From assembly GCA_047285805.1 (NCBI GenBank), contig JBJBCN010000003.1:608001-672000 (forward strand): a stretch of DNA of 64,000 bases, written 5' to 3'. Under the pieces are notes generated by a model. That model was not told the origin of the DNA. It did not search any database and saw only the letters and a program-made list of their open reading frames with translations. Of the stretch, positions 1 to 64,000 are shown one piece after another. Source of the DNA: Synechococcus sp. (GTDB taxonomy: Bacteria > Cyanobacteriota > Cyanobacteriia > PCC-6307 > Cyanobiaceae). The translations under genes and the position numbers were made by a program. Numbering within the stretch: position 1 is the stretch's first letter; every line of letters starts with the position of its first letter.

Positions 1-1492
1 CACTCGCTGGAATCCCTTTGCGATGCAGTTCACCTACTTGTGGGTTGGCTCCTTGTGAACCACCGATGGTGAGGTTGTAGCCCTCGCCCATGCCGCCGTC
101 GGGCTGTTTGGTTTTGGTCCCGGTGAGGCCGATGGCTCCCATGTAGGCCTGGCCGCAGGTGTTCGGGCAGCCGGTCCAGTGGATCTTGAGCTCCTCTGGC
201 AGAACCAATTCGCTATCGAGGACTTCAGCGGCTGCGAGGGCCTGATCTTTGGTGTTGGTAAGGGCGAAGCTGCAATAGGTGTTGCCGGTGCAGCTCACGG
301 TTCCAGCGGCAATGTGGCTGGGGCGGAGGCTGAAGCGCTGCATCAGCGGCTCGGCCTCAAAGGCCTGGAGCTTGGCGCTGGCGATGCCGGTGAAGATCAC
401 GTTCTGATCTTCCGTGAGCCGGACCGCACCATCGCCATGGCGCTCAGCAATGGCTGCGATGTCTTGGAAGTCCTCAGCGCGTAGGCGGCCGACAGGCACA
501 TGGACTCCGGCGTAGTGCAGGTCCTCTTGTTTTTGAGAATGAACGCCGTAGTGGGAGCGCGGTTCGGCGTTAAAGACTGAACCTGGATCTGGCGTGAGCG
601 GACCAAAGCGCTCTTCCACCATCGAACGGAAGCTCTCGAGCCCCACTTCATCGAGATACAAGCGGAAGCGGCCCTTGGGACGCTTGTCCCGTTCGCCATT
701 GTCGCGCCAGATCTTGATCACGGCCTCGGTGATGGCGCAGATCTGATCCGGCTTGACCCAGGCGTTCAAGGGGATGGCATAGGCATTCATCTGGGAGGAG
801 AGGATGCCGCCAATCCAGACGCCAAAACCCATTTCACCGTTGTGCTCAACGGGGTGGAAGGCGATGTCGTTGTGGAGAAGGAAGTTGTCGCGGGCGCCGG
901 CAACGGCCGTGTTCCATTTCCGCGGCAGGTTGGAGAACTCGGGGTTGCCCTGGTGGTTGCTGGTGAGGAAGTTCTCGAGTTCCTGGGTGTATGGCCGAGT
1001 GTCGACAATCTCCAGGGGGTCGATACCGGCGATCGGGTTGCCGGTGACGTTCCGAGGATTGTCGAAGGCCGACTGAATCGTGGTCAGGCCGACCGCTTTG
1101 AGTTGGCCCAAGATGTCCGGCAAGTCCTCGAGGAGGATGCCGCGCATCTGAATGTTTTGGCGAGTCGTGATGTCGGCGCTTCCGCTACTGCCGTAGCGGG
1201 CAACGACGTTGCCGACTACCCGCAACTGCTCTGCGGAGATCACGCCATTGGGGACCCGCAATCGCATCATGAATAGACCCGGGGTCTTGGGCCTCCAGAA
1301 CATGCCGTACCACTTCAGACGCAACTGAAGGTCGGTCTCGTCAACGTTTTCCCAACCCAGTTGGGCGAATTTCTCGATCTCACTGCCAACAAGCAGGCCG
1401 TCCTTGGCTGCTTTGTTCTGCTCGATCTTGTTGAGTTTCTTGCCTTCCAGCCAGCTGGGAAGTGCGTTGGAGGTCTCAGATGCGTTGGTCAT
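1..1492 (-). CDS. nirA: Ferredoxin-nitrite reductase, 3' end runs off the window (alternative in-frame ATG at 1510)
   Basis: Manual translation: MTNASE...KKLNKIEQNKAAKDGL...LQLRLKWYGMFWRPKTPG...MRLRVPNG; SCTGNTYCSF and HWTGCPNTCGQ siroheme/4Fe-4S cysteine motifs near the window start. Confidence 0.95.
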   Translation of the reverse strand, partial: MTNASETSNALPSWLEGKKLNKIEQNKAAKDGLLVGSEIEKFAQLGWENVDETDLQLRLKWYGMFWRPKTPGLFMMRLRVPNGVISAEQLRVVGNVVARYGSSGSADITTRQNIQMRGILLEDLPDILGQLKAVGLTTIQSAFDNPRNVTGNPIAGIDPLEIVDTRPYTQELENFLTSNHQGNPEFSNLPRKWNTAVAGARDNFLLHNDIAFHPVEHNGEMGFGVWIGGILSSQMNAYAIPLNAWVKPDQICAITEAVIKIWRDNGERDKRPKGRFRLYLDEVGLESFRSMVEERFGPLTPDPGSVFNAEPRSHYGVHSQKQEDLHYAGVHVPVGRLRAEDFQDIAAIAERHGDGAVRLTEDQNVIFTGIASAKLQAFEAEPLMQRFSLRPSHIAAGTVSCTGNTYCSFALTNTKDQALAAAEVLDSELVLPEELKIHWTGCPNTCGQAYMGAIGLTGTKTKQPDGGMGEGYNLTIGGSQGANPQVGELHRKGIPAS

Positions 1493-1606
1493 TGTTGGCG
1501 TCGCCACCATGGAAAATCGGTTCTTATGAGGTCAGCAACTGAGCCGTTTCCAAAGAAATGAACGACTAGTGGGGTGAATCAAATCACTCGCCCTGCCCAC
1601 TTCTGT

Positions 1607-1620
1607 GTCGTCGTTGCTAC
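1607..1620. promoter_or_regulatory. NtcA-like site (minus strand GTA-N8-GAC) upstream of nirA
   Basis: GTC-GTCGTTGC-TAC, one mismatch to GTA-N8-TAC, ~115 bp upstream of nirA. Confidence 0.55.
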
Positions 1621-1654
1621 GGATTGTGCTTGTTGGTTAGCAGTGGGGGAAAGC

Positions 1655-1668
1655 GTGTCAACGGATAC
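1655..1668. promoter_or_regulatory. Second NtcA-like site upstream of nirA
   Basis: GTG-TCAACGGA-TAC. Confidence 0.55.
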
Positions 1669-1721
1669 CTAGAGGTGCCACGTCTTCGGGGTTGATGGTG
1701 TCGATTTTCGTCCCTAGCCGT

Positions 1722-1958
1722 TCAGTATTGGCGTCCGATTTCGCCCAGCATCCGCGTCGCACCGTTGCGAATCATCTGCCAGACCTTTCCCATGGCGGCC
1801 AAGTCAGCATCCAGCTCACGCCTCCAGTCAGGGATGGACTGCATCGACCGGTAGCGGGGCCTGTCGTAGTCGTTTCGTCCATAGACAGGGCGCTCGTAAG
1901 CAGTTCGCTCATAAGCGGGGCGTCGACGGGAGCTGGGCAGGGAACGCGTGGATGGCAT
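1722..1958 (-). CDS. Small hypothetical protein with Y-x-R pentapeptide-like repeats
   Basis: 78-aa ATG ORF filling the gap between the nirA promoter and the cbiX-like gene; amphipathic C-terminus (WRRELDADLAAMGKVWQMIR). Confidence 0.65.
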   Translation of the reverse strand: MPSTRSLPSSRRRPAYERTAYERPVYGRNDYDRPRYRSMQSIPDWRRELDADLAAMGKVWQMIRNGATRMLGEIGRQY

Positions 1959-1967
1959 GGTGAACCT

Positions 1968-2618
1968 ATGAATCCTGTGGACGTGACTCCATCAGCAGGC
2001 ACAGGGCGCTCGCGGTGGCCGTTGCTACCGAAGTCCGTTGCCGGCGATCACTCCCCACTACTCCTGGTCGTCCATGGCCAATCCGGTGGTCAGGTCCCAG
2101 AGGTTCTGTTGGATCTAGTTTCCGATTTGGTCCGGGGCCGTCAGGCTCCCGTCTGGATGCAGGCCCTGACCGCGGATCCCCTGGACCTGCCCCACCAAGG
2201 CCTGCCGCTGGTGTTGGTTCCGCTGCTGTTGACTCCAGGCAGTCATGTTCGCTCGGATGTCCCGGCCATTCGTCAGCGCCTGCGTGACCAGGGTCATCGT
2301 GTTCAGGCCCTTCCTTTCTTGGGTGCTTGGGGGCCCTGGCTGGAGCATTTGCGCGGCTTGGCTGCCCCCGCGGTACTGCACCATCCACTTCGTCCAGGGG
2401 TGGCGGATCGCTATATCGCCGCCTTGAGCGCGTACGTGGGTGTGCCCTTCTTCAGTGCAGACCGCAGTGGTGAAGGCGATGCGGCGGCATTGCCCCTGGC
2501 CCTGGCCCCCAACCGGATGACGGCCCATCTGCAGGCCGAAGCGTCTCCCTGTTTGGCGCTGCTTGAGCGCCCCGCCACTCGTCAGTTTTTGCTCAACCTC
2601 CTCCTTGATCTGCCATGA
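1968..2618 (+). CDS. CbiX/SirB-like chelatase family protein (siroheme synthesis)
   Basis: LLVVHG, PLLLTPGSHVRSDVP and LPFLG motifs; overlaps the cobA start; ATG 1968 preferred to the ORF-track start. Confidence 0.75.
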   Translation: MNPVDVTPSAGTGRSRWPLLPKSVAGDHSPLLLVVHGQSGGQVPEVLLDLVSDLVRGRQAPVWMQALTADPLDLPHQGLPLVLVPLLLTPGSHVRSDVPAIRQRLRDQGHRVQALPFLGAWGPWLEHLRGLAAPAVLHHPLRPGVADRYIAALSAYVGVPFFSADRSGEGDAAALPLALAPNRMTAHLQAEASPCLALLERPATRQFLLNLLLDLP

Positions 2619-3418
2619 CCGCTGACGTTGCCGGCAAGGTGTATTTGGTGGGGGCGGGGCCAGGTGACCCCGACCTGCTGACCGTGAAGGCCCATCGCCT
2701 GCTGAGCCAGTGCGATGCCCTCGTGTACGACTCCCTTGTTCCTCGGGAGGTGTTGGCTTTGGTGCCGGAGGGCGCCGAGCAGCACTTTGTGGGAAAACGC
2801 CGGGGGCATCACTCCGTGCCCCAGCCCAGCACCAATGCGGTGCTGGTGGAGATGGCCAAGCGCCATCGCTGCGTTGTGCGCTTAAAGGGTGGCGATCCCT
2901 TCCTGTTTGGGCGAGGTGGTGAGGAGGCGGCCCATCTGGAGCGCCATGGTGTCGCGGTAGAGGTGGTGCCCGGTGTAACTGCTGGCATTGCAGCCCCGGC
3001 CTACGTGGGGATTCCCGTGACCCATCGCCGGGCGGGCAGTTCTGTCACCTTCGTGACGGGGCATGAGGAGATCGACAAGCGCCGGCCTGGCGTCGATTGG
3101 CGCGGCTTGGCCCGCAGCAGTGACGGCCTGGTGATTTACATGGGCCTCCACAACCTTCCGCACATTTGCGAGGAGTTGATTTCCGGTGGCTTGGAGATCT
3201 CCACCCCGGCGGCCGCGGTCCAACAGGGCACCGTTCGCGGCCAGAAGGCCGTGGTGTCAACCTTGGGGGGATTGGCCGATGCGGTTCAGGAGGCTGAGCT
3301 AACTTCTCCGTCAATTGTGGTGATTGGGGAGGTCGTCAGCCAGCGCATTGAGAGCTGCGCGCCTGAGCCAGCGATGGTGGAAATGCCGATCCCCCTCAAA
3401 AAAGGCTTAGCGTCTTAA
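2615..3418 (+). CDS. cobA: Uroporphyrinogen-III C-methyltransferase
   Basis: VYLVGAGPGDPDLLT, VRLKGGDPFLFGRGGEE, VPGVTAG. Confidence 0.95.
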   Translation: MTADVAGKVYLVGAGPGDPDLLTVKAHRLLSQCDALVYDSLVPREVLALVPEGAEQHFVGKRRGHHSVPQPSTNAVLVEMAKRHRCVVRLKGGDPFLFGRGGEEAAHLERHGVAVEVVPGVTAGIAAPAYVGIPVTHRRAGSSVTFVTGHEEIDKRRPGVDWRGLARSSDGLVIYMGLHNLPHICEELISGGLEISTPAAAVQQGTVRGQKAVVSTLGGLADAVQEAELTSPSIVVIGEVVSQRIESCAPEPAMVEMPIPLKKGLAS

Positions 3419-3734
3419 GCAGCAAGCCGTACTTTGGGAGCTGTGCTTGCTGGTCGTTCATCCATTGATCGTCCGTTGCTCTGAGGACCGCGTGGCTGCC
3501 GCGTCGTTCTCGGTTGTAGAGCAAATGAATGATCCGCTCCGGATCGATCTCTAGAGCCGCAATTTCATTCCAGAGACCCTGACTGGCAACGGCATCCCCT
3601 TGCTCGATTTGTGCCTCAGCTAAGCGCTGGGTCAAGTCGATGACCAAGGCTTGTTCTTTGAGAGCGGAAAAGCTCTTGCTCTGCACTCCAGCCTGCCCCG
3701 GTCGCTTCATCGACCTGCTGGAGAGGGCTGTCAT
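3396..3734 (-). CDS. Hypothetical protein
   Basis: 112-aa ORF with natural helical composition; start uncertain. Confidence 0.55.
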   Translation of the reverse strand: MTALSSRSMKRPGQAGVQSKSFSALKEQALVIDLTQRLAEAQIEQGDAVASQGLWNEIAALEIDPERIIHLLYNRERRGSHAVLRATDDQWMNDQQAQLPKYGLLLKTLSLF

Positions 3735-3785
3735 CCCAAGCGTCCGCGTCTTGGACGAACGCTAATCAGGCTTGCTCGAGTTGGC

Positions 3786-3989
3786 TCAAGGATCAGCCCG
3801 CCAGTTGGGCAGTCCGAGCGCATCCCGTTGGCTAAAGCGCTCGCAGACGGCGTAGGCCGCGGGGAGGTTGGCGACGCGCTCCCAGTTGCCGTCACTTTTG
3901 TTGTGGTTCACGACGTAGCCGCCACCCCCATCGCGGGCGATCCGGCAGCCGTCACCGGTGAGTCCGACGAGATGCAGATGGTCGCCCAT
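3786..3989 (-). CDS. Small hypothetical protein
   Basis: 67-aa ATG ORF downstream of an AT-rich, promoter-like stretch. Confidence 0.55.
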   Translation of the reverse strand: MGDHLHLVGLTGDGCRIARDGGGGYVVNHNKSDGNWERVANLPAAYAVCERFSQRDALGLPNWRADP

Positions 3990-4308
3990 GAATCCGACTG
4001 CTGATTGAAAGATTTTTAAGACCGGGTAATGGGACCGGATTCAGTGTTTGTTTCCCCACGCAATCAAACGTGAGCCTTGAGAAAACAATCGAAACAGCGT
4101 TTCACCTTTTCTTTGGGATCGCCCCTCGTTGCGTCTGCTTTATTTTTTGTAGGCCAATTTGCCTAGAGCGGAGGTTGTCGCGTGGGTGCCACCGATGATC
4201 CCGGGTCGCGCTCAGTGTCAGCAGATCGTCATTTGTTTGGGTGGGTTGAGGCCCCGCTTCCCACCCTGGTCAGCCCTGGCTAGAGCGAAATCAGTGAGCG
4301 TTGTTTCG

Positions 4309-4777
4309 ATGTCGGCTGTCCTGCGTGTTGGACTCACCGCCTTGATCAGCGGGAGTGCCCGGATGGCCTCCTCGCCAGCACTGGCCTCCTGCCAGTTTCT
4401 CACCCCCGTCGCTGGTCATGGCCAGAGCAACATCGTCACCAAGACCATCAACTTGGGTAGCCCCTTGCCCTTCAGTCGCCCGAATTGAACACGGACTTCT
4501 TCGTCAATCAGCCCTACAGCCACTACAAGCTGCTTTCACTGCGAATTCCTCGGTCAGTGCGATCTATCCGATCCAGGCCTACCTGAAATTCACCGATGGT
4601 TCCAAGCTTCGGGCGGTGAATGACTCCTGTGCCCCCAACGTCGGCACAGGGCGACAGTGGGATGTGCGGGCCGTTCCTGGCAAAACGGTAAACCAAGTGA
4701 ATTTCAAGATCGGCGCCAGCGGTTATCAATCCGCCACCGGATTCACCTATCGGATCTCTGTGCAGGGCTTCAATTAG
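4309..4777 (+). pseudogene. Secreted conserved hypothetical protein with two apparent 1-bp deletions
   Basis: Signal-like N-terminus ending RPN-stop (4486). Restoring one G (~4487) and one T (~4535) gives the continuous RPNWNTDFFVNQPYSHYKLLFTANSS...YRISVQG. Confidence 0.7.
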
Positions 4778-6486
4778 AGCAGGAAGTAGCGTTGAGCCAT
4801 GGGCAGCACCTCAGCGGGTTCACAGCTGAGCAGTTCTCCGTTGGCAAAGACCTCGTAGGTCTGCGGGTCGACCTCCACTCGGGGCAGGGCTGTGTTGTTT
4901 TTCATCGCCGCCTTGCCGATGCCTCCGCGGGTGTTCAGCACTGGAACGCAGAGGCGCTCGAGCCCTAGTTTTCGGGGTAGATCGCCATCGAGTGCTGCTT
5001 GGCTCACGAAGGTGAGGCAACTGGGGGCCAGTGCCTTGCCGAAGGCCGCGAACATAGGCCGTCCATGGACCGGTCCAGGTGTGGGGATCGAGGCGTTGGC
5101 GTCACCCATCTGGGCCCAGACGATCGAGCCCCCTTTGATGACGAGCTCCGGTTTCACGCCAAAGAAACCGGGTTTCCACAGGACCAGGTCCGCGAGCTTG
5201 CCGACCTCCACGGAACCGACCTGTTGATCCAAGCCATGGGCGATGGCGGGGTTGATCGTGGTCTTGGCGATGTAGCGCTTTAGGCGGGTGTTGTCGTTGC
5301 GGCTGCTGTCCTCTGGTAGGGCGCCCCGCTGCACCTTCATCTTGTGGGCGGTCTGGAAGGTGCGGATGATGACCTCGCCAACGCGGCCCATGGCCTGGGA
5401 GTCGCTGGCGATGATCGAGAAGGCGCCAATGTCGTGAAGGATGTCCTCGGCGGCGATCGTCTCGCGCCGGATACGTGACTCGGCGAAAGCCACATCCTCC
5501 GGGATCTTGGGATCCAGGTGGTGGCACACCATCAACATGTCGAGGTGTTCCTCGAGGGTGTTGCAGGTGTAGGGACGGGTGGGATTGGTACTGCTTGGCA
5601 GGACGTTGGCTTCACCGCAGATCTTGATGATGTCCGGGGCATGGCCGCCGCCCGCCCCTTCGGTGTGGAAGGTGTGGATGGTGCGGCCGCCGATGGCGCG
5701 AATCGTGTCTTCGACAAACCCCGCTTCGTTCAGCGTGTCGCTATGTATGCACACCTGCACATCCAAGCGATCGGCCACGCTTAAACAGCAATCGATGGCA
5801 GCCGGCGTAGTCCCCCAGTCCTCGTGAAGCTTGAGCCCGCACGCCCCGGCGTGGACCTGCTCTTCAATCGCCTCCGGGGTGGCGCCGTTGCCTTTGCCGA
5901 AGAACCCGAGGTTCACGGGTAGCCCCTCGGCGGCCTGCAGCATCCGGCCGATGTGAAAGGCCCCTGGAGTGCAGGTGGTGGCGTTGGTTCCCGTGGCAGG
6001 TCCCGTGCCGCCCCCCAGCAGCGTCGTCACCCCACTGGCGAGGGCCGTTGCGATCTGCTGGGGGCAGATGAAGTGAATGTGGGTGTCGATCGAGCCCGCC
6101 GTAAGGATGTGCCCCTCCCCGGCAATGGCTTCGGTGCCTGGGCCCACGACGATGTCGACCCCTGCTTGGGTGTCCGGGTTGCCCGCCTTGCCGATGCCGC
6201 AGATGTGGCCATCGCGGATGCCGATGTCGGCTTTGACGATCCCCCACCAATCAAGAATCAGGGCGTTGGTGATGACGGTGTCGACCGCTCCATCGGCGCG
6301 GGTGATCTGGGCTTGGCCCATGCCGTCGCGGATGACCTTGCCGCCGCCGAACTTCACCTCATCGCCGTAGACGGTCAGGTCCTGTTCCACCTCGAGGATC
6401 AGCTCGGTGTCCGCCAAACGCAGACGATCGCCGGTGGTGGGGCCGTAGGTCTCGGCGTACTGACGGCGTGAAATGCGGTAGGGCAT
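4774..6486 (-). CDS. ureC: Urease alpha subunit
   Basis: [40 protein letters not shown]. Confidence 0.99.
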
Positions 6487-6496
6487 GGAGTGTCAG

Positions 6497-6814
6497 TCAG
6501 TCGAGGGGGCCGTTGATCAGGCCGTTGAAGCCAAAGACGCGCCGCGCGCCGGCGTAGGGAACCAGTTGCACCTCGCGACTGTCACCCGGTTCGAAACGAA
6601 TCGCGGTGCCGGCAGGAATGTCGAGCCGCTTTCCCCGGGTGGCCTCGCGATCGAAGTGCAGGGCGGCGTTGGCTTCAAAGAAGTGGAAGTGGGAGCCCAC
6701 CTGCACGGGCCGATCTCCGGTGTTTGCCACCAGAACCGTGGTGATGGGGCGGCCGCTGTTGAGTTCCAGCTCGCCCGGTTCAGGAATTAGTTCCCCGGGA
6801 ATTAATCCAGCCAT
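6497..6814 (-). CDS. ureB: Urease beta subunit
   Basis: [34 protein letters not shown]. Confidence 0.99.
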
Positions 6815-6820
6815 GGCCGA

Positions 6821-7123
6821 TCAGCGAATGGGGTCGTGCAGGGTTACGAGCTTGGTGCCGTCGGGAAACACCGCCTCGATCTGAACTTCGTGGACCAGTT
6901 CAGGAATCCCCTCCATGACCTGATCGCGGCTCAGCCAGGTGGTGCCCTCGGCCATCAGCTCAGCAACGGTTTTCCCGTCCCGTGCCCCTTCGAGCACCAG
7001 AAAACTCAGCCAGGCCACCGCTTCGGGATGGTTGAGCTTGAGGCCGCGGTTTAAGCGGCGTTCGGCCAGCAGGGCCGCGGTGACGATCAGGAGCTTGTCC
7101 TTCTCCTGAGGGGTCAGATGCAT
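6821..7123 (-). CDS. ureA: Urease gamma subunit
   Basis: [27 protein letters not shown]. Confidence 0.99.
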
Positions 7124-7192
7124 GGTGAGGCGGGAGCCTAATCCACTTAATTAGTAGCCATCACTCTGGTTCTGGGCTGTGCTCTCCTCTGT

Positions 7193-8116
7193 TCAGATTG
7201 AACAGTCAGGCCTGGGGGTAAGCGGGCTCTCCTGGAAGGGCCAGACCCGGGGAATCTCTGGTGGGGCAAGCCCTTGGACCGCTCGAATCAGGGCCCAAAT
7301 CCGGCAGAACCAGAAGCGGGCGGCCTGGCTGGAGGGGCCGCGGTAGCGGGCCACAAGTCCCTGTTCGAGGGCGCCGCAGGCCATGGTTCCCTCCAGGCCT
7401 GCCCGTTGTTCGCGGCAGCTGTGGAGCAAGGCCTCGATCGCGGTTGAGCTCAGCGGTTCCCCGGCAATCCAGGCCAAGGAGCCGAAGACCGGTTGGTCCG
7501 CCATGCCGTGCTCACCCGTCAGTGCCGCTCCATGGAGCTCAAGGCGGTCCACCAATTCCCAGTGCTCGTCCTTGGCTCCGGTGCGGGTGACTTCCAGGGC
7601 GGAGCGCCAGCGGCCCTGCTCGAGGTCTTCGCCGGCTGCGGTGCGTCCGAGCCGCACAACCTCGGCCCCGAGAAAACTGGCGCCCGGTGCCAGTTGGACG
7701 CGGCAGGTCTGTTCAAACAGGCCATTGGCGTAGAGCACGAGCTCCTGCGGGAGCCACTCCAGCTGGCTGCCTTGCTGCAGGTTGAACGTCAGGGTTTGCC
7801 GTGACCAGGCCCCCTGGGGGTGTTGGCGGGAGCGTCCGATGCTGCCGTAGATCTTCTGGGCCGCGACGCTGGTGAGCAGGGCCTGGCTCTGGGGCCGGAG
7901 CTGGGCCGTGATCTGCAGTTCGTCCCCGCCCACGAGGCCCCCGGCGGTGTGCAAGATTGGAAGCTCGCAATGGCCACTGCTCTGCAGCTGTGCCCGCTGC
8001 AGCTTCAGCGGCGAGCTGGCCTGACCTTGATGGATGGTGCGTTGGCTATCCGCTGAGCCCCGCCGTTCGAACTGGAGGTCGAGACTCCCTCGCCAAGCGG
8101 ATTGCGGTTCAGCCAT
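7193..8116 (-). CDS. ureD: Urease accessory protein UreD
   Basis: LHTAGGLVGGD, TSVAAQKIY, LEWLPQE; ATG at 8116 chosen. Confidence 0.95.
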   Translation of the reverse strand: MAEPQSAWRGSLDLQFERRGSADSQRTIHQGQASSPLKLQRAQLQSSGHCELPILHTAGGLVGGDELQITAQLRPQSQALLTSVAAQKIYGSIGRSRQHPQGAWSRQTLTFNLQQGSQLEWLPQELVLYANGLFEQTCRVQLAPGASFLGAEVVRLGRTAAGEDLEQGRWRSALEVTRTGAKDEHWELVDRLELHGAALTGEHGMADQPVFGSLAWIAGEPLSSTAIEALLHSCREQRAGLEGTMACGALEQGLVARYRGPSSQAARFWFCRIWALIRAVQGLAPPEIPRVWPFQESPLTPRPDCSI

Positions 8117-8150
8117 GGCCGCATACTCCGGTCCCGTCGCGCCTGCTTTG

Positions 8151-8164
8151 GTAACAACCAGCAC
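8151..8164. promoter_or_regulatory. NtcA-like site between divergent ureD and ureE
   Basis: GTA-ACAACCAG-CAC in the short divergent intergenic region. Confidence 0.65.
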
Positions 8165-8194
8165 AAAGGCCAGGGGTGGTCTCTCGTCAGGGTG

Positions 8195-8695
8195 ATGCCC
8201 TTCGGATCCCATCAGGTGGAGCAGGGTTCAGCGATCGTCTTGGTGGAGCGTTACCCCGAGGGAGCGCTGCCCCAGTCAGGGGCCTACGCCTTGCAGTTGG
8301 CCCTGACGGCTGATGAGCGTACGAGCCTGCGGGGCCATCGCCGCAGTTGCTGTGGCCGTGATCTCGTGCTGCAGCTTCCCCGTGGCGCGGCTCTGCAGCC
8401 CGGGGATTGCCTGATCAGCGACGACGGTCACTGGCGGGTGCAGGTCGAGGCGGCGGCGGAGCCGGTGATGCAGGTCCTCAGCACTGACCCCTTGGCCCTG
8501 CTCCAGGCGGCTTATCACCTGGGGAATCGCCACGTGGCGATGGAGTTGCATCCCGACCGCCTGGTGCTCTTGCAGGACAGTGTCCTGGCGGAGCTCCTGC
8601 GTCAACGGCAGCTGCAGGTGGAGTGTCTCGATGCGCCCTTCCGGCCTGAGGCCGGTGCCTACGAGGGCGTTCCCCATGCCCACTCCCATGGCTGA
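8195..8695 (+). CDS. ureE: Urease accessory protein UreE
   Basis: AAYHLGNRH, F.PE.GAY, His-containing tail HAHSHG; start approximate. Confidence 0.95.
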   Translation: MPFGSHQVEQGSAIVLVERYPEGALPQSGAYALQLALTADERTSLRGHRRSCCGRDLVLQLPRGAALQPGDCLISDDGHWRVQVEAAAEPVMQVLSTDPLALLQAAYHLGNRHVAMELHPDRLVLLQDSVLAELLRQRQLQVECLDAPFRPEAGAYEGVPHAHSHG

Positions 8696-9362
8696 TCGGC
8701 TCCGGCTCTATCAATTGGTCAGCCCGGCGCTGCCGGTGGGGGCCTTCAGCTATTCCGAGGGCTTGGAGGTCTTGGTTCAGTCCGGTCAGCTCAGCTCCGA
8801 GCAGGCGATGGAGGATTGGCTTAGGGCGGAGCTGCTGCGTGGTGGCGTGGCCATGGAGGCCGCCGCGCTTGCGCCCTTGATGGCTCTGCTGCGCGCCTGG
8901 AGCGCTGGTGAGCCGGAGGCGGAGCAGCAGCTGCGCAGCCTGGGTCGTTGGTTGCTGGTGCAGCGCGAAGCGGTGGAGCTGCGAGCCCAGCAACGCCAGA
9001 TGGGACGGTCATTGGTCACGTTGCTCGCCGACCTCGGTTGGCCCCTGCCCCAAGTCGGGGTCCCGTTGGCCTGGCCAGCGGCCTACGCCTGGGCCTGCGT
9101 ATCCCTTGCGTTGGATTCGCCGGAGGTGGAGGAGGCCTACCTCTACTCCTGGGTTGCCAATCAGCTCAGTGCGGCGGTCCGTTTGGTTCCCTTCGGCCCG
9201 ACCCAAGCCCAACGCCTGCAACTCAAGCTCGCCCCGCTCTTGGCCCAGCGGGGGCAGGAGCTGGCGGCGCTGGACCCGCGGCAGCAGTGGAACGGCGCGG
9301 TTGGGGCGGGGATTGCCCAGTTGCGCCACGCGGAGCTTTACTCACGTCTCTTCCGCAGCTGA
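8688..9362 (+). CDS. ureF: Urease accessory protein UreF
   Basis: SPALPVGAFSYSEGLE, C-terminal YSRLFRS. Confidence 0.95.
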   Translation: MADRLRLYQLVSPALPVGAFSYSEGLEVLVQSGQLSSEQAMEDWLRAELLRGGVAMEAAALAPLMALLRAWSAGEPEAEQQLRSLGRWLLVQREAVELRAQQRQMGRSLVTLLADLGWPLPQVGVPLAWPAAYAWACVSLALDSPEVEEAYLYSWVANQLSAAVRLVPFGPTQAQRLQLKLAPLLAQRGQELAALDPRQQWNGAVGAGIAQLRHAELYSRLFRS

Positions 9363-9407
9363 GCAGATCACCATGCTCAACTTCAACGGTGCTAGGGGGC
9401 TAAGGCG

Positions 9408-10016
9408 ATGACGACCAGTCGTTTGCGGGTGGGTGTGGCCGGTCCGGTCGGCTCGGGGAAGACGGCTCTCGTGGAGGCGCTCTGCCGTCGCCTGCGTGAG
9501 CGACTGGAGTTGGCGGTGGTGACCAACGACATCTATACCCAGGAGGACGCCCAATTCCTGACCCGCGCAGGAGCGCTGGAGCCCGGGCGCATTCGCGGCG
9601 TCGAAACAGGAGGCTGTCCCCATACGGCCATTCGGGAAGACTGCTCGATTAACCGAGCTGCCGTCGCGGATCTCGAGGAGGCCTATCCGAATCTCGATCT
9701 GGTGCTGGTCGAGAGCGGTGGTGACAACTTGGCGGCCAGCTTCAGCCCGGAGCTGGTGGACCTCTGCATCTATGTCATTGATGTGGCGGCAGGAGACAAG
9801 ATTCCGCGCAAAGGCGGTCCTGGCATTACTCGATCCGACCTGCTGGTGATCAACAAGATCGATTTGGCTCCCATGGTGGGGGCCAGCCTTGAGGTGATGG
9901 AGCGCGACACTGAGCGGATGCGCCCGGGCCGAAGCTGGTGTTTCACCAACCTCCACAGCGGCGAGGGAGTCGAGAAGGTCGAGATCTTTCTGTTGCAACA
10001 GCTACCGAAGCGGTAA
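9408..10016 (+). CDS. ureG: Urease accessory GTPase UreG
   Basis: [31 protein letters not shown]. Confidence 0.99.
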
Positions 10017-10104
10017 TTTATTTGTCGCCGTTGATGCGGCGCGAAAACGCCAAATTCTCATTTGAATTCGCGCGATGCGGATAAGTCTCGCAATTGTCAG
10101 TCTT

Positions 10105-10143
10105 GTGCCTATTGATACCAATTGGCATGGTTCAGCTCGATAC
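10105..10143 (+). promoter_or_regulatory. Two tandem NtcA-like sites upstream of urtA
   Basis: GTG-CCTATTGA-TAC (10105-10118) and GTT-CAGCTCGA-TAC (10130-10143). Confidence 0.65.
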
Positions 10144-10192
10144 GTTCGAGCAACCGCTTAACGACGGCGGCGGCCTTCATTGATTCAAAGTT

Positions 10193-11497
10193 ATGGCATC
10201 TCCTTTGATGCGCAAGTCCTCGTTGCGTCTGCTGACCGGTGCAACGGCCCTGGCGACTTCGCTGAGCTTGGTGGCCTGCGGTGGCGGTGACTCCGCCTCA
10301 AATGTTCAGTACGACGACACGGTTAAAGTCGGGATTCTTCACTCCCTGACTGGAACGATGGCCATTTCGGAGTCCACTCTGGTGGACACCGAGAAGATGG
10401 CTATTGATGAGATCAATGCCGCCGGCGGTGTCACCGTTGACGGCAAGAAATACAAGATTGAGTACATCGTTGAAGACGGCGCATCCGATTGGCCGACCTT
10501 CGCTGAGAAGTCCAAGAAGCTGATCGATCAGGACCAGGTTCCTGTGGTCTTCGGTGGTTGGACATCCGCCAGCCGCAAGGCGATGCTGCCGGTTTACGAG
10601 TCGAAGGACGCCTTCCTCTACTACCCGATTCAGTACGAGGGCCAGGAGTGTTCGAAGAACATCTTCTACACGGGCGCGACTCCGAACCAGCAATCAGAGC
10701 CCGCCACCGAGTTCATGTTTAAGAAGTCGCCTGCCGCTGGCAAGCCCTTCTTCCTGGTGGGATCGGATTACGTCTTCCCCCGCACTTCCAACACCATCAC
10801 CAAGCAGCAGCTCAAGTCGCTGGGCGGCAAGGTCGTCGGTGAGGACTACCTGCCTCTCGGCAACACCGAAGTGGCTCCGATCATCGCCAAGATCAAGAAG
10901 GCGATGCCCAACGGCGGTGTGATCATCAACACCTTGAATGGTGACCAGAACGTTGCTTTCTTCAAGCAGATCCAGGACGCCGGTCTGACCCCGGCCAATG
11001 GCTACTACGTGATGAGCTACTCCATCGCGGAAGAAGAGATCAGCACCATTGGATCTGAGTTCCTCGAGGGCCACTACGGCGCCTGGAACTACATGATGTC
11101 GATCAACACCCCGGCATCGAAGAAGTTCGCCGCTGACTTCAAGAAGAAGTATGGCAGCGATCGCATGGTCGCTGACCCACAGGAGTCGGCCTACAACATG
11201 GTCTACCTCTGGAAGGCTGCCGTCGAGAAGGCCAACAGCTTCGATGACGACAAGGTGCGCGAAGCCCTGATCGGCATCGAATTCGATGCACCCCAGGGCA
11301 AGGTCAAGGTGATGCCCAACCATCACCTCTCCCAGACCGTGCGCATCGGTGAGATCACCAAGGACGGTCAGTTCAAGATCCTCCAGTCCACAAACGGTCC
11401 AGTGGCTCCTCAGGCCTGGAACCAGTACGAGCCCAGCTCCAAGGGCTACGCCTGCGACTGGACGGACGCCAAGAAGGGTGAGCGCTACAAGCTCTGA
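10193..11497 (+). CDS. urtA: Urea ABC transporter substrate-binding lipoprotein
   Basis: Lipobox LVAC, VGILHSLTGTMAISE, FGGWTSASRK, YPIQYEG. Confidence 0.97.
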   Translation: MASPLMRKSSLRLLTGATALATSLSLVACGGGDSASNVQYDDTVKVGILHSLTGTMAISESTLVDTEKMAIDEINAAGGVTVDGKKYKIEYIVEDGASDWPTFAEKSKKLIDQDQVPVVFGGWTSASRKAMLPVYESKDAFLYYPIQYEGQECSKNIFYTGATPNQQSEPATEFMFKKSPAAGKPFFLVGSDYVFPRTSNTITKQQLKSLGGKVVGEDYLPLGNTEVAPIIAKIKKAMPNGGVIINTLNGDQNVAFFKQIQDAGLTPANGYYVMSYSIAEEEISTIGSEFLEGHYGAWNYMMSINTPASKKFAADFKKKYGSDRMVADPQESAYNMVYLWKAAVEKANSFDDDKVREALIGIEFDAPQGKVKVMPNHHLSQTVRIGEITKDGQFKILQSTNGPVAPQAWNQYEPSSKGYACDWTDAKKGERYKL

Positions 11498-11524
11498 TCG
11501 CCCTCTCCGGCTGCTCTGACTGAT

Positions 11525-11554
11525 GGGGGAGTCCTTCCGGGGACTCCTCTTTTT
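11525..11554 (+). terminator. Hairpin plus U-tract after urtA
   Basis: GGAGTCC...GGACTCC stem followed by TCTTTTT. Confidence 0.65.
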
Positions 11555-11589
11555 CTGCTTTCTCCCCTGCTTGCCTGCTTCGGATTTCC

Positions 11590-12744
11590 GTGCAACTGCT
11601 GTTTGAAAGCCTCTTCAACGGCGTGGCCATCGGCTCGGTGTTGCTGATGGCCGCCCTTGGACTGGCGATTGTGTTCGGCTTGATGGGGGTGATCAACCTC
11701 GCCCATGGCGAGCTGATCATGCTCGGCGCCTACACGACCTACGTCGTGCAGCTGATCTTCAAGCTGCCGGCCTTTGAACCTGTCTACAACCTCTATGTCT
11801 TGGTGGCGATTCCGCTGGCCTTCGTGGTGAGCGGCGTCGTCGGAATCCTGTTGGAGCGGACGGTGATTCGCCGTCTCTACGGCAATCCCCTCGAGACCTT
11901 GCTGGCGACCTGGGGGGTGAGCCTGATCCTGCAGCAGTTCGTGCGCAGTGTTCCCCTGGCCACCGCCGCTGGCTTGGTGCTCGCCCTGGTGGTGGGCTTC
12001 AGCTTGCCGTTGGTGTTGCCCTCACCCCTACTGCAGGGACCGCGGGCGCGACTCGTGCGTGCCGGTTGTTGGGTGACCTCGGCCTTGGCCGGGGTGTTCT
12101 TGGCGGGTGGTCTGGCTTCGCAGATCTCGCGGATTGCACGTGCCACGTCCAGAAACGTCGATGTGACTGCGCCGCAATGGATGCGTGGTGGCTTGGAGTG
12201 GGCCGATCTCACCCTGCCGGTGCCTCGGCTGGTGATAATTGTGATGACCGTCGTCTCGGTGCTTGGAGTCACCCTCTTCCTCAACCGCAGTGTTTGGGGA
12301 ACACGCATTCGTGCCGTGACCCAGAACCGGTCAATGAGTGACTGCCTGGGTATCCCTACGGACACCGTCGACGTTCTGACTTTCGGCATTGGTTCTGGAC
12401 TGGCGGGGATTGCCGGCGTTGCTGTCTCACTCCTCGGCTCGGTGGGGCCCAATGTGGGTGGCTCTTACATTGTCGGGTGCTTCATGGTTGTGGTCCTCGG
12501 TGGGGTGGGCAATCTCTTTGGCGCCGTCCTGGCGTCATTTGCCATTGGATGGCTCACGGATCTGATCGGCGCCGGTCGTCTGCTGACGCTCTGGCCTGCA
12601 ATGCCGCCTCCGCTGGCCGCGACGGTGCAGTTCTTCGCCACGACGAGCATGGCGCAGGTGATGGTCTTCGCCCTGATCGTTCTGTTCTTGCAGTTCCGTC
12701 CCGCGGGCCTCTTCCCGCAGAAGGGACGCATGGTGGAGGCCTGA
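11590..12744 (+). CDS. urtB: Urea ABC transporter permease
   Basis: FGLMGVINLAHGE, PLETLLATWG. Confidence 0.95.
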   Translation: MQLLFESLFNGVAIGSVLLMAALGLAIVFGLMGVINLAHGELIMLGAYTTYVVQLIFKLPAFEPVYNLYVLVAIPLAFVVSGVVGILLERTVIRRLYGNPLETLLATWGVSLILQQFVRSVPLATAAGLVLALVVGFSLPLVLPSPLLQGPRARLVRAGCWVTSALAGVFLAGGLASQISRIARATSRNVDVTAPQWMRGGLEWADLTLPVPRLVIIVMTVVSVLGVTLFLNRSVWGTRIRAVTQNRSMSDCLGIPTDTVDVLTFGIGSGLAGIAGVAVSLLGSVGPNVGGSYIVGCFMVVVLGGVGNLFGAVLASFAIGWLTDLIGAGRLLTLWPAMPPPLAATVQFFATTSMAQVMVFALIVLFLQFRPAGLFPQKGRMVEA

Positions 12745-12748
12745 GCCG

Positions 12749-13876
12749 ATGTTCCAACGTTTTCAGCAGTCCCGCTGGCCGCAGCTCCTGCTGTGGGTGC
12801 TGATCATTGCCGCGATCGTTGCGGCCCCTGCGGTCCTGCCTGTCTTTCGTCTCAACCTGCTGGGCCGCTTCCTCTCGCTGGCGATTGTTTCCTTGGGCAT
12901 TGATCTGATCTGGGGCTTCACCGGGTTGCTCAGCCTGGGGCAGGGGATCTTCTTTGCCTTGGGCGGCTATGCCGCGGCGATGTATCTGCAGCTCAATAGC
13001 TCTTCCGGTTTCCCCAATGGCATTCCGGAGTTCTTCGGCCTCTATGGCGTGAAGCAGCTTCCGGCGTTCTGGCAGCCCTTCCATTCGCCCCTGTTCACCC
13101 TGGTGGCGATCTGGTTGATCCCGGCCGTCCTGGCGGCCGTGCTTGGCAACCTGGTGTTTCGCAACCGCATCAAAGGGGTCTACTTCTCGATCCTGACCCA
13201 GGCGGCCCTGTTGGTCTTTTTCAACTTCTTCAACGGCCAGCAAAAACTGATCAACGGCACCAACGGTCTCAAGACCGACGTGACCCAGTTGTTTGGCCAG
13301 ATGGTGGGTTCGCCGGAGATGCAGCGCGGCTTCTTCTGGTTCACCGCGCTGATGGTGATCGCGGCCTGGGCCTTTGTGCGTTGGGTGGTGCGCGGTCGCT
13401 TTGGCGATGTCTTGATTGCCATTCGCGATGACGAGCCGCGGCTGCGCTTTGCGGGGTTCAACCCGACCCTCTTCAAGACGATCGTCTTCGCGATTGCCGG
13501 TGGTTTGTCCGGCATTGGGGGGGCGCTCTACACGGTGCAATCCGGGATCGTCTCGCCCCAATACATGACCGTTCCCTTCTCGATCGAGATGGTGATTTGG
13601 GTGGCCGTGGGCGGTCGCGGCACGTTGGTGGGGGCCATCTTGGGCGCCGTCGCGATCAACTACGCCAAGAGCCTGGTCAGTGAGGCCATGCCCCAGAGCT
13701 GGCTCTTCATCCAAGGCGGTCTGTTCATCTTGGTGGTCACCGCCTTGCCGGAGGGCGTCATCGGTTGGTGGCGCAGCGATGGGCCCCGCAACCTGCTCAC
13801 GCGCCTGGGCATCGCCCGGCGCATTGGCACCTATCCGCAATTGGAATTGGACGGACAAGAGGAGGTTGAGCCATGA
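12749..13876 (+). CDS. urtC: Urea ABC transporter permease
   Basis: DLIWGFTGLLSLGQG, GVYFSILTQA, WVAVGGRGTL. Confidence 0.95.
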   Translation: MFQRFQQSRWPQLLLWVLIIAAIVAAPAVLPVFRLNLLGRFLSLAIVSLGIDLIWGFTGLLSLGQGIFFALGGYAAAMYLQLNSSSGFPNGIPEFFGLYGVKQLPAFWQPFHSPLFTLVAIWLIPAVLAAVLGNLVFRNRIKGVYFSILTQAALLVFFNFFNGQQKLINGTNGLKTDVTQLFGQMVGSPEMQRGFFWFTALMVIAAWAFVRWVVRGRFGDVLIAIRDDEPRLRFAGFNPTLFKTIVFAIAGGLSGIGGALYTVQSGIVSPQYMTVPFSIEMVIWVAVGGRGTLVGAILGAVAINYAKSLVSEAMPQSWLFIQGGLFILVVTALPEGVIGWWRSDGPRNLLTRLGIARRIGTYPQLELDGQEEVEP

Positions 13877-14628
13877 GTGCCCCCTTGCTTGAACTGCGCG
13901 AGATCACCGTCAGCTTTGACGGATTTCTGGCCCTGCGTGATCTCAACCTCAGCCTCCAGCCCGGAGAGCTGCGGGCGGTCATCGGCCCCAATGGTGCGGG
14001 CAAGACCACCTTCTTGGATGTGATCACGGGCAAGACCGCACCCACGGAAGGGGATGTGATTTTTCAAGGACGCTCCCTGGTGGGTCGTGCGGAGCATCGC
14101 ATTGCCCGGCTGGGCATTGGGCGCAAATTTCAGAGCCCCCGCGTTTTTGAGAGGCTCAGCGTTCAGGAGAACTTGGCCCTGGCGGTGAGCCGCCCCAAGC
14201 AGCCCTGGCCCCTGCTGTTTGGTCCCCTCGGCGGCCAGGAGCGAGAGCGGGTGCATCACCTGATGGGCATCGTCAATCTGCAGAGCCGTGCGGACTGGGA
14301 AGCGGGAGCCCTCTCCCACGGCCAGAAGCAATGGCTCGAGATCGCGATGCTGGTGGGCCAGGACCCCGACCTGCTCCTGGTGGATGAACCGGTGGCCGGT
14401 CTGACCGATGAGGAGACCGACCTCACCGCCGACTTGCTCAAGTCCCTTGCCGGTGACCACACAGTGCTTGTAATTGAGCACGACATGGAGTTCATCCGCC
14501 GCCTGGAGAGTCCTGTGACGGTGCTGCATCAGGGGCATGTGCTCTGTGAGGGAACCATGGATCAGGTCCAGGTCGATCCCCGGGTGATTGAGGTCTATCT
14601 CGGAACATCAGAGGAGGAACATCCATGA
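13873..14628 (+). CDS. urtD: Urea ABC transporter ATPase
   Basis: GPNGAGKT, LSHGQKQWLEI. Confidence 0.95.
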   Translation: MSAPLLELREITVSFDGFLALRDLNLSLQPGELRAVIGPNGAGKTTFLDVITGKTAPTEGDVIFQGRSLVGRAEHRIARLGIGRKFQSPRVFERLSVQENLALAVSRPKQPWPLLFGPLGGQERERVHHLMGIVNLQSRADWEAGALSHGQKQWLEIAMLVGQDPDLLLVDEPVAGLTDEETDLTADLLKSLAGDHTVLVIEHDMEFIRRLESPVTVLHQGHVLCEGTMDQVQVDPRVIEVYLGTSEEEHP

Positions 14629-15335
14629 CTGCTCTGCTGGAGATCCGCGGGCTGAACACCTATTACGGCGAGAGCCACATCCTGCGGGACGTCGATCTCA
14701 CCGTGAATGCCGGGGAGATGGTCTGCCTAATTGGCCGCAATGGGGTGGGAAAGACCACCCTGCTGAAGTCGCTGATCGGTCTGCTTCGCGCCCGTCAGGG
14801 CTCCATTGATTTCAACGGTGCCGTCCTGGATCGCCAGGCGCCCCATCAACGGGCGCGCGCTGGCTTGGGGTACGTGCCGCAGGGGCGGGAAATCATCCCG
14901 CAGCTGACCGTGGAGGAGAACTTGATGCTCGGCATGGAGGCGCTCCCCGGGGGATTGGCCCGCCATCCCCGCATTGATCCTTTTGTCTACGAGCTCTTCC
15001 CGATCCTGCGCGAGTTCTTACCCCGTAAGGGTGGGGATCTCAGCGGCGGTCAGCAGCAGCAACTGGCGATTGCTCGGGCACTTCTCGGGCAGCCCAAATT
15101 GCTGCTGTTGGATGAGCCCACCGAGGGGATTCAGCCCAACATCGTTCAGGACATTGAATCTGCGGTGCGCCGGATCATTGCTGAGACCGGCATTGGCGTT
15201 CTGCTCGTCGAGCAACACCTCCACTTTGTTCGCCAGGCGGACCGCTACTACGCGATGCAACGTGGGGGCATCGTGGCCAGCGGCCCCACCGCCGAGTTGA
15301 GCCAAGACGTGGTCAATCGCTTCCTCAGCGTTTGA
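14625..15335 (+). CDS. urtE: Urea ABC transporter ATPase
   Basis: GRNGVGKT, LSGGQQQQ, DEPTEGIQP. Confidence 0.95.
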   Translation: MTALLEIRGLNTYYGESHILRDVDLTVNAGEMVCLIGRNGVGKTTLLKSLIGLLRARQGSIDFNGAVLDRQAPHQRARAGLGYVPQGREIIPQLTVEENLMLGMEALPGGLARHPRIDPFVYELFPILREFLPRKGGDLSGGQQQQLAIARALLGQPKLLLLDEPTEGIQPNIVQDIESAVRRIIAETGIGVLLVEQHLHFVRQADRYYAMQRGGIVASGPTAELSQDVVNRFLSV

Positions 15336-15337
15336 TC

Positions 15338-16159
15338 TCAGTCCGCCACGAGTGGATCAAAGAGGGCCCTGATCTCCTGCCGGTTGTGGGGGGGCAGGGC
15401 TTGGCCATCCAGGCTTTCGATCGGTCTGCAGCTGAGGCTGTTGATCAGCAGCCAGCGGTCGCCGCTTTGGGGTTGGGCCTCGAGCTGCGATTCTTGGACG
15501 AGGCCACGGTTCAGCAGTTGCCCGCGCATCACCCCCGGAAGGCAGCCGCTGCTGAGGGGTGGCGTGAGCCATTGGCCCTTGCGCTGCACCAGCAGGTTGG
15601 CGGCGGTTCCGCAGCAGAGTTCACCGCTCGTGTTCAGCAGCACGGCGTCATCGGCTCCTGCCGCTTGGGCCTCGCGGCGGGCCTGGATGCCTTGCCCGTA
15701 GGCAAAGGTCTTGCAATGGCTCAAGCGGCTGGAGCCATTGCGCCGCTCATGGCGACTCACGATCGCCCGCACGGCTGAAAACTGGGGGGTGCTTGCACTG
15801 AGCTGCAGCCAGAAGCGCGGCGCGAGGACCTCCGGGCGATCCAGACCGCGGCCGCCACTGCCGCCACTCCAGTTCAGGCGCAGGGCGCCATTGCCATGGG
15901 TCAGATCGCAACGGGCAATCGCCTCCACCACCAGTGGTTGGACCACGTCGGTCTGGGGCGGCTCGGGCAGGCCCAGCAGCGTGGCACTGCGGTGCCAGCG
16001 CTCAAGATGGGGCACAAGCAACCGGGCGCGTCCATCCAGCACCAGCACCGTCTCAAACAGACCGTCGGCCAGCAGGAGCCCCCGGTCATTCAGGGGGAGT
16101 TCGGGCGTGTTCCTCTCCCCCCAGCGGCCATCGATCCAGCTCAGGCAGCGGCCTGTCAT
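15338..16159 (-). CDS. Aminotransferase class IV (PabC/aminodeoxychorismate lyase-like)
   Basis: DRGLLLADGLFET, TPPLSSGCLPGVMR; ATG 16159 overlaps the upstream stop. Confidence 0.85.
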   Translation of the reverse strand: MTGRCLSWIDGRWGERNTPELPLNDRGLLLADGLFETVLVLDGRARLLVPHLERWHRSATLLGLPEPPQTDVVQPLVVEAIARCDLTHGNGALRLNWSGGSGGRGLDRPEVLAPRFWLQLSASTPQFSAVRAIVSRHERRNGSSRLSHCKTFAYGQGIQARREAQAAGADDAVLLNTSGELCCGTAANLLVQRKGQWLTPPLSSGCLPGVMRGQLLNRGLVQESQLEAQPQSGDRWLLINSLSCRPIESLDGQALPPHNRQEIRALFDPLVAD

Positions 16160-17460
16160 CCCAGGGCCTCCAGCAGCGGGTTCAGCTTCCAGCCCAATTC
16201 CTCGGCTTCGGCCTGGGGATTGGAGTCGGCCACGATGCCGCAGCCTGCATGGCAGCGCAGGGTGGTGCCGTGTTGGAGCACGGTGCGGATCAGGATGCTG
16301 CTGTCGAAGCTGCCATCCCAATCCCGCCGAAGCAAGGAGCCGCAGTAGGGCCCCCGGGCTACCGGCTCCAGTTCGGCGATGCGCTGGCAGGCCCGCAGCT
16401 TGGGTGCCCCGGTGATGGAGCCCCCCGGCCAGCAGGCCTGCAGGAGGTCGACCCAACTGGTACCCGTCCGCAGCTGTCCGGTGACCACCGAGGTGAGGTG
16501 GTGGACCTGGGCATAGCTCTCTAGGCCCACCAATTGCGGCACCTGGATGGAGCCGCTCTTGCAGACGCGGCCGAGGTCGTTGCGCAACAGATCGACGATC
16601 ATTACGTTCTCGGCCCGGTCCTTGCTGCTGCAGACCAACTCCGCCGCCTGATCGGCGTCTCGCTCGGGGTCCACCATGCGCGGCCGGGTGCCTTTGATCG
16701 GGCGCGTCTCGACCTTGCCACTCGGGCTGACCTGCAGGAAGCGTTCCGGTGAGGCCGAAATCACCGCTTCCCCGGGGGCGACCACCAGGCCGGCAAAGGG
16801 CGCCGGGCAGCGCCGTCGCAAGCGCTCAAACAGCGCCAAGGGTTCAGCTGGGGCCTCCAGTGGACTGGAGCAGCAGGCAGTGAGGTTCGCCTGAAAGATG
16901 TCACCGCTGGCGATGCGTTCACGGATCCGCTGGACCCCTGCGCTGAACGTTTCCGGGCTGCTGTGCCAGTGCCAGTGGGCAATGGCCGTTGGTTCCATGG
17001 GATTGGCCTGGGTCCCTGGCAGTGCTTCCGCCCAGGCGGCCATGGCCTCCAGGCGCGTGGGGTCGAGCCCCTCCAGCCAGAGCCTCTGCTCCTGTAGGTC
17101 GAAGCGAAAGATCGGATCGTGGCGGGCGATCCAGAGGGTCGCCATCGCATCGGCCTTCCAGTGGGCCGCGGGTTCCACCCAGGCGGCGGCTTCGTAGCTG
17201 AGCCAGCCGCACCAATGCCCCTCCCTTAGCTGGCGCAGCGCCTTGAAGGGATTGCAACTTCCGTTCTCCTCCGGGAGGCCGCGGCAGACGATCTGCTCGA
17301 GCGGATTGGCGGCCAAGCTGGCCCATCTGCCCAGGCTGCTGCCGTCCCCATCGAGCCAGATCAGCCCCTCCGATCCGAAGCGCGCGGCGAGGTGGCGGGC
17401 GAGGTCAGCGGGTTCGGTCCAGGGGAGTGGCCGTTGGCTAGGCCGTGGAGCGCTGCCCAT
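16156..17460 (-). CDS. Chorismate-binding enzyme (PabB/anthranilate synthase component I family)
   Basis: SASPERFL, TRPIKGTRPR, KDRAENVMIVDLLRNDL, GSITGAPK. Confidence 0.9.
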   Translation of the reverse strand: MGSAPRPSQRPLPWTEPADLARHLAARFGSEGLIWLDGDGSSLGRWASLAANPLEQIVCRGLPEENGSCNPFKALRQLREGHWCGWLSYEAAAWVEPAAHWKADAMATLWIARHDPIFRFDLQEQRLWLEGLDPTRLEAMAAWAEALPGTQANPMEPTAIAHWHWHSSPETFSAGVQRIRERIASGDIFQANLTACCSSPLEAPAEPLALFERLRRRCPAPFAGLVVAPGEAVISASPERFLQVSPSGKVETRPIKGTRPRMVDPERDADQAAELVCSSKDRAENVMIVDLLRNDLGRVCKSGSIQVPQLVGLESYAQVHHLTSVVTGQLRTGTSWVDLLQACWPGGSITGAPKLRACQRIAELEPVARGPYCGSLLRRDWDGSFDSSILIRTVLQHGTTLRCHAGCGIVADSNPQAEAEELGWKLNPLLEALG

Positions 17461-17463
17461 CAC

Positions 17464-18156
17464 TTAGTGGCTCGTCAGGTCGGGGCGCCCGGCCTCGATC
17501 AGGGCCGCATCGCGAATGCGGCAGCTGTCGCAGACCCCGCACGGGTGCTCGCCGCCGCTGTAGCAACTCCAGGTCTGTTCAATCGGCACCCCCAAGCGCA
17601 GCGCCTCCTGGACGATCTTGGTTTTGCTCCACTTCACCAGGGGGGCCCAGAGCTGGGTGCCATGGCCCTCTCGGCCGGCCTTGCTGGCCAGGTCCGCCAG
17701 GGTCTGGAAGGCTCCGAGGTAATCCGGGCGGCAGTCCGGGTAGCCGGAGTAGTCGACCGCATTGACTCCCAGCACCAGCCGTTCGGCGCCGCGGGCCTCC
17801 GCCAGGCTGAGGCCGATGGCGATAAACACCGTGTTGCGCCCCGGGACGTAGGTGCTGGGGATCACGCCGTCCTGTACCCCCGCGTTGGGAATCTCCATGG
17901 CAGTGTCGGTCAGTGCGGATCCACCCCAGGCCGCCAGGTTGACGCTGATGCTGTGGTGTTCTGCCAAGCCCAGGGCCTGCGCGACCGCGGCAGCGGCCTG
18001 GAGTTCGCTCCGATGGCGCTGGCCGTAGTCAAAGGATAGGCCGATCACGCGGTAGCCCTCTGCTTGGGCGAGGGCGGCGGCGGTGGCGGAATCCAGCCCT
18101 CCGGAGAGAAGGGCGATGGCGATAGGCAAGGCTTCGGTGGAAGGCACCGTATCCAT
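17464..18156 (-). CDS. queC: 7-cyano-7-deazaguanine synthase
   Basis: [26 protein letters not shown]...CGVCDSC. Confidence 0.97.
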
Positions 18157-18170
18157 GATGGCCACTCGCC

Positions 18171-20464
<2,294 letters not shown>

Positions 20465-20505
20465 TCAATGTACTGGCCGGATCTAGGGGCTCTCGCCGCG
20501 AAGGC

Positions 20506-21013
20506 CTATTGATCGAGGAGGCTGCGCTGCATTCAGGCGGTTTTCTCGTGGATCTGCAGCCGTTGGGTCAGCAGGTCTGAGGTCGGTTCAGCAACGGCGG
20601 CATCGGCCAGCGGCAAAATACCGCGGGCGGTCCTGGCCACGGATTTATGGCCGCTTACTAACAGCCGGATCATCTCCAGGGCTGAGGGCTGAGGGCTGAG
20701 GGCTGAGGGCTGAGGGCTGAGGGCTGCTGGGGCGCTTCGGCAATCGAGGCCAGTTGGCTCAGGGTCGTCCCGCCATGGGGAGCGACGACCCCACGGTCTG
20801 AATGCGCTCGGCGATGACATCCAGGGCGGTCCAGAGCTCCGTTTACTGGTCCATGAAAATCAGATGGGGCGTGTTGAACATCGGCCCGGTGACGTTCCAG
20901 TGAAAGCCGTGGGTGTTGCCGTAGAGGACGTAGGTGTCCGCGAGAAGGCGGCTGAGGCCCTGGGCGACCTCCTGCAGCTCGGCTTCAGGGATGCCGATGT
21001 CGATGCTGGGCAT
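20506..21013 (-). pseudogene. dps: Dps (DNA-binding ferritin-like protein) pseudogene
   Basis: LADTYVLY..THGFHWNVTGPMF, LDVIAER and [14 protein letters not shown] are intact. Lesions: TAA at 20843-45, a 1-bp deletion near 20793, a repeat expansion, and TGA at 20533-35 in place of Trp before MQRSLL. Confidence 0.9.
20678..20726. repeat. Perfect tandem repeat (AGGGCTG)x7 inside the dps pseudogene
   Basis: 49 nt read directly. Confidence 0.97.
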
Positions 21014-21062
21014 GGTGCTGGCATCACTCGTGCACGCGTCTGCCCGAGTGATAGGTGGATTT

Positions 21063-22211
21063 TCAGCCGCTGGGAGCGCTGTCTCCATCCATGTTCAGCA
21101 AGTAGTCGTGCACCCGGCAGCGGCGCTGGGGTTGCCGCAGTTTGAGCAGGGCCCGGGTTTCGATCTGCCGGACCCGTTCGCGGGAGAGGTGCAGGTCTTC
21201 ACCGATCTGGGAGAGGGTTTGCGGGGTGTCGTTTTCCAGGCCGAAGCGCAGGCGGATGACCTCGGCTTCGCGGCCGCTGAGTTCCTCAAGGAGGGCTTCG
21301 AGGTCGTCGTGCAGTTGGGCCTTCGTCAGGGCCTGCTCGGGGGTGGCGTGGCCGTCCTCGAGGAGTTCCCCCAGCTCGGTGTCCATGTCGCGGCCTACCC
21401 GGGTGTCCAGGGAGACCGAGCGTGGCACACGCATCAGGGTCATGCGGATCACTTCTTCGCTCAGGCCCAGTTCCTTGGAGAGGTCGGCGACGGAGGCCAG
21501 GCGGCCGTGTTCGCTAGCGATTTGCCTTTGGGCTTTTTTGATGCGGTTGAGCTTCTCGGTGACGTGGACCGGCAGGCGGATCGTGCGGCTTTGCGTCGCG
21601 ATGGCCCGGGTGATCCCCTGGCGAATCCACCAGTAGGCGTAGGTGCTGAAGCGGAAGCCCCGGGTCGGGTCGTATTTCTCCACCGCCCGCTCGAGGCCGA
21701 GGGTGCCCTCTTGCACGAGGTCCAGCAGCTCCATGCCCCGTTGCTGGTACTTTTTGGCGACGGCCACCACTAGGCGCAGGTTGGCCTGAATCATCCGGTC
21801 CCTGGCCCGCCGCCCTTGGTGCAGGGCTTGCTTGAGCTCGCCACTGCTTAACGCCGATAGGCGTGCCCAGGCCTCGTGGCCGGCCTTGAGGGCTTCTTTC
21901 AGCTCAGCGCCGCTGCGTTGTTGGTGCTCGGACCACAGTTGCAGGCTGGGCCAGTGCCCTAGATGGGAGGCCAGCTGCTGGCGGCTGTGCTCTAGGTCCA
22001 CCAGGGCCTGAAGCTCTTTGGACTGCTTGGCGAGGGGCCGGCGCTCCTGCAGCAGTTGCTCTCGGCGCTGGACCAGGCGAGCCAGGGTGAGCTCCTCCTC
22101 GTGGCTGAGCAGATCAACGCGGCCGATGTCCTGCAGGTAGAGGCGCACCAGATCACTGCTGCCGCGCTTACCGCCGGAGTTCGCTTTTGGACGGGGAGGA
22201 CCTTTGCTCAT
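21063..22211 (-). CDS. Group 2 sigma-70 factor (RpoD-like)
   Basis: DLVRLYLQDIGR, ANLRLVVAVAKKY, GFRFSTYAYWWIRQ, SRERVRQIE; short N-terminus. Confidence 0.93.
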   Translation of the reverse strand: MSKGPPRPKANSGGKRGSSDLVRLYLQDIGRVDLLSHEEELTLARLVQRREQLLQERRPLAKQSKELQALVDLEHSRQQLASHLGHWPSLQLWSEHQQRSGAELKEALKAGHEAWARLSALSSGELKQALHQGRRARDRMIQANLRLVVAVAKKYQQRGMELLDLVQEGTLGLERAVEKYDPTRGFRFSTYAYWWIRQGITRAIATQSRTIRLPVHVTEKLNRIKKAQRQIASEHGRLASVADLSKELGLSEEVIRMTLMRVPRSVSLDTRVGRDMDTELGELLEDGHATPEQALTKAQLHDDLEALLEELSGREAEVIRLRFGLENDTPQTLSQIGEDLHLSRERVRQIETRALLKLRQPQRRCRVHDYLLNMDGDSAPSG

Positions 22212-22304
22212 AGGCCAATGGCGGATGCCAACCACCAGCTTCGAGTCTTAACTGAGACAGTGCGCGAAAGCCTTGGTTTGTGTTCGGGTTCTGCGCCGCG
22301 CAGA

Positions 22305-24128
22305 TCAGTCCTCTTCGTCCACCCAGGTGCTGGCCACATGCAGCTCCTGTAGCTGCTTCTCGGCAACGCCCCCAGGCGCGTTGGTCATCAGGCAGCGTGC
22401 CTGTTGGGTCTTGGGGAAGGCGATGGTGTCGCGGATGGACTCTTCGCCCGCCAGCAGCATCACCATCCGGTCCAGGCCGAAGGCCAAGCCGCCATGCGGC
22501 GGGGCGCCCATGTCGAGGGCTTCCATCAGGAAGCCGAACTGGGCATTGGCTTCTTCCAGGGGCAGGCCCACGGTTTCCAGCACCTGGCGCTGCAGCGCCG
22601 AGTCATGGATGCGTAGGGAGCCGCCGCCGAGCTCTAGTCCGTTGAGCACCAGGTCGTAGGCCTGGGCGCGGGCCCCGGGCAGGGTCTGGGCCCACTGGCT
22701 GGCATCGCTGCCCAGGTCGTCCGTATTTGGGGCGCAGAAGGGGTGGTGCAGTGCCTCGTAGCGGTTCTCGTCGGCGTTGAACTCGAACATCGGGAAATCC
22801 ACCACCCACAGGAATTTCCAGCTGTCGTTCTCGTTGTCGGTCTTGACCATGCCCAGTTCCCGGGCCAGGTACTGGCGCACGCGGTCCAGGGCTTTGTTCA
22901 CTGTGGCGGTGTCGCCCGCACCAAACAGGATCAAGGTGCCGGGCTCGGCGCCGGTGCGCTGGAGCAGTTCGGCCTTCTTCTCGTCGCTGAGGTTGTCCTT
23001 GATGGCGCCGATCGTGTCGATCTCGCCGCCTTCGCGGACGCGGATGAAGGCCAGCCCACCTGCCCCTGCTTTTTGCGCTTCGCTGAAGACGTCCCCGCCG
23101 GGCTTGATGCGCACGTTGGAGACGGCGTCATTGCCTCCAGGGACGGCGATGCACTTGACCGAGCCGCCTGAGGCCACGGCGCCGCTGAAGACCTTGAAGC
23201 CCATGTCGGCCACGAGGTCGCTCACGTTCACCAGCTCCATGCCGTAGCGGGTGTCGGGGCGATCGGTGCCGTAGCGCTCCATGGCGTCGTGCCAGGTCAG
23301 CCGCGGGAAGGGGCGGGGCAGATCAATGCCTTTGACGCTCTTCCAGATCGCAGCGATCAAGGATTCATTGAGCTCCAGGATCTGCTCTTGATCCATGAAG
23401 CTCATCTCCATGTCCAGCTGGGTGAATTCCGGCTGGCGATCGGCCCGCAGGTCCTCATCGCGGAAGCAGCGCGCCACTTGGTAATAGCGCTCGATGCCGC
23501 CCACCATCAGCAATTGCTTGAACAGCTGAGGGGATTGGGGCAGGGCAAACCACTCGCCGCCGCAGACCCGGCTGGGGAGGATGTAGTCGCGTGCCCCCTC
23601 GGGGGTGGAGCGGGTCAGGATCGGGGTCTCCACCTCAATGAAGCCCTGCTCTTCGAGGAAGCGGCGCGCCGCCTGGATGGTCTGGGCTCGCAACCTCAGG
23701 TTGCTGTTCATGCGCTCGCGGCGCAGGTCCAGATAGCGGTGGCGCAACCGAAGCTCTTCGCGGCTGTTCTCCTCGTCGTGCACCGACACCGCGAAGGGCA
23801 GGTTGCCCTTGACGCTGTTCAGGACGGTGATGGCGCTTGCCAGTATCTCGATTTGGCCGGTGGGGAGCTTGTCATTGATGGCATCGGCGGGGCGCTCGCG
23901 CACCTTCCCTTCCACCTGGATGACGGTCTCGTTGCGCAGGTGTTCCGCCACGGCGAACATCTCGGCGCCGTTGTCGGGGTCGACGGTGATCTGAACGGTG
24001 CCGCTGCGGTCGCGCAGGTCGATGAAGATCACACCGCCGTGGTCACGGCTGCGGTCCACCCAGCCGCACAGCTGCACAGCCTGAGCGGTGGCGCTCTGAC
24101 GCAGGTCGCCGCATCCGTGGCTGCGCAT
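22305..24128 (-). CDS. aspS: Aspartyl-tRNA synthetase
   Basis: [45 protein letters not shown]. Confidence 0.99.
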
Positions 24129-24173
24129 GTGGAAACAAGTGGGTGATCGGCGATTGTCCCACTTGGGGTGGGC

Positions 24174-25286
24174 TTAGCGCCGGTAGAAGGGGCGCCTCAC
24201 CACCTCTGCGGCTTCGGCCTTGCCCCGAATCTCGACCGCTAGGGGGGTCCCGAGCTTGGCGGCGTCGGTTGTCACGCTTGCCAGGGCAATCCCGGCTTGC
24301 AGGCTGGGGGACCAGGTGCCGCTGGTGACGGTCCCAACCACCTCTCCGTCCTTTAGGACCGGGTAGCCATGGCGGGGGATGGCTCGGCCCTGGAGCTTCA
24401 GTCCGACTAGGCGTCGCTTGAGTCCGTCTGCGGTTTGTTGCTCGAGGACTGGGCGGCCGATGAAGTCCTTGGGCATCTCCAGATGTACCAACCAGCCCAG
24501 GCTTGCCTCCAAGGGGGAGGTGCTGGCATCCATGTCACTGCCATAGAGATGCATTCCGGCTTCCAGGCGCAGGGTGTCGCGGGCGCCGAGACCACAGGGT
24601 TTCACGCCCCGCTCGAGGCAGGTCCGCCAGAAGCGTTGCCCGGCATCCGCGGAGAGCAGGAGCTCAAAGCCGTCCTCTCCGGTGTAACCAGTGCGGCCCA
24701 CAAAAGCCTCGCCGATGCCAGGCAGCGTCAGCTCGCGGTGGCCAAAGCGCGGGAGTCCGGCGAGGGAGCAGCCGGCTAGTGCCTCCAGGTGTTGCGTGGC
24801 GTCCGGTCCCTGGAGGGCCAGGAGCGTGCCGGATTCCTTCAGGTCGATCAGTTCCATGCCTGCCGGCTCCAGTTGGCTGCGCATCCAGGCCGTATCGCTC
24901 TCGGCGCAGGCGGCATTGATCACCAGCACGAGCTCATGGACCCGCTCGCTCTCTAGCCAGCCCCGGTCGTAAATGATCAGGTCGTCCCGGATGCCCCCCT
25001 CGTCATTGAGCAGGACGGAATAGCAGGCTTCGCCGGGACCGATCCGAAAGAGATCGCTGGGCACGAGGCCCTGCATGGCGTCCTTGACGTTCGCCCCCCG
25101 CAGCCGCAGGACACCCATATGGGAGATGTCAAAGAGGCCGCAGTGGCTGCGCACGGCCTGGTGCTCGTCGATTAAGCCGCTGAATTGCACGGCCATTTCC
25201 CAGCCGGCGAAGGGCACCATCCGCCCGCCCGCCTCCCGCGCCGCATTGAAGAGGGGCGTGCGCTGGAGGGAAGGCGAAGCGGCCAT
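24174..25286 (-). CDS. gcvT: Glycine cleavage system T protein
   Basis: FDISHMG, RTGYTGEDGFE, GLGARDTLRLEAG. Confidence 0.98.
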   Translation of the reverse strand: MAASPSLQRTPLFNAAREAGGRMVPFAGWEMAVQFSGLIDEHQAVRSHCGLFDISHMGVLRLRGANVKDAMQGLVPSDLFRIGPGEACYSVLLNDEGGIRDDLIIYDRGWLESERVHELVLVINAACAESDTAWMRSQLEPAGMELIDLKESGTLLALQGPDATQHLEALAGCSLAGLPRFGHRELTLPGIGEAFVGRTGYTGEDGFELLLSADAGQRFWRTCLERGVKPCGLGARDTLRLEAGMHLYGSDMDASTSPLEASLGWLVHLEMPKDFIGRPVLEQQTADGLKRRLVGLKLQGRAIPRHGYPVLKDGEVVGTVTSGTWSPSLQAGIALASVTTDAAKLGTPLAVEIRGKAEAAEVVRRPFYRR

Positions 25287-25391
25287 GGCGGTCCATTGCT
25301 CATGCGGATCCTATGGATCTCTTTCAACAAGAGGAAGAGATCCCGGAGCTTTTCGCTGTTCTGTGGCCGGCTCAGGACGGCGTGATTACTT

Positions 25392-25649
25392 TTGGCAGCC
25401 CAAGCCCCTAGAGCGATAGGCCCGCGTCCGTGTTGCAGAAGTTGCCGCCACTGCGCCTCCCCGAAAGGGGTTGAGTTGGGGTGGTGCCGTCTGCGCAAGC
25501 TGCCGATTCATCCGGAGCTGGCTGGGGAGTTGTGGTGCCACCACTGGACGGCTCGGCCGCCACGTCTTCCCGTGGTGGGTCAGGACGACGGTCTGCAACC
25601 GCCCACGCGCGATCGTCAGTTGGCACTGACGGACGTTCTCGAAAACTGA
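25392..25649 (+). CDS. Small Cys/His-rich hypothetical protein
   Basis: CCRSCRHC...GWCRLR...LWCHHW; TTG start; divergent from gcvT. Confidence 0.7.
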   Translation: MAAQAPRAIGPRPCCRSCRHCASPKGVELGWCRLRKLPIHPELAGELWCHHWTARPPRLPVVGQDDGLQPPTRDRQLALTDVLEN

Positions 25650-25765
25650 AGCAAAACCGAAGATCCCCTTTTCTTTTGCTTTTGTTGTTTGGATGTCCTG
25701 GTTGGTCTGCTTGAAAGTGTCAAGCTGACGCGAACAGGTTTTGGCGTTGTGGAGGTTTGAGGTCC

Positions 25766-26161
25766 ATGGTCACTTCCACCGTCGGTACTCCGATTGAGCT
25801 GATGTCCGCTCAGGTGGACTGCGAGACCCTCTCGTGCCCCACGGGGGCCGCGATCTTCAGCAGCGGCCAGAGCGCCAACGCCATCTACGGCGTGCGACGG
25901 GGCATCGTCGAAGTGATCGATGGCAGCGGTGCCAAGCTCTGCTGCCGCCCCGGCGAGCTCTTCAGCTACGAGGACATCGTCTGGAAGGACGGGGTCTATC
26001 GCAATGACGCCGTTGCTCGGACCCCTGTTGAGTTCGTGAAACTTGACCGCCTGCGCTTCCTGAACCTGCTGCACAACCACCCCACCCTGGCGGTGCAGTT
26101 GATTGCCCAGCAGCACGAGCGTTTAAGGGAGCAGCGCGCAAGCGGCACCTGCGCTTACTGA
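25766..26161 (+). CDS. Stand-alone cyclic-nucleotide-binding (Crp-type) domain protein
   Basis: IF..G..A..IY.V..G.VE, PGELF, R...AVA pattern; no C-terminal HTH. Confidence 0.85.
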   Translation: MVTSTVGTPIELMSAQVDCETLSCPTGAAIFSSGQSANAIYGVRRGIVEVIDGSGAKLCCRPGELFSYEDIVWKDGVYRNDAVARTPVEFVKLDRLRFLNLLHNHPTLAVQLIAQQHERLREQRASGTCAY

Positions 26162-26163
26162 AT

Positions 26164-27018
26164 TCAGCGATCCAGCAGGAACAGCAGGCTGCGAACCACC
26201 TTGGCGGCCAGAACGCTGCTTACCCCAGTCGGATCCAGCATAGGCGCCAGCTCCACCACGTCCGCCGCCACCAGGTTGAGGTGACTCAGTTCATCGACCA
26301 GGGCCGCAAAGTCGCTCCAGAGGAAGCCACCCGGTTCAGGCGTGCCCGTGCCGGCCATCACGGCCGGGTCAAACCAGTCCAGATCCACCGTGAGATAGAG
26401 CGGCTTGCCGCGCAGGGTCTTCAGCGCTTCGGCCATTCGCTCGATCGCTACCAGTCGACCGGTCTGCCGCAGTTCTGAAAACTCCTCGCGGGTGCCGCTG
26501 CGGATGGCGATCTGCAGAAGCTGCTGGCTGGGGAGGACCTCCAGGCAGCGGCGCATGGCGCAGGCATGGCTGTGGTTGGCCCCCAGCCATTCGTGGCGCA
26601 GGTCCGCGTGGGCATCGAGTTGCACGAGCACCAGGTCAGGGTGCTGTTCGGCCACGGCGGCGACCGCGCCAGAGCTGATCGAGTGTTCTCCCCCCAGCAT
26701 CATCGGTTTCAGACCCAGCCCCAGGACCGTTTTGGTGGCCTCCTTCACGGCGGCGACAACCGGCTCGGGGGCGCCAAAGGGGATGTCCACGGCGCCGAGG
26801 TCGGCGATTGCTAACTCCTCGAGATCCCGGTCGAGCTGGGGGCAGTAGCTCTCCAGGCCGGGGCTGACCTCGCGGATGGCGGCTGGCCCAAAGCGGGTCC
26901 CCGGCCTGAAGGAGGTGGTGCCGTCGTAGGGCACCCCAAACAGGCCGACCCGGCAGCCGGTGGGATCCCGCTGGCTGCCCATGTAAATGGCGCCGTCGCT
27001 GTCAAAGAGGTCGTTCAT
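26164..27018 (-). CDS. speB: Agmatinase
   Basis: [26 protein letters not shown]. Confidence 0.95.
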
Positions 27019-27884
27019 GCGTTGATCGCGCGTTCGATGTCGGCGGGGATGGCGTCAAAGGCGCCGCGCTGCCAGCGGGGACTCCAGATCTCACAGCCAT
27101 CGACGACGGCCGCGGCACGGGAGGGATCCGGCTCCAGATACCGACGGCCGTCGAGAGCGGCGAAGGTCCAACTCCACCAACCACTCGGGTACATCGGCAC
27201 CCAGCCGTACATCGGATCGGCATGGCCAAAAACCTCGCGGATCACCTTCACGGTGTCGATGTGCACCTGGCGGAAGGCCTCCGGCGATTCGCTTTGGGTT
27301 GCGAAGACGCCGCCGGGCTTGAGGATGCGGCTGCACTGCTCAAAGAAGTCGCGGTTGAACAGGCCTTCGGCGGGTCCCGCCGGATCGGAGCCATCGACGA
27401 TGACGACGTCGTAGCTGGCGTCCGCGGCGTTGGCGGTCCAAGCTATTCCGTCGCCAACGGTCATGTGGAAGCGGGGATCACTCCAGCAGCCTCCGCCGAT
27501 GGAGGGGAGGTGCTCCTGGCTCCACTCCACCACCAGCCCGTCGATTTCCACCATGTCCAGGTGCTGAACCCAGGGATAGCGCAGGCACTCACGGGCGGTG
27601 CCGCCATCGCCACCGCCAATCACCAGCACCCGCTCCACCGCGGCGGCGCTGCAGAGGGCGGGGTGCACGATCGACTCGTGGTAGTGCCGCTCCTGGCGCT
27701 CGGCGGTCATCCAGCAGCCATCTAGCAGCAGACCTTTGCCGTAGCGCTCACTCTCGATGATCGTGACCCGCTGGAACGGGGACTGCTCCTCGGCAATCAC
27801 CCGCCCGGCGAGGCCATAGCGGACACCATCAAAGACTTCGTCGACCCAACCGGGTGTTGGAGCGGGAGTGGCACTGTCGGCCAT
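27015..27884 (-). CDS. speE: Spermidine synthase / polyamine aminopropyltransferase
   Basis: [30 protein letters not shown]. Confidence 0.95.
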
Positions 27885-27975
27885 CGCGAAGGCGCGGGGA
27901 GATCTCTCCAGATTTGCGCACCGCCGCCCCCCGCTTGAACGACGCCTCGCCCTCTAGGGCCCTGCTGATTCCCGT

Positions 27976-28785
27976 TCAGACCGGACCCTGCTGCTCCCTG
28001 CGGATCTGAGCCTTGGCCTGCTGCCAAAGGGTCTCCAGTTCGCGAATGCTGCGTCCTTCAAGGTCGCCGCCCAGGGCGGCCTCGACCCGGGAGAAGCGAT
28101 CGAGGAAGCGGTGGTTGGTTCCGGCTAGGCCGGACTCCGGGTCGAGGCCGCACCAGCGGGCCACGTTCACCAGGGTGAAGAGAACATCGCCGAGTTCCTC
28201 TTGGGCATGGGCCTTGTCCCCTGAGGCCACGGCTTCTTTGAGTTCATCGAGCTCCTCGTGGACCTTCTCCCAGACCCCCTCAATGGCGTCCCATTCGAAG
28301 CCGGCCTTGGCGGCTTTCTTGGAGATCGTCATCGCCCCGGCGAGGGCGGGTTGACCCCGTACCTTGCCCGCCAGGCGGTCGCTGAGGGGGCTGGCTGATG
28401 GCGGGGCTTCTGCTTTTTCGCTGGCCTTGATCGCCTCCCAGGTTTCCTTGACCGCTGCGCTGTCCTGGGCGACGGCATCGCCAAAGATGTGGGGGTGGCG
28501 CCGGATCAATTTCTCGCTGATCCCCTGGGCGATGGCCTCGAGGTCGAAGCGCTGCTCCTCCTGGGCGATCTGGGCATGGAGCACCACCTGCAACAGGAGG
28601 TCGCCGAGCTCTTCTTTGAGGTGAGCGTCATCCCCGTAGCGAATGGCGTCGGCCACCTCGTGGGCCTCCTCGAGCACGTAGGGGACGAGGGACTGGTGGG
28701 TTTGCTCCAGGTCCCAGGGGCAGCCCCCATCGGGATCCCGCAGCTTGGCCACCACCGCGATCAGCTCTTGAAGGGCATCGCGCAT
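27976..28785 (-). CDS. mazG: Nucleoside triphosphate pyrophosphohydrolase
   Basis: GGCPWD, EELGDLLLQ, KLIRRHPH, EELGDVLF. Confidence 0.97.
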   Translation of the reverse strand: MRDALQELIAVVAKLRDPDGGCPWDLEQTHQSLVPYVLEEAHEVADAIRYGDDAHLKEELGDLLLQVVLHAQIAQEEQRFDLEAIAQGISEKLIRRHPHIFGDAVAQDSAAVKETWEAIKASEKAEAPPSASPLSDRLAGKVRGQPALAGAMTISKKAAKAGFEWDAIEGVWEKVHEELDELKEAVASGDKAHAQEELGDVLFTLVNVARWCGLDPESGLAGTNHRFLDRFSRVEAALGGDLEGRSIRELETLWQQAKAQIRREQQGPV

Positions 28786-28814
28786 AGGAAGGGGCCAGCT
28801 GCCCCCTCACGATC

Positions 28815-29500
28815 TCATTGACCGCGGGGCCTGCGGCTGAACCAGAGCCGGTTGAACAGCGCCTGAAGTAGTGGCGTGGGGGTCTCCATCTTGGCCAGCC
28901 GCAACTGCGTTGCCAGGCGATCGGGATCTAGCGAGAAGACCCCGGCATTGCGGGAGTCCATGACGCGCTCGATGGCTTCGGACTCCAGGCCTTGTGCTTG
29001 GAACCGGGCGCGGGCGATCGCCTGCCAGAGCTTCAGGTCCGCGTCCTTCTCTTCACTGAAGCTGCTGATTACCAGCACGCCGCCTGGGCCGACGTGGGCA
29101 CAAAGCTTCTGGAGGACTAGTTCTTGCTCAGCCGGTGGCAGGAGGTGCAGGACGTTCTGGCAGATCACCGCGTCAAAACGGCCCGCCAGCTCTTTGAGCG
29201 CGTTGGGCCCCCAGGCGATTTGGTGGCCCGCCTGGGTTTCTGCAATCACGGCGTTGCAAAATCCGCGCATCTGCTCGCTCGGTTCCACCAGCTCAGGGTT
29301 GCCCCAGGCATGGCCTTCAGCAGGCTTGGCAGTTCTTCCCCTGCCCCAGGGCCCACCACGAGAGCCGATGAGGCCGTTGGTACTAGGGCACTGAGGGCGG
29401 CCGCGGCGAGCTCAAGGTGGGCGTCATAGGCGGGAATAATCCGGCGAATGCTCTGGTCGTAGTGGCGGCCGTAGTCGCCATCGAAATCAAGGCGTGCCAT
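28815..29500 (-). pseudogene. Class I SAM-dependent methyltransferase with a frameshift near 29292
   Basis: YDQSIRRIIPAY and VVGPGAGEE in one frame; VEPSEQM...FDAV...LH...GPGG in the next; one added base rejoins them. Confidence 0.75.
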
Positions 29501-29523
29501 CACCCGGAGCCGTTGCCTTTGCT

Positions 29524-29997
29524 CTAGCGACGTCTCCCCATTCGTGGCATCGGGTCCCCGTCCTGCAAGAGGTGCAGCCAGGCGCTGGCTTCGATCCCGA
29601 TCAGGCCAACCAGTAGCAATCGTTCTGGCCGGCTCCACTGCTGCTGGAGCCATCTCAGCAGGTCCGTGCTGGCATGGGGGTGGGCAAGGCCCGTCAGCAG
29701 TAGGGCGAGGCCGGTGAGGTAGCCCACGCGCACCAGGGTGCCCAGCACCGGGGAGTGGGACAGAACCGAGCGATGGCGCAGGGCCTTCCGGTAGGGCCAC
29801 CACAACCAGCGCAGCGGCCCCCAGCGCTGGTACGGCCGGGAGTTGGTGTCGAGATCGGGGGAGAGCCAGAGGCCTCCGATCAGGAAGGCCAGGGCGCTCA
29901 CGAGTGTTCCGTTGGGGCCCAACCAGGGCCACCAGAGCAGCCCATAGGGCAGGGCCAGCCAGCAGGTGGCGCGGTCGTGTTGCTGTCCGCTTGCCAT
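29524..29997 (-). CDS. Putative metal-binding membrane protein (DUF2227-like)
   Basis: SG..HD, LSPDLD, HRS.LSH, WLHL..D. Confidence 0.85.
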   Translation of the reverse strand: MASGQQHDRATCWLALPYGLLWWPWLGPNGTLVSALAFLIGGLWLSPDLDTNSRPYQRWGPLRWLWWPYRKALRHRSVLSHSPVLGTLVRVGYLTGLALLLTGLAHPHASTDLLRWLQQQWSRPERLLLVGLIGIEASAWLHLLQDGDPMPRMGRRR

Positions 29998-30035
29998 TGC
30001 TGGGGGTGAGTGCTGCCCTGCAGAATGCCTTAGCC

Positions 30036-30107
<72 letters not shown>

Positions 30108-30192
30108 TAAGGCCAAACTCCTGTTTATTCATGGGTTTTCTTTTGTTCGCTTACTCCCCGAAAGAGTTGGCAATGCGATCACCTAGCGCAGG

Positions 30193-31104
30193 ATCCTCTT
30201 CCGCCGACCTAGTAGCTCCCCGCTACTGAGCGGTGGGTCGGGGAGCTGTTGCCTGTTTTCACAGACGTTGCCATAACCCCAGAGGACGAGACGTGAACTC
30301 CTCGATCCGTGTGGCGGCTGTGGGCACCCAGCCGCCTACCAACACCCTCCCGGCGCTTCTCTATCTGAAGCCGGAAGGGCTGTTGGGCGTCACCCCTCTT
30401 CCTCTTCCCAGCGCAAACGTCGGTGAGCAGTGCACAGCTCACACCTGCACGGCAATGAAATGTCGCCGCCGATCCAACAGGTATAAGGGGTGGTCGGCCA
30501 CAAGAGGGCTAAGTCCTCGTCGCTTGGACGGGCTATGAAGGTTGTTTCCACTCACGAAGCCTGCGCATAGATCAGTGATGGCTCCGGTTGCAGTTGAGCT
30601 GGCGTCTTAGGCGATACATCTCTGATGAAAGTGCCACCTAGAGCCAGGGGCCTAAGACCTCCTGGACTGGACTCAGAGACGAGCAGCGCTCAGTTTCATG
30701 CCAACCGCGACCACCTAGCTGGCCTGGAAGACGGGTCAGCAGGCGTGATTGATGTGTAAGCGCCGCTACCCGGAGATGTTCCAAGGAACTGGCGATGATC
30801 GAGAGCGCTGGGGATTGATGTGATCCCACTGACATAAACGAAATCGGCAACCGTTCGTCATTCCTTTACTGGAGAGTGTGCAACCCCGCCTTCGGCTTCT
30901 AGCTTTGCCTCAGTTCCACAAAGACTTGATTGAACTGACTGGCTACACGCTGGACCGCTGGGATCTACATGGCGTCCCCTGTAGCTGTCAGCAGTGCACG
31001 GACGACTACGAAGCACTGCGGGTGATGCACTTGATCAGGACAAGCGTTTTCTGAGCAAAGCCTCTTTGGGAGGCTGTGCCAGTTAATTGCGGTCGGTAAG
31101 AGAT
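30193..31104 (-). ncRNA. Candidate large, highly structured non-coding RNA (~910 nt), family unassigned
   Basis: About 15 nested stems found by eye, complementary termini, plus-strand A.C mismatches that read as G.U on the minus strand, a GAAA tetraloop, no convincing ORF. Confidence 0.6.
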
Positions 31105-31159
31105 AAGTAGTCATTAACGCACTCCATGCCTATACCTTTTGGAGCAATAGCCGACTCGC

Positions 31160-31411
31160 ATGCAGCTCAATGTTGAAAAGGGTCTGATCGGGGCAGCTGT
31201 CCTTGGGGCTCTTCTTCTTATGGTGCCAATAGCCAAGCAATCTAAAGAGTTCGTGAACTGCGTCAAGAACGCAGAGACTGGGATCATCAACCTGGCGGGC
31301 GTTGAGTTCACTGACGTGGATGGCAAAGGCGGCTTCATCGAGCGACCCGTGGCCGTTCACTACTGCAACGGTGGTGATTTAACCAAGTACCTGAAGCTGT
31401 TGGGTCACTGA
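31160..31411 (+). CDS. Small membrane-anchored hypothetical protein (AVHYCNGG motif)
   Basis: GGAG upstream, N-terminal hydrophobic helix, two Cys; coupled to the next gene via TGATG. Confidence 0.7.
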   Translation: MQLNVEKGLIGAAVLGALLLMVPIAKQSKEFVNCVKNAETGIINLAGVEFTDVDGKGGFIERPVAVHYCNGGDLTKYLKLLGH

Positions 31412-31572
31412 TGGAATGGATCGTCCGGCCCATTCGCGCCGTCTTTTTCGCTGACGAGCAAGCCTTTCTTTGGATCAAAAAGAAGCTTGGCTTCACAGAT
31501 TACCAAATGGCAGCTCTCGTCTGGGTGAAAGGCCTCATAATTGGCTTGCTTATCGGCTACTTCCTTTTCTGA
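31411..31572 (+). CDS. 53-aa small membrane protein (below the ORF-track cutoff)
   Basis: MEWIVRPIRAVFFADEQAFLWIKKKLGFTDYQMAALVWVKGLIIGLLIGYFLF; ATG overlaps the upstream TGA. Confidence 0.7.
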   Translation: MEWIVRPIRAVFFADEQAFLWIKKKLGFTDYQMAALVWVKGLIIGLLIGYFLF

Positions 31573-31577
31573 TCACG

Positions 31578-31823
31578 ATGAAGGTCTTGCTTGCGGCTGC
31601 ACTATTGCTGGCATCGGCCTCACCTGCACTTGGCCAGAAGGAGATCCCCAAGGCTGAAGGCCATGACCAGTGCCCACTGGGCTATGTCAACACGCTTGGA
31701 ACAACCTGCGTCTCACCCATCTATTACGAGGTGGCTCCAACCCACGGCAAGGCATGCCTTGAGGGCTGGATGAATATTGGCGCTGGCTACTGCAAGAAGA
31801 AGGGGCCTCTCGGAATCCTCTGA
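31578..31823 (+). CDS. Small secreted four-Cys protein
   Basis: Signal peptide MKVLLAAALLLASASPALG; CPLGY...C...C..GW...GAGYC. Confidence 0.75.
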   Translation: MKVLLAAALLLASASPALGQKEIPKAEGHDQCPLGYVNTLGTTCVSPIYYEVAPTHGKACLEGWMNIGAGYCKKKGPLGIL

Positions 31824-31853
31824 TCAACGACTATGTGAGGCACTACAGCTCCT

Positions 31854-31877
31854 GATTACCTCAAGGGTGGTCTTTTT
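31854..31877 (+). terminator. Intrinsic terminator of the islet small-gene operon
   Basis: GATTACC/GGTGGTC stem then TTTTT. Confidence 0.55.
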
Positions 31878-32134
31878 GTAGGTGTTGTTGTCTTAGAGGG
31901 TGTAGCCCTTGCTTTCAATACAACGGTTGTAGGCCTTGTCCCCGTACGTCTCTTCGGCCTTGGCTTGAGCAGGCAGCATCGCCAAAGCGTTGGCAGCAGC
32001 TGCGAGCAGAATTCGTCTACTGGTGAGTGGGGTAGGTGGCGTGATCAGCGCTGAATGCAGACGAAGTCCTATCCGTTGAGCGTGCGTTTGTATTGCGTCA
32101 CCCCTTATTTCGTAAGGGCTTCCGGTGTGCCTGG

Positions 32135-32251
32135 TCAAACCAGCTGGGCCAGTTCAGCAGCAAGACGAACAGCACCCACAGCAGCCCCGAGCTGATTCGA
32201 GGCCATCGCCTTCTCTTGAACCTTGGCGAGGGCGGCAAGCTTTTCTGCCAG
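32135..32251 (-). pseudogene. 5'-truncated gene remnant abutting the att-like repeat
   Basis: LAEKLAALAKVQEKAMASNQLGAAVGAVRLAAELAQLV-stop; no plausible start for the full helical stretch before the tRNA-derived repeat. Confidence 0.5.
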
Positions 32252-32283
32252 GATGTCGCTGGTTCGAACCCGGCACCGGGCAT
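32249..32283 (+). repeat. att-like copy of the tRNA-Val 3' half
   Basis: CAGGATGTCGCTGGTTCGAACCCGGCACCGGGCAT identical to 30074-30108. Confidence 0.97.
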
Positions 32284-32291
32284 CAACGTTG

Positions 32292-33830
32292 TTAGTGAGC
32301 TGAGGACAGCTCACCTCCGCGGCCGCCCGCCTCTTCCGCCACGCCGATCCGGGCGAACAGGTTCAGGCTCTCGTCGTTCAGGTTGATCACCTCGACTTGG
32401 GTGCCGCCGAGCTTGAGCTTGCGGATGACCTGATCGAGGGCGGTCACACCGCTTTGATCCCAGATGTGGGCCTCGCCCATGTCGATCGTGACGCGAGCGG
32501 GATGCTCGTGCAGCTCAAAGCCCTGCCGGAAGTAGATGCTGCTGACGAAGAACAGCTGACCGCGGACGCGGTAGATGCGGTGCTCGCTGCCGCTGAGCTC
32601 GCTGCTGACCTCGATCACCTTGGCTACCTTGCGGCTGAAGAGGATCCCCGCCAGGGCTACACCGGAGAGCAGGCCCACCGCCAGGTTGTGGGTCAGCACA
32701 GTCACGACCACTGTCAGGAGCATCACCGAGGTGTCGCTCCTGGGGATGCGGCGGATGCTCCGGATCGAATCCCAGTTGGCGGTGTTGATGGCGATCATCA
32801 CCATCACCCCCACCAGGGTGGCCATTGGGATCTGATTGACCCATTGGCTGGCAAGCAGGATCATCGCCAGCAGGCTCACGCCCGAGGTGAGGGTGGAGAG
32901 GCGGGTGCGGCCGCCGTAGCCCACGTTCATCACCGATTGGCCCACCAGGGCGCAGCCGGCCATGCCGCCGAAGAACGAACTAATGATGTTGCCGATGCCT
33001 TGGCCGCGGGCTTCCTGGTTTTTGTGGGACGAGCTGTCGGTGACGTCGTCGAGGATGTCCTGGGTCAGGAAGGTTTCCATCAGGCCCACCAGGGAGATGG
33101 CCAGGGCTGTCGGCAGGATCAGGCCCAGGGTCCCCGTGGTGAAGGGAACCTGCGGGATGCCGAATTGGGGCAGGCCGCTCGGCAGGGTGCCAAGGCTGCT
33201 CACGGTGGGCACGTCGAGGCCCATGCGAATGGAGATCCCCGTTGAAATCAAGATCGCCATCAGGGCTGAAGGAACGACCTTGGTGAAGCGCGGCATCACG
33301 TAGATGATCACTAGGGTCAGGGCCATCAGGCCCCAGACCTCAGGCAGCTGCCCCGCGGTGACCGCCACCTTCTCGGGGTGGAAGAAATCAAGTCCCAACT
33401 GGGGCAGTTGCGCCAGGAAGATCAGGATCGCCAGGGCGTTCACAAAGCCCGCCATGACCGGTTGGGGCACAAAGCGCATCTGGTGGGCAAGCCGTAAATA
33501 GCCCCAGGCGATCTGCAGAACACCCGTCAGGATCCCGGCCGCCAGCAAGTACTGCAGGCCCATGCCTTCGCCCAGGGCGTTGCCCTGCTCCACTAGCCCC
33601 GTCATCAGCAGGGCGGTGGAGCCCGTGGCCGAGGTGATCATCGCGGTGCGCCCGCCGAAAACCGCGAGGGTCACCGACAGCATGAAGGCGCCGAACAGGC
33701 CGACCCTCGGGTCCACGCCGGCGATGCCGGAGAAGGCGATGGCCTCCGGGATCATCGCGAAGGCCACCACCAGGCCCGAGAGGATGTCCCGATGGGGCTT
33801 GCCCCACCATTCTTTGAGGGCGAGATTCAT
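32292..33830 (-). CDS. SulP/SLC26 inorganic anion transporter with STAS domain
   Basis: [34 protein letters not shown] 33830. Confidence 0.93.
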
Positions 33831-33861
33831 AGGGCCTGCGGCTGCTGTCGTTTGGCGTTCC

Positions 33862-34776
33862 CTACTGGGAATCACCCGCTGGGGCCGACCCTATCAGTGC
33901 TGCACTTACGGTCCAGAGGCGTGCACAGGCTTCGACGTCCAGCGCTTGAGGGGGCATGCGGCAGATGGTTGGGTAGCCCTGGAGGTTCCCGAACCCTCCC
34001 GGTCCGTAGAACACCCCGGCTTTGGCGTCCGGTGCCGTCGCGGCAAAGAGCTGGGGTAGGGCCCCCATTGCGGCGCTCTGAAAGAGCGGATCCATCAGGC
34101 GGTAGACCAACCCCTCGAACTTGGCGTTTTTGGCAGCCACGGAGGTGGGCTGCAGGTTGGTGCGGGCCAGCCCCGGGTGGGCCACAAGCGAGAGCACGCT
34201 AGAGCCCTCCTCCTCCAGCTGGCGCTGGAGGAGGAGGGCTGTCATGGCGTTGGCGAGCTTGCTTTGGCCGTAGGCATCCCAGGGCCGGTAACGCGTCTCG
34301 CCCTGCAGATCATCGAATTGGATTCGGCCGAAGTAGGCCGCTCCAGAACTCACATGCACGATCCGGCCGCTGGGGCTCCGCTTCAGCAGGGGGAGTAGGG
34401 CTTGGGTCAAGGCGACATGGCCCAGGTGGTTCACCGCAAATTGCAGTTCAAAGCCCTGGCGGCTCAAGGTCCGGGGCGGTGCCATCACCCCGGCGTTGTT
34501 CAGCAGGAGGTCGAGCTGTTCGACTTGGGTGGCGGCCCGCTGCACGCTTTCCACGTCCGCCAGGTCCAGTTCGAGCGGGATCAGCTCTCCGCCGGTTTCC
34601 GAGCGCAGGGCTGCGGCGGTGCTGCTGGCCCTCTCCAAGCTGCGGCAGGCCAGCAGCACGGTGGCGCCCTTGGCGGCCAGGGCCCGCGCGCTTTCGAGGC
34701 CCAAGCCACTGTTGGCGCCAGTGATCAGGGCGGTCCGCCCCCGTTGATCGGGGATGTCAGCGGTGGTCCAGGGCAC
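33862..34776 (-). CDS. Short-chain dehydrogenase/reductase
   Basis: [28 protein letters not shown] start inferred. Confidence 0.93.
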
Positions 34777-34790
34777 GTTGAGGTCGGGCA

Positions 34791-35606
34791 CTACGGTCCC
34801 AATCGTCTCGCCCGCAGCTCCAGCACCGTGGGCCCAACCCAGAAACTGCCGGGGTCTGAGGCGGCCGCCTGGATCTGCTCGAGCGCTTCGTTTTGATTGG
34901 CCGTGCTCCAGAGCCCGAGCCGCAGCAGTTGCAGCCCATAGACCGCGACAAAGCGCTCCATCCATTGGGCCGCCATCGATCCCTGGGGGCCCAGCACAGG
35001 CAGGGGGAGCAACTCTTCGATCTGCCAGCCCCGAGTACTCAGCAGGGATGGCAGCCTGCGGTTCACGTCCGGATCTCCGCCGGCGGCGCGGAAGCTCTGT
35101 TGACAGGCCTGCCCGAACCTCGCGACCGCATCCGCCTTGGGATGGAGGGCGAAGGTGTCCCAGTGGACGTATTCGTGGACGAGCAGCTGGGCGCCCACCG
35201 GTAGGCAGTGCTCCAGGCCCGCCAGCAGGGGTTCGAGGTCCGGCAGAAACATCGCCAGCCAGCGGCACCAGGCCAGATCGAAGTGCTCGTCCGGCCAGGG
35301 ATCCTTCAGCAGATCGTGCTGGCGGAACTCGAGTTGCGGCAGACCGTTTCTTTGGGCGAGGGCTTGGGCCTCGGCGGCGTAGTCGGCGCTGAGCTCCAGC
35401 CCCAGGACTCGTCCGGTGGGGCCTACGCGGGCCGCCAGGTCAGCGGCAGCAAAACCAGGACCGGCTCCCAAATCCAGCAACCGCTGGCCGCTCTCGATGC
35501 CGGCCCGCGTCCAGGCCGCTTCGCTGACGGGGGACCAGAGCTCGTGCTGAAAGCGCAGCCGCTCCAGCTCGCTCTGATGGGTTCCGAGGACGTAGTCCGA
35601 GGCCAT
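34791..35606 (-). CDS. Class I SAM-dependent methyltransferase
   Basis: YVLG...E.ERL, LDLGAGPG. Confidence 0.9.
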   Translation of the reverse strand: MASDYVLGTHQSELERLRFQHELWSPVSEAAWTRAGIESGQRLLDLGAGPGFAAADLAARVGPTGRVLGLELSADYAAEAQALAQRNGLPQLEFRQHDLLKDPWPDEHFDLAWCRWLAMFLPDLEPLLAGLEHCLPVGAQLLVHEYVHWDTFALHPKADAVARFGQACQQSFRAAGGDPDVNRRLPSLLSTRGWQIEELLPLPVLGPQGSMAAQWMERFVAVYGLQLLRLGLWSTANQNEALEQIQAAASDPGSFWVGPTVLELRARRLGP

Positions 35607-35617
35607 CGCCCCGCAAC

Positions 35618-35872
35618 TCAGTCTTCGGGGAACAGCAGGGAGGCGAGTTCGTCGGGATCCACGTCGTAAACGCGGGCCAGGCTGGTCTCGATCGCTGCGG
35701 TGACCTCGCCGGGTAGGAAGCGCATTGCGCTGAGGGCGTCGTCGGTGATCTCGTCGGTCAGAAGCTTGTCTCCGCCAAGCTTCTCGTCATTGATGACGGC
35801 CATCACCCAGCTCTGATAGGCGTACACCAGATCGGAAAACTCCAGCTCGGCGTCGTTGAAGTCGAGGGCCAT
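35618..35872 (-). CDS. Acidic conserved hypothetical protein
   Basis: MALDFNDAELEFSDLVYAYQSWVMAVINDEKL; host-like codon use. Confidence 0.8.
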   Translation of the reverse strand: MALDFNDAELEFSDLVYAYQSWVMAVINDEKLGGDKLLTDEITDDALSAMRFLPGEVTAAIETSLARVYDVDPDELASLLFPED

Positions 35873-35925
35873 GGCTCGGCGTTCACTTGACCGCAGTCTG
35901 CACACCAATGAGGAGGATGGATGTC

Positions 35926-36384
35926 ATGACAACTGCATCTCCTGACCCACTTGCCCTGCAGGCGACCTTGGTGGATTTCGCCTTGGCAGAGTTGGTGCGC
36001 CAAAACCGCGACAGCTTTCCTCCCCTCTGGACCAGTGAGAGCTGGGCGAAATTGCTGATTTGGCTGGCCCTGAACTGCGGCTGCAGCGGCGACCAGTCGG
36101 GCCTGAAGAAGTTCGCGGAGTCCATCGGTGCGGCGCAGACCGCGCGGATGCGCCGGGTCTTTTTCGAGCGGGAGCTGGGGGATCTGGAACTGCAGCTGAT
36201 GGCCGATCCCGCGGAACAGCAGGTTTTGGTTTTGCCCCAGGGCCCCGCTGATGAGGTGCTCGACTTCGATCGCATTGCCCGTGGGCTGGAGCGTGTCGGT
36301 TTGAGCGAGCGGCTGCCGGTGGAGCGGGAGCGCTGGCAACGCTTGGATTCTCTCGTGGCGATCCCCTGGCTGGAGTCCCTGTGA
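35926..36384 (+). CDS. Conserved hypothetical protein
   Basis: AGGAGG upstream; WAKLLIWLALNCG; overlaps the next gene. Confidence 0.8.
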   Translation: MTTASPDPLALQATLVDFALAELVRQNRDSFPPLWTSESWAKLLIWLALNCGCSGDQSGLKKFAESIGAAQTARMRRVFFERELGDLELQLMADPAEQQVLVLPQGPADEVLDFDRIARGLERVGLSERLPVERERWQRLDSLVAIPWLESL

Positions 36385-37010
36385 CGGACCTGATCGCCCG
36401 CTACAGCAATCCCGGTTTTGAGGCCCTCTCCGATGGGGTGATGGCCTTCTTTGATCGTCGCGCGGACCTGCAGCGCTCTGGTGTGGCGTTTGGCCCTGAG
36501 GGCCAAGGAGAGCCCGCCAAGGTCTCGACCGACATCAGCCTGGTGACGATCGACCGCTCGGACCCTGAGGCCTTCGCCCTGGCGGAGGTGATCCTGCGGG
36601 GGGTGACGGCTGGCCTGGAGCGCTACCTGCAGGAGCGGCCGCTGTTCCGTGACTGCTGCCCGGACCAGGAGCTCTTCGTCAATCCGATCTTCAACCTGCA
36701 GCGCTATGCCCCCGGCGAGGGCTTCAAGCGCTGGCACTGCGACTGGACCATCAGCGATGAGGCCACTGAGCCGGTGCACCGCGTCTTGGCCTGGATCTTG
36801 TATTGCAACAGCGTCGAGGAGGCCGGCACCGAGTTCCACTGGCAGGGGCACCACGAAGAGGCTCAGCGCGGCAAGCTCGTCTTGTTCCCTGCCGGGCCTT
36901 CCCACATCCATCGCGGCCGGGTGAATCAGAGCGAGAGCAAAACCATTGCCACCGGTTGGATCAATGCCGGCAGCCGCGAGGGCTATCTCAAACGCCTGGC
37001 GGCGGGCTAA
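36381..37010 (+). CDS. 2OG-Fe(II) oxygenase family protein
   Basis: NLQRY.PGEGF..WHCD, GTEF, HIHRG, KTIATGW. Confidence 0.88.
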   Translation: MTDLIARYSNPGFEALSDGVMAFFDRRADLQRSGVAFGPEGQGEPAKVSTDISLVTIDRSDPEAFALAEVILRGVTAGLERYLQERPLFRDCCPDQELFVNPIFNLQRYAPGEGFKRWHCDWTISDEATEPVHRVLAWILYCNSVEEAGTEFHWQGHHEEAQRGKLVLFPAGPSHIHRGRVNQSESKTIATGWINAGSREGYLKRLAAG

Positions 37011-37059
37011 GTCGCCGGCGGCCCTTTGCGAGCATGGGTGGATTGCCTGATCTGCTTCC

Positions 37060-39840
37060 GTGACCGAGCTCACCGCCGCTGCTCCTGCCACCGCTGCGGA
37101 GGGTCTATCCAAGACGTACGACCCGGTGGGCACCGAGGCGCGTTGGCAGCAGGCCTGGGAAACCCAAGGCGCCTTTCACCCGGACCCGAAGGCTCCCGGT
37201 GAGCCGTTTTCGGTGGTGATTCCACCGCCGAACGTGACCGGCAGCCTGCACATGGGTCACGCCTTCAACACGGCCCTGATCGACACGATTGTCCGCTTCC
37301 AGCGGCTCCAGGGCAAAAACGTGTTGTGCCTGCCCGGCACCGACCACGCCTCGATCGCCGTCCAGACGATCCTAGAGAAGCAGCTCAAAGCCGACGGCAA
37401 GCGCAAGGAAGACGTCGGCCGTGAGGCCTTCCTGGAGAAGGCCTGGAAGTGGAAGGCCCAGAGCGGCGGCACTATCGTCGGGCAGCTGCGCCGCCTTGGT
37501 TATTCGGTGGACTGGCGCCGGGAGCGCTTCACCCTCGACGCCGGCTGCAGCGAAGCGGTGATCGAGGCCTTCAACTGCCTGCATGAGAAGAGCTTGATCT
37601 ACCGGGGCGAGTACCTGGTGAATTGGTGCCCAGCCTCCGGATCAGCCGTGAGCGATCTGGAGGTGGAGATGAAGGAGGTGGATGGTCACCTCTGGCATTT
37701 CCGTTATCCCCTCAGCAGCGGCCAGGGCTTCTTGGAGGTGGCGACGACCCGCCCCGAAACCCTCCTCGGTGACACCGGCGTGGCTGTGAACCCGAAGGAC
37801 CCCCGCTATGTGGAGTTGGTGGGCCAAACCCTGACCCTACCGCTGGTGGGCCGGGAGATTCTGATCGTGGCCGATGACCACGTCGACGCCGAGTTTGGGA
37901 CGGGCTGCGTCAAGGTCACCCCCGCCCACGACCCCAATGACTTCGCGATCGGCCAGCGCCACAACCTGCCGCTGATCACGGTGATGGCGAAGGACGGCTC
38001 GATGAACGAGGCCGCCGGTCGCTTTCAAGGACTCGATCGCTTTGAAGCGCGTAAGGCCGTGGTGGCGGCAATGGAGGAGGAGGGCTTGCTGGTGAAAGTG
38101 GAGGACTACCGCCACAGCGTTCCCTTCTCCGACCGGGGCAAGGTGCCCGTGGAGCCCCTGCTCTCCACCCAGTGGTTCGTCAAAACCGAGCCCTTGGCGG
38201 CCCGCTGCCGCGAGGCCCTCGAGAACGCTGATCCCCGATTTGTGCCGGAGCGTTGGAGCAAGGTCTACCGCGATTGGCTCACGGACATTCGCGATTGGTG
38301 CATCTCCCGCCAGCTCTGGTGGGGCCACCGCATCCCGGCTTGGTTTGTGGTCAGCGAGACCGGCGGTGTTATCACCGACTCCACCCCCTATGTGGTGGCG
38401 CGTGATGAAGCGGAGGCCCAGGGCAAAGCGGATGCCCAGTTCGGTGCTGGTGCTGCCCTCGAGCAGGATCCGGACGCCCTCGACACCTGGTTCTCCAGTG
38501 GTCTCTGGCCCTTCTCCACCATGGGTTGGCCCAATGCCGAGGCGGCCGATCTGCAGCGCTGGTACCCCACCAGCGTGCTGGTGACGGGCTTCGACATCAT
38601 CTTTTTCTGGGTGGCCCGGATGACGATGATGGCCGGCGCCTTCACTGGGCGGATGCCCTTCCAGGACGTCTACATCCACGGCCTGGTGCGGGATGAGAAC
38701 AACCGCAAGATGAGCAAGTCGGCGGGCAATGGCATCGACCCGCTGCTGCTGATCGATCGCTATGGCGCCGACGCCCTGCGCTTTGCCCTGGTGCGCGAGG
38801 TGGCCGGTGCCGGCCAGGACATTCGCCTGGACTACGACCGCAAGTCGGAAACCTCCGCGACGGTGGAGGCCTCACGCAACTTCGCTAACAAGCTCTGGAA
38901 CGTCACCCGCTTCGCCCTGATGAACCTGGGCGGCGAGACCCCTGAGAGCCTGGGTGAGCCAGATCCCGCTGCCCTGCAGCTGGCGGACCGTTGGATCCTG
39001 TCGCGTTTGGCCCGAGTGAACCGAGATAGCGCTGAGCGCTATGGCAGCTACGGCCTTGGCGAGGCGGCCAAGGGGCTCTATGAATTCGCCTGGAACGAGG
39101 TCTGCGACTGGTACGTCGAGCTGATCAAGCGCCGCTTGAACCCCGGCGAGAACCCTAGTTCTGAAGCCCTCGCGGATCAACGCACGGCCCGCCAGGTGCT
39201 GGCCAAGGCTCTGAATGAATTGCTGGTGATGCTGCATCCGCTGATGCCCCACCTCAGCGAGGAGCTCTGGCATGGCCTCAACGGCGAGCTCGAGGAGACG
39301 TTCCTGGCCCTGCAGCCCTGGCCGACCTTCGACGTCTCGGCTCTGGATGAAGACTTGGAGGCGTCCTTCGCCGACCTGATTGACGCGATTCGCGTGGTGC
39401 GCAACCTGCGGGCGGTGGCGGGTCTGAAGCCCAGCCAGAGCGTTCCGGTGCGGTTCGTAACGGGTCGCAGTGCGTTGGCGTCGGTGCTCAGTTCCGCCAC
39501 CCCGGACATCATGGCCTTGTCCCGGGCGGAGCGGGTGGAGGTGCTGGACCCTGCCGCCGCTGAGGCCAATCCCGCCGCGAAGGCCCTGGCCGGGGTGAGC
39601 GGTGAACTTCAGGTGTTGCTGCCGATCGACGGTCTGGTGGATCTCGATGCGCTGCGGGGCCGGCTGGAGAAGGACATTGCCAAGGCGGAGAAGGAGATCA
39701 AGGGGCTCTCGGGTCGCCTTTCCAACCCCAATTTCGCCTCGAAGGCTCCCCCTGAGGTGGTGGTGGAGTGCCAGGCCAACTTGGCGGAAGCGGAGGCCCA
39801 GGCGGAGCTGGCCCGCAAGCGCCTGGCCGACCTGGGTTGA
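37060..39840 (+). CDS. valS: Valyl-tRNA synthetase
   Basis: [33 protein letters not shown]. Confidence 0.99.
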
Positions 39841-40429
39841 TGGATTGGCAGAGCTGGCTCCCGGTTCTGCAGTCCCCCGCGGGGGCCCTGCTGTTCATCC
39901 CCCTATATGCGGTTTGGGTAACGCTGCTGTTGCCGGGGGTCTGGGCGTCGATGTTGGCCGGTGCCTTGTACGGCACTTGGTGGGGCAGCTTGATCGTCTT
40001 TGTTGGGGCCTGCCTCGGGGCTGAAGCGGCTTTTTTGCTGGGACGCACGTGGCTGCGTGGTTGGGCGATGCGCCGGCTTGAGTCGTTCCCCAAGCTGCAG
40101 GCGGTGGAGCAGGCAGTTAGCCGTGAGGGGTTGAAGCTGGTGCTGCTGACCCGCCTTTCTCCGGCGTTTCCGTTCTCCTTGCTCAACCTGGCCTATGGCC
40201 TGAGCGAGGTGAGCCTGCGCGATTACACGACTGGTCTGCTAGGGATCATCCCCGGCACGATCCTGTTCTGCGGCTTGGGGGCCCTCGCCGGTGATGTGGC
40301 CCGCTTCGGTGAGGTGCTCAGCGGTGAGGCGGATCCCTTCACCTGGACCCTGCGGGTGGTGGGCATCGCCGCCACGGTGGCCTCTGTCTGGCTGGTGGGC
40401 CGGGCTGCTCAGAGGGCCCTCAGTGCGGC

Positions 40430-40445
<16 letters not shown>
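39840..40445 (+). CDS. TVP38/TMEM64 (VTT/DedA) family membrane protein
   Basis: LTRLSPAFPFSLLNLAYGLS; ATG overlaps the valS stop. Confidence 0.9.
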
Positions 40446-42648
<2,203 letters not shown>

Positions 42649-43077
42649 TCAGGCAGCGGCCATCTTTTGGATGCGATCGACCTTCCAGTCGTCCTCGATC
42701 TTCACGAAAGTGAAGTCCAGAGGCAGCTCGGCGTTGTCTTCAGCCTTGAGCTTTACGGTCAGGGTGATCTGGTCCTCCTGGATGCGGGGACGACCGGACT
42801 TGAGGTTGCGGTACTTGTTCAGCTGCAGGCCGGCCAAAAAGCGAATGAACTGCTGCCGGTTCACGTGGGAGCGATAGTTCTTTGTGGTCAGCAGGTAGGC
42901 GGCGTCAATGCGGCCGGAGGCGACCTGGGTGAAGAATTGCTTGATGACCGGATTGATCCCCCGGGCGTTCAGCACCAGCTTCACGGCGCTGATGGTCCAG
43001 TACAGGAGCAGGGCCCCGGCGCCAGCCAACAGGGCTTTGGTGCCGATCTGAGAGATTAGGGCCGTATTGAGGTCCAT
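42649..43077 (-). CDS. Membrane-anchored hypothetical protein (NTF2-like/DUF4864-like by pattern)
   Basis: N-terminal TM helix; FF.....G.IDAAY.LT...Y, W.VD; ATG 43077. Confidence 0.75.
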   Translation of the reverse strand: MDLNTALISQIGTKALLAGAGALLLYWTISAVKLVLNARGINPVIKQFFTQVASGRIDAAYLLTTKNYRSHVNRQQFIRFLAGLQLNKYRNLKSGRPRIQEDQITLTVKLKAEDNAELPLDFTFVKIEDDWKVDRIQKMAAA

Positions 43078-43160
43078 CGCGCCCGGGACAAGTACATGCG
43101 GCCCATGAGTCTGACTGACGGACCCGTCAGAATGCGGCGCAGCCGTCCAGCTCCTCCGGC

Positions 43161-43691
43161 GTGCCCCTCGCACCGCTGCTGCCGCTGTATCACCGCCTAA
43201 ACCGCGAGCACTTCGAGGGTTCCCTGGCCAGCGCCGATGGGACCAGCCTTGTGAGCGTTCGTTGGAGCGATGGGCGCATGCGGCGCAGCGCCGGCCTGTA
43301 TCGCTATGGCCCCGGTGTCAGCGAGATCGTTCTCTCGCGGCCCCTGCTCGAACCGCTGCCGCTGGAGGCCTGCCTCAGCACCCTCTGCCACGAGATGATC
43401 CACGCCTGGATCCATCGGGTGGTGCGTGCCGACGAGGTCCACGGTCCCCATTTCCGGGCGCGGATGGCGGCTATTAATGGGGCGCAGCAGGAGTTTTTAG
43501 TCAGCGTCCGCCACAGTTTTCCGGTACCAGCCCAACCGGCGAAGTGGCTGGCCCGTTGCCCCTGCTGCGGTCTGCAGTCTCCCTATCGCCGTCGCCGCCA
43601 GGGGGTGGCGTGCCGGCGCTGCTGCGATCGTTTTGAAGGGGGCCGTTGGAGCGCCCGTTTCCAGCTGGTCTTCGAGCGCTCCGCGGCCTAA
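43161..43691 (+). CDS. SprT-like zinc metalloprotease
   Basis: TLCHEMIH, HGP.F, C-terminal Cys cluster. Confidence 0.9.
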   Translation: MPLAPLLPLYHRLNREHFEGSLASADGTSLVSVRWSDGRMRRSAGLYRYGPGVSEIVLSRPLLEPLPLEACLSTLCHEMIHAWIHRVVRADEVHGPHFRARMAAINGAQQEFLVSVRHSFPVPAQPAKWLARCPCCGLQSPYRRRRQGVACRRCCDRFEGGRWSARFQLVFERSAA

Positions 43692-43700
43692 GTTCCGCCC

Positions 43701-43805
43701 ATGACCACGGTTCTTTTGGTTTGGCAGCTCAGCGGCGTCTCGATCGCCTTGCTGGGCCTTGGGCGTGATCGCTGGTTGCGTGCCCGCCGCCTGGGTCGGG
43801 GCTAG
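43701..43805 (+). CDS. 34-aa hydrophobic micro-ORF
   Basis: MTTVLLVWQLSGVSIALLGLGRDRWLRARRLGRG fills the intergenic gap; TM segment plus basic tail. Confidence 0.45.
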   Translation: MTTVLLVWQLSGVSIALLGLGRDRWLRARRLGRG

Positions 43806-43824
43806 GTCTCACTAGGCTGGGTTG

Positions 43825-44412
43825 ATGCGCGATTCCTACGACGACTGGTCTTCCGAGCGACCTGAGCGCTCGGCGTACCGGCGTGGGGAGCGAGGCTTGG
43901 ACCAACGGATGGACCAGTGGGTGTCAGCGGGTCGCCAGTTGGTCGATGGTGTCTCTGGCGCCCGACCCGGTGGTCGCCGCTCGTCTTCGGGCCTTCGCCT
44001 GGATCAGGTCGGACGTTGGGTGGAGGACAAGATCGACTGGCTGCTGGAAGATGATGACGGCTGGCGCGAGTCCTGGGAAGAGCCTGCGTCGCCACCCCAG
44101 AGCCGCCGCCAACCCTTAGACGCGATCTCCCGCCGGGGCCGATCCGTTCGCCTTGAGGCTCAGCCAGAACCCAGTGTCCTGGCGTTGGCCCAAGAACCTG
44201 TTGATCCGGACACTTGGCCGCAAGACGACAGTTTCACGCTGAACCGCTGGAAGCGCGAGGCCAGCCCACGGATGCCGGATCCCGCGCGTTCGGATCGCTC
44301 TCGTGCAGATCGAACCAGCTCAGATCGGACCGTGGAGGTCGTTGACTCTCAGCCGTTCGATGCCGGCCTGGGTAGGTCGTTGCCTCGCTCAACCCGGCGG
44401 CGGGCGCGCTGA
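43825..44412 (+). CDS. Conserved hypothetical, largely disordered protein
   Basis: GRQLVDGVSGARPG, VGRWVEDKIDWLLEDDD, C-terminal R.LPRSTRRR. Confidence 0.75.
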   Translation: MRDSYDDWSSERPERSAYRRGERGLDQRMDQWVSAGRQLVDGVSGARPGGRRSSSGLRLDQVGRWVEDKIDWLLEDDDGWRESWEEPASPPQSRRQPLDAISRRGRSVRLEAQPEPSVLALAQEPVDPDTWPQDDSFTLNRWKREASPRMPDPARSDRSRADRTSSDRTVEVVDSQPFDAGLGRSLPRSTRRRAR

Positions 44413-44684
44413 ATCTGGTGCTTGGATCGCCGGGTTCGGGTTCTACGTTCTTGCACCTGGAATGTGCAGCCCTGCTCGCGCAGTTGGGCGTTCACCGGTG
44501 CGATCAAGTCGCGGGGAACGTCCTCGGCCATTTGCTCGACGCTGGTACTGATTGAGGCGCAGCCGTCCGAGAGCAGTTCAAGGAGGGAAGCCCACTGTTC
44601 GACGAGGGTTGACTGGGACGGACTGGCGCTGGTGTGGGGCCGTCTGCGGGAGCGGCTCCTGAGGGGAATCACGGTGATGACCAT
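44349..44684 (-). CDS. Hypothetical protein
   Basis: Plausible composition; 3' end overlaps the convergent gene. Confidence 0.45.
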   Translation of the reverse strand: MVITVIPLRSRSRRRPHTSASPSQSTLVEQWASLLELLSDGCASISTSVEQMAEDVPRDLIAPVNAQLREQGCTFQVQERRTRTRRSKHQIQRARRRVERGNDLPRPASNG

Positions 44685-44775
44685 CGCTTGCGCTAAGTCA
44701 ATCATCCCGCCAGCACATCGGGACGCAAGCTGTCAACCCTCTTCTGGTTCAACTCGTAACACCTGCAAGAAAATG

Positions 44776-45390
44776 TCATGGAGTTTTGTGTTCGGCGGGG
44801 CCGAGCCAGCGCTCCAGGAGCGGTGAGAAGACTTCCCGGATCACGGTGAGCTCTCGACCGCCGCGGAAAAAGCGGTAGTGCCGACTCCAGTAGGGGCCCG
44901 CCATGCCAAATCCGTCCTCCAGCCAGGGGGCTTGCACGCGCGCCAGGCCATCAACCTCCCGATAGAGCTCGGCGCGGTTCGCGGTGAGGCTCGTCCAGAT
45001 CGGCTGGTTGCGGGCCTGCAGGTGGCGCTCCGCTTGCTGCTGATTCCACCAGCTTTCGGCCCAGGCCAGGGTGAGGGGGCCGCAGCGCAGCCAGACCTGG
45101 CGCCGCAGCAAGGGGGGCTCGAGCTCCTCCACCTCCTGGGGTGCTTCGCTAGCCACCTGTTGATCGGCCTGCATCGCGATCACTTCCACCTGAACGGGCT
45201 GCCCGGTGAGTGATTGCAGGTGCCGGGTGGGACTGCCATCCCCCAGCAGCAGCAGGCGCCAGGGGCCCCTGAGTTCCGGGCTACCGCTGCTGGCGTCGCC
45301 GCAGAGACCGGCGGCCACCGCCTCAGGTGCGGCTTGCCAGAGGGGCTGGGGCGAGGGCCAGAGCTCGGTGGCTTGATGCGGGCTGCTCAG
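44776..45390 (-). CDS. Chorismate lyase (UbiC/DUF98-like)
   Basis: LLGDGSPTRHL, RRQVWL, WAESWW, SRHY, IREVFSP; start uncertain. Confidence 0.88.
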   Translation of the reverse strand: MSSPHQATELWPSPQPLWQAAPEAVAAGLCGDASSGSPELRGPWRLLLLGDGSPTRHLQSLTGQPVQVEVIAMQADQQVASEAPQEVEELEPPLLRRQVWLRCGPLTLAWAESWWNQQQAERHLQARNQPIWTSLTANRAELYREVDGLARVQAPWLEDGFGMAGPYWSRHYRFFRGGRELTVIREVFSPLLERWLGPAEHKTP

Positions 45391-45400
45391 GATCTTGGCG

Positions 45401-46049
45401 TCAAAGACAAGATCCGATGCTGACGCGCCGCCGCATCCCATTGCGTTCAATCACGACCCCATCGCCTGGATGGCCACCAGCCGCCAACCGCTGCTGCCGA
45501 TTTGTTCCCTGACGAGGGCGTTGCTGGAGCTGGCGCCCTGCTGAAAGATGGCCGACCCCCGTTGGCCCGGGATTTGGACCACGCCGACCAATTCGGGCAG
45601 TGCGGGCTGCGGCTTGCCAGCCGTGCTCTCCAGGGTGGCTGGAACCGCGGGAAGCGGCGGGAGCTGGGCGATCCAGGCTTCCTCCACGGGCGGTGGCGGC
45701 AGTGACGCTCTGGGCTGAGGTTGCGCAGGTCGCTCAGCAAACGGGCATTGCTGTCCAGCCGCAGTTGGCGTTGGGCCGTGCTCCAGCCCTGCCAGAGCCC
45801 CACGCTGACGCCGAGGGAGCAGAGGATCACCGCGACGACGACCCATTGCTTGGTGCGTAGGCGCTCGGCGATCGAAGTTGCGGTTGCATCGCTCGCCTGG
45901 CTTGGCGTTGCTTCGCGGACGTCGACTTCTATCGTCTCCTGCAGTTCATGTGCCGGGACGCTGTCGGGATGGCAGACCCGATCCATCACCTGCTTTGCTT
46001 TGAGCTCCCACTAGGACCGCGAGCTGGTGGTTGAGCGGAGAGGGCTCAC
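45401..46049 (-). pseudogene. Membrane-anchored pilus/T2SS-accessory-like gene with a nonsense codon and two frameshifts
   Basis: VSPLRSTTSSRS-TAG-WELKAKQVMDRV, TM helix; frameshift near 45710 to LPPPP...LVGVVQIPG..GSAIF...IGSSGWRL; second frameshift near 45465 to DGVVIERNG.RR.VSIG. Confidence 0.7.
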
Positions 46050-46073
46050 ACGGGGCAGCGCTGTAGCTGAACC

Positions 46074-47996
46074 CTATCGGCTTTGCGGGCTGCTGACGAG
46101 GGTGCTGTTGCGGCGACTCTCCAACTCCAGCCACAGCATCAGGGCCGTCACGTCGGCATGGCTGACCCCCGGAATCCGCGAGGCCTGACCAAGGTTGCTG
46201 GGTTGAATAGCGCTGAGTTTTTCGCGGGCCTCCCGCGAGAGGGTGCCGATGCGCTCGTAATCGATTCCCTCGGGGATGCGCCGCTCGGCTTGTTTTTTCA
46301 GTTGATCGATTTGCTGCTGCTGCCGGGCCAGGTAGCCGCTGTATTTGATGTCGATCTCTGCCCCTTCGCGGACGTCGAGGGGCAGCTCGGCTTTGGCGAG
46401 GCCATGGCGCACCAGGTCTCCGCTGTGGAATCCCGGACGCCGCAGAAGGTCGGCCAAGGTGATCGATCCCTTGATGGCCGCCTTGGTTTCCTCGGCCACT
46501 GCTGGCGCCACAGAGTCACTAACCTTCAGGCGGACGCTCTCGAGCCGTTGTTTTTCGGTCTCGATCGCTTCCTGTTTGCGCTCGTAGATCCCCCAGCGAC
46601 GGTTGTCGATCAAGCCCAGCTCGCGCCCGAGGGGCGTCAGTCTGCGGTCGGCGTTGTCACCGCGCAGCACCAGTCGGTACTCACTGCGACTTGTTAGCAC
46701 CCGGTAAGGCTCTCGCAGATCCTGGGTGATCAGGTCATCGATCATCGTGCCGATGTAGCTCCCCTCCCGTGGGAAGTTGACCGGCTCCTGCTGCCGTAGC
46801 TGACGCACGGCATTGAGGCCCGCAACGAGCCCTTGGGCTGCCGCTTCTTCGTAGCCGGTGGTGCCGTTGAGTTGGCCGGCGCTGAAGAGGCCTTTTACCC
46901 GTTTGGTCTCCAGTGAGGGCTTGAGCTGGGTGGCGGGCAGGTAGTCGTAATCCACGGCGTAGGCCGGGCGCAGCATCACGCACTGTTCCAGGCCTGGCAG
47001 GGTGCGCAGCAGCTCCAGTTGCAGCCGCTCCGGCAGTCCCGTGGAGAAGCCCTGGACGTAGATCTCTGGGGTGTCTCGGCCCTCGGGCTCCAAGAAGATC
47101 TGGTGGCTGTCTTTGTCGGCAAAGCGCACGATCTTGTCTTCGATCGAGGGGCAGTAGCGGGGTCCTTTGCTATCGATGACCCCGCCGTAGATCGGGGTGA
47201 GGTGCAGGTTGTCTTGGATCAGCTGGTGGGTAGCCGCGGTTGTGCGGGTGATGTGGCAGCTCATCTGCTCACCACTGACCCAGCTGGCTGGATCAAAGGA
47301 GAAGTAGCGATCGGCGGCGTCGCTGGGTTGCTCCTCCAGTTGATCGAGGGCGATGCTGCGGCGATCCACCCGGGCCGGGGTGCCGGTCTTCAGGCGGTCG
47401 GTCTGGAAGCCCAGCTCCTGCAGGGCCTCGGTCAGGCCTTCCGCGGCCTGCTCACCGGCGCGGCCGGCTGACATGGATTGATGGCCCACCCAGATCTGCC
47501 CGCCCAGGAAGGTGCCGGCGGTCAGGATCACGGTTCCAGCGCTATAGGTGCTGCCGAAGTAGGTCCTCACGCCCTGGATGGCGGCGTCCTCGACCACGAG
47601 TCCGGTCACCATCGCCTCGCGCAGGGCCAGGTTTGGTGTGTGCTGCAGCAGCCGCAGCATCTGAAGGGAGTACTGGCGTTTGTCGGTTTGGGCGCGTAGG
47701 GCCCAGACCGCGGGGCCGCGGCTGGCGTTGAGGACCCGTTTCTGCAGGGCCGTGGCATCGGCTAGCCGACCGATCACGCCACCGAGGGCATCCACCTCGT
47801 GGACCAGCTGGCTCTTGGCCGGACCGCCCACAGCCGGATTGCACGGCTGCCAGGCGATCCGGTCGAGATTGAGGGAGAAGAGTGCGGTGCTGCAGCCCAG
47901 ACGCGCAGCAGTGATGGCCGCTTCGCAGCCGGCATGACCGCCGCCGACGACGATCACGTCGAAGTGCTCGATCGGGGCGAAGTCAGCGGAAGCCAT
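46074..47996 (-). CDS. mnmG: tRNA uridine-5-carboxymethylaminomethyl modification enzyme
   Basis: [46 protein letters not shown]. Confidence 0.99.
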
Positions 47997-48005
47997 GGGT
48001 TGACG

Positions 48006-49421
48006 CTACGGCGCCGCCAGATTGCGGAAGCGGGTGTACTGCGGCTCAAACAGCAGCTTGACCGTTCCCACCGGCCCGTTCCGGTGCTTGGTCACGATGA
48101 TCTCGGTGATGCCCCGGTCGGGAGTGTCCGGGTTGTAGTACTCGTCCCGGTAGATCATCAGCACCAGGTCGGCGTCCTGCTCGATCGAGCCCGATTCCCG
48201 CAGGTCACTCAGCATTGGCCTTTTGTTGGTTCGGGCTTCCACGCCCCGGCTCAGCTGGGAGAGGGCGATGACCGGCACGTTCAGTTCACGGGCCATCTGT
48301 TTGAGGCCACGAGTGATGCGGGAAAGCTCCTGGACGCGGTTGTCCGAGCCGCCGCCTTCCATGAGCTGCAGGTAGTCGATGATCACGACCCCGAGCTCTT
48401 TGCCGCTTTCGGCCATCAGCCGCCGGCAGAGGGAGCGCATCTCCAGCACCCCCACGTTGGGTTTGTCATCGATGTAGATCGGCATCTGCCCGAGGGTGCT
48501 GATGCCTTGGCCCAGCAGCGGCCACTCCTCGGGTTGCAGCCGGCCTGTCCTCAGCCGGCCGCTCTCGATGCCCACCTCCATGGCCAACAGGCGGTACGTC
48601 AGCTGCTCTTTGCTCATCTCCAAGGAGAAGACGCAGACCGGGAGGTTGTGGAGCTGGGCGACGTTCTTGGCCAGGTTCATCGTGATGGCGGTCTTCCCCA
48701 TGGCGGGGCGTCCGGCCACGATGATCAGGTCGCTGCGCTGCAGCCCCTGGGTCATGGCATCGAGGTCGTAGAAGTTGACCGGGATGCCGGCCACGGCCGT
48801 TCCCAAGGAGCGGCTCTCGATCTCGTTAAAGGTGGCCGTGAGGATTTCAGCCGTGGGGGTCAGACCCGCGCTGGGTTTCTCTTGGCTGATGGCAAAGATC
48901 TTCTGCTCGGCCTCATCGAGCACCTGCTCCATGGGCTTGCCTTGATCAAAGCCCAGCTGGATTACCTCGTTGCCGGAGCGGATCAGCTGACGGCGCAGAA
49001 ACTTGTCCATCACCAGGCGCGCCACCTGGTCGATCGAGGCCGTGGAGAGGGTGCGCTCTACCAGCTCCACCAGCCGGCTGCTGCCGCCAACCTTCTCGAG
49101 GGCGCCGGTGTCCGCCAACCAGGCGGTCATCGCCGTTAGGTCGGTGGGTTTGCCCTGGCTGTTGAGCATCAGGGCCGTGCGATAGATCTCCCTGTGGGCG
49201 GAGAGATAGAAGGCCTCCGGTTGTAGAACATCAGCCACGCGCCCGATTGCATCCGGGTCCAGCAGGATTCCGCCCAGGACCGCTTCTTCGGCTTCCAGGT
49301 TCTGGGGCGGCACCCCATCAGGCATTGCCTCGAAACGCTCGTCCTCCCGTGGCCGGCCCCGGGGCGCCCCGCGGCCGCCGCCCTCCTCGGCGTCGCTTTG
49401 GCTTAGGGGAACGCTCACCAT
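48006..49421 (-). CDS. dnaB: Replicative DNA helicase (no intein)
   Basis: GRPAMGKT, FSLEM, IDYLQL, SQLSR, SDLRESGSIEQDAD. Confidence 0.99.
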   Translation of the reverse strand: MVSVPLSQSDAEEGGGRGAPRGRPREDERFEAMPDGVPPQNLEAEEAVLGGILLDPDAIGRVADVLQPEAFYLSAHREIYRTALMLNSQGKPTDLTAMTAWLADTGALEKVGGSSRLVELVERTLSTASIDQVARLVMDKFLRRQLIRSGNEVIQLGFDQGKPMEQVLDEAEQKIFAISQEKPSAGLTPTAEILTATFNEIESRSLGTAVAGIPVNFYDLDAMTQGLQRSDLIIVAGRPAMGKTAITMNLAKNVAQLHNLPVCVFSLEMSKEQLTYRLLAMEVGIESGRLRTGRLQPEEWPLLGQGISTLGQMPIYIDDKPNVGVLEMRSLCRRLMAESGKELGVVIIDYLQLMEGGGSDNRVQELSRITRGLKQMARELNVPVIALSQLSRGVEARTNKRPMLSDLRESGSIEQDADLVLMIYRDEYYNPDTPDRGITEIIVTKHRNGPVGTVKLLFEPQYTRFRNLAAP

Positions 49422-49440
49422 TGCTTTGGGAGGGGTTTCA

Positions 49441-49476
49441 AAGAAAAAGCCGTCAGTCCCGTTGGGGCCTGACGGC
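49441..49476 (-). terminator. Intrinsic terminator after rplI
   Basis: GCCGTCAG/CTGACGGC stem; the A-run on + reads as a U-tract on -. Confidence 0.7.
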
Positions 49477-49536
49477 GAAGGGGGCGCTCATTGTGGCGGG
49501 AACCTTGAGGTTCGCCTAGACCACGCTGAACGGTTC

Positions 49537-49995
49537 TTAGTGGCTGACGACTTCGAGGTTGATCTCAGCGGTGACTGCGCTGTGGAGCTTGACCTTCACC
49601 TTGTAGGTGCCGGTGCGGTGGATTTCGGGGACGACGATGTCGCGGCGATCCACTTCCTTCTTGGTGGCGGCCTCGATGGCCTCAGCCACGTCGGCGTTAG
49701 TCACGGTTCCGAAGAGCACGTCGTCGCCACCGGTCTGCTTCTTGACGGTAAAGCGGCCGATGGTGTCGAGGGCAGTGCGGAAGTCCAGGGCTTCCTGCTT
49801 GAGGGCGGCCTGACGCTCGGCTTCCTTGGCGCGACGGTGCTCCACCTGCTTCAGGACCGCGGGGGTCAGGGCAACAGCCTTGCCTTGGGGGAGGAGGAAG
49901 TTGCGGGCATAACCGGGGGCAACTTCCACCAGGTCACCGTTCTTGCCCAGGCTCAGGACGTCCTCGCTGAGGACTATGGATACACGCTTAGCCAT
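49537..49995 (-). CDS. rplI: 50S ribosomal protein L9
   Basis: [25 protein letters not shown]. Confidence 0.99.
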
Positions 49996-50033
49996 GGGGT
50001 TGCAGTCGAACGATCAGCGAATTTGGCGATTGA

Positions 50034-50936
50034 TCAGACTACGCCACCACTCGCGGCCTGTGCTAGCAGCGGCGCGGGCAGCCGCACCTGGGTTGCCATT
50101 CCCAGCCGTTGCAGCAGCTGGATGTGCATCCAGGTGAGGTCCGGTTCCCGCCAGCCCCAGCCGTGGCGAGCGGAGTGAGGATAGGCGTGGTGGGTGTTGT
50201 GCCAGCCCTCGCCAAAGGTCAGGGCGGCCACCCAGGGGTTGTTGCGGGAGCCGTCGCCACTGCTGTGGCGGATGTAGCCCCAACGGTGGGTGGCGGAATT
50301 CACCAGCCAGGTGCAGTGGTAGACGAGCACCAGGCGCAGGGGAATACCCCAGAGCACCAGTGCCCAGCCGCCGGCGTTGGTGACGCTGCCAATCCAGAAG
50401 AGCATTCCTGCCAGGGGGATCTGCAGCATCAGGAACCAGCGGTTCAGCCAGCGGTAGTAGGGGTCTTTGGCTAGGTCCCCGGTAAAGTGCGGGACCGCCC
50501 GCTCAGCCGGGATGTCGCGGAACATCCAGCCCATATGGCTCCACCAGAAGCCGCGATGGCTGTTGTGGTGATCTGAATCCGTATCCGAAAACTTGTGGTG
50601 GTGGCGGTGCAGGCCGACCCAGTCAATGGGGCCGTGCTGGCAGCTCAGAGCTCCGCAGGTGGAGAAGAAGCGCTCCAGCCATTTCGGAAGCCGCAGGGCC
50701 CGGTGGGAGAGCACCCGGTGGTAGCCGATGGTGACCCCCAGGCAGGCCGTGACCCAATAGAGGATCAGCAGGGTTGCGGTGGATTCCCAGCTCCAGAACG
50801 CCGGAAGGAGGGCGATTAGCGCCAGGCCATGCAGGGCGCCCATGAAGCTGATCACTCCCCAGTTGCGCGGAAGTTTGGTGATTGGCGTTTGGGCGTGGTT
50901 CGCCCAAGCGCTGCTGCGGCTGATGGTGGTGGTCAT
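50034..50936 (-). CDS. desC: Delta-9 acyl-lipid desaturase
   Basis: His boxes HRVLSH, HRHHH, HNTHH; DPYY. Confidence 0.93.
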   Translation of the reverse strand: MTTTISRSSAWANHAQTPITKLPRNWGVISFMGALHGLALIALLPAFWSWESTATLLILYWVTACLGVTIGYHRVLSHRALRLPKWLERFFSTCGALSCQHGPIDWVGLHRHHHKFSDTDSDHHNSHRGFWWSHMGWMFRDIPAERAVPHFTGDLAKDPYYRWLNRWFLMLQIPLAGMLFWIGSVTNAGGWALVLWGIPLRLVLVYHCTWLVNSATHRWGYIRHSSGDGSRNNPWVAALTFGEGWHNTHHAYPHSARHGWGWREPDLTWMHIQLLQRLGMATQVRLPAPLLAQAASGGVV

Positions 50937-51000
50937 ACCCCCCCTCCCGATACGGACGAGATGTTCTCGCTAAAATGGTAGCAGTACGGATTCGTAACGA

Positions 51001-51786
51001 GTGAATTATCGGGACGAACTCGAAGCGGGTCGTGATGCCTTCGGGCATCTGATCAAGGTCTGGCACGAGCGGAACGGTTGGAGTCAGAGGGTTTTGCCGG
51101 CCTTGGCGGAGCGCCTGGAGCTAGGCCGGGTCCATAACTCCCAGCTCTCCAACCTGCGCAATCGCAAGTTGGCCTCCCCTGGGCCGGAGCTGTTTGTGGC
51201 GCTGGGTCGTATCAATGAGCTGTTGGCGGCACAGGGGTCTGCGGGGCTCTCTGCTGAGCTCGAGCAGCAGGTCAGCGATCAGCCCGAGTTGCTTGCCGCC
51301 CTTCAGGCTTCGTCCCTGGCGCTGCTGAGTGATTCCGGTGAAGCGTTGGGCCCGGCGCAGCTCTTCGAGATCTTTGTCGGCCTGCGTCAGCCGCCGGGGG
51401 CCTTTGACCTGCGCATCGACGCGGTGGAAGCCGCAGGCCTGAGCGCCGCCTTGGCGGAACTGCTGACCGCGGGGCGTCCCTGGCGTGTTTGCCGGGAGCA
51501 ATTAATCGCGGCTTATCCTGCCGAGAAGCGGCAGCGGAGGGAGCGCTTCGCTGAGGTCATGGCCGGTCAGCGGGAGTACAGCGCTGAGGAGCTCGACGCG
51601 GAGTTGGCTGATCTGCGCCGGACCCTGGCGGTGCTCGGCGCGGCGGATGAGCAGGAGCTCAGCGCCGACCAATTTCTGGAGCTGTTGCGCCAAAAAGCCC
51701 GACTGCTGGAGCAGCCGGGCCAAGGGGACGGGGAGTCCGATCTGGCGGAGGCGATCCGCCGTCAGTTGCAGGCTTACCCGCTATAG
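51001..51786 (+). CDS. Hypothetical protein with XRE-like N-terminal HTH
   Basis: FG.LI..W..RNGWSQ...LA...VHNSQLSNLRN.K..PG. Confidence 0.75.
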   Translation: MNYRDELEAGRDAFGHLIKVWHERNGWSQRVLPALAERLELGRVHNSQLSNLRNRKLASPGPELFVALGRINELLAAQGSAGLSAELEQQVSDQPELLAALQASSLALLSDSGEALGPAQLFEIFVGLRQPPGAFDLRIDAVEAAGLSAALAELLTAGRPWRVCREQLIAAYPAEKRQRRERFAEVMAGQREYSAEELDAELADLRRTLAVLGAADEQELSADQFLELLRQKARLLEQPGQGDGESDLAEAIRRQLQAYPL

Positions 51787-52739
51787 CGGGCTTCGCGAAC
51801 TCGCTTCGCCCAGCCCAGCTTGCGCAGCAGCTTGATGTGCTGCCAGGTGATGTCGAACTCGAACCAGCGCAGGCCGTGGCGGGCACTGGAGGGGTGGGCA
51901 TGGTGGTTGTTATGCCAGCCCTCGCCGAAGCTCAGAATCGCCACCCACCAGCAGTTGCGGGACAGGTCAGGGCAGTCGAAGTTGCGATAGCCGAAGGCGT
52001 GGGTGGCGGAGTTCACCAGCCAGGTCACGTGATACACGAGCACCAAGCGCAATGGGATGGCCCAGAGCACCAAGCCCAAGCCGCCGCCATGGACTTGCGC
52101 GGCGTTGCCGTACCAGTAGAGGGCAGCGCCCAGGGGGATTTGCAGCAGCAGGAACCAGCGGTCCAGCCAGCGGTAGAGAGGGTCCTGGAGCATGTCGCCC
52201 GTGAAGCGATGGATCTCCTTCAGCGCGGGGATCTCATGGAGCATCCAATCGCTATGGGCCCACCAAAGACCGCGGGCGGCGTCGTGGTGGTCGTTGGGCT
52301 GGTCGGAGAACTTGTGGTGGTGACGGTGCAGGCCGACCCACTCGATCGGACCGCTCTGGCAGGCCAGCGTGCCCATTACCACGAGGACGCGCTCTACCCA
52401 CTTGGGTGCGACAAAACTGCGGTGGGCCACCAGACGGTGGAGGCCCAGGGTTACGCCGATCACGGTTGTCCAGTAAAGGACTGCGAGCACGGCAACCCCT
52501 TGCCAGCTCCAGTACTGGGGCAGCAGCGCAAAGACCGCACCGATGTGGATCGCCAGCATGAAGCCGGTGGTCCCGGATTTGTATTTCCTCTGACTACGGG
52601 GAAGTTGAGCGCGGGGCACCACCAAAGCGGCGCGCATCCGCGCCTCCTGGGCCGCGGTGTACCCATTGGATCCGCCGGCTTGGTCCGCCCCGTCGCGTTG
52701 GGAGGCTGCCGCCGCAGCGGTGTCGTGGGCTAGGACCAA
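51774..52739 (-). CDS. desC: Delta-9 acyl-lipid desaturase (second copy)
   Basis: HRLVAH, HRHHH, HNNHH; TTG start after AGGAG. Confidence 0.93.
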   Translation of the reverse strand: MVLAHDTAAAAASQRDGADQAGGSNGYTAAQEARMRAALVVPRAQLPRSQRKYKSGTTGFMLAIHIGAVFALLPQYWSWQGVAVLAVLYWTTVIGVTLGLHRLVAHRSFVAPKWVERVLVVMGTLACQSGPIEWVGLHRHHHKFSDQPNDHHDAARGLWWAHSDWMLHEIPALKEIHRFTGDMLQDPLYRWLDRWFLLLQIPLGAALYWYGNAAQVHGGGLGLVLWAIPLRLVLVYHVTWLVNSATHAFGYRNFDCPDLSRNCWWVAILSFGEGWHNNHHAHPSSARHGLRWFEFDITWQHIKLLRKLGWAKRVREARYSG

Positions 52740-52922
52740 AGTGAACTCCTGAAGGGGGCGCAGGCGTCGGGTCGCTGGGTTGCTCCAACGGGGGAGCCTG
52801 CGCACCAATGGCCTGGGATGTCGGTCTGCAGCCCGGGGCTGTGGTCAAGACATCTAACTGAAAAATCTAGACGGCTGGGCCATCGTCACGCGGGAGCAGC
52901 ATGAGTTCACCCGTGCATCGAC

Positions 52923-54221
52923 ATGACCTCCCCCCACCAGGCCTGGGCTGCTGATCAATTGGCGCTCGCCCTCGCGCGTATGGCGCCGGTGGCTGAGCAG
53001 CGGCGGGTGGGCATCAAGCCCCGGTTGCAGCGGGTTCTCGATGCCTTTGCATCGGAACGCCTTGGGGTGCACCATTTTGCCTCCGTCAGTGGCTATGGCC
53101 ATGGGGACCTGGGACGGGAGGTGCTTGATCGGGTCTTTGCTCGGGTTCTGCAGGCCGAGGCCGCGGCGGTGCGCCTGCAATTCGTGAGCGGTACCCACGC
53201 CATCGCCGCTGCCCTCTATGGCGTGCTGCGCCCAGGCGATCGGCTGTTGGCCCTCACCGGTCGGCCCTACGACACCTTGGAAGAGGTCATCGGCATCCGG
53301 GGTGAGGGCCAGGGGTCCTTGGCGGAATTTGGGGTCGCTTATGAAGAGCTGGACCTCCTGCCGGATGGCAGCGTCGATGAGGAGGGGATCGCGGAGGCCT
53401 TGGCGCAGCCCACCCGCATGGTGCTGATCCAGCGCAGTTGCGGCTACAGCTGGCGCCCTTCCCTGACCGTGGCCCAGATCGGCCGGCTGGTGGAGCGGGT
53501 CAAGCTGATTCAGCCAGGTTGTTTGGTCTTCGTCGACAACTGTTACGGCGAGTTGGTGGAGCTGCAGGAGCCCACTGCCGTCGGGGCGGACCTGATGGCG
53601 GGCTCCTTGATCAAGAATCTCGGCGGAACGATTGCCCCCACCGGTGGCTATGTCGCCGGTCGCGAGGAGCTGGTGGAGCAGGCCTGCTGCCGGTTGACCG
53701 CGCCGGGGATCGGTAGTGAAGGGGGCACGGGCTTTGACCTCCATCGCCTCCTCTTCCAAGGACTGTTTTTGGCGCCGCAGATGGTGACAGAGGCCCTGCT
53801 CTGCGCGGAGCTCACCGCGGCGGTGTTCGATGGCTTGGGCTACGCGGTTAAGCCCCTGGTTGGCGGCGTTCGCAGTGACGTAATCCAGGCGGTGCGCCTG
53901 GAGTCTCCCGAGCCGCTGAAGGCGGTCTGCCGTGCTTTCCAAACTTGCTCACCCGTGGGGTCCTATCTCGATCCGATCCCGGCGCCGATGCCGGGTTACG
54001 CCAGTGAGTTGGTGATGGCCGGTGGCACTTTTATCGACGGCAGCACCAGCGAGTTCTCCGCCGATGGCCCCCTTCGGGAGCCCTATGTCCTGTACGCCCA
54101 GGGCGGCACAACCCAGGCCCACGCTGAGCTCGCCTTGGAGCGGGCCCTATTTGCCTTGGCTGAATCCCATTACAAGGGTGGCCCTGGGAACAACCGCACC
54201 CCCGCAAATTCGACAGACTGA
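52923..54221 (+). CDS. PLP-dependent aluminium-resistance / methionine gamma-lyase family protein
   Basis: GYGHGD.GR, FVSGTHAI, FVDNCYGE, GSLIKN.GG. Confidence 0.92.
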   Translation: MTSPHQAWAADQLALALARMAPVAEQRRVGIKPRLQRVLDAFASERLGVHHFASVSGYGHGDLGREVLDRVFARVLQAEAAAVRLQFVSGTHAIAAALYGVLRPGDRLLALTGRPYDTLEEVIGIRGEGQGSLAEFGVAYEELDLLPDGSVDEEGIAEALAQPTRMVLIQRSCGYSWRPSLTVAQIGRLVERVKLIQPGCLVFVDNCYGELVELQEPTAVGADLMAGSLIKNLGGTIAPTGGYVAGREELVEQACCRLTAPGIGSEGGTGFDLHRLLFQGLFLAPQMVTEALLCAELTAAVFDGLGYAVKPLVGGVRSDVIQAVRLESPEPLKAVCRAFQTCSPVGSYLDPIPAPMPGYASELVMAGGTFIDGSTSEFSADGPLREPYVLYAQGGTTQAHAELALERALFALAESHYKGGPGNNRTPANSTD

Positions 54222-54248
54222 GCACCACCTTTTGCTGCGGCGCGGCCC

Positions 54249-54638
54249 ATGGGTCTGCACTATCCCGATGACTGCCGCTACTCGGACAGTCACGAGTACG
54301 TGAAGTCCGAAGGAGAGCTGGTGCGCGTTGGCATCAGCGCCTTTGCGGTCGATCAGCTCGGCGACATCGTCTTCGTAGAGTTGCCCGAGGTGGGCGACAG
54401 CCTGACCCAGGGCTTCAGCTTCGGTTCGGTCGAGTCGGTGAAGGCGGTCGAGGACATGCTTTCCCCTATCGACGGGACGGTGGAGGCCCGCAACGAAGCG
54501 GTCCTGGCGAGCCCGGAGGAGCTCCAGAACGACCCCTACGGCGAGGGTTGGTTGCTGTTGGTCCGACCGTCGGCTCCCGCCCAGGTTGATGGCCTGATGG
54601 ATTCAGCCAGCTACGGCGCCAAGGTCGAAGGCCACTGA
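54249..54638 (+). CDS. gcvH: Glycine cleavage system H protein
   Basis: [16 protein letters not shown] (lipoyl Lys), DPYGEGWL. Confidence 0.98.
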
Positions 54639-57565
54639 TGGAGTTGAGCGCCTTTGTTCAGCGCCATATCGGTCCGACCCCGGCCGAGCAGCAGACGATG
54701 CTGCGGGACCTGGGACTGGCTGATCTGGAGTCCCTGGTGCGCCAGGTGGTCCCCGAGCCGATTCGCCTCGTGCCCGCCCAGGCTCTTGAGGGGTTGCCCG
54801 CAGGTTGCCAGGAGGCCCAGGCGCTGACGGAGCTGCAGCAGATCGCGGCGGCCAACGAGGTGCGCCGCTCGCTCATCGGCTTGGGTTACTACGGCTGTAT
54901 TACCCCGGCGCTTATCCAGCGTCATGTCTTTGAGAACCCGGCCTGGTATACGGCCTACACCCCCTATCAAGCGGAGATCAGCCAGGGGCGTCTGGAGGCG
55001 CTGCTCAATTTCCAGACCCTGATCAGTGAGCTCACGGGCCTGCCGATTGCCAATGCCTCGCTGCTGGATGAGGCCACGGCAGCGGCCGAGGCCATGGCCC
55101 TGAGCCTGGGGGCCTGCCGCAACCGCAACGCCCGCCGTTTTCTGGTGGATGAAGCGGTCTTCCCGCAGACCTGGGCGGTCCTGGAGACCAGGGCTGAACC
55201 GCTGGAGCTTGTCCTGGAGCGGGTCAATCCCCAGGAGCTGTTGGACCGCCCTGAGGCGTTTAGTGATGCCTTCGGTCTGCTATTGCAGTTGCCCGGCAGC
55301 TCCGGCGCCCTCTGGCACCCCGGGGCCGTCATTGCTGCGGCGTGCGATGCGGGGGTGATCGTGACGGCTGCAGTCGATCCCATGGCCCAGGTGCTGATGG
55401 CGCCGGTGGCCGAACTGGGGGTCGAGATTGCGGTGGGCAGTACTCAGCGCCTGGGAATCCCCTTGGGATTTGGCGGACCCCATGCGGCCTTCTTTGCCAC
55501 TACCCCAACCCACCAGCGCAAGATCCCAGGGCGTTTGGTGGGCCAGTCGGTGGATGCCGAGGGCCATCCGGCGCTGCGCCTCGCCCTGCAGACCCGTGAG
55601 CAGCACATTCGCCGGGACAAGGCCACCAGCAACATCTGCACCGCTCAGGTTCTGCTGGCGGTGATGGCCAGCTTCTACGCGGTGCACCACGGTCCCGATG
55701 GCCTAACGGCGATCGCCCGTCGCTTGGTGTTGTTGCGGGAGTTGCTGCGCCGCGGGCTGGAAACCCTGGGGCACCCCGCCGAGCCAGCGCCTGGCTTGGA
55801 CACCCTGCGGGTGCGCTGCGCCGATGGGGCGGAATTGATTGCTCGGGCGGCGGCAGCGGGCTTCAACCTGCGCCCCGAGACTGACGGGTTTGCGATCAGC
55901 CTCGATGAGCTGAGCGACCTGGAGGAGTTGCAACGGCTGCTCTCCGCACTGGCGGCCCTGCCCCAAACGGCTCCGGATCTGACCCAACTGGAGCACGCCC
56001 TGCTGCAGGAGACCCAGGGCCAGTCCATCGAAGAGCGGCTTTGGGGAACCCTGGTGCCCCGTCGCAGTCGCTCCTGGCTGCAGCAGCCGGTCTTCCACCG
56101 CTACCGCAGCGAGACCGAGCTGCTTCGCTACATCCAGCGGCTGGTCTCTAAGGACTTCTCATTGGTCCACGGGATGATTCCGCTGGGCAGCTGCACGATG
56201 AAGCTCAATGCGGCGGCGGAGCTGCTGCCGGTCAGTTGGCCAGGGTTCGCCGGTTTGCATCCCTTCGCGCCAGCGCACCAAAGCGCGGGGTATCGCCGCC
56301 TGGTGGCGGATCTTGAGCACTGGCTGGCGGCCATCACCGGCTTTGCCGGGGTCTCCCTGCAGCCCAATGCGGGATCCCAAGGGGAATACGCCGGATTGCT
56401 TGTGATCCGCGCCTATCACCGCAGCCGCGGCGACGCGCAGCGCCGGGTGTGCTTGATCCCCACCAGTGCCCATGGCACGAACCCAGCCAGTGCCGTGATG
56501 GCAGGCTTGAAGGTGGTGGCCGTGGCCTGCGACGACCAGGGGAATATCGACCGGGCGGATCTGCAGGCCAAGGTTGAATCCCACCAGCAGGAGCTGGCGG
56601 CCCTGATGGTCACCTACCCCTCCACACATGGGGTGTTTGAAGAAGGCATCCGCGAGATCTGCGCGTTGGTGCATGCGCACGGTGGTCAGGTTTACCTCGA
56701 TGGCGCCAACCTCAATGCCCAGGTGGGCCTGGCCAAGCCCGGTGCGTACGGCGCCGATGTTTGCCACCTGAACCTGCATAAGACCTTCTGCATTCCCCAT
56801 GGCGGTGGTGGCCCGGGCGTGGGGCCGATCGCCGTGGCTTCGCACCTGGTGCCCTTCCTGCCCGGCCATCCCGCCGCGGAGACCTGTGGGGGCGATCAGG
56901 CCATCGGTCCGATCAGCGCGGCTCCCTGGGGCAGCGCCAGCATTCTTCCGATCAGTTGGATGTACATCCGGATGATGGGTGGGGCTGGCCTGCGCCAAGC
57001 CAGTGCGGTCTCCCTGCTGTCCGCTAACTGGCTGGCCCATCAATTGGAGGATCACTTCCCGGTGCTCTATCGCGGCCAATCAGGACGGGTTGCCCATGAA
57101 TGCATCTTTGATTTACGGCCGCTGAAGCGCAGTGCCGGTTTGGAAGTGGATGACCTCGCCAAACGCTTGATGGACTATGGCTTCCATGCCCCTACGGTCA
57201 GTTGGCCTGTCGCCGGAACGGTGATGGTGGAGCCCACGGAAAGCGAGGGGTTGGCCGAGCTGCAGCGCTTCTGCGACGCGATGGCTGCGATCCGTGCAGA
57301 GGCCGCGGCGATTGAGTCGGGAGCGATGGATCCTGAGAACAATCCCCTTAAACGTGCACCCCATACGTTGTCAGCGGTGACGGCGGATGTTTGGGACCGT
57401 CCCTATAACCGTCAGCAGGCTGCTTACCCCCAGGGAGAGGAGGTGCAACAGGGCAAGCTTTGGCCGGCGGTGGCCCGCATTGATAACGCCTTTGGTGATC
57501 GCAACTTGGTTTGTACCTGCCCTTCTGTTCAGGAAATGGCCGTTTCATCGCCAACGGCGGCTTAA
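54638..57565 (+). CDS. gcvP: Glycine dehydrogenase (P protein)
   Basis: [46 protein letters not shown]. Confidence 0.99.
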
Positions 57566-57680
57566 TTTGGGTTTAAATGCTCTTGCGAAGGGAAAGTGCA
57601 GAATTTCTTTCTGCTACTTCCCTTGATTTCCCACCAATATCTGCTGCAACTGCAGGAATCGCTGTAGTTCAAGGGGGCCC

Positions 57681-57932
57681 ATGAACGACGAGACCAAAAT
57701 CACCATCCTCGAAGACCAACAGGGTGTGAAGCTCCCCTCCCTGCAGGGCAGCCTTAATCAGGCAGCGATGACCGGTCAGACCCTGCGGGTTGAAGGCACT
57801 AACGTGGTTCGCGTTCCCTTCGGCGTTCGCCGTCCCCGCCGTGCCCGTCCGGCCCGCCCTGATCATTGGGCCACCGTGGTGCTGCCGTTCCAGGCTGGTG
57901 GATCCACTCCGCCCCCTCCGCAAGCCGCCTAG
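57681..57932 (+). CDS. Small hypothetical protein
   Basis: GQTLRVEGTNVVRVPFG...WATVVLPF; purine-rich upstream. Confidence 0.65.
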   Translation: MNDETKITILEDQQGVKLPSLQGSLNQAAMTGQTLRVEGTNVVRVPFGVRRPRRARPARPDHWATVVLPFQAGGSTPPPPQAA

Positions 57933-58135
57933 TCGGCGTTCTGGCCGAGGCGCCAGTCAATCAACGCTTTGACGTCTTCCACTGAGCGCGCTGGTGCGCG
58001 AAAGGGCAACAGCTTCATGGGGCTGCGCTCGGGCCTGACCATCCAAGACAGGTTCTTTTGCGGGATCAGGACGAAGCCGCGATAGCGAACGATCCAGCGC
58101 TGTGAGGTTGGACTGGGGTTGGTGAGCGCTCCCAT
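57929..58135 (-). CDS. Small hypothetical protein
   Basis: YRGFVLIPQ...W.VRPERSPM..LPFR...DVKALIDWRL. Confidence 0.65.
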   Translation of the reverse strand: MGALTNPSPTSQRWIVRYRGFVLIPQKNLSWMVRPERSPMKLLPFRAPARSVEDVKALIDWRLGQNAD

Positions 58136-58237
58136 CCAGTTGCTGTGACCTCAGAAATTCATTTCAGCCCTTGTGGGGCTGAGCTCCTCTGAATTCAGGT
58201 TTTCTTCCGCTGCAGATCACGAGATCTTGCAGGCAGT

Positions 58238-60067
58238 TCAATAGTTGGCACCGCTGCGGCGCTGGTGGACGGCGGTGGTGGCTTCTCCATCCAGCAGGGC
58301 GCCGGATCCCACCTGGGCGTAGATCAGCCAGTGGTCGCCGCACTCCATGCGCTGTTTGACGCTGCAGTCCAACCAGGCCAGGGCTTCGGGGAGGATCGGC
58401 TGACCGCCGGGGCTCTCCTCGAGATCCAGACCCGCGAAGCGGTCGGCGCCGGGGGCGAAGGGCTTCAGGAACTGCTTCATCAGTCCGCTCTCACGGCCGG
58501 AGGCCAGAACGTTGAGGGCGAAGGAATCGCCGACGTGCAGCAGGGCTTCCACGGCCCGGTCCTTGGCAACGGCCACGGTCAGGCCCGGCGGGGTGAAGCT
58601 CGCCTGGCTGACCCAGCTGGCCACCATGGCGCCGCTGAGTTGGCTTTCGCCACTGCCTTTGCGGGTGGTGAGCACGCAGAGGGACCCGACGACCCGACCA
58701 AGGGCGAGGACGGCGGGGTTGCTGCGGCTTTCGCGGAGGCCGCCACTGCTGGCGCTGCGGCGTTGGGCCTTGCGTTGGGCCGTGATCAAGCTGCGGCCGA
58801 GACCGGTTCCAATTTCCTCGAGGGTTTTGATCGTGGAGGCATCGGGGCTGAACTTCACCCGGATCGGCTCAAAGGCGAACGTGAAGCCGCCGTCCCGCAG
58901 CTTGCTCTCCAACAGATCAATCGCCTCACCACTCCAGCCGAAGCTGCCGAAGACCCCAACGGGTTTTGATCGGTCCCCTTCGGCGAGCACCGTGCCCAGG
59001 GCGGAGACGATCGGAGTCGGGGCATGCCCCCCCAAGGTGGGGGAGCCGATGAGCAGCGCATCGCAACTGCGGATCGTCTCCAGCAGTTTCTCGGCGGGGG
59101 TGAATTCGCAGTTGACGCTCTCGACCCGGACACCGGTGCGGGATACCCCTTGGGCGAGGGCATCAGCGATGGCGGCTGTGTTGCCGTAGGCGCTGGCGAA
59201 GAGCAGGGCCACCGAGAGGCTGGAGCGTTCCTGGGATTCACCCCAGCGGCGGTAATCCACCAGCAGGCTGCGCCAGCTTTCGGCGATGGCGGGACCATGG
59301 CCGGGGGCGATGCAGCGGATGGAGAGCTCATCGAGGCGGTTGAGCACCGCTTCCACTTGGCGGACCATGGGCGCCATCAGGCAGTCATAGAAGTACCGCC
59401 GGTCCTCCTCAGTGCTGCTTCGGTTCGCTTCCGCCCAGTCCTGGATGCAGAGGTGGGCCGAGAAGAACTTGCCGCTCATCAGTAGACCCGTGGTCTCCTC
59501 GAAGGCCATCAGGGCACCGGGCCAGCGCGGGGTTGGCGCCGAGAGCAAGTTGATCGTGTAGCCGTCGGGGCGCTCGATGATGTCCTCGCCCCGTACCACG
59601 GTCAGGGGCGGGAGCGGCAGCATGGCCGGGCCTTCCGGTTCGCCGGCGGGCGTTGGTTTGCGCTGGGCCCAGAGGTCCTGCAGCAGCTTGGCGCCGGGGT
59701 TGGAGGCAATCAGTCGTAGCTTGTCCCAGCGCCGGGCGAGCTCATGCAGCAGGGCAATCCGGTTGGGGTTGACGTGGCTGACGACTACCTGCAGTTCGCT
59801 GCTGCTGGGCACCAGGGCCCCGAGCTGCTCGAGGTAGGGCTCTGCGAAGGAGGCGCCAGGGGGGTGGACCAAGAGCGCGGCGGCGCTGCCGATTTGTTCC
59901 GCCTCTTCACTGCTGGGCATGAACAGAAAGCTGTTGGCCGTCGTGCCGCGCTCCAGGCCGTACTCGACCTCAAAGCGCAGGCGCTTGGGGCTCAGGCCCC
60001 GCAGGCAGACCAGGCCCGGTTCAACCGGAATCTGGATGACCTGGCGTTCTGCGGTGGCGCTGGCCAT
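58238..60067 (-). CDS. flv1: Flavodiiron protein, Flv1 type
   Basis: Lactamase, flavodoxin (SAYGNT) and flavin reductase domains; non-canonical SHVNPNR iron motif. Confidence 0.9.
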   Translation of the reverse strand: MASATAERQVIQIPVEPGLVCLRGLSPKRLRFEVEYGLERGTTANSFLFMPSSEEAEQIGSAAALLVHPPGASFAEPYLEQLGALVPSSSELQVVVSHVNPNRIALLHELARRWDKLRLIASNPGAKLLQDLWAQRKPTPAGEPEGPAMLPLPPLTVVRGEDIIERPDGYTINLLSAPTPRWPGALMAFEETTGLLMSGKFFSAHLCIQDWAEANRSSTEEDRRYFYDCLMAPMVRQVEAVLNRLDELSIRCIAPGHGPAIAESWRSLLVDYRRWGESQERSSLSVALLFASAYGNTAAIADALAQGVSRTGVRVESVNCEFTPAEKLLETIRSCDALLIGSPTLGGHAPTPIVSALGTVLAEGDRSKPVGVFGSFGWSGEAIDLLESKLRDGGFTFAFEPIRVKFSPDASTIKTLEEIGTGLGRSLITAQRKAQRRSASSGGLRESRSNPAVLALGRVVGSLCVLTTRKGSGESQLSGAMVASWVSQASFTPPGLTVAVAKDRAVEALLHVGDSFALNVLASGRESGLMKQFLKPFAPGADRFAGLDLEESPGGQPILPEALAWLDCSVKQRMECGDHWLIYAQVGSGALLDGEATTAVHQRRSGANY

Positions 60068-60305
60068 CAGTAGTGCATCCTCACTTTCTCCTTGAAGACT
60101 GGCGTCTGGGTGGGTTTCAATTGTTTTTCAATTTTCTTGGCCAACATTCAACTTTCTCTTGTTACTGGGAAGGCACGCTCATTATCGGTTCTCGCATGGA
60201 TGGTCTGTTGGATAGGTGTTCAAGGGTTAGCCTGAAAGACTTCGTCTCTGGTGGGGATCAATTTTAAGGCAAACTTTTCTAATTGGTGTTTTGTTGAAAA
60301 AGTAA

Positions 60306-60779
60306 ATGAGCTTCATTCACTCGCTCACTGATTGCCAGTCTACCGAGATTGGTAAAGATACAAAGATTTGGCAATTTTGCGTCATATTGAGAGGTGCTAT
60401 TATTGGGGAGAATTGCAATATATGCTCACATGTCTTCATTGAGAATGACGTCAAAATTGGCAATAATGTGACCATAAAGGCTGGCGTTCAGGTTTGGGAT
60501 GGAATAAATATAGAAAGCAATGTATTCATTGGTCCAAACGTCACGTTTTCAAACGACAAATACCCAAGGAGTATGGTGCATCAAGAGAACTTTCCAAAAA
60601 CAGTTGTTGAAGAGGGTGCGAGTATCGGTGCTAATTCAACGATCTTGCCTGGTATCCGTATTGGCAAGGGCGCAATGATAGGTGCTGGTGCTGTTGTTAC
60701 TAAAGATGTTCCGCCAGGAGTGCTTGTGACAGGTATTCCTGCTCGGGTAGTAAAAATATTGTCCGACCAGTCTTCTTGA
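60306..60779 (+). CDS. Hexapeptide-repeat sugar N-acetyltransferase (WxcM/FdtC-like) on an AT-rich insert
   Basis: [51 protein letters not shown]. Confidence 0.88.
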
Positions 60780-60792
60780 CAAGATTATTTGC

Positions 60793-62532
60793 CTAGTAGT
60801 GGTTCCCTACTTTGCGGTGGTGGACAGCTGTGCGGGCCTCGGTGTCCGAGACATTTCCCTGCTCCACCTCGCCGTAGATGATCCAGTGATCGGGGCCCTC
60901 CATCCGCTGGCTGACGCGGCAGCCGAGGAAGGCCAGAGCATCGCCGAGGACCGGGCCGCCATTGGCGACGCCCTCGAGGGTGTTGACGCCGGCGAAGCGA
61001 TCTGCCCCCGGCGGGAAGCGCTTGAGGAAGTGGCGCATCAGGTCCTGGTAGTTGTCCTCCCGCAGGATGTTGAGCACGAAGCGATCGCCCACCTGCAGCA
61101 GGGCTTCGATGGCCCGGTCCTTGGCGACGGCCACGGTGATGCCGGGAGGATCAAAGCTGGCCTGGCTGACCCAGCTGGCGACCATCGCGGAGGCGCGCTC
61201 CTCCTGGCGGGCGGTCACCACATAGAGGCCTCCAGAGAGACGGCCCAGGGCTTTATCGAGATCGCCATCCAGAGACTTCATGGCCGCGATGGTCTTGGCC
61301 CTGGTCAGTAGTTGACCGAGGTCGGTGCCGGCTTCTTCGCAGCGCTGGTAGTCGTTGCCATCGGGCACCTGCCGCACCCGCAGGGGCTCGAAGGCTTCCT
61401 TCTGGCCCATGCTGCGCAGCTGCGTGGCGACCGCGTCAATCGGCTCGTCGTTGCCGCCGTAGGCGTCGTAGCTGCCGATCCACTGTTTGGGTTTCAGGGC
61501 CGCCAGCAGGGTGCCGATGGAGGCTTGGAGTTCGGGGTCGGGGTTGGCTGGCCAGGTCGGTACGACGACGGCGCTCGCTTCTCCAATTAATGCGCTGAGT
61601 TCCTGGGCGTCGGTGGCTCGCATGTCCACCAGTTGCACCTGGGCTTCAGCTTTGCCGATGCCCCGGGCGATGGCCTGGCTGAGGCGGTCGCAGAATCCGT
61701 ATTGGCTGAGATAGCAAACGGCGGCATAGGCCTCACCTTTGCTGCGATCGCTGCTCCAGTCCTTGTAGTCCCCCATCCAGAGGTTGAGGTGGTGGCGCAG
61801 CAGCGGGCCGTGGCCGGTGGCGATCGTGTTGATGGTGCCCTCAAGGCCATCCATGCGTTTCATCGCCTGGAGGACGCTGCGGGCGTTTGGGCCCATCAGG
61901 CAGTCGTAATAGAAGCGGAAGTCCGGAGCGAGGGCGCCGGGGTCGAGATCGAAGGTGTCCTCGGAGCAGTAGTGCATCCCGAAGGCATCGCAGGTGTAGA
62001 GGATCCCGGTGCCGTGGTCGAAAGAAAAGATCGTGTCCGGCCAGTGCAGGTTGGGAGCACTGAGGAACTCGAAGCGGTGATGGATGCCGCTCTCGGGGTT
62101 GGTGCCCAGGTCGAGTTCATCGCCGCTTTTGACCGCGTGGTTTTTGAAGGGGCGATGAACCTGGTTTTCCAGGAACTGAATCGCGATCTTGGAGCCCACG
62201 ACTTCAATGTCGGGGTTGAGGTCGATGACGTGACCCACCAGGCCGGAGTGGTCCGGTTCGGTGTGGCTGACGATCAGGACATCGATCGCTTTCGGGTCGA
62301 TCTGTTCTTTGAGCCGGTCTAGCCAGGTCCCTTCGAACTTGAGGTGGCTGGTGTCGATTAGGGCGGTGCGCTCACCCCGCACCAGAAAGCTGTTGTAGGT
62401 GGTGCCGTTGCGCAGGCCGAACTCGATGTCGAAGCGGCTGCGGTCCCAGTCCAGGGAGCGGATCGTGGTGGTGTCGCTGGCGATGGCCTCGCACTGCAGG
62501 CTCAGCCGGGGCGTGCTGGCAACGACAGCCAT
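60793..62532 (-). CDS. flv3: Flavodiiron protein, Flv3 type
   Basis: Canonical SHTEPDHS, HWPD, TCDAFG, GHG ligands; C-terminal flavin reductase. Confidence 0.92.
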   Translation of the reverse strand: MAVVASTPRLSLQCEAIASDTTTIRSLDWDRSRFDIEFGLRNGTTYNSFLVRGERTALIDTSHLKFEGTWLDRLKEQIDPKAIDVLIVSHTEPDHSGLVGHVIDLNPDIEVVGSKIAIQFLENQVHRPFKNHAVKSGDELDLGTNPESGIHHRFEFLSAPNLHWPDTIFSFDHGTGILYTCDAFGMHYCSEDTFDLDPGALAPDFRFYYDCLMGPNARSVLQAMKRMDGLEGTINTIATGHGPLLRHHLNLWMGDYKDWSSDRSKGEAYAAVCYLSQYGFCDRLSQAIARGIGKAEAQVQLVDMRATDAQELSALIGEASAVVVPTWPANPDPELQASIGTLLAALKPKQWIGSYDAYGGNDEPIDAVATQLRSMGQKEAFEPLRVRQVPDGNDYQRCEEAGTDLGQLLTRAKTIAAMKSLDGDLDKALGRLSGGLYVVTARQEERASAMVASWVSQASFDPPGITVAVAKDRAIEALLQVGDRFVLNILREDNYQDLMRHFLKRFPPGADRFAGVNTLEGVANGGPVLGDALAFLGCRVSQRMEGPDHWIIYGEVEQGNVSDTEARTAVHHRKVGNHY

Positions 62533-62604
62533 GGGATCACCAGGGGGATGAGTCAACTCTACGGAGCTTCTCCAGCGAGCTGGCTAATGGCCCTTGGTGC
62601 GGCC

Positions 62605-62634
62605 AAAAAAAAGCCCTGACGTGTGGCCAGGGCT
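62605..62634 (-). terminator. Intrinsic terminator after hspA
   Basis: AGCCCTG/CAGGGCT stem with an A-run on +. Confidence 0.75.
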
Positions 62635-62675
62635 CGGTCCCGTTTCTCTCTGGTTGTTGTGATCGTTCTGGTCGC

Positions 62676-63071
62676 TTAGCCCTCCACCTTCACCGAAACG
62701 GTGGTCATGGTTTGGGCCTTGGGGGCGGTGACAAGCAGCAGCCCGTCGCGGTAGTGGGCCTCGAGGCCCTCCCGGTCAATGCCGGAGGGGAAGCGGAAGC
62801 TGCGGCTCCAGGTCCCGTAGCGGAATTCGCTCAGGAGCGGCGCTTGGGTGTCGGCGGCCTCCTCGGGGGCGAGGCGCTCGGCGCTGATGACAAGGGTGCG
62901 ATCGGTGGCTTTGACATCGATCGAGTCACGGTTCACGCCGGGCAGTTCCAAGGTGATGGCGAAGCCAGCCTCGGCTTCACGCACCTCAGCGGCGGGGACG
63001 CGCTCGGCGGTGTGCAGCTGCTGCTCGAGTTGTTCGAACAGATCAAAGGGTGATTGGCGCAGGGTCAGCAT
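62676..63071 (-). CDS. hspA: Small heat shock protein (Hsp20)
   Basis: ELPGV, SEFRYG..SRSF.F, A.Y.DGLL..T.PK; GGAGG RBS. Confidence 0.93.
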   Translation of the reverse strand: MLTLRQSPFDLFEQLEQQLHTAERVPAAEVREAEAGFAITLELPGVNRDSIDVKATDRTLVISAERLAPEEAADTQAPLLSEFRYGTWSRSFRFPSGIDREGLEAHYRDGLLLVTAPKAQTMTTVSVKVEG

Positions 63072-63169
63072 GGCTGTTCCTCCAAGACTTGACTGGGCGG
63101 GGTGTTGCCCGCAACGCCAATGTGGCCCCGCTGAATGAGAAGCAAGAGGGGCGAGAACCGACCCTCCCA

Positions 63170-63227
63170 GTACGGCCCTCACCCCTCGAGTTCGGGTGCT
63201 ACGCCTGGTTTGTCGTGGGGCCCGAAC
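63170..63227. promoter_or_regulatory. GTNCGG / K-box-like motifs upstream of hspA
   Basis: GTACGG at 63170 and GTTCGG at 63190 (+); GTTCGG-GCCC-CACGAC on - (63227-63212). Confidence 0.5.
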
Positions 63228-63233
63228 CGGCGT

Positions 63234-63728
63234 TCAGATCCACCACCAATCGCTGAAGGCCGCCGCCTGGCCGCACGGTCGTCCATCGGGGTCGCTCAGG
63301 CACCAGAGCCGGGCGTTGTGGATCTGAAAGCGCCGGCCCGTGCTGCTGATGCGGATTCCGCTGTAGCCCTCGATCGCTTGTTGCCGCAACGCTTGCTGCA
63401 GCACCAGCGAGCGGCTTTGGTGCTCTTGGGTTTCGGCGGTCAGGCGCGAGGGCATCCCGACCATGGCGCCCCAAGGGCGCTCCCAGACTCGAAGGGCGGC
63501 GGCGTTGGCGTAGGTCAGGCAGGGGTCACTGCTGCCGTCATGGGCCAGCACGACAAGATCCGCTGAAAAGAGTTCCTGGGCCGAAGGGGCCAGGGCTCGG
63601 CCAAAGGCCTGCACGTGGGAGCGGAGGATTAGCTCGGCTAACTGCCACTTCCCCGGGGTAAGCCAGGGGGCTGGTGCTTGCTTGAGTTGTTGCCGCCTCA
63701 GGCGGTGCCGCCGGTCGCTCAGGGGCAC
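63234..63728 (-). CDS. MEKHLA domain protein
   Basis: VLAHD...DP...YAN.AAL..W, MPSRLTAE, YSGIRISSTGRRF.I, GQAA.F..W. Confidence 0.88.
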   Translation of the reverse strand: MPLSDRRHRLRRQQLKQAPAPWLTPGKWQLAELILRSHVQAFGRALAPSAQELFSADLVVLAHDGSSDPCLTYANAAALRVWERPWGAMVGMPSRLTAETQEHQSRSLVLQQALRQQAIEGYSGIRISSTGRRFQIHNARLWCLSDPDGRPCGQAAAFSDWWWI

Positions 63729-63729
63729 C

Positions 63730-63999
63730 TCAGTCGTCCTGGTTGCTGCCGGCCGCCATTGCTGTGGCCATCGCTGTGGCACCGAAGCTGGCCCCCTGGG
63801 CCTTGAGGTGCTCGACGAATTGCTTGCCGGCCTCGGGGAAGCGGCCGTCTTCCGCCAAGGGGATCGCACCGGCTTCATCCAAGCCGGTGTCCCCCTCCAT
63901 AGCCGGAGTGATCACCACCAGGCCGGGATCCAGGGCGGCCCCGTAGCGCCACCAGCGCTTGGGCTCGCGAATGGAGACGGGCGCGGGGTGGGCTTGAGG
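63730..63999 (-). CDS. C-terminal part of an unidentified protein, start beyond the window
   Basis: Frame open to the window edge: ...SIREPKRWWRYGAALDPGLVVITPAM...QGASFG. Confidence 0.6.
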   Translation of the reverse strand, partial: PQAHPAPVSIREPKRWWRYGAALDPGLVVITPAMEGDTGLDEAGAIPLAEDGRFPEAGKQFVEHLKAQGASFGATAMATAMAAGSNQDD

Positions 64000-64000
64000 G

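Follow-up and report, generated by a model that had tools for sequence, protein, structure and literature searches.

Positions 30193-31104 of the window (the 64,000-nt stretch of a Synechococcus contig that was analysed, to which all positions refer unless a contig is named) are very probably the left half of a 2.2-kb islet that lacks an integrase gene, and form a patchwork of modules repeated in other islands of the same genome. Read from left to right, this half consists of a truncated copy of a hairpin repeat (A/B), a small gene that is intact and lies on the minus strand (gene C), a spacer of ~200 nt and a decayed small gene on the plus strand (gene D). An earlier note had read the same stretch as one ~910-nt ornate non-coding RNA, and its modules turned out to be independent of each other, with different copy numbers and different partners, two of them coding and on opposite strands.

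The islet is bordered by a tRNA gene and a fragment of it. ARAGORN placed a tRNA-Val gene (anticodon TAC), the integration target, at 30036-30107 on the plus strand (Rfam tRNA, 72.2 bits). Its 3′ end forms an attL-like 35-bp direct repeat (30074-30108, plus strand; repeat family D1), which is 100% identical to an attR-like partial tRNA copy at 32249-32283, also on the plus strand. The two copies match exactly, lie 2175 nt apart and enclose 2.2 kb, of which the islet body (30109-32248, ~2.1 kb) is strain-specific and carries no recombinase gene. The G+C content of the islet is 0.52-0.58 as against 0.63-0.70 in the flanks, with a fall from ~0.65 to 0.52 between the tRNA copies. In two other genomes, G023 and G036, tRNA-Val is followed directly by the sequence that the window has 3′ of the right repeat, i.e., the site is empty, and the G023 flanks are 93-95% identical to those of the window. 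A third genome, G062, has a different island of ~17 kb at the same tRNA-Val(TAC) site, with a partial tRNA before the same flank. As the site is empty in two genomes and occupied by another island in the third, the insertion is specific to this strain, and its site is used by other strains as well. The proposal that the region is cargo of a tRNA-integrated islet was borne out by the exact 35-bp tRNA repeat, the G+C drop and the empty sites, and as the tRNA 3′ end recurs at its far border and relatives have the site empty, the islet belongs with the tRNA-anchored islands and islets. The G062 island was seen at loci L044 (G062:C1:1696162-1699724) and L048 (G062:C1:1713739-1716784), and its partial tRNA copy is 46-53 nt long.

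The layout suggests that a site-specific recombinase placed the islet in the 3′ end of tRNA-Val(TAC) in a marine Synechococcus. This recombinase would either have been encoded elsewhere and acted in trans, or have been lost since; all eight PF00589 matches in this genome lie outside the islet. The same genome contains a partial tRNA-Ala(GGC) copy 21 kb from the gene (C2:144260-144302) and two partial tmRNA copies 9 and 19 kb from ssrA (C2:1330468-1330515 and C2:1340006-1340043), the latter accompanied by two integrases. These partial tRNA-Ala and tmRNA copies mark tandem islands in the same genome.

Searching the whole islet against its own genome by blastn gave 24 non-self matches, which fell in separate blocks, and a search with 30108-31159 gave 21 matches, self included. 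Within the region, 30216-30251 has ~12 copies (86-94% identity), 30236-30388 has 5 to 7 (70-83%), 30379-30586 has 3, and the block that starts at 30817 or 30889 and ends at 31061 has 4 further copies (74-87%). Hairpin A is joined to B, to C or to other sequences in different copies, and the repeated modules cluster in the larger tRNA- and tmRNA-anchored islands of the genome. Between the divergent genes C and D lies a unique spacer (30613-30816, with nested stems at 30585-30707), whose part 30637-30816 matches nothing else in the genome, either as DNA or as six-frame protein. A single locus at C2 ~1316.5-1317.0 kb covers 30216-30636, with similarity stopping near 30620. It includes a tract, gene C plus ~60 nt upstream (30386-30612), that is 100% identical to C2 ~1316.55-1316.79 kb: 25-nt bins are 25/25 identical over 30400-30599, identity is ~78% on the A/B side, and there is none beyond 30625. 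This 225-nt identical tract supports assembly, or refreshing, of the left half by recombination with other islands. Judging from sequence identity, it is probably a recent recombination or conversion tract, by which gene C would have been copied. DNA matches to the region were found in three of 36 genomes of the same genus and in none of 24 genomes from other families.

The claim that the region holds no convincing ORF proved wrong, as genes C and D both lie inside it and show conservation at the protein level and a codon-position bias. Gene C (30390-30551, minus strand) has a GTG start and encodes 53 aa with the motif PTDxxLA...TLHTRW...CxCxxCxxxRRxRW. A tblastn search with its product found nine loci in its own genome, among them one copy without any difference, two that are closer and five that are distant (29-38% identity), all sharing PSDEELA...HTRW...CxCxxC...RRxRW; six of the nine are intact and three are broken. 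With a HMMER profile of five C paralogues, searched against 1.84 billion cluster representatives, we obtained 43 clusters at E ≤ 1e-3, 15 of them at E ≤ 1e-10, with matches mostly of 50-90 aa; a word-index protein search, unlike this full profile search, returned no homologue of gene C. Across 26 aligned members L14, C35, C37, C40 and R44 are invariant, and the in-frame pN/pS of gene C is 0.34 (N-terminal part). AlphaFold2 models the protein as two helices with a mean pLDDT of 77, the C-terminal helix being basic, and a search of the ESM Atlas with a C homologue was uninformative (best score 0.79). Outside the window, at G000:C2:1349397-1348112 of this genome, a tyrosine integrase frame opens next to the tmRNA gene (c[1349332-1349641]) and is followed, 3 nt past its end, by a C paralogue (C2 1348282-1348112, minus strand). 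The operon-like arrangement of integrase and C hints that family C may be an accessory of island recombination.

Gene D (30905-31054, plus strand) is a decayed copy of a ~54-aa family with the sequence MxKFHKDxxELTGYTLDRWDLHGVPCSCxxCTxxYExLRVMQL... and is preceded by a conserved leader (30817-30904, plus strand) that starts with ATGTGATCCCAC, could be aligned in five copies and is 87% identical to C2:1136388-1136144. The frame is open in all five copies of this genome (pN/pS 0.31), differences fall by codon position as 80/58/161, and the frame has no stops, as against 12 and 14 in the other plus-strand frames. Two metagenome proteins are homologous to gene D (63% and 67% identical to the window copy). 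In the window a 1-nt deletion between 31029 and 31030 gives the product 8 different residues at its end. The window copy also has no partner ORF; three of the other four copies have this small ORF after the D stop, and the fourth (C2 1136 kb) has a candidate in another frame. The window copy of gene D is thus probably decaying and may be dead. Just past its stop there is a hairpin, AGCCTC/GAGGCT (31059-31075, plus strand), with a perfect 6-bp stem and no T run. Gene D and its partner ORF (e.g., MDIEEADERLASGWHVDP...SPQRRR...) make up a two-gene module at C2:886745-887670, C2:285271-286265 and C2:1136301-1135377 (minus strand). Genes C and D would be read divergently, out of the unique spacer.

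An exact look-up among called proteins, with starts as given, found neither C nor D, and their absence there is probably the reason that the stretch looks free of genes. To the right of the region, three cargo ORFs of 83, 53 and 81 aa (31160-31823, plus strand) are annotated as proteins in public collections, where their clusters hold 1, 166 and 16 members; a terminator-like hairpin follows them at 31854-31872. The clusters of 166 and 16, formed at 90% identity, belong to the plus-strand ORFs at 31411-31572 and 31578-31823 and come mostly from marine metagenomes; one such cluster member is a 'hypothetical protein' of Synechococcus sp. AH-601-B19. Within 31707-31802, part of the sequence recurs with 78% identity at C2:270253-270348. 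A candidate 81-aa ORF on the minus strand (31893-32138) faces the right repeat and gave neither an exact look-up match nor a family match. Genes C and D and the cargo ORFs had no meaningful match in Pfam, NCBIfam or PHROGs. Far from the islet, window positions 6045-6335 (plus strand) gave a full-length Rfam match to 5_ureB_sRNA (RF02514; 140 bits, E 5.6e-37), a family antisense to the start of ureB; we take this match to reflect conservation of the urease gene, probably not an sRNA.

The left end of the region belongs to a repeat. Hairpin A (30214-30251, plus strand) is the last ~40 nt of a ~165-nt island repeat, the rest of which is missing in the window, and is followed by module B (30252-30388), a non-coding repeat that forms one small hairpin (30251-30266) and two strong ones (30313-30336 and 30339-30386). 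An nhmmer profile of A/B found seven full and 16 partial copies in the own genome and more in G023 and G062. Extending the partial copies gave the ~165-nt consensus, which has three hairpins and a sharp end at GCTGTTG (examples in this genome are C2:544820-544988 and C2:298729-298897); what lies past GCTGTTG varies from copy to copy and may be B, directly the 3′ end of a gene C copy, or some other shared sequence. At 18 metagenome loci (L069-L086) that carry hairpin A, eight have the repeat with only the first half of B and ten have the repeat alone. DNA matches to A/B occur in two of 44 other genomes of the genus, and the repeat overall in three of 45. Six-frame analysis of module B gave no frame under purifying selection (pN/pS 0.50-1.86, with 1- and 2-nt indels), and a metagenome copy runs into a stop once 10 codons of the GTG frame have been read. 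In five loci with fuller repeat copies Rfam reported the tRNA only and no match to the repeat. Phage records, searched by blastn in distant mode, gave no match, and an exact 30-mer of hairpin A was found neither in viral contigs nor in a genome-contig collection, which may omit near relatives, as G023 carries the 30-mer. A limited literature search found no described Synechococcus island repeat or RNA of this kind, and one may still be in print. An origin of the repeat from tRNA or tmRNA was rejected, the only matches being of 9 nt and by chance.

We then asked how much structure the region holds. The 15 arm pairs that had been listed in it all lie at the stated positions. Complementarity is perfect, in the form listed, for 11 of them and imperfect for 30439-47/30478-86, for 30449-55/30463-69, for 30732-45/30761-72 and for the ends (30195-209/31091-103). 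The folding energy of the whole 912 nt is -370.3 kcal/mol (z -3.66) for the plus strand and -366 kcal/mol (z -3.31) for the minus strand (20 dinucleotide shuffles per strand), about equal on the two. Four 912-nt controls of the same window, namely the transporter gene past the right repeat, the ORFs upstream of the tRNA, an uncharacterised stretch further along and the rest of the islet, gave z-scores of -2.91, -1.18, +0.04 and -0.26, all of them above those of the region. Perfect 7-bp inverted repeats number 18 as compared with 8.1 +/- 3.6 in shuffles, four of 500 of which reach 18, as do 11 of 70 other 912-nt windows of the 64-kb window. The excess structure, followed in 150-nt windows, lies in 30250-30449, 30600-30749 (plus strand only) and 30950-31099. 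In local stretches, with 200 shuffles each, the two hairpins at 30300-30392 gave z -3.22 on the plus and -4.34 on the minus strand, 30936-31085 gave -1.55 and -2.46, the hairpin A stretch 30205-30255 gave -1.85 on the plus strand, and the nested stems at 30580-30712 did not beat their shuffles (-0.83 and -1.31). The folding excess is thus confined to two places, one of ~90 nt in module B and one of ~150 nt at gene D. The expectation that the region would fold better than shuffled controls held for the whole of it on both strands, but one of the four controls reaches -2.91 and the excess is patchy; the structural excess is real, yet only moderately unusual. Several of the listed stems fall within the ORFs of genes C and D, and the dense stems are the repeat's own hairpins, chance or coding palindromes in C and D, and a spacer that folds like its shuffles.

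Compensatory change was examined in two alignments. For ten A/B copies RNAalifold gave -18.4 kcal/mol with a covariation term of +0.47. With the named window hairpins imposed on these copies, 73% of cells are paired and the covariation score is 0.145 versus 0.123 in shuffles, a value that 22 of the 500 shuffles attain, and in many cases a departure does no more than break a pair; the compensatory changes that the earlier note would have looked for in homologues are therefore few in A/B. For the ~165-nt repeat, 36 copies were aligned (19 from this genome and 17 from G023 and G062). With a structure named by hand, 81% of cells are paired, there are 24 double changes versus 11.7 expected from shuffles (reached by none of 500), and the covariation score is 0.130 versus 0.102 (reached by one of 500), counts in which related sequences can exceed shuffles without any structure. 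This excess of double changes lies mostly in helix 1, which is missing from the window copy. RNAalifold on the 36-copy alignment returned only three pairs, probably due to gaps.

These results bear on whether structure gives the A/B repeat (30216-30388) a function in its own right, such as that of a 3′-UTR or terminator-like stabiliser, a small RNA or a DNA site at which modules are joined, a reading compatible with the mosaic and in our judgement rather unlikely. In its favour are the strong folding of 30300-30392, better by 3 kcal/mol on the minus strand, the start of the strong hairpins 3 nt after the gene C stop, the three other loci in which hairpin A directly follows a gene C copy, the sharp 3′ border with different modules beyond it, the double changes in helix 1 of the longer repeat and the recurrence of hairpin A in metagenomes. 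Against it, a scan of 30108-31160 found neither promoter nor terminator, with no T run after any hairpin; covariation in the ten copies is weak and pair-breaking changes are many; the neighbouring genes of the copies vary in kind and orientation; neither an integron integrase nor TnpB nor a Y1 transposase is present in the genome to act on such a DNA site; and the matches are confined to three genomes of the genus. If the element did act in RNA, the two strong hairpins (30313-30386) might end or stabilise the minus-strand transcript of gene C, a role we put forward tentatively from their position. Bolder, and improbable, is the idea that the ~165-nt repeat is a functional island junction, acting as structured RNA or single-stranded DNA, at which modules would be swapped at GCTGTTG by a recombinase other than that of integrons, with family C as a possible partner.

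The patchwork of repeated modules also has to be weighed against a decayed gene. An ORF-poor kilobase beside a tRNA could be what is left of the islet's integrase gene, and this is where one would expect it, since a tyrosine integrase gene of this genome starts beside the tmRNA gene. When the islet was compared with the genome's four best integrase ORFs, the best tblastn match had an E of 0.16 (29% identity over 79 residues), contained an internal stop, was not collinear with the other weak hits and overlapped gene D and its leader, which we do not consider a credible match. It also lies on the strand opposite to the usual tRNA-integrase layout of this genome, and A/B, C and D account for most of the kilobase, making an integrase remnant very improbable. 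The least probable reading, and one that is largely refuted, is a single ~910-nt minus-strand ornate RNA comparable to GOLLD or ROOL, for which speak the whole-region z-scores, the many real stems and the position next to a tRNA in mobile DNA, but which is contradicted by two conserved protein-coding ORFs on opposite strands, by modules whose histories differ, one of which is 100% identical to a second locus for 225 nt and no further, by a middle 200 nt without a homologue anywhere searched, by strands that fold equally well, by long-range and nested stems (30580-30712) no better than shuffles, and by the lack of any Rfam match.

With the 4227 models of Rfam 15, run at gathering score and at E ≤ 10, no RNA family was assigned to the region, and over 29900-32500 only the tRNA was found, all other matches having E of at least 0.017 and scores far below gathering. 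Homologues were found for the separate modules and none for the whole 910 nt as one unit. The region resembles GOLLD, ROOL and HEARO in its location in mobile DNA near a tRNA and in its many stems. It differs from them in having no covariance-model match, in coding on both strands, with conserved frames where such an RNA should have none, and in not being conserved as one unit with convincing compensatory changes.

The repeat, too, invites comparison with described elements. REP and BIME are repeats of bacterial intergenic regions, and like them the A/B repeat is short, non-coding, multi-copy, hairpin-forming and intergenic, with pieces that combine in a modular way; unlike them it has a different sequence, is found only in islands of a few Synechococcus genomes and occurs in a genome with no Y1-family transposase. 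An element derived from IS200/IS605 (PATE or omega-RNA) was rejected, as PF07282 and PF01797 have no matches in this genome, which is 100% complete. Similarity to integron attC sites is seen in hairpin A, an imperfect palindrome bracketed by CAAC...GTTG, with different modules right after GTTG and small ORFs around it. Its palindrome of ~44 nt is shorter than known attC sites, its copies are not arrayed in one orientation and the genome has no integron integrase; a link to integrons was accordingly rejected (TIGR02249, best 25.8 bits against a cut-off of 265).

The islet itself is most similar to the remnants found in picocyanobacterial islands. A paper on Prochlorococcus tycheposons describes degenerated elements and scattered partial tRNAs in islands, as the traces of successive integrations, and names seven island tRNAs (bioRxiv 10.1101/2020.12.28.424599). 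Compared with what is set out there, our islet is alike in its position at a tRNA gene, with a full and a partial tRNA copy and a cargo of small genes, and its genome is like those of Prochlorococcus in having larger islands, further partial tRNA and tmRNA copies and integrases. Unlike tycheposons, which as autonomous elements have their own recombinase and usually a replication module, it has neither an integrase nor a replication gene, its ORFs being without a Pfam match; it is only 2.2 kb long, and its host is Synechococcus, not Prochlorococcus. The stretch is an ordinary island remnant devoid of an integrase.

The main value of this analysis is negative: a high-scoring candidate for a large RNA is a patchwork of small genes and repeats and is not worth pursuing as an ornate RNA. 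It also brings to light two small protein families in the islands of this genome, one of which, family C, has 43 public clusters and no curated family. Many of the module junctions are marked by a hairpin repeat that is restricted to the lineage and sharply bordered. With its site empty in relatives and 225 nt shared without a mismatch with another island, the islet illustrates cleanly how small modules move between islands of marine Synechococcus.
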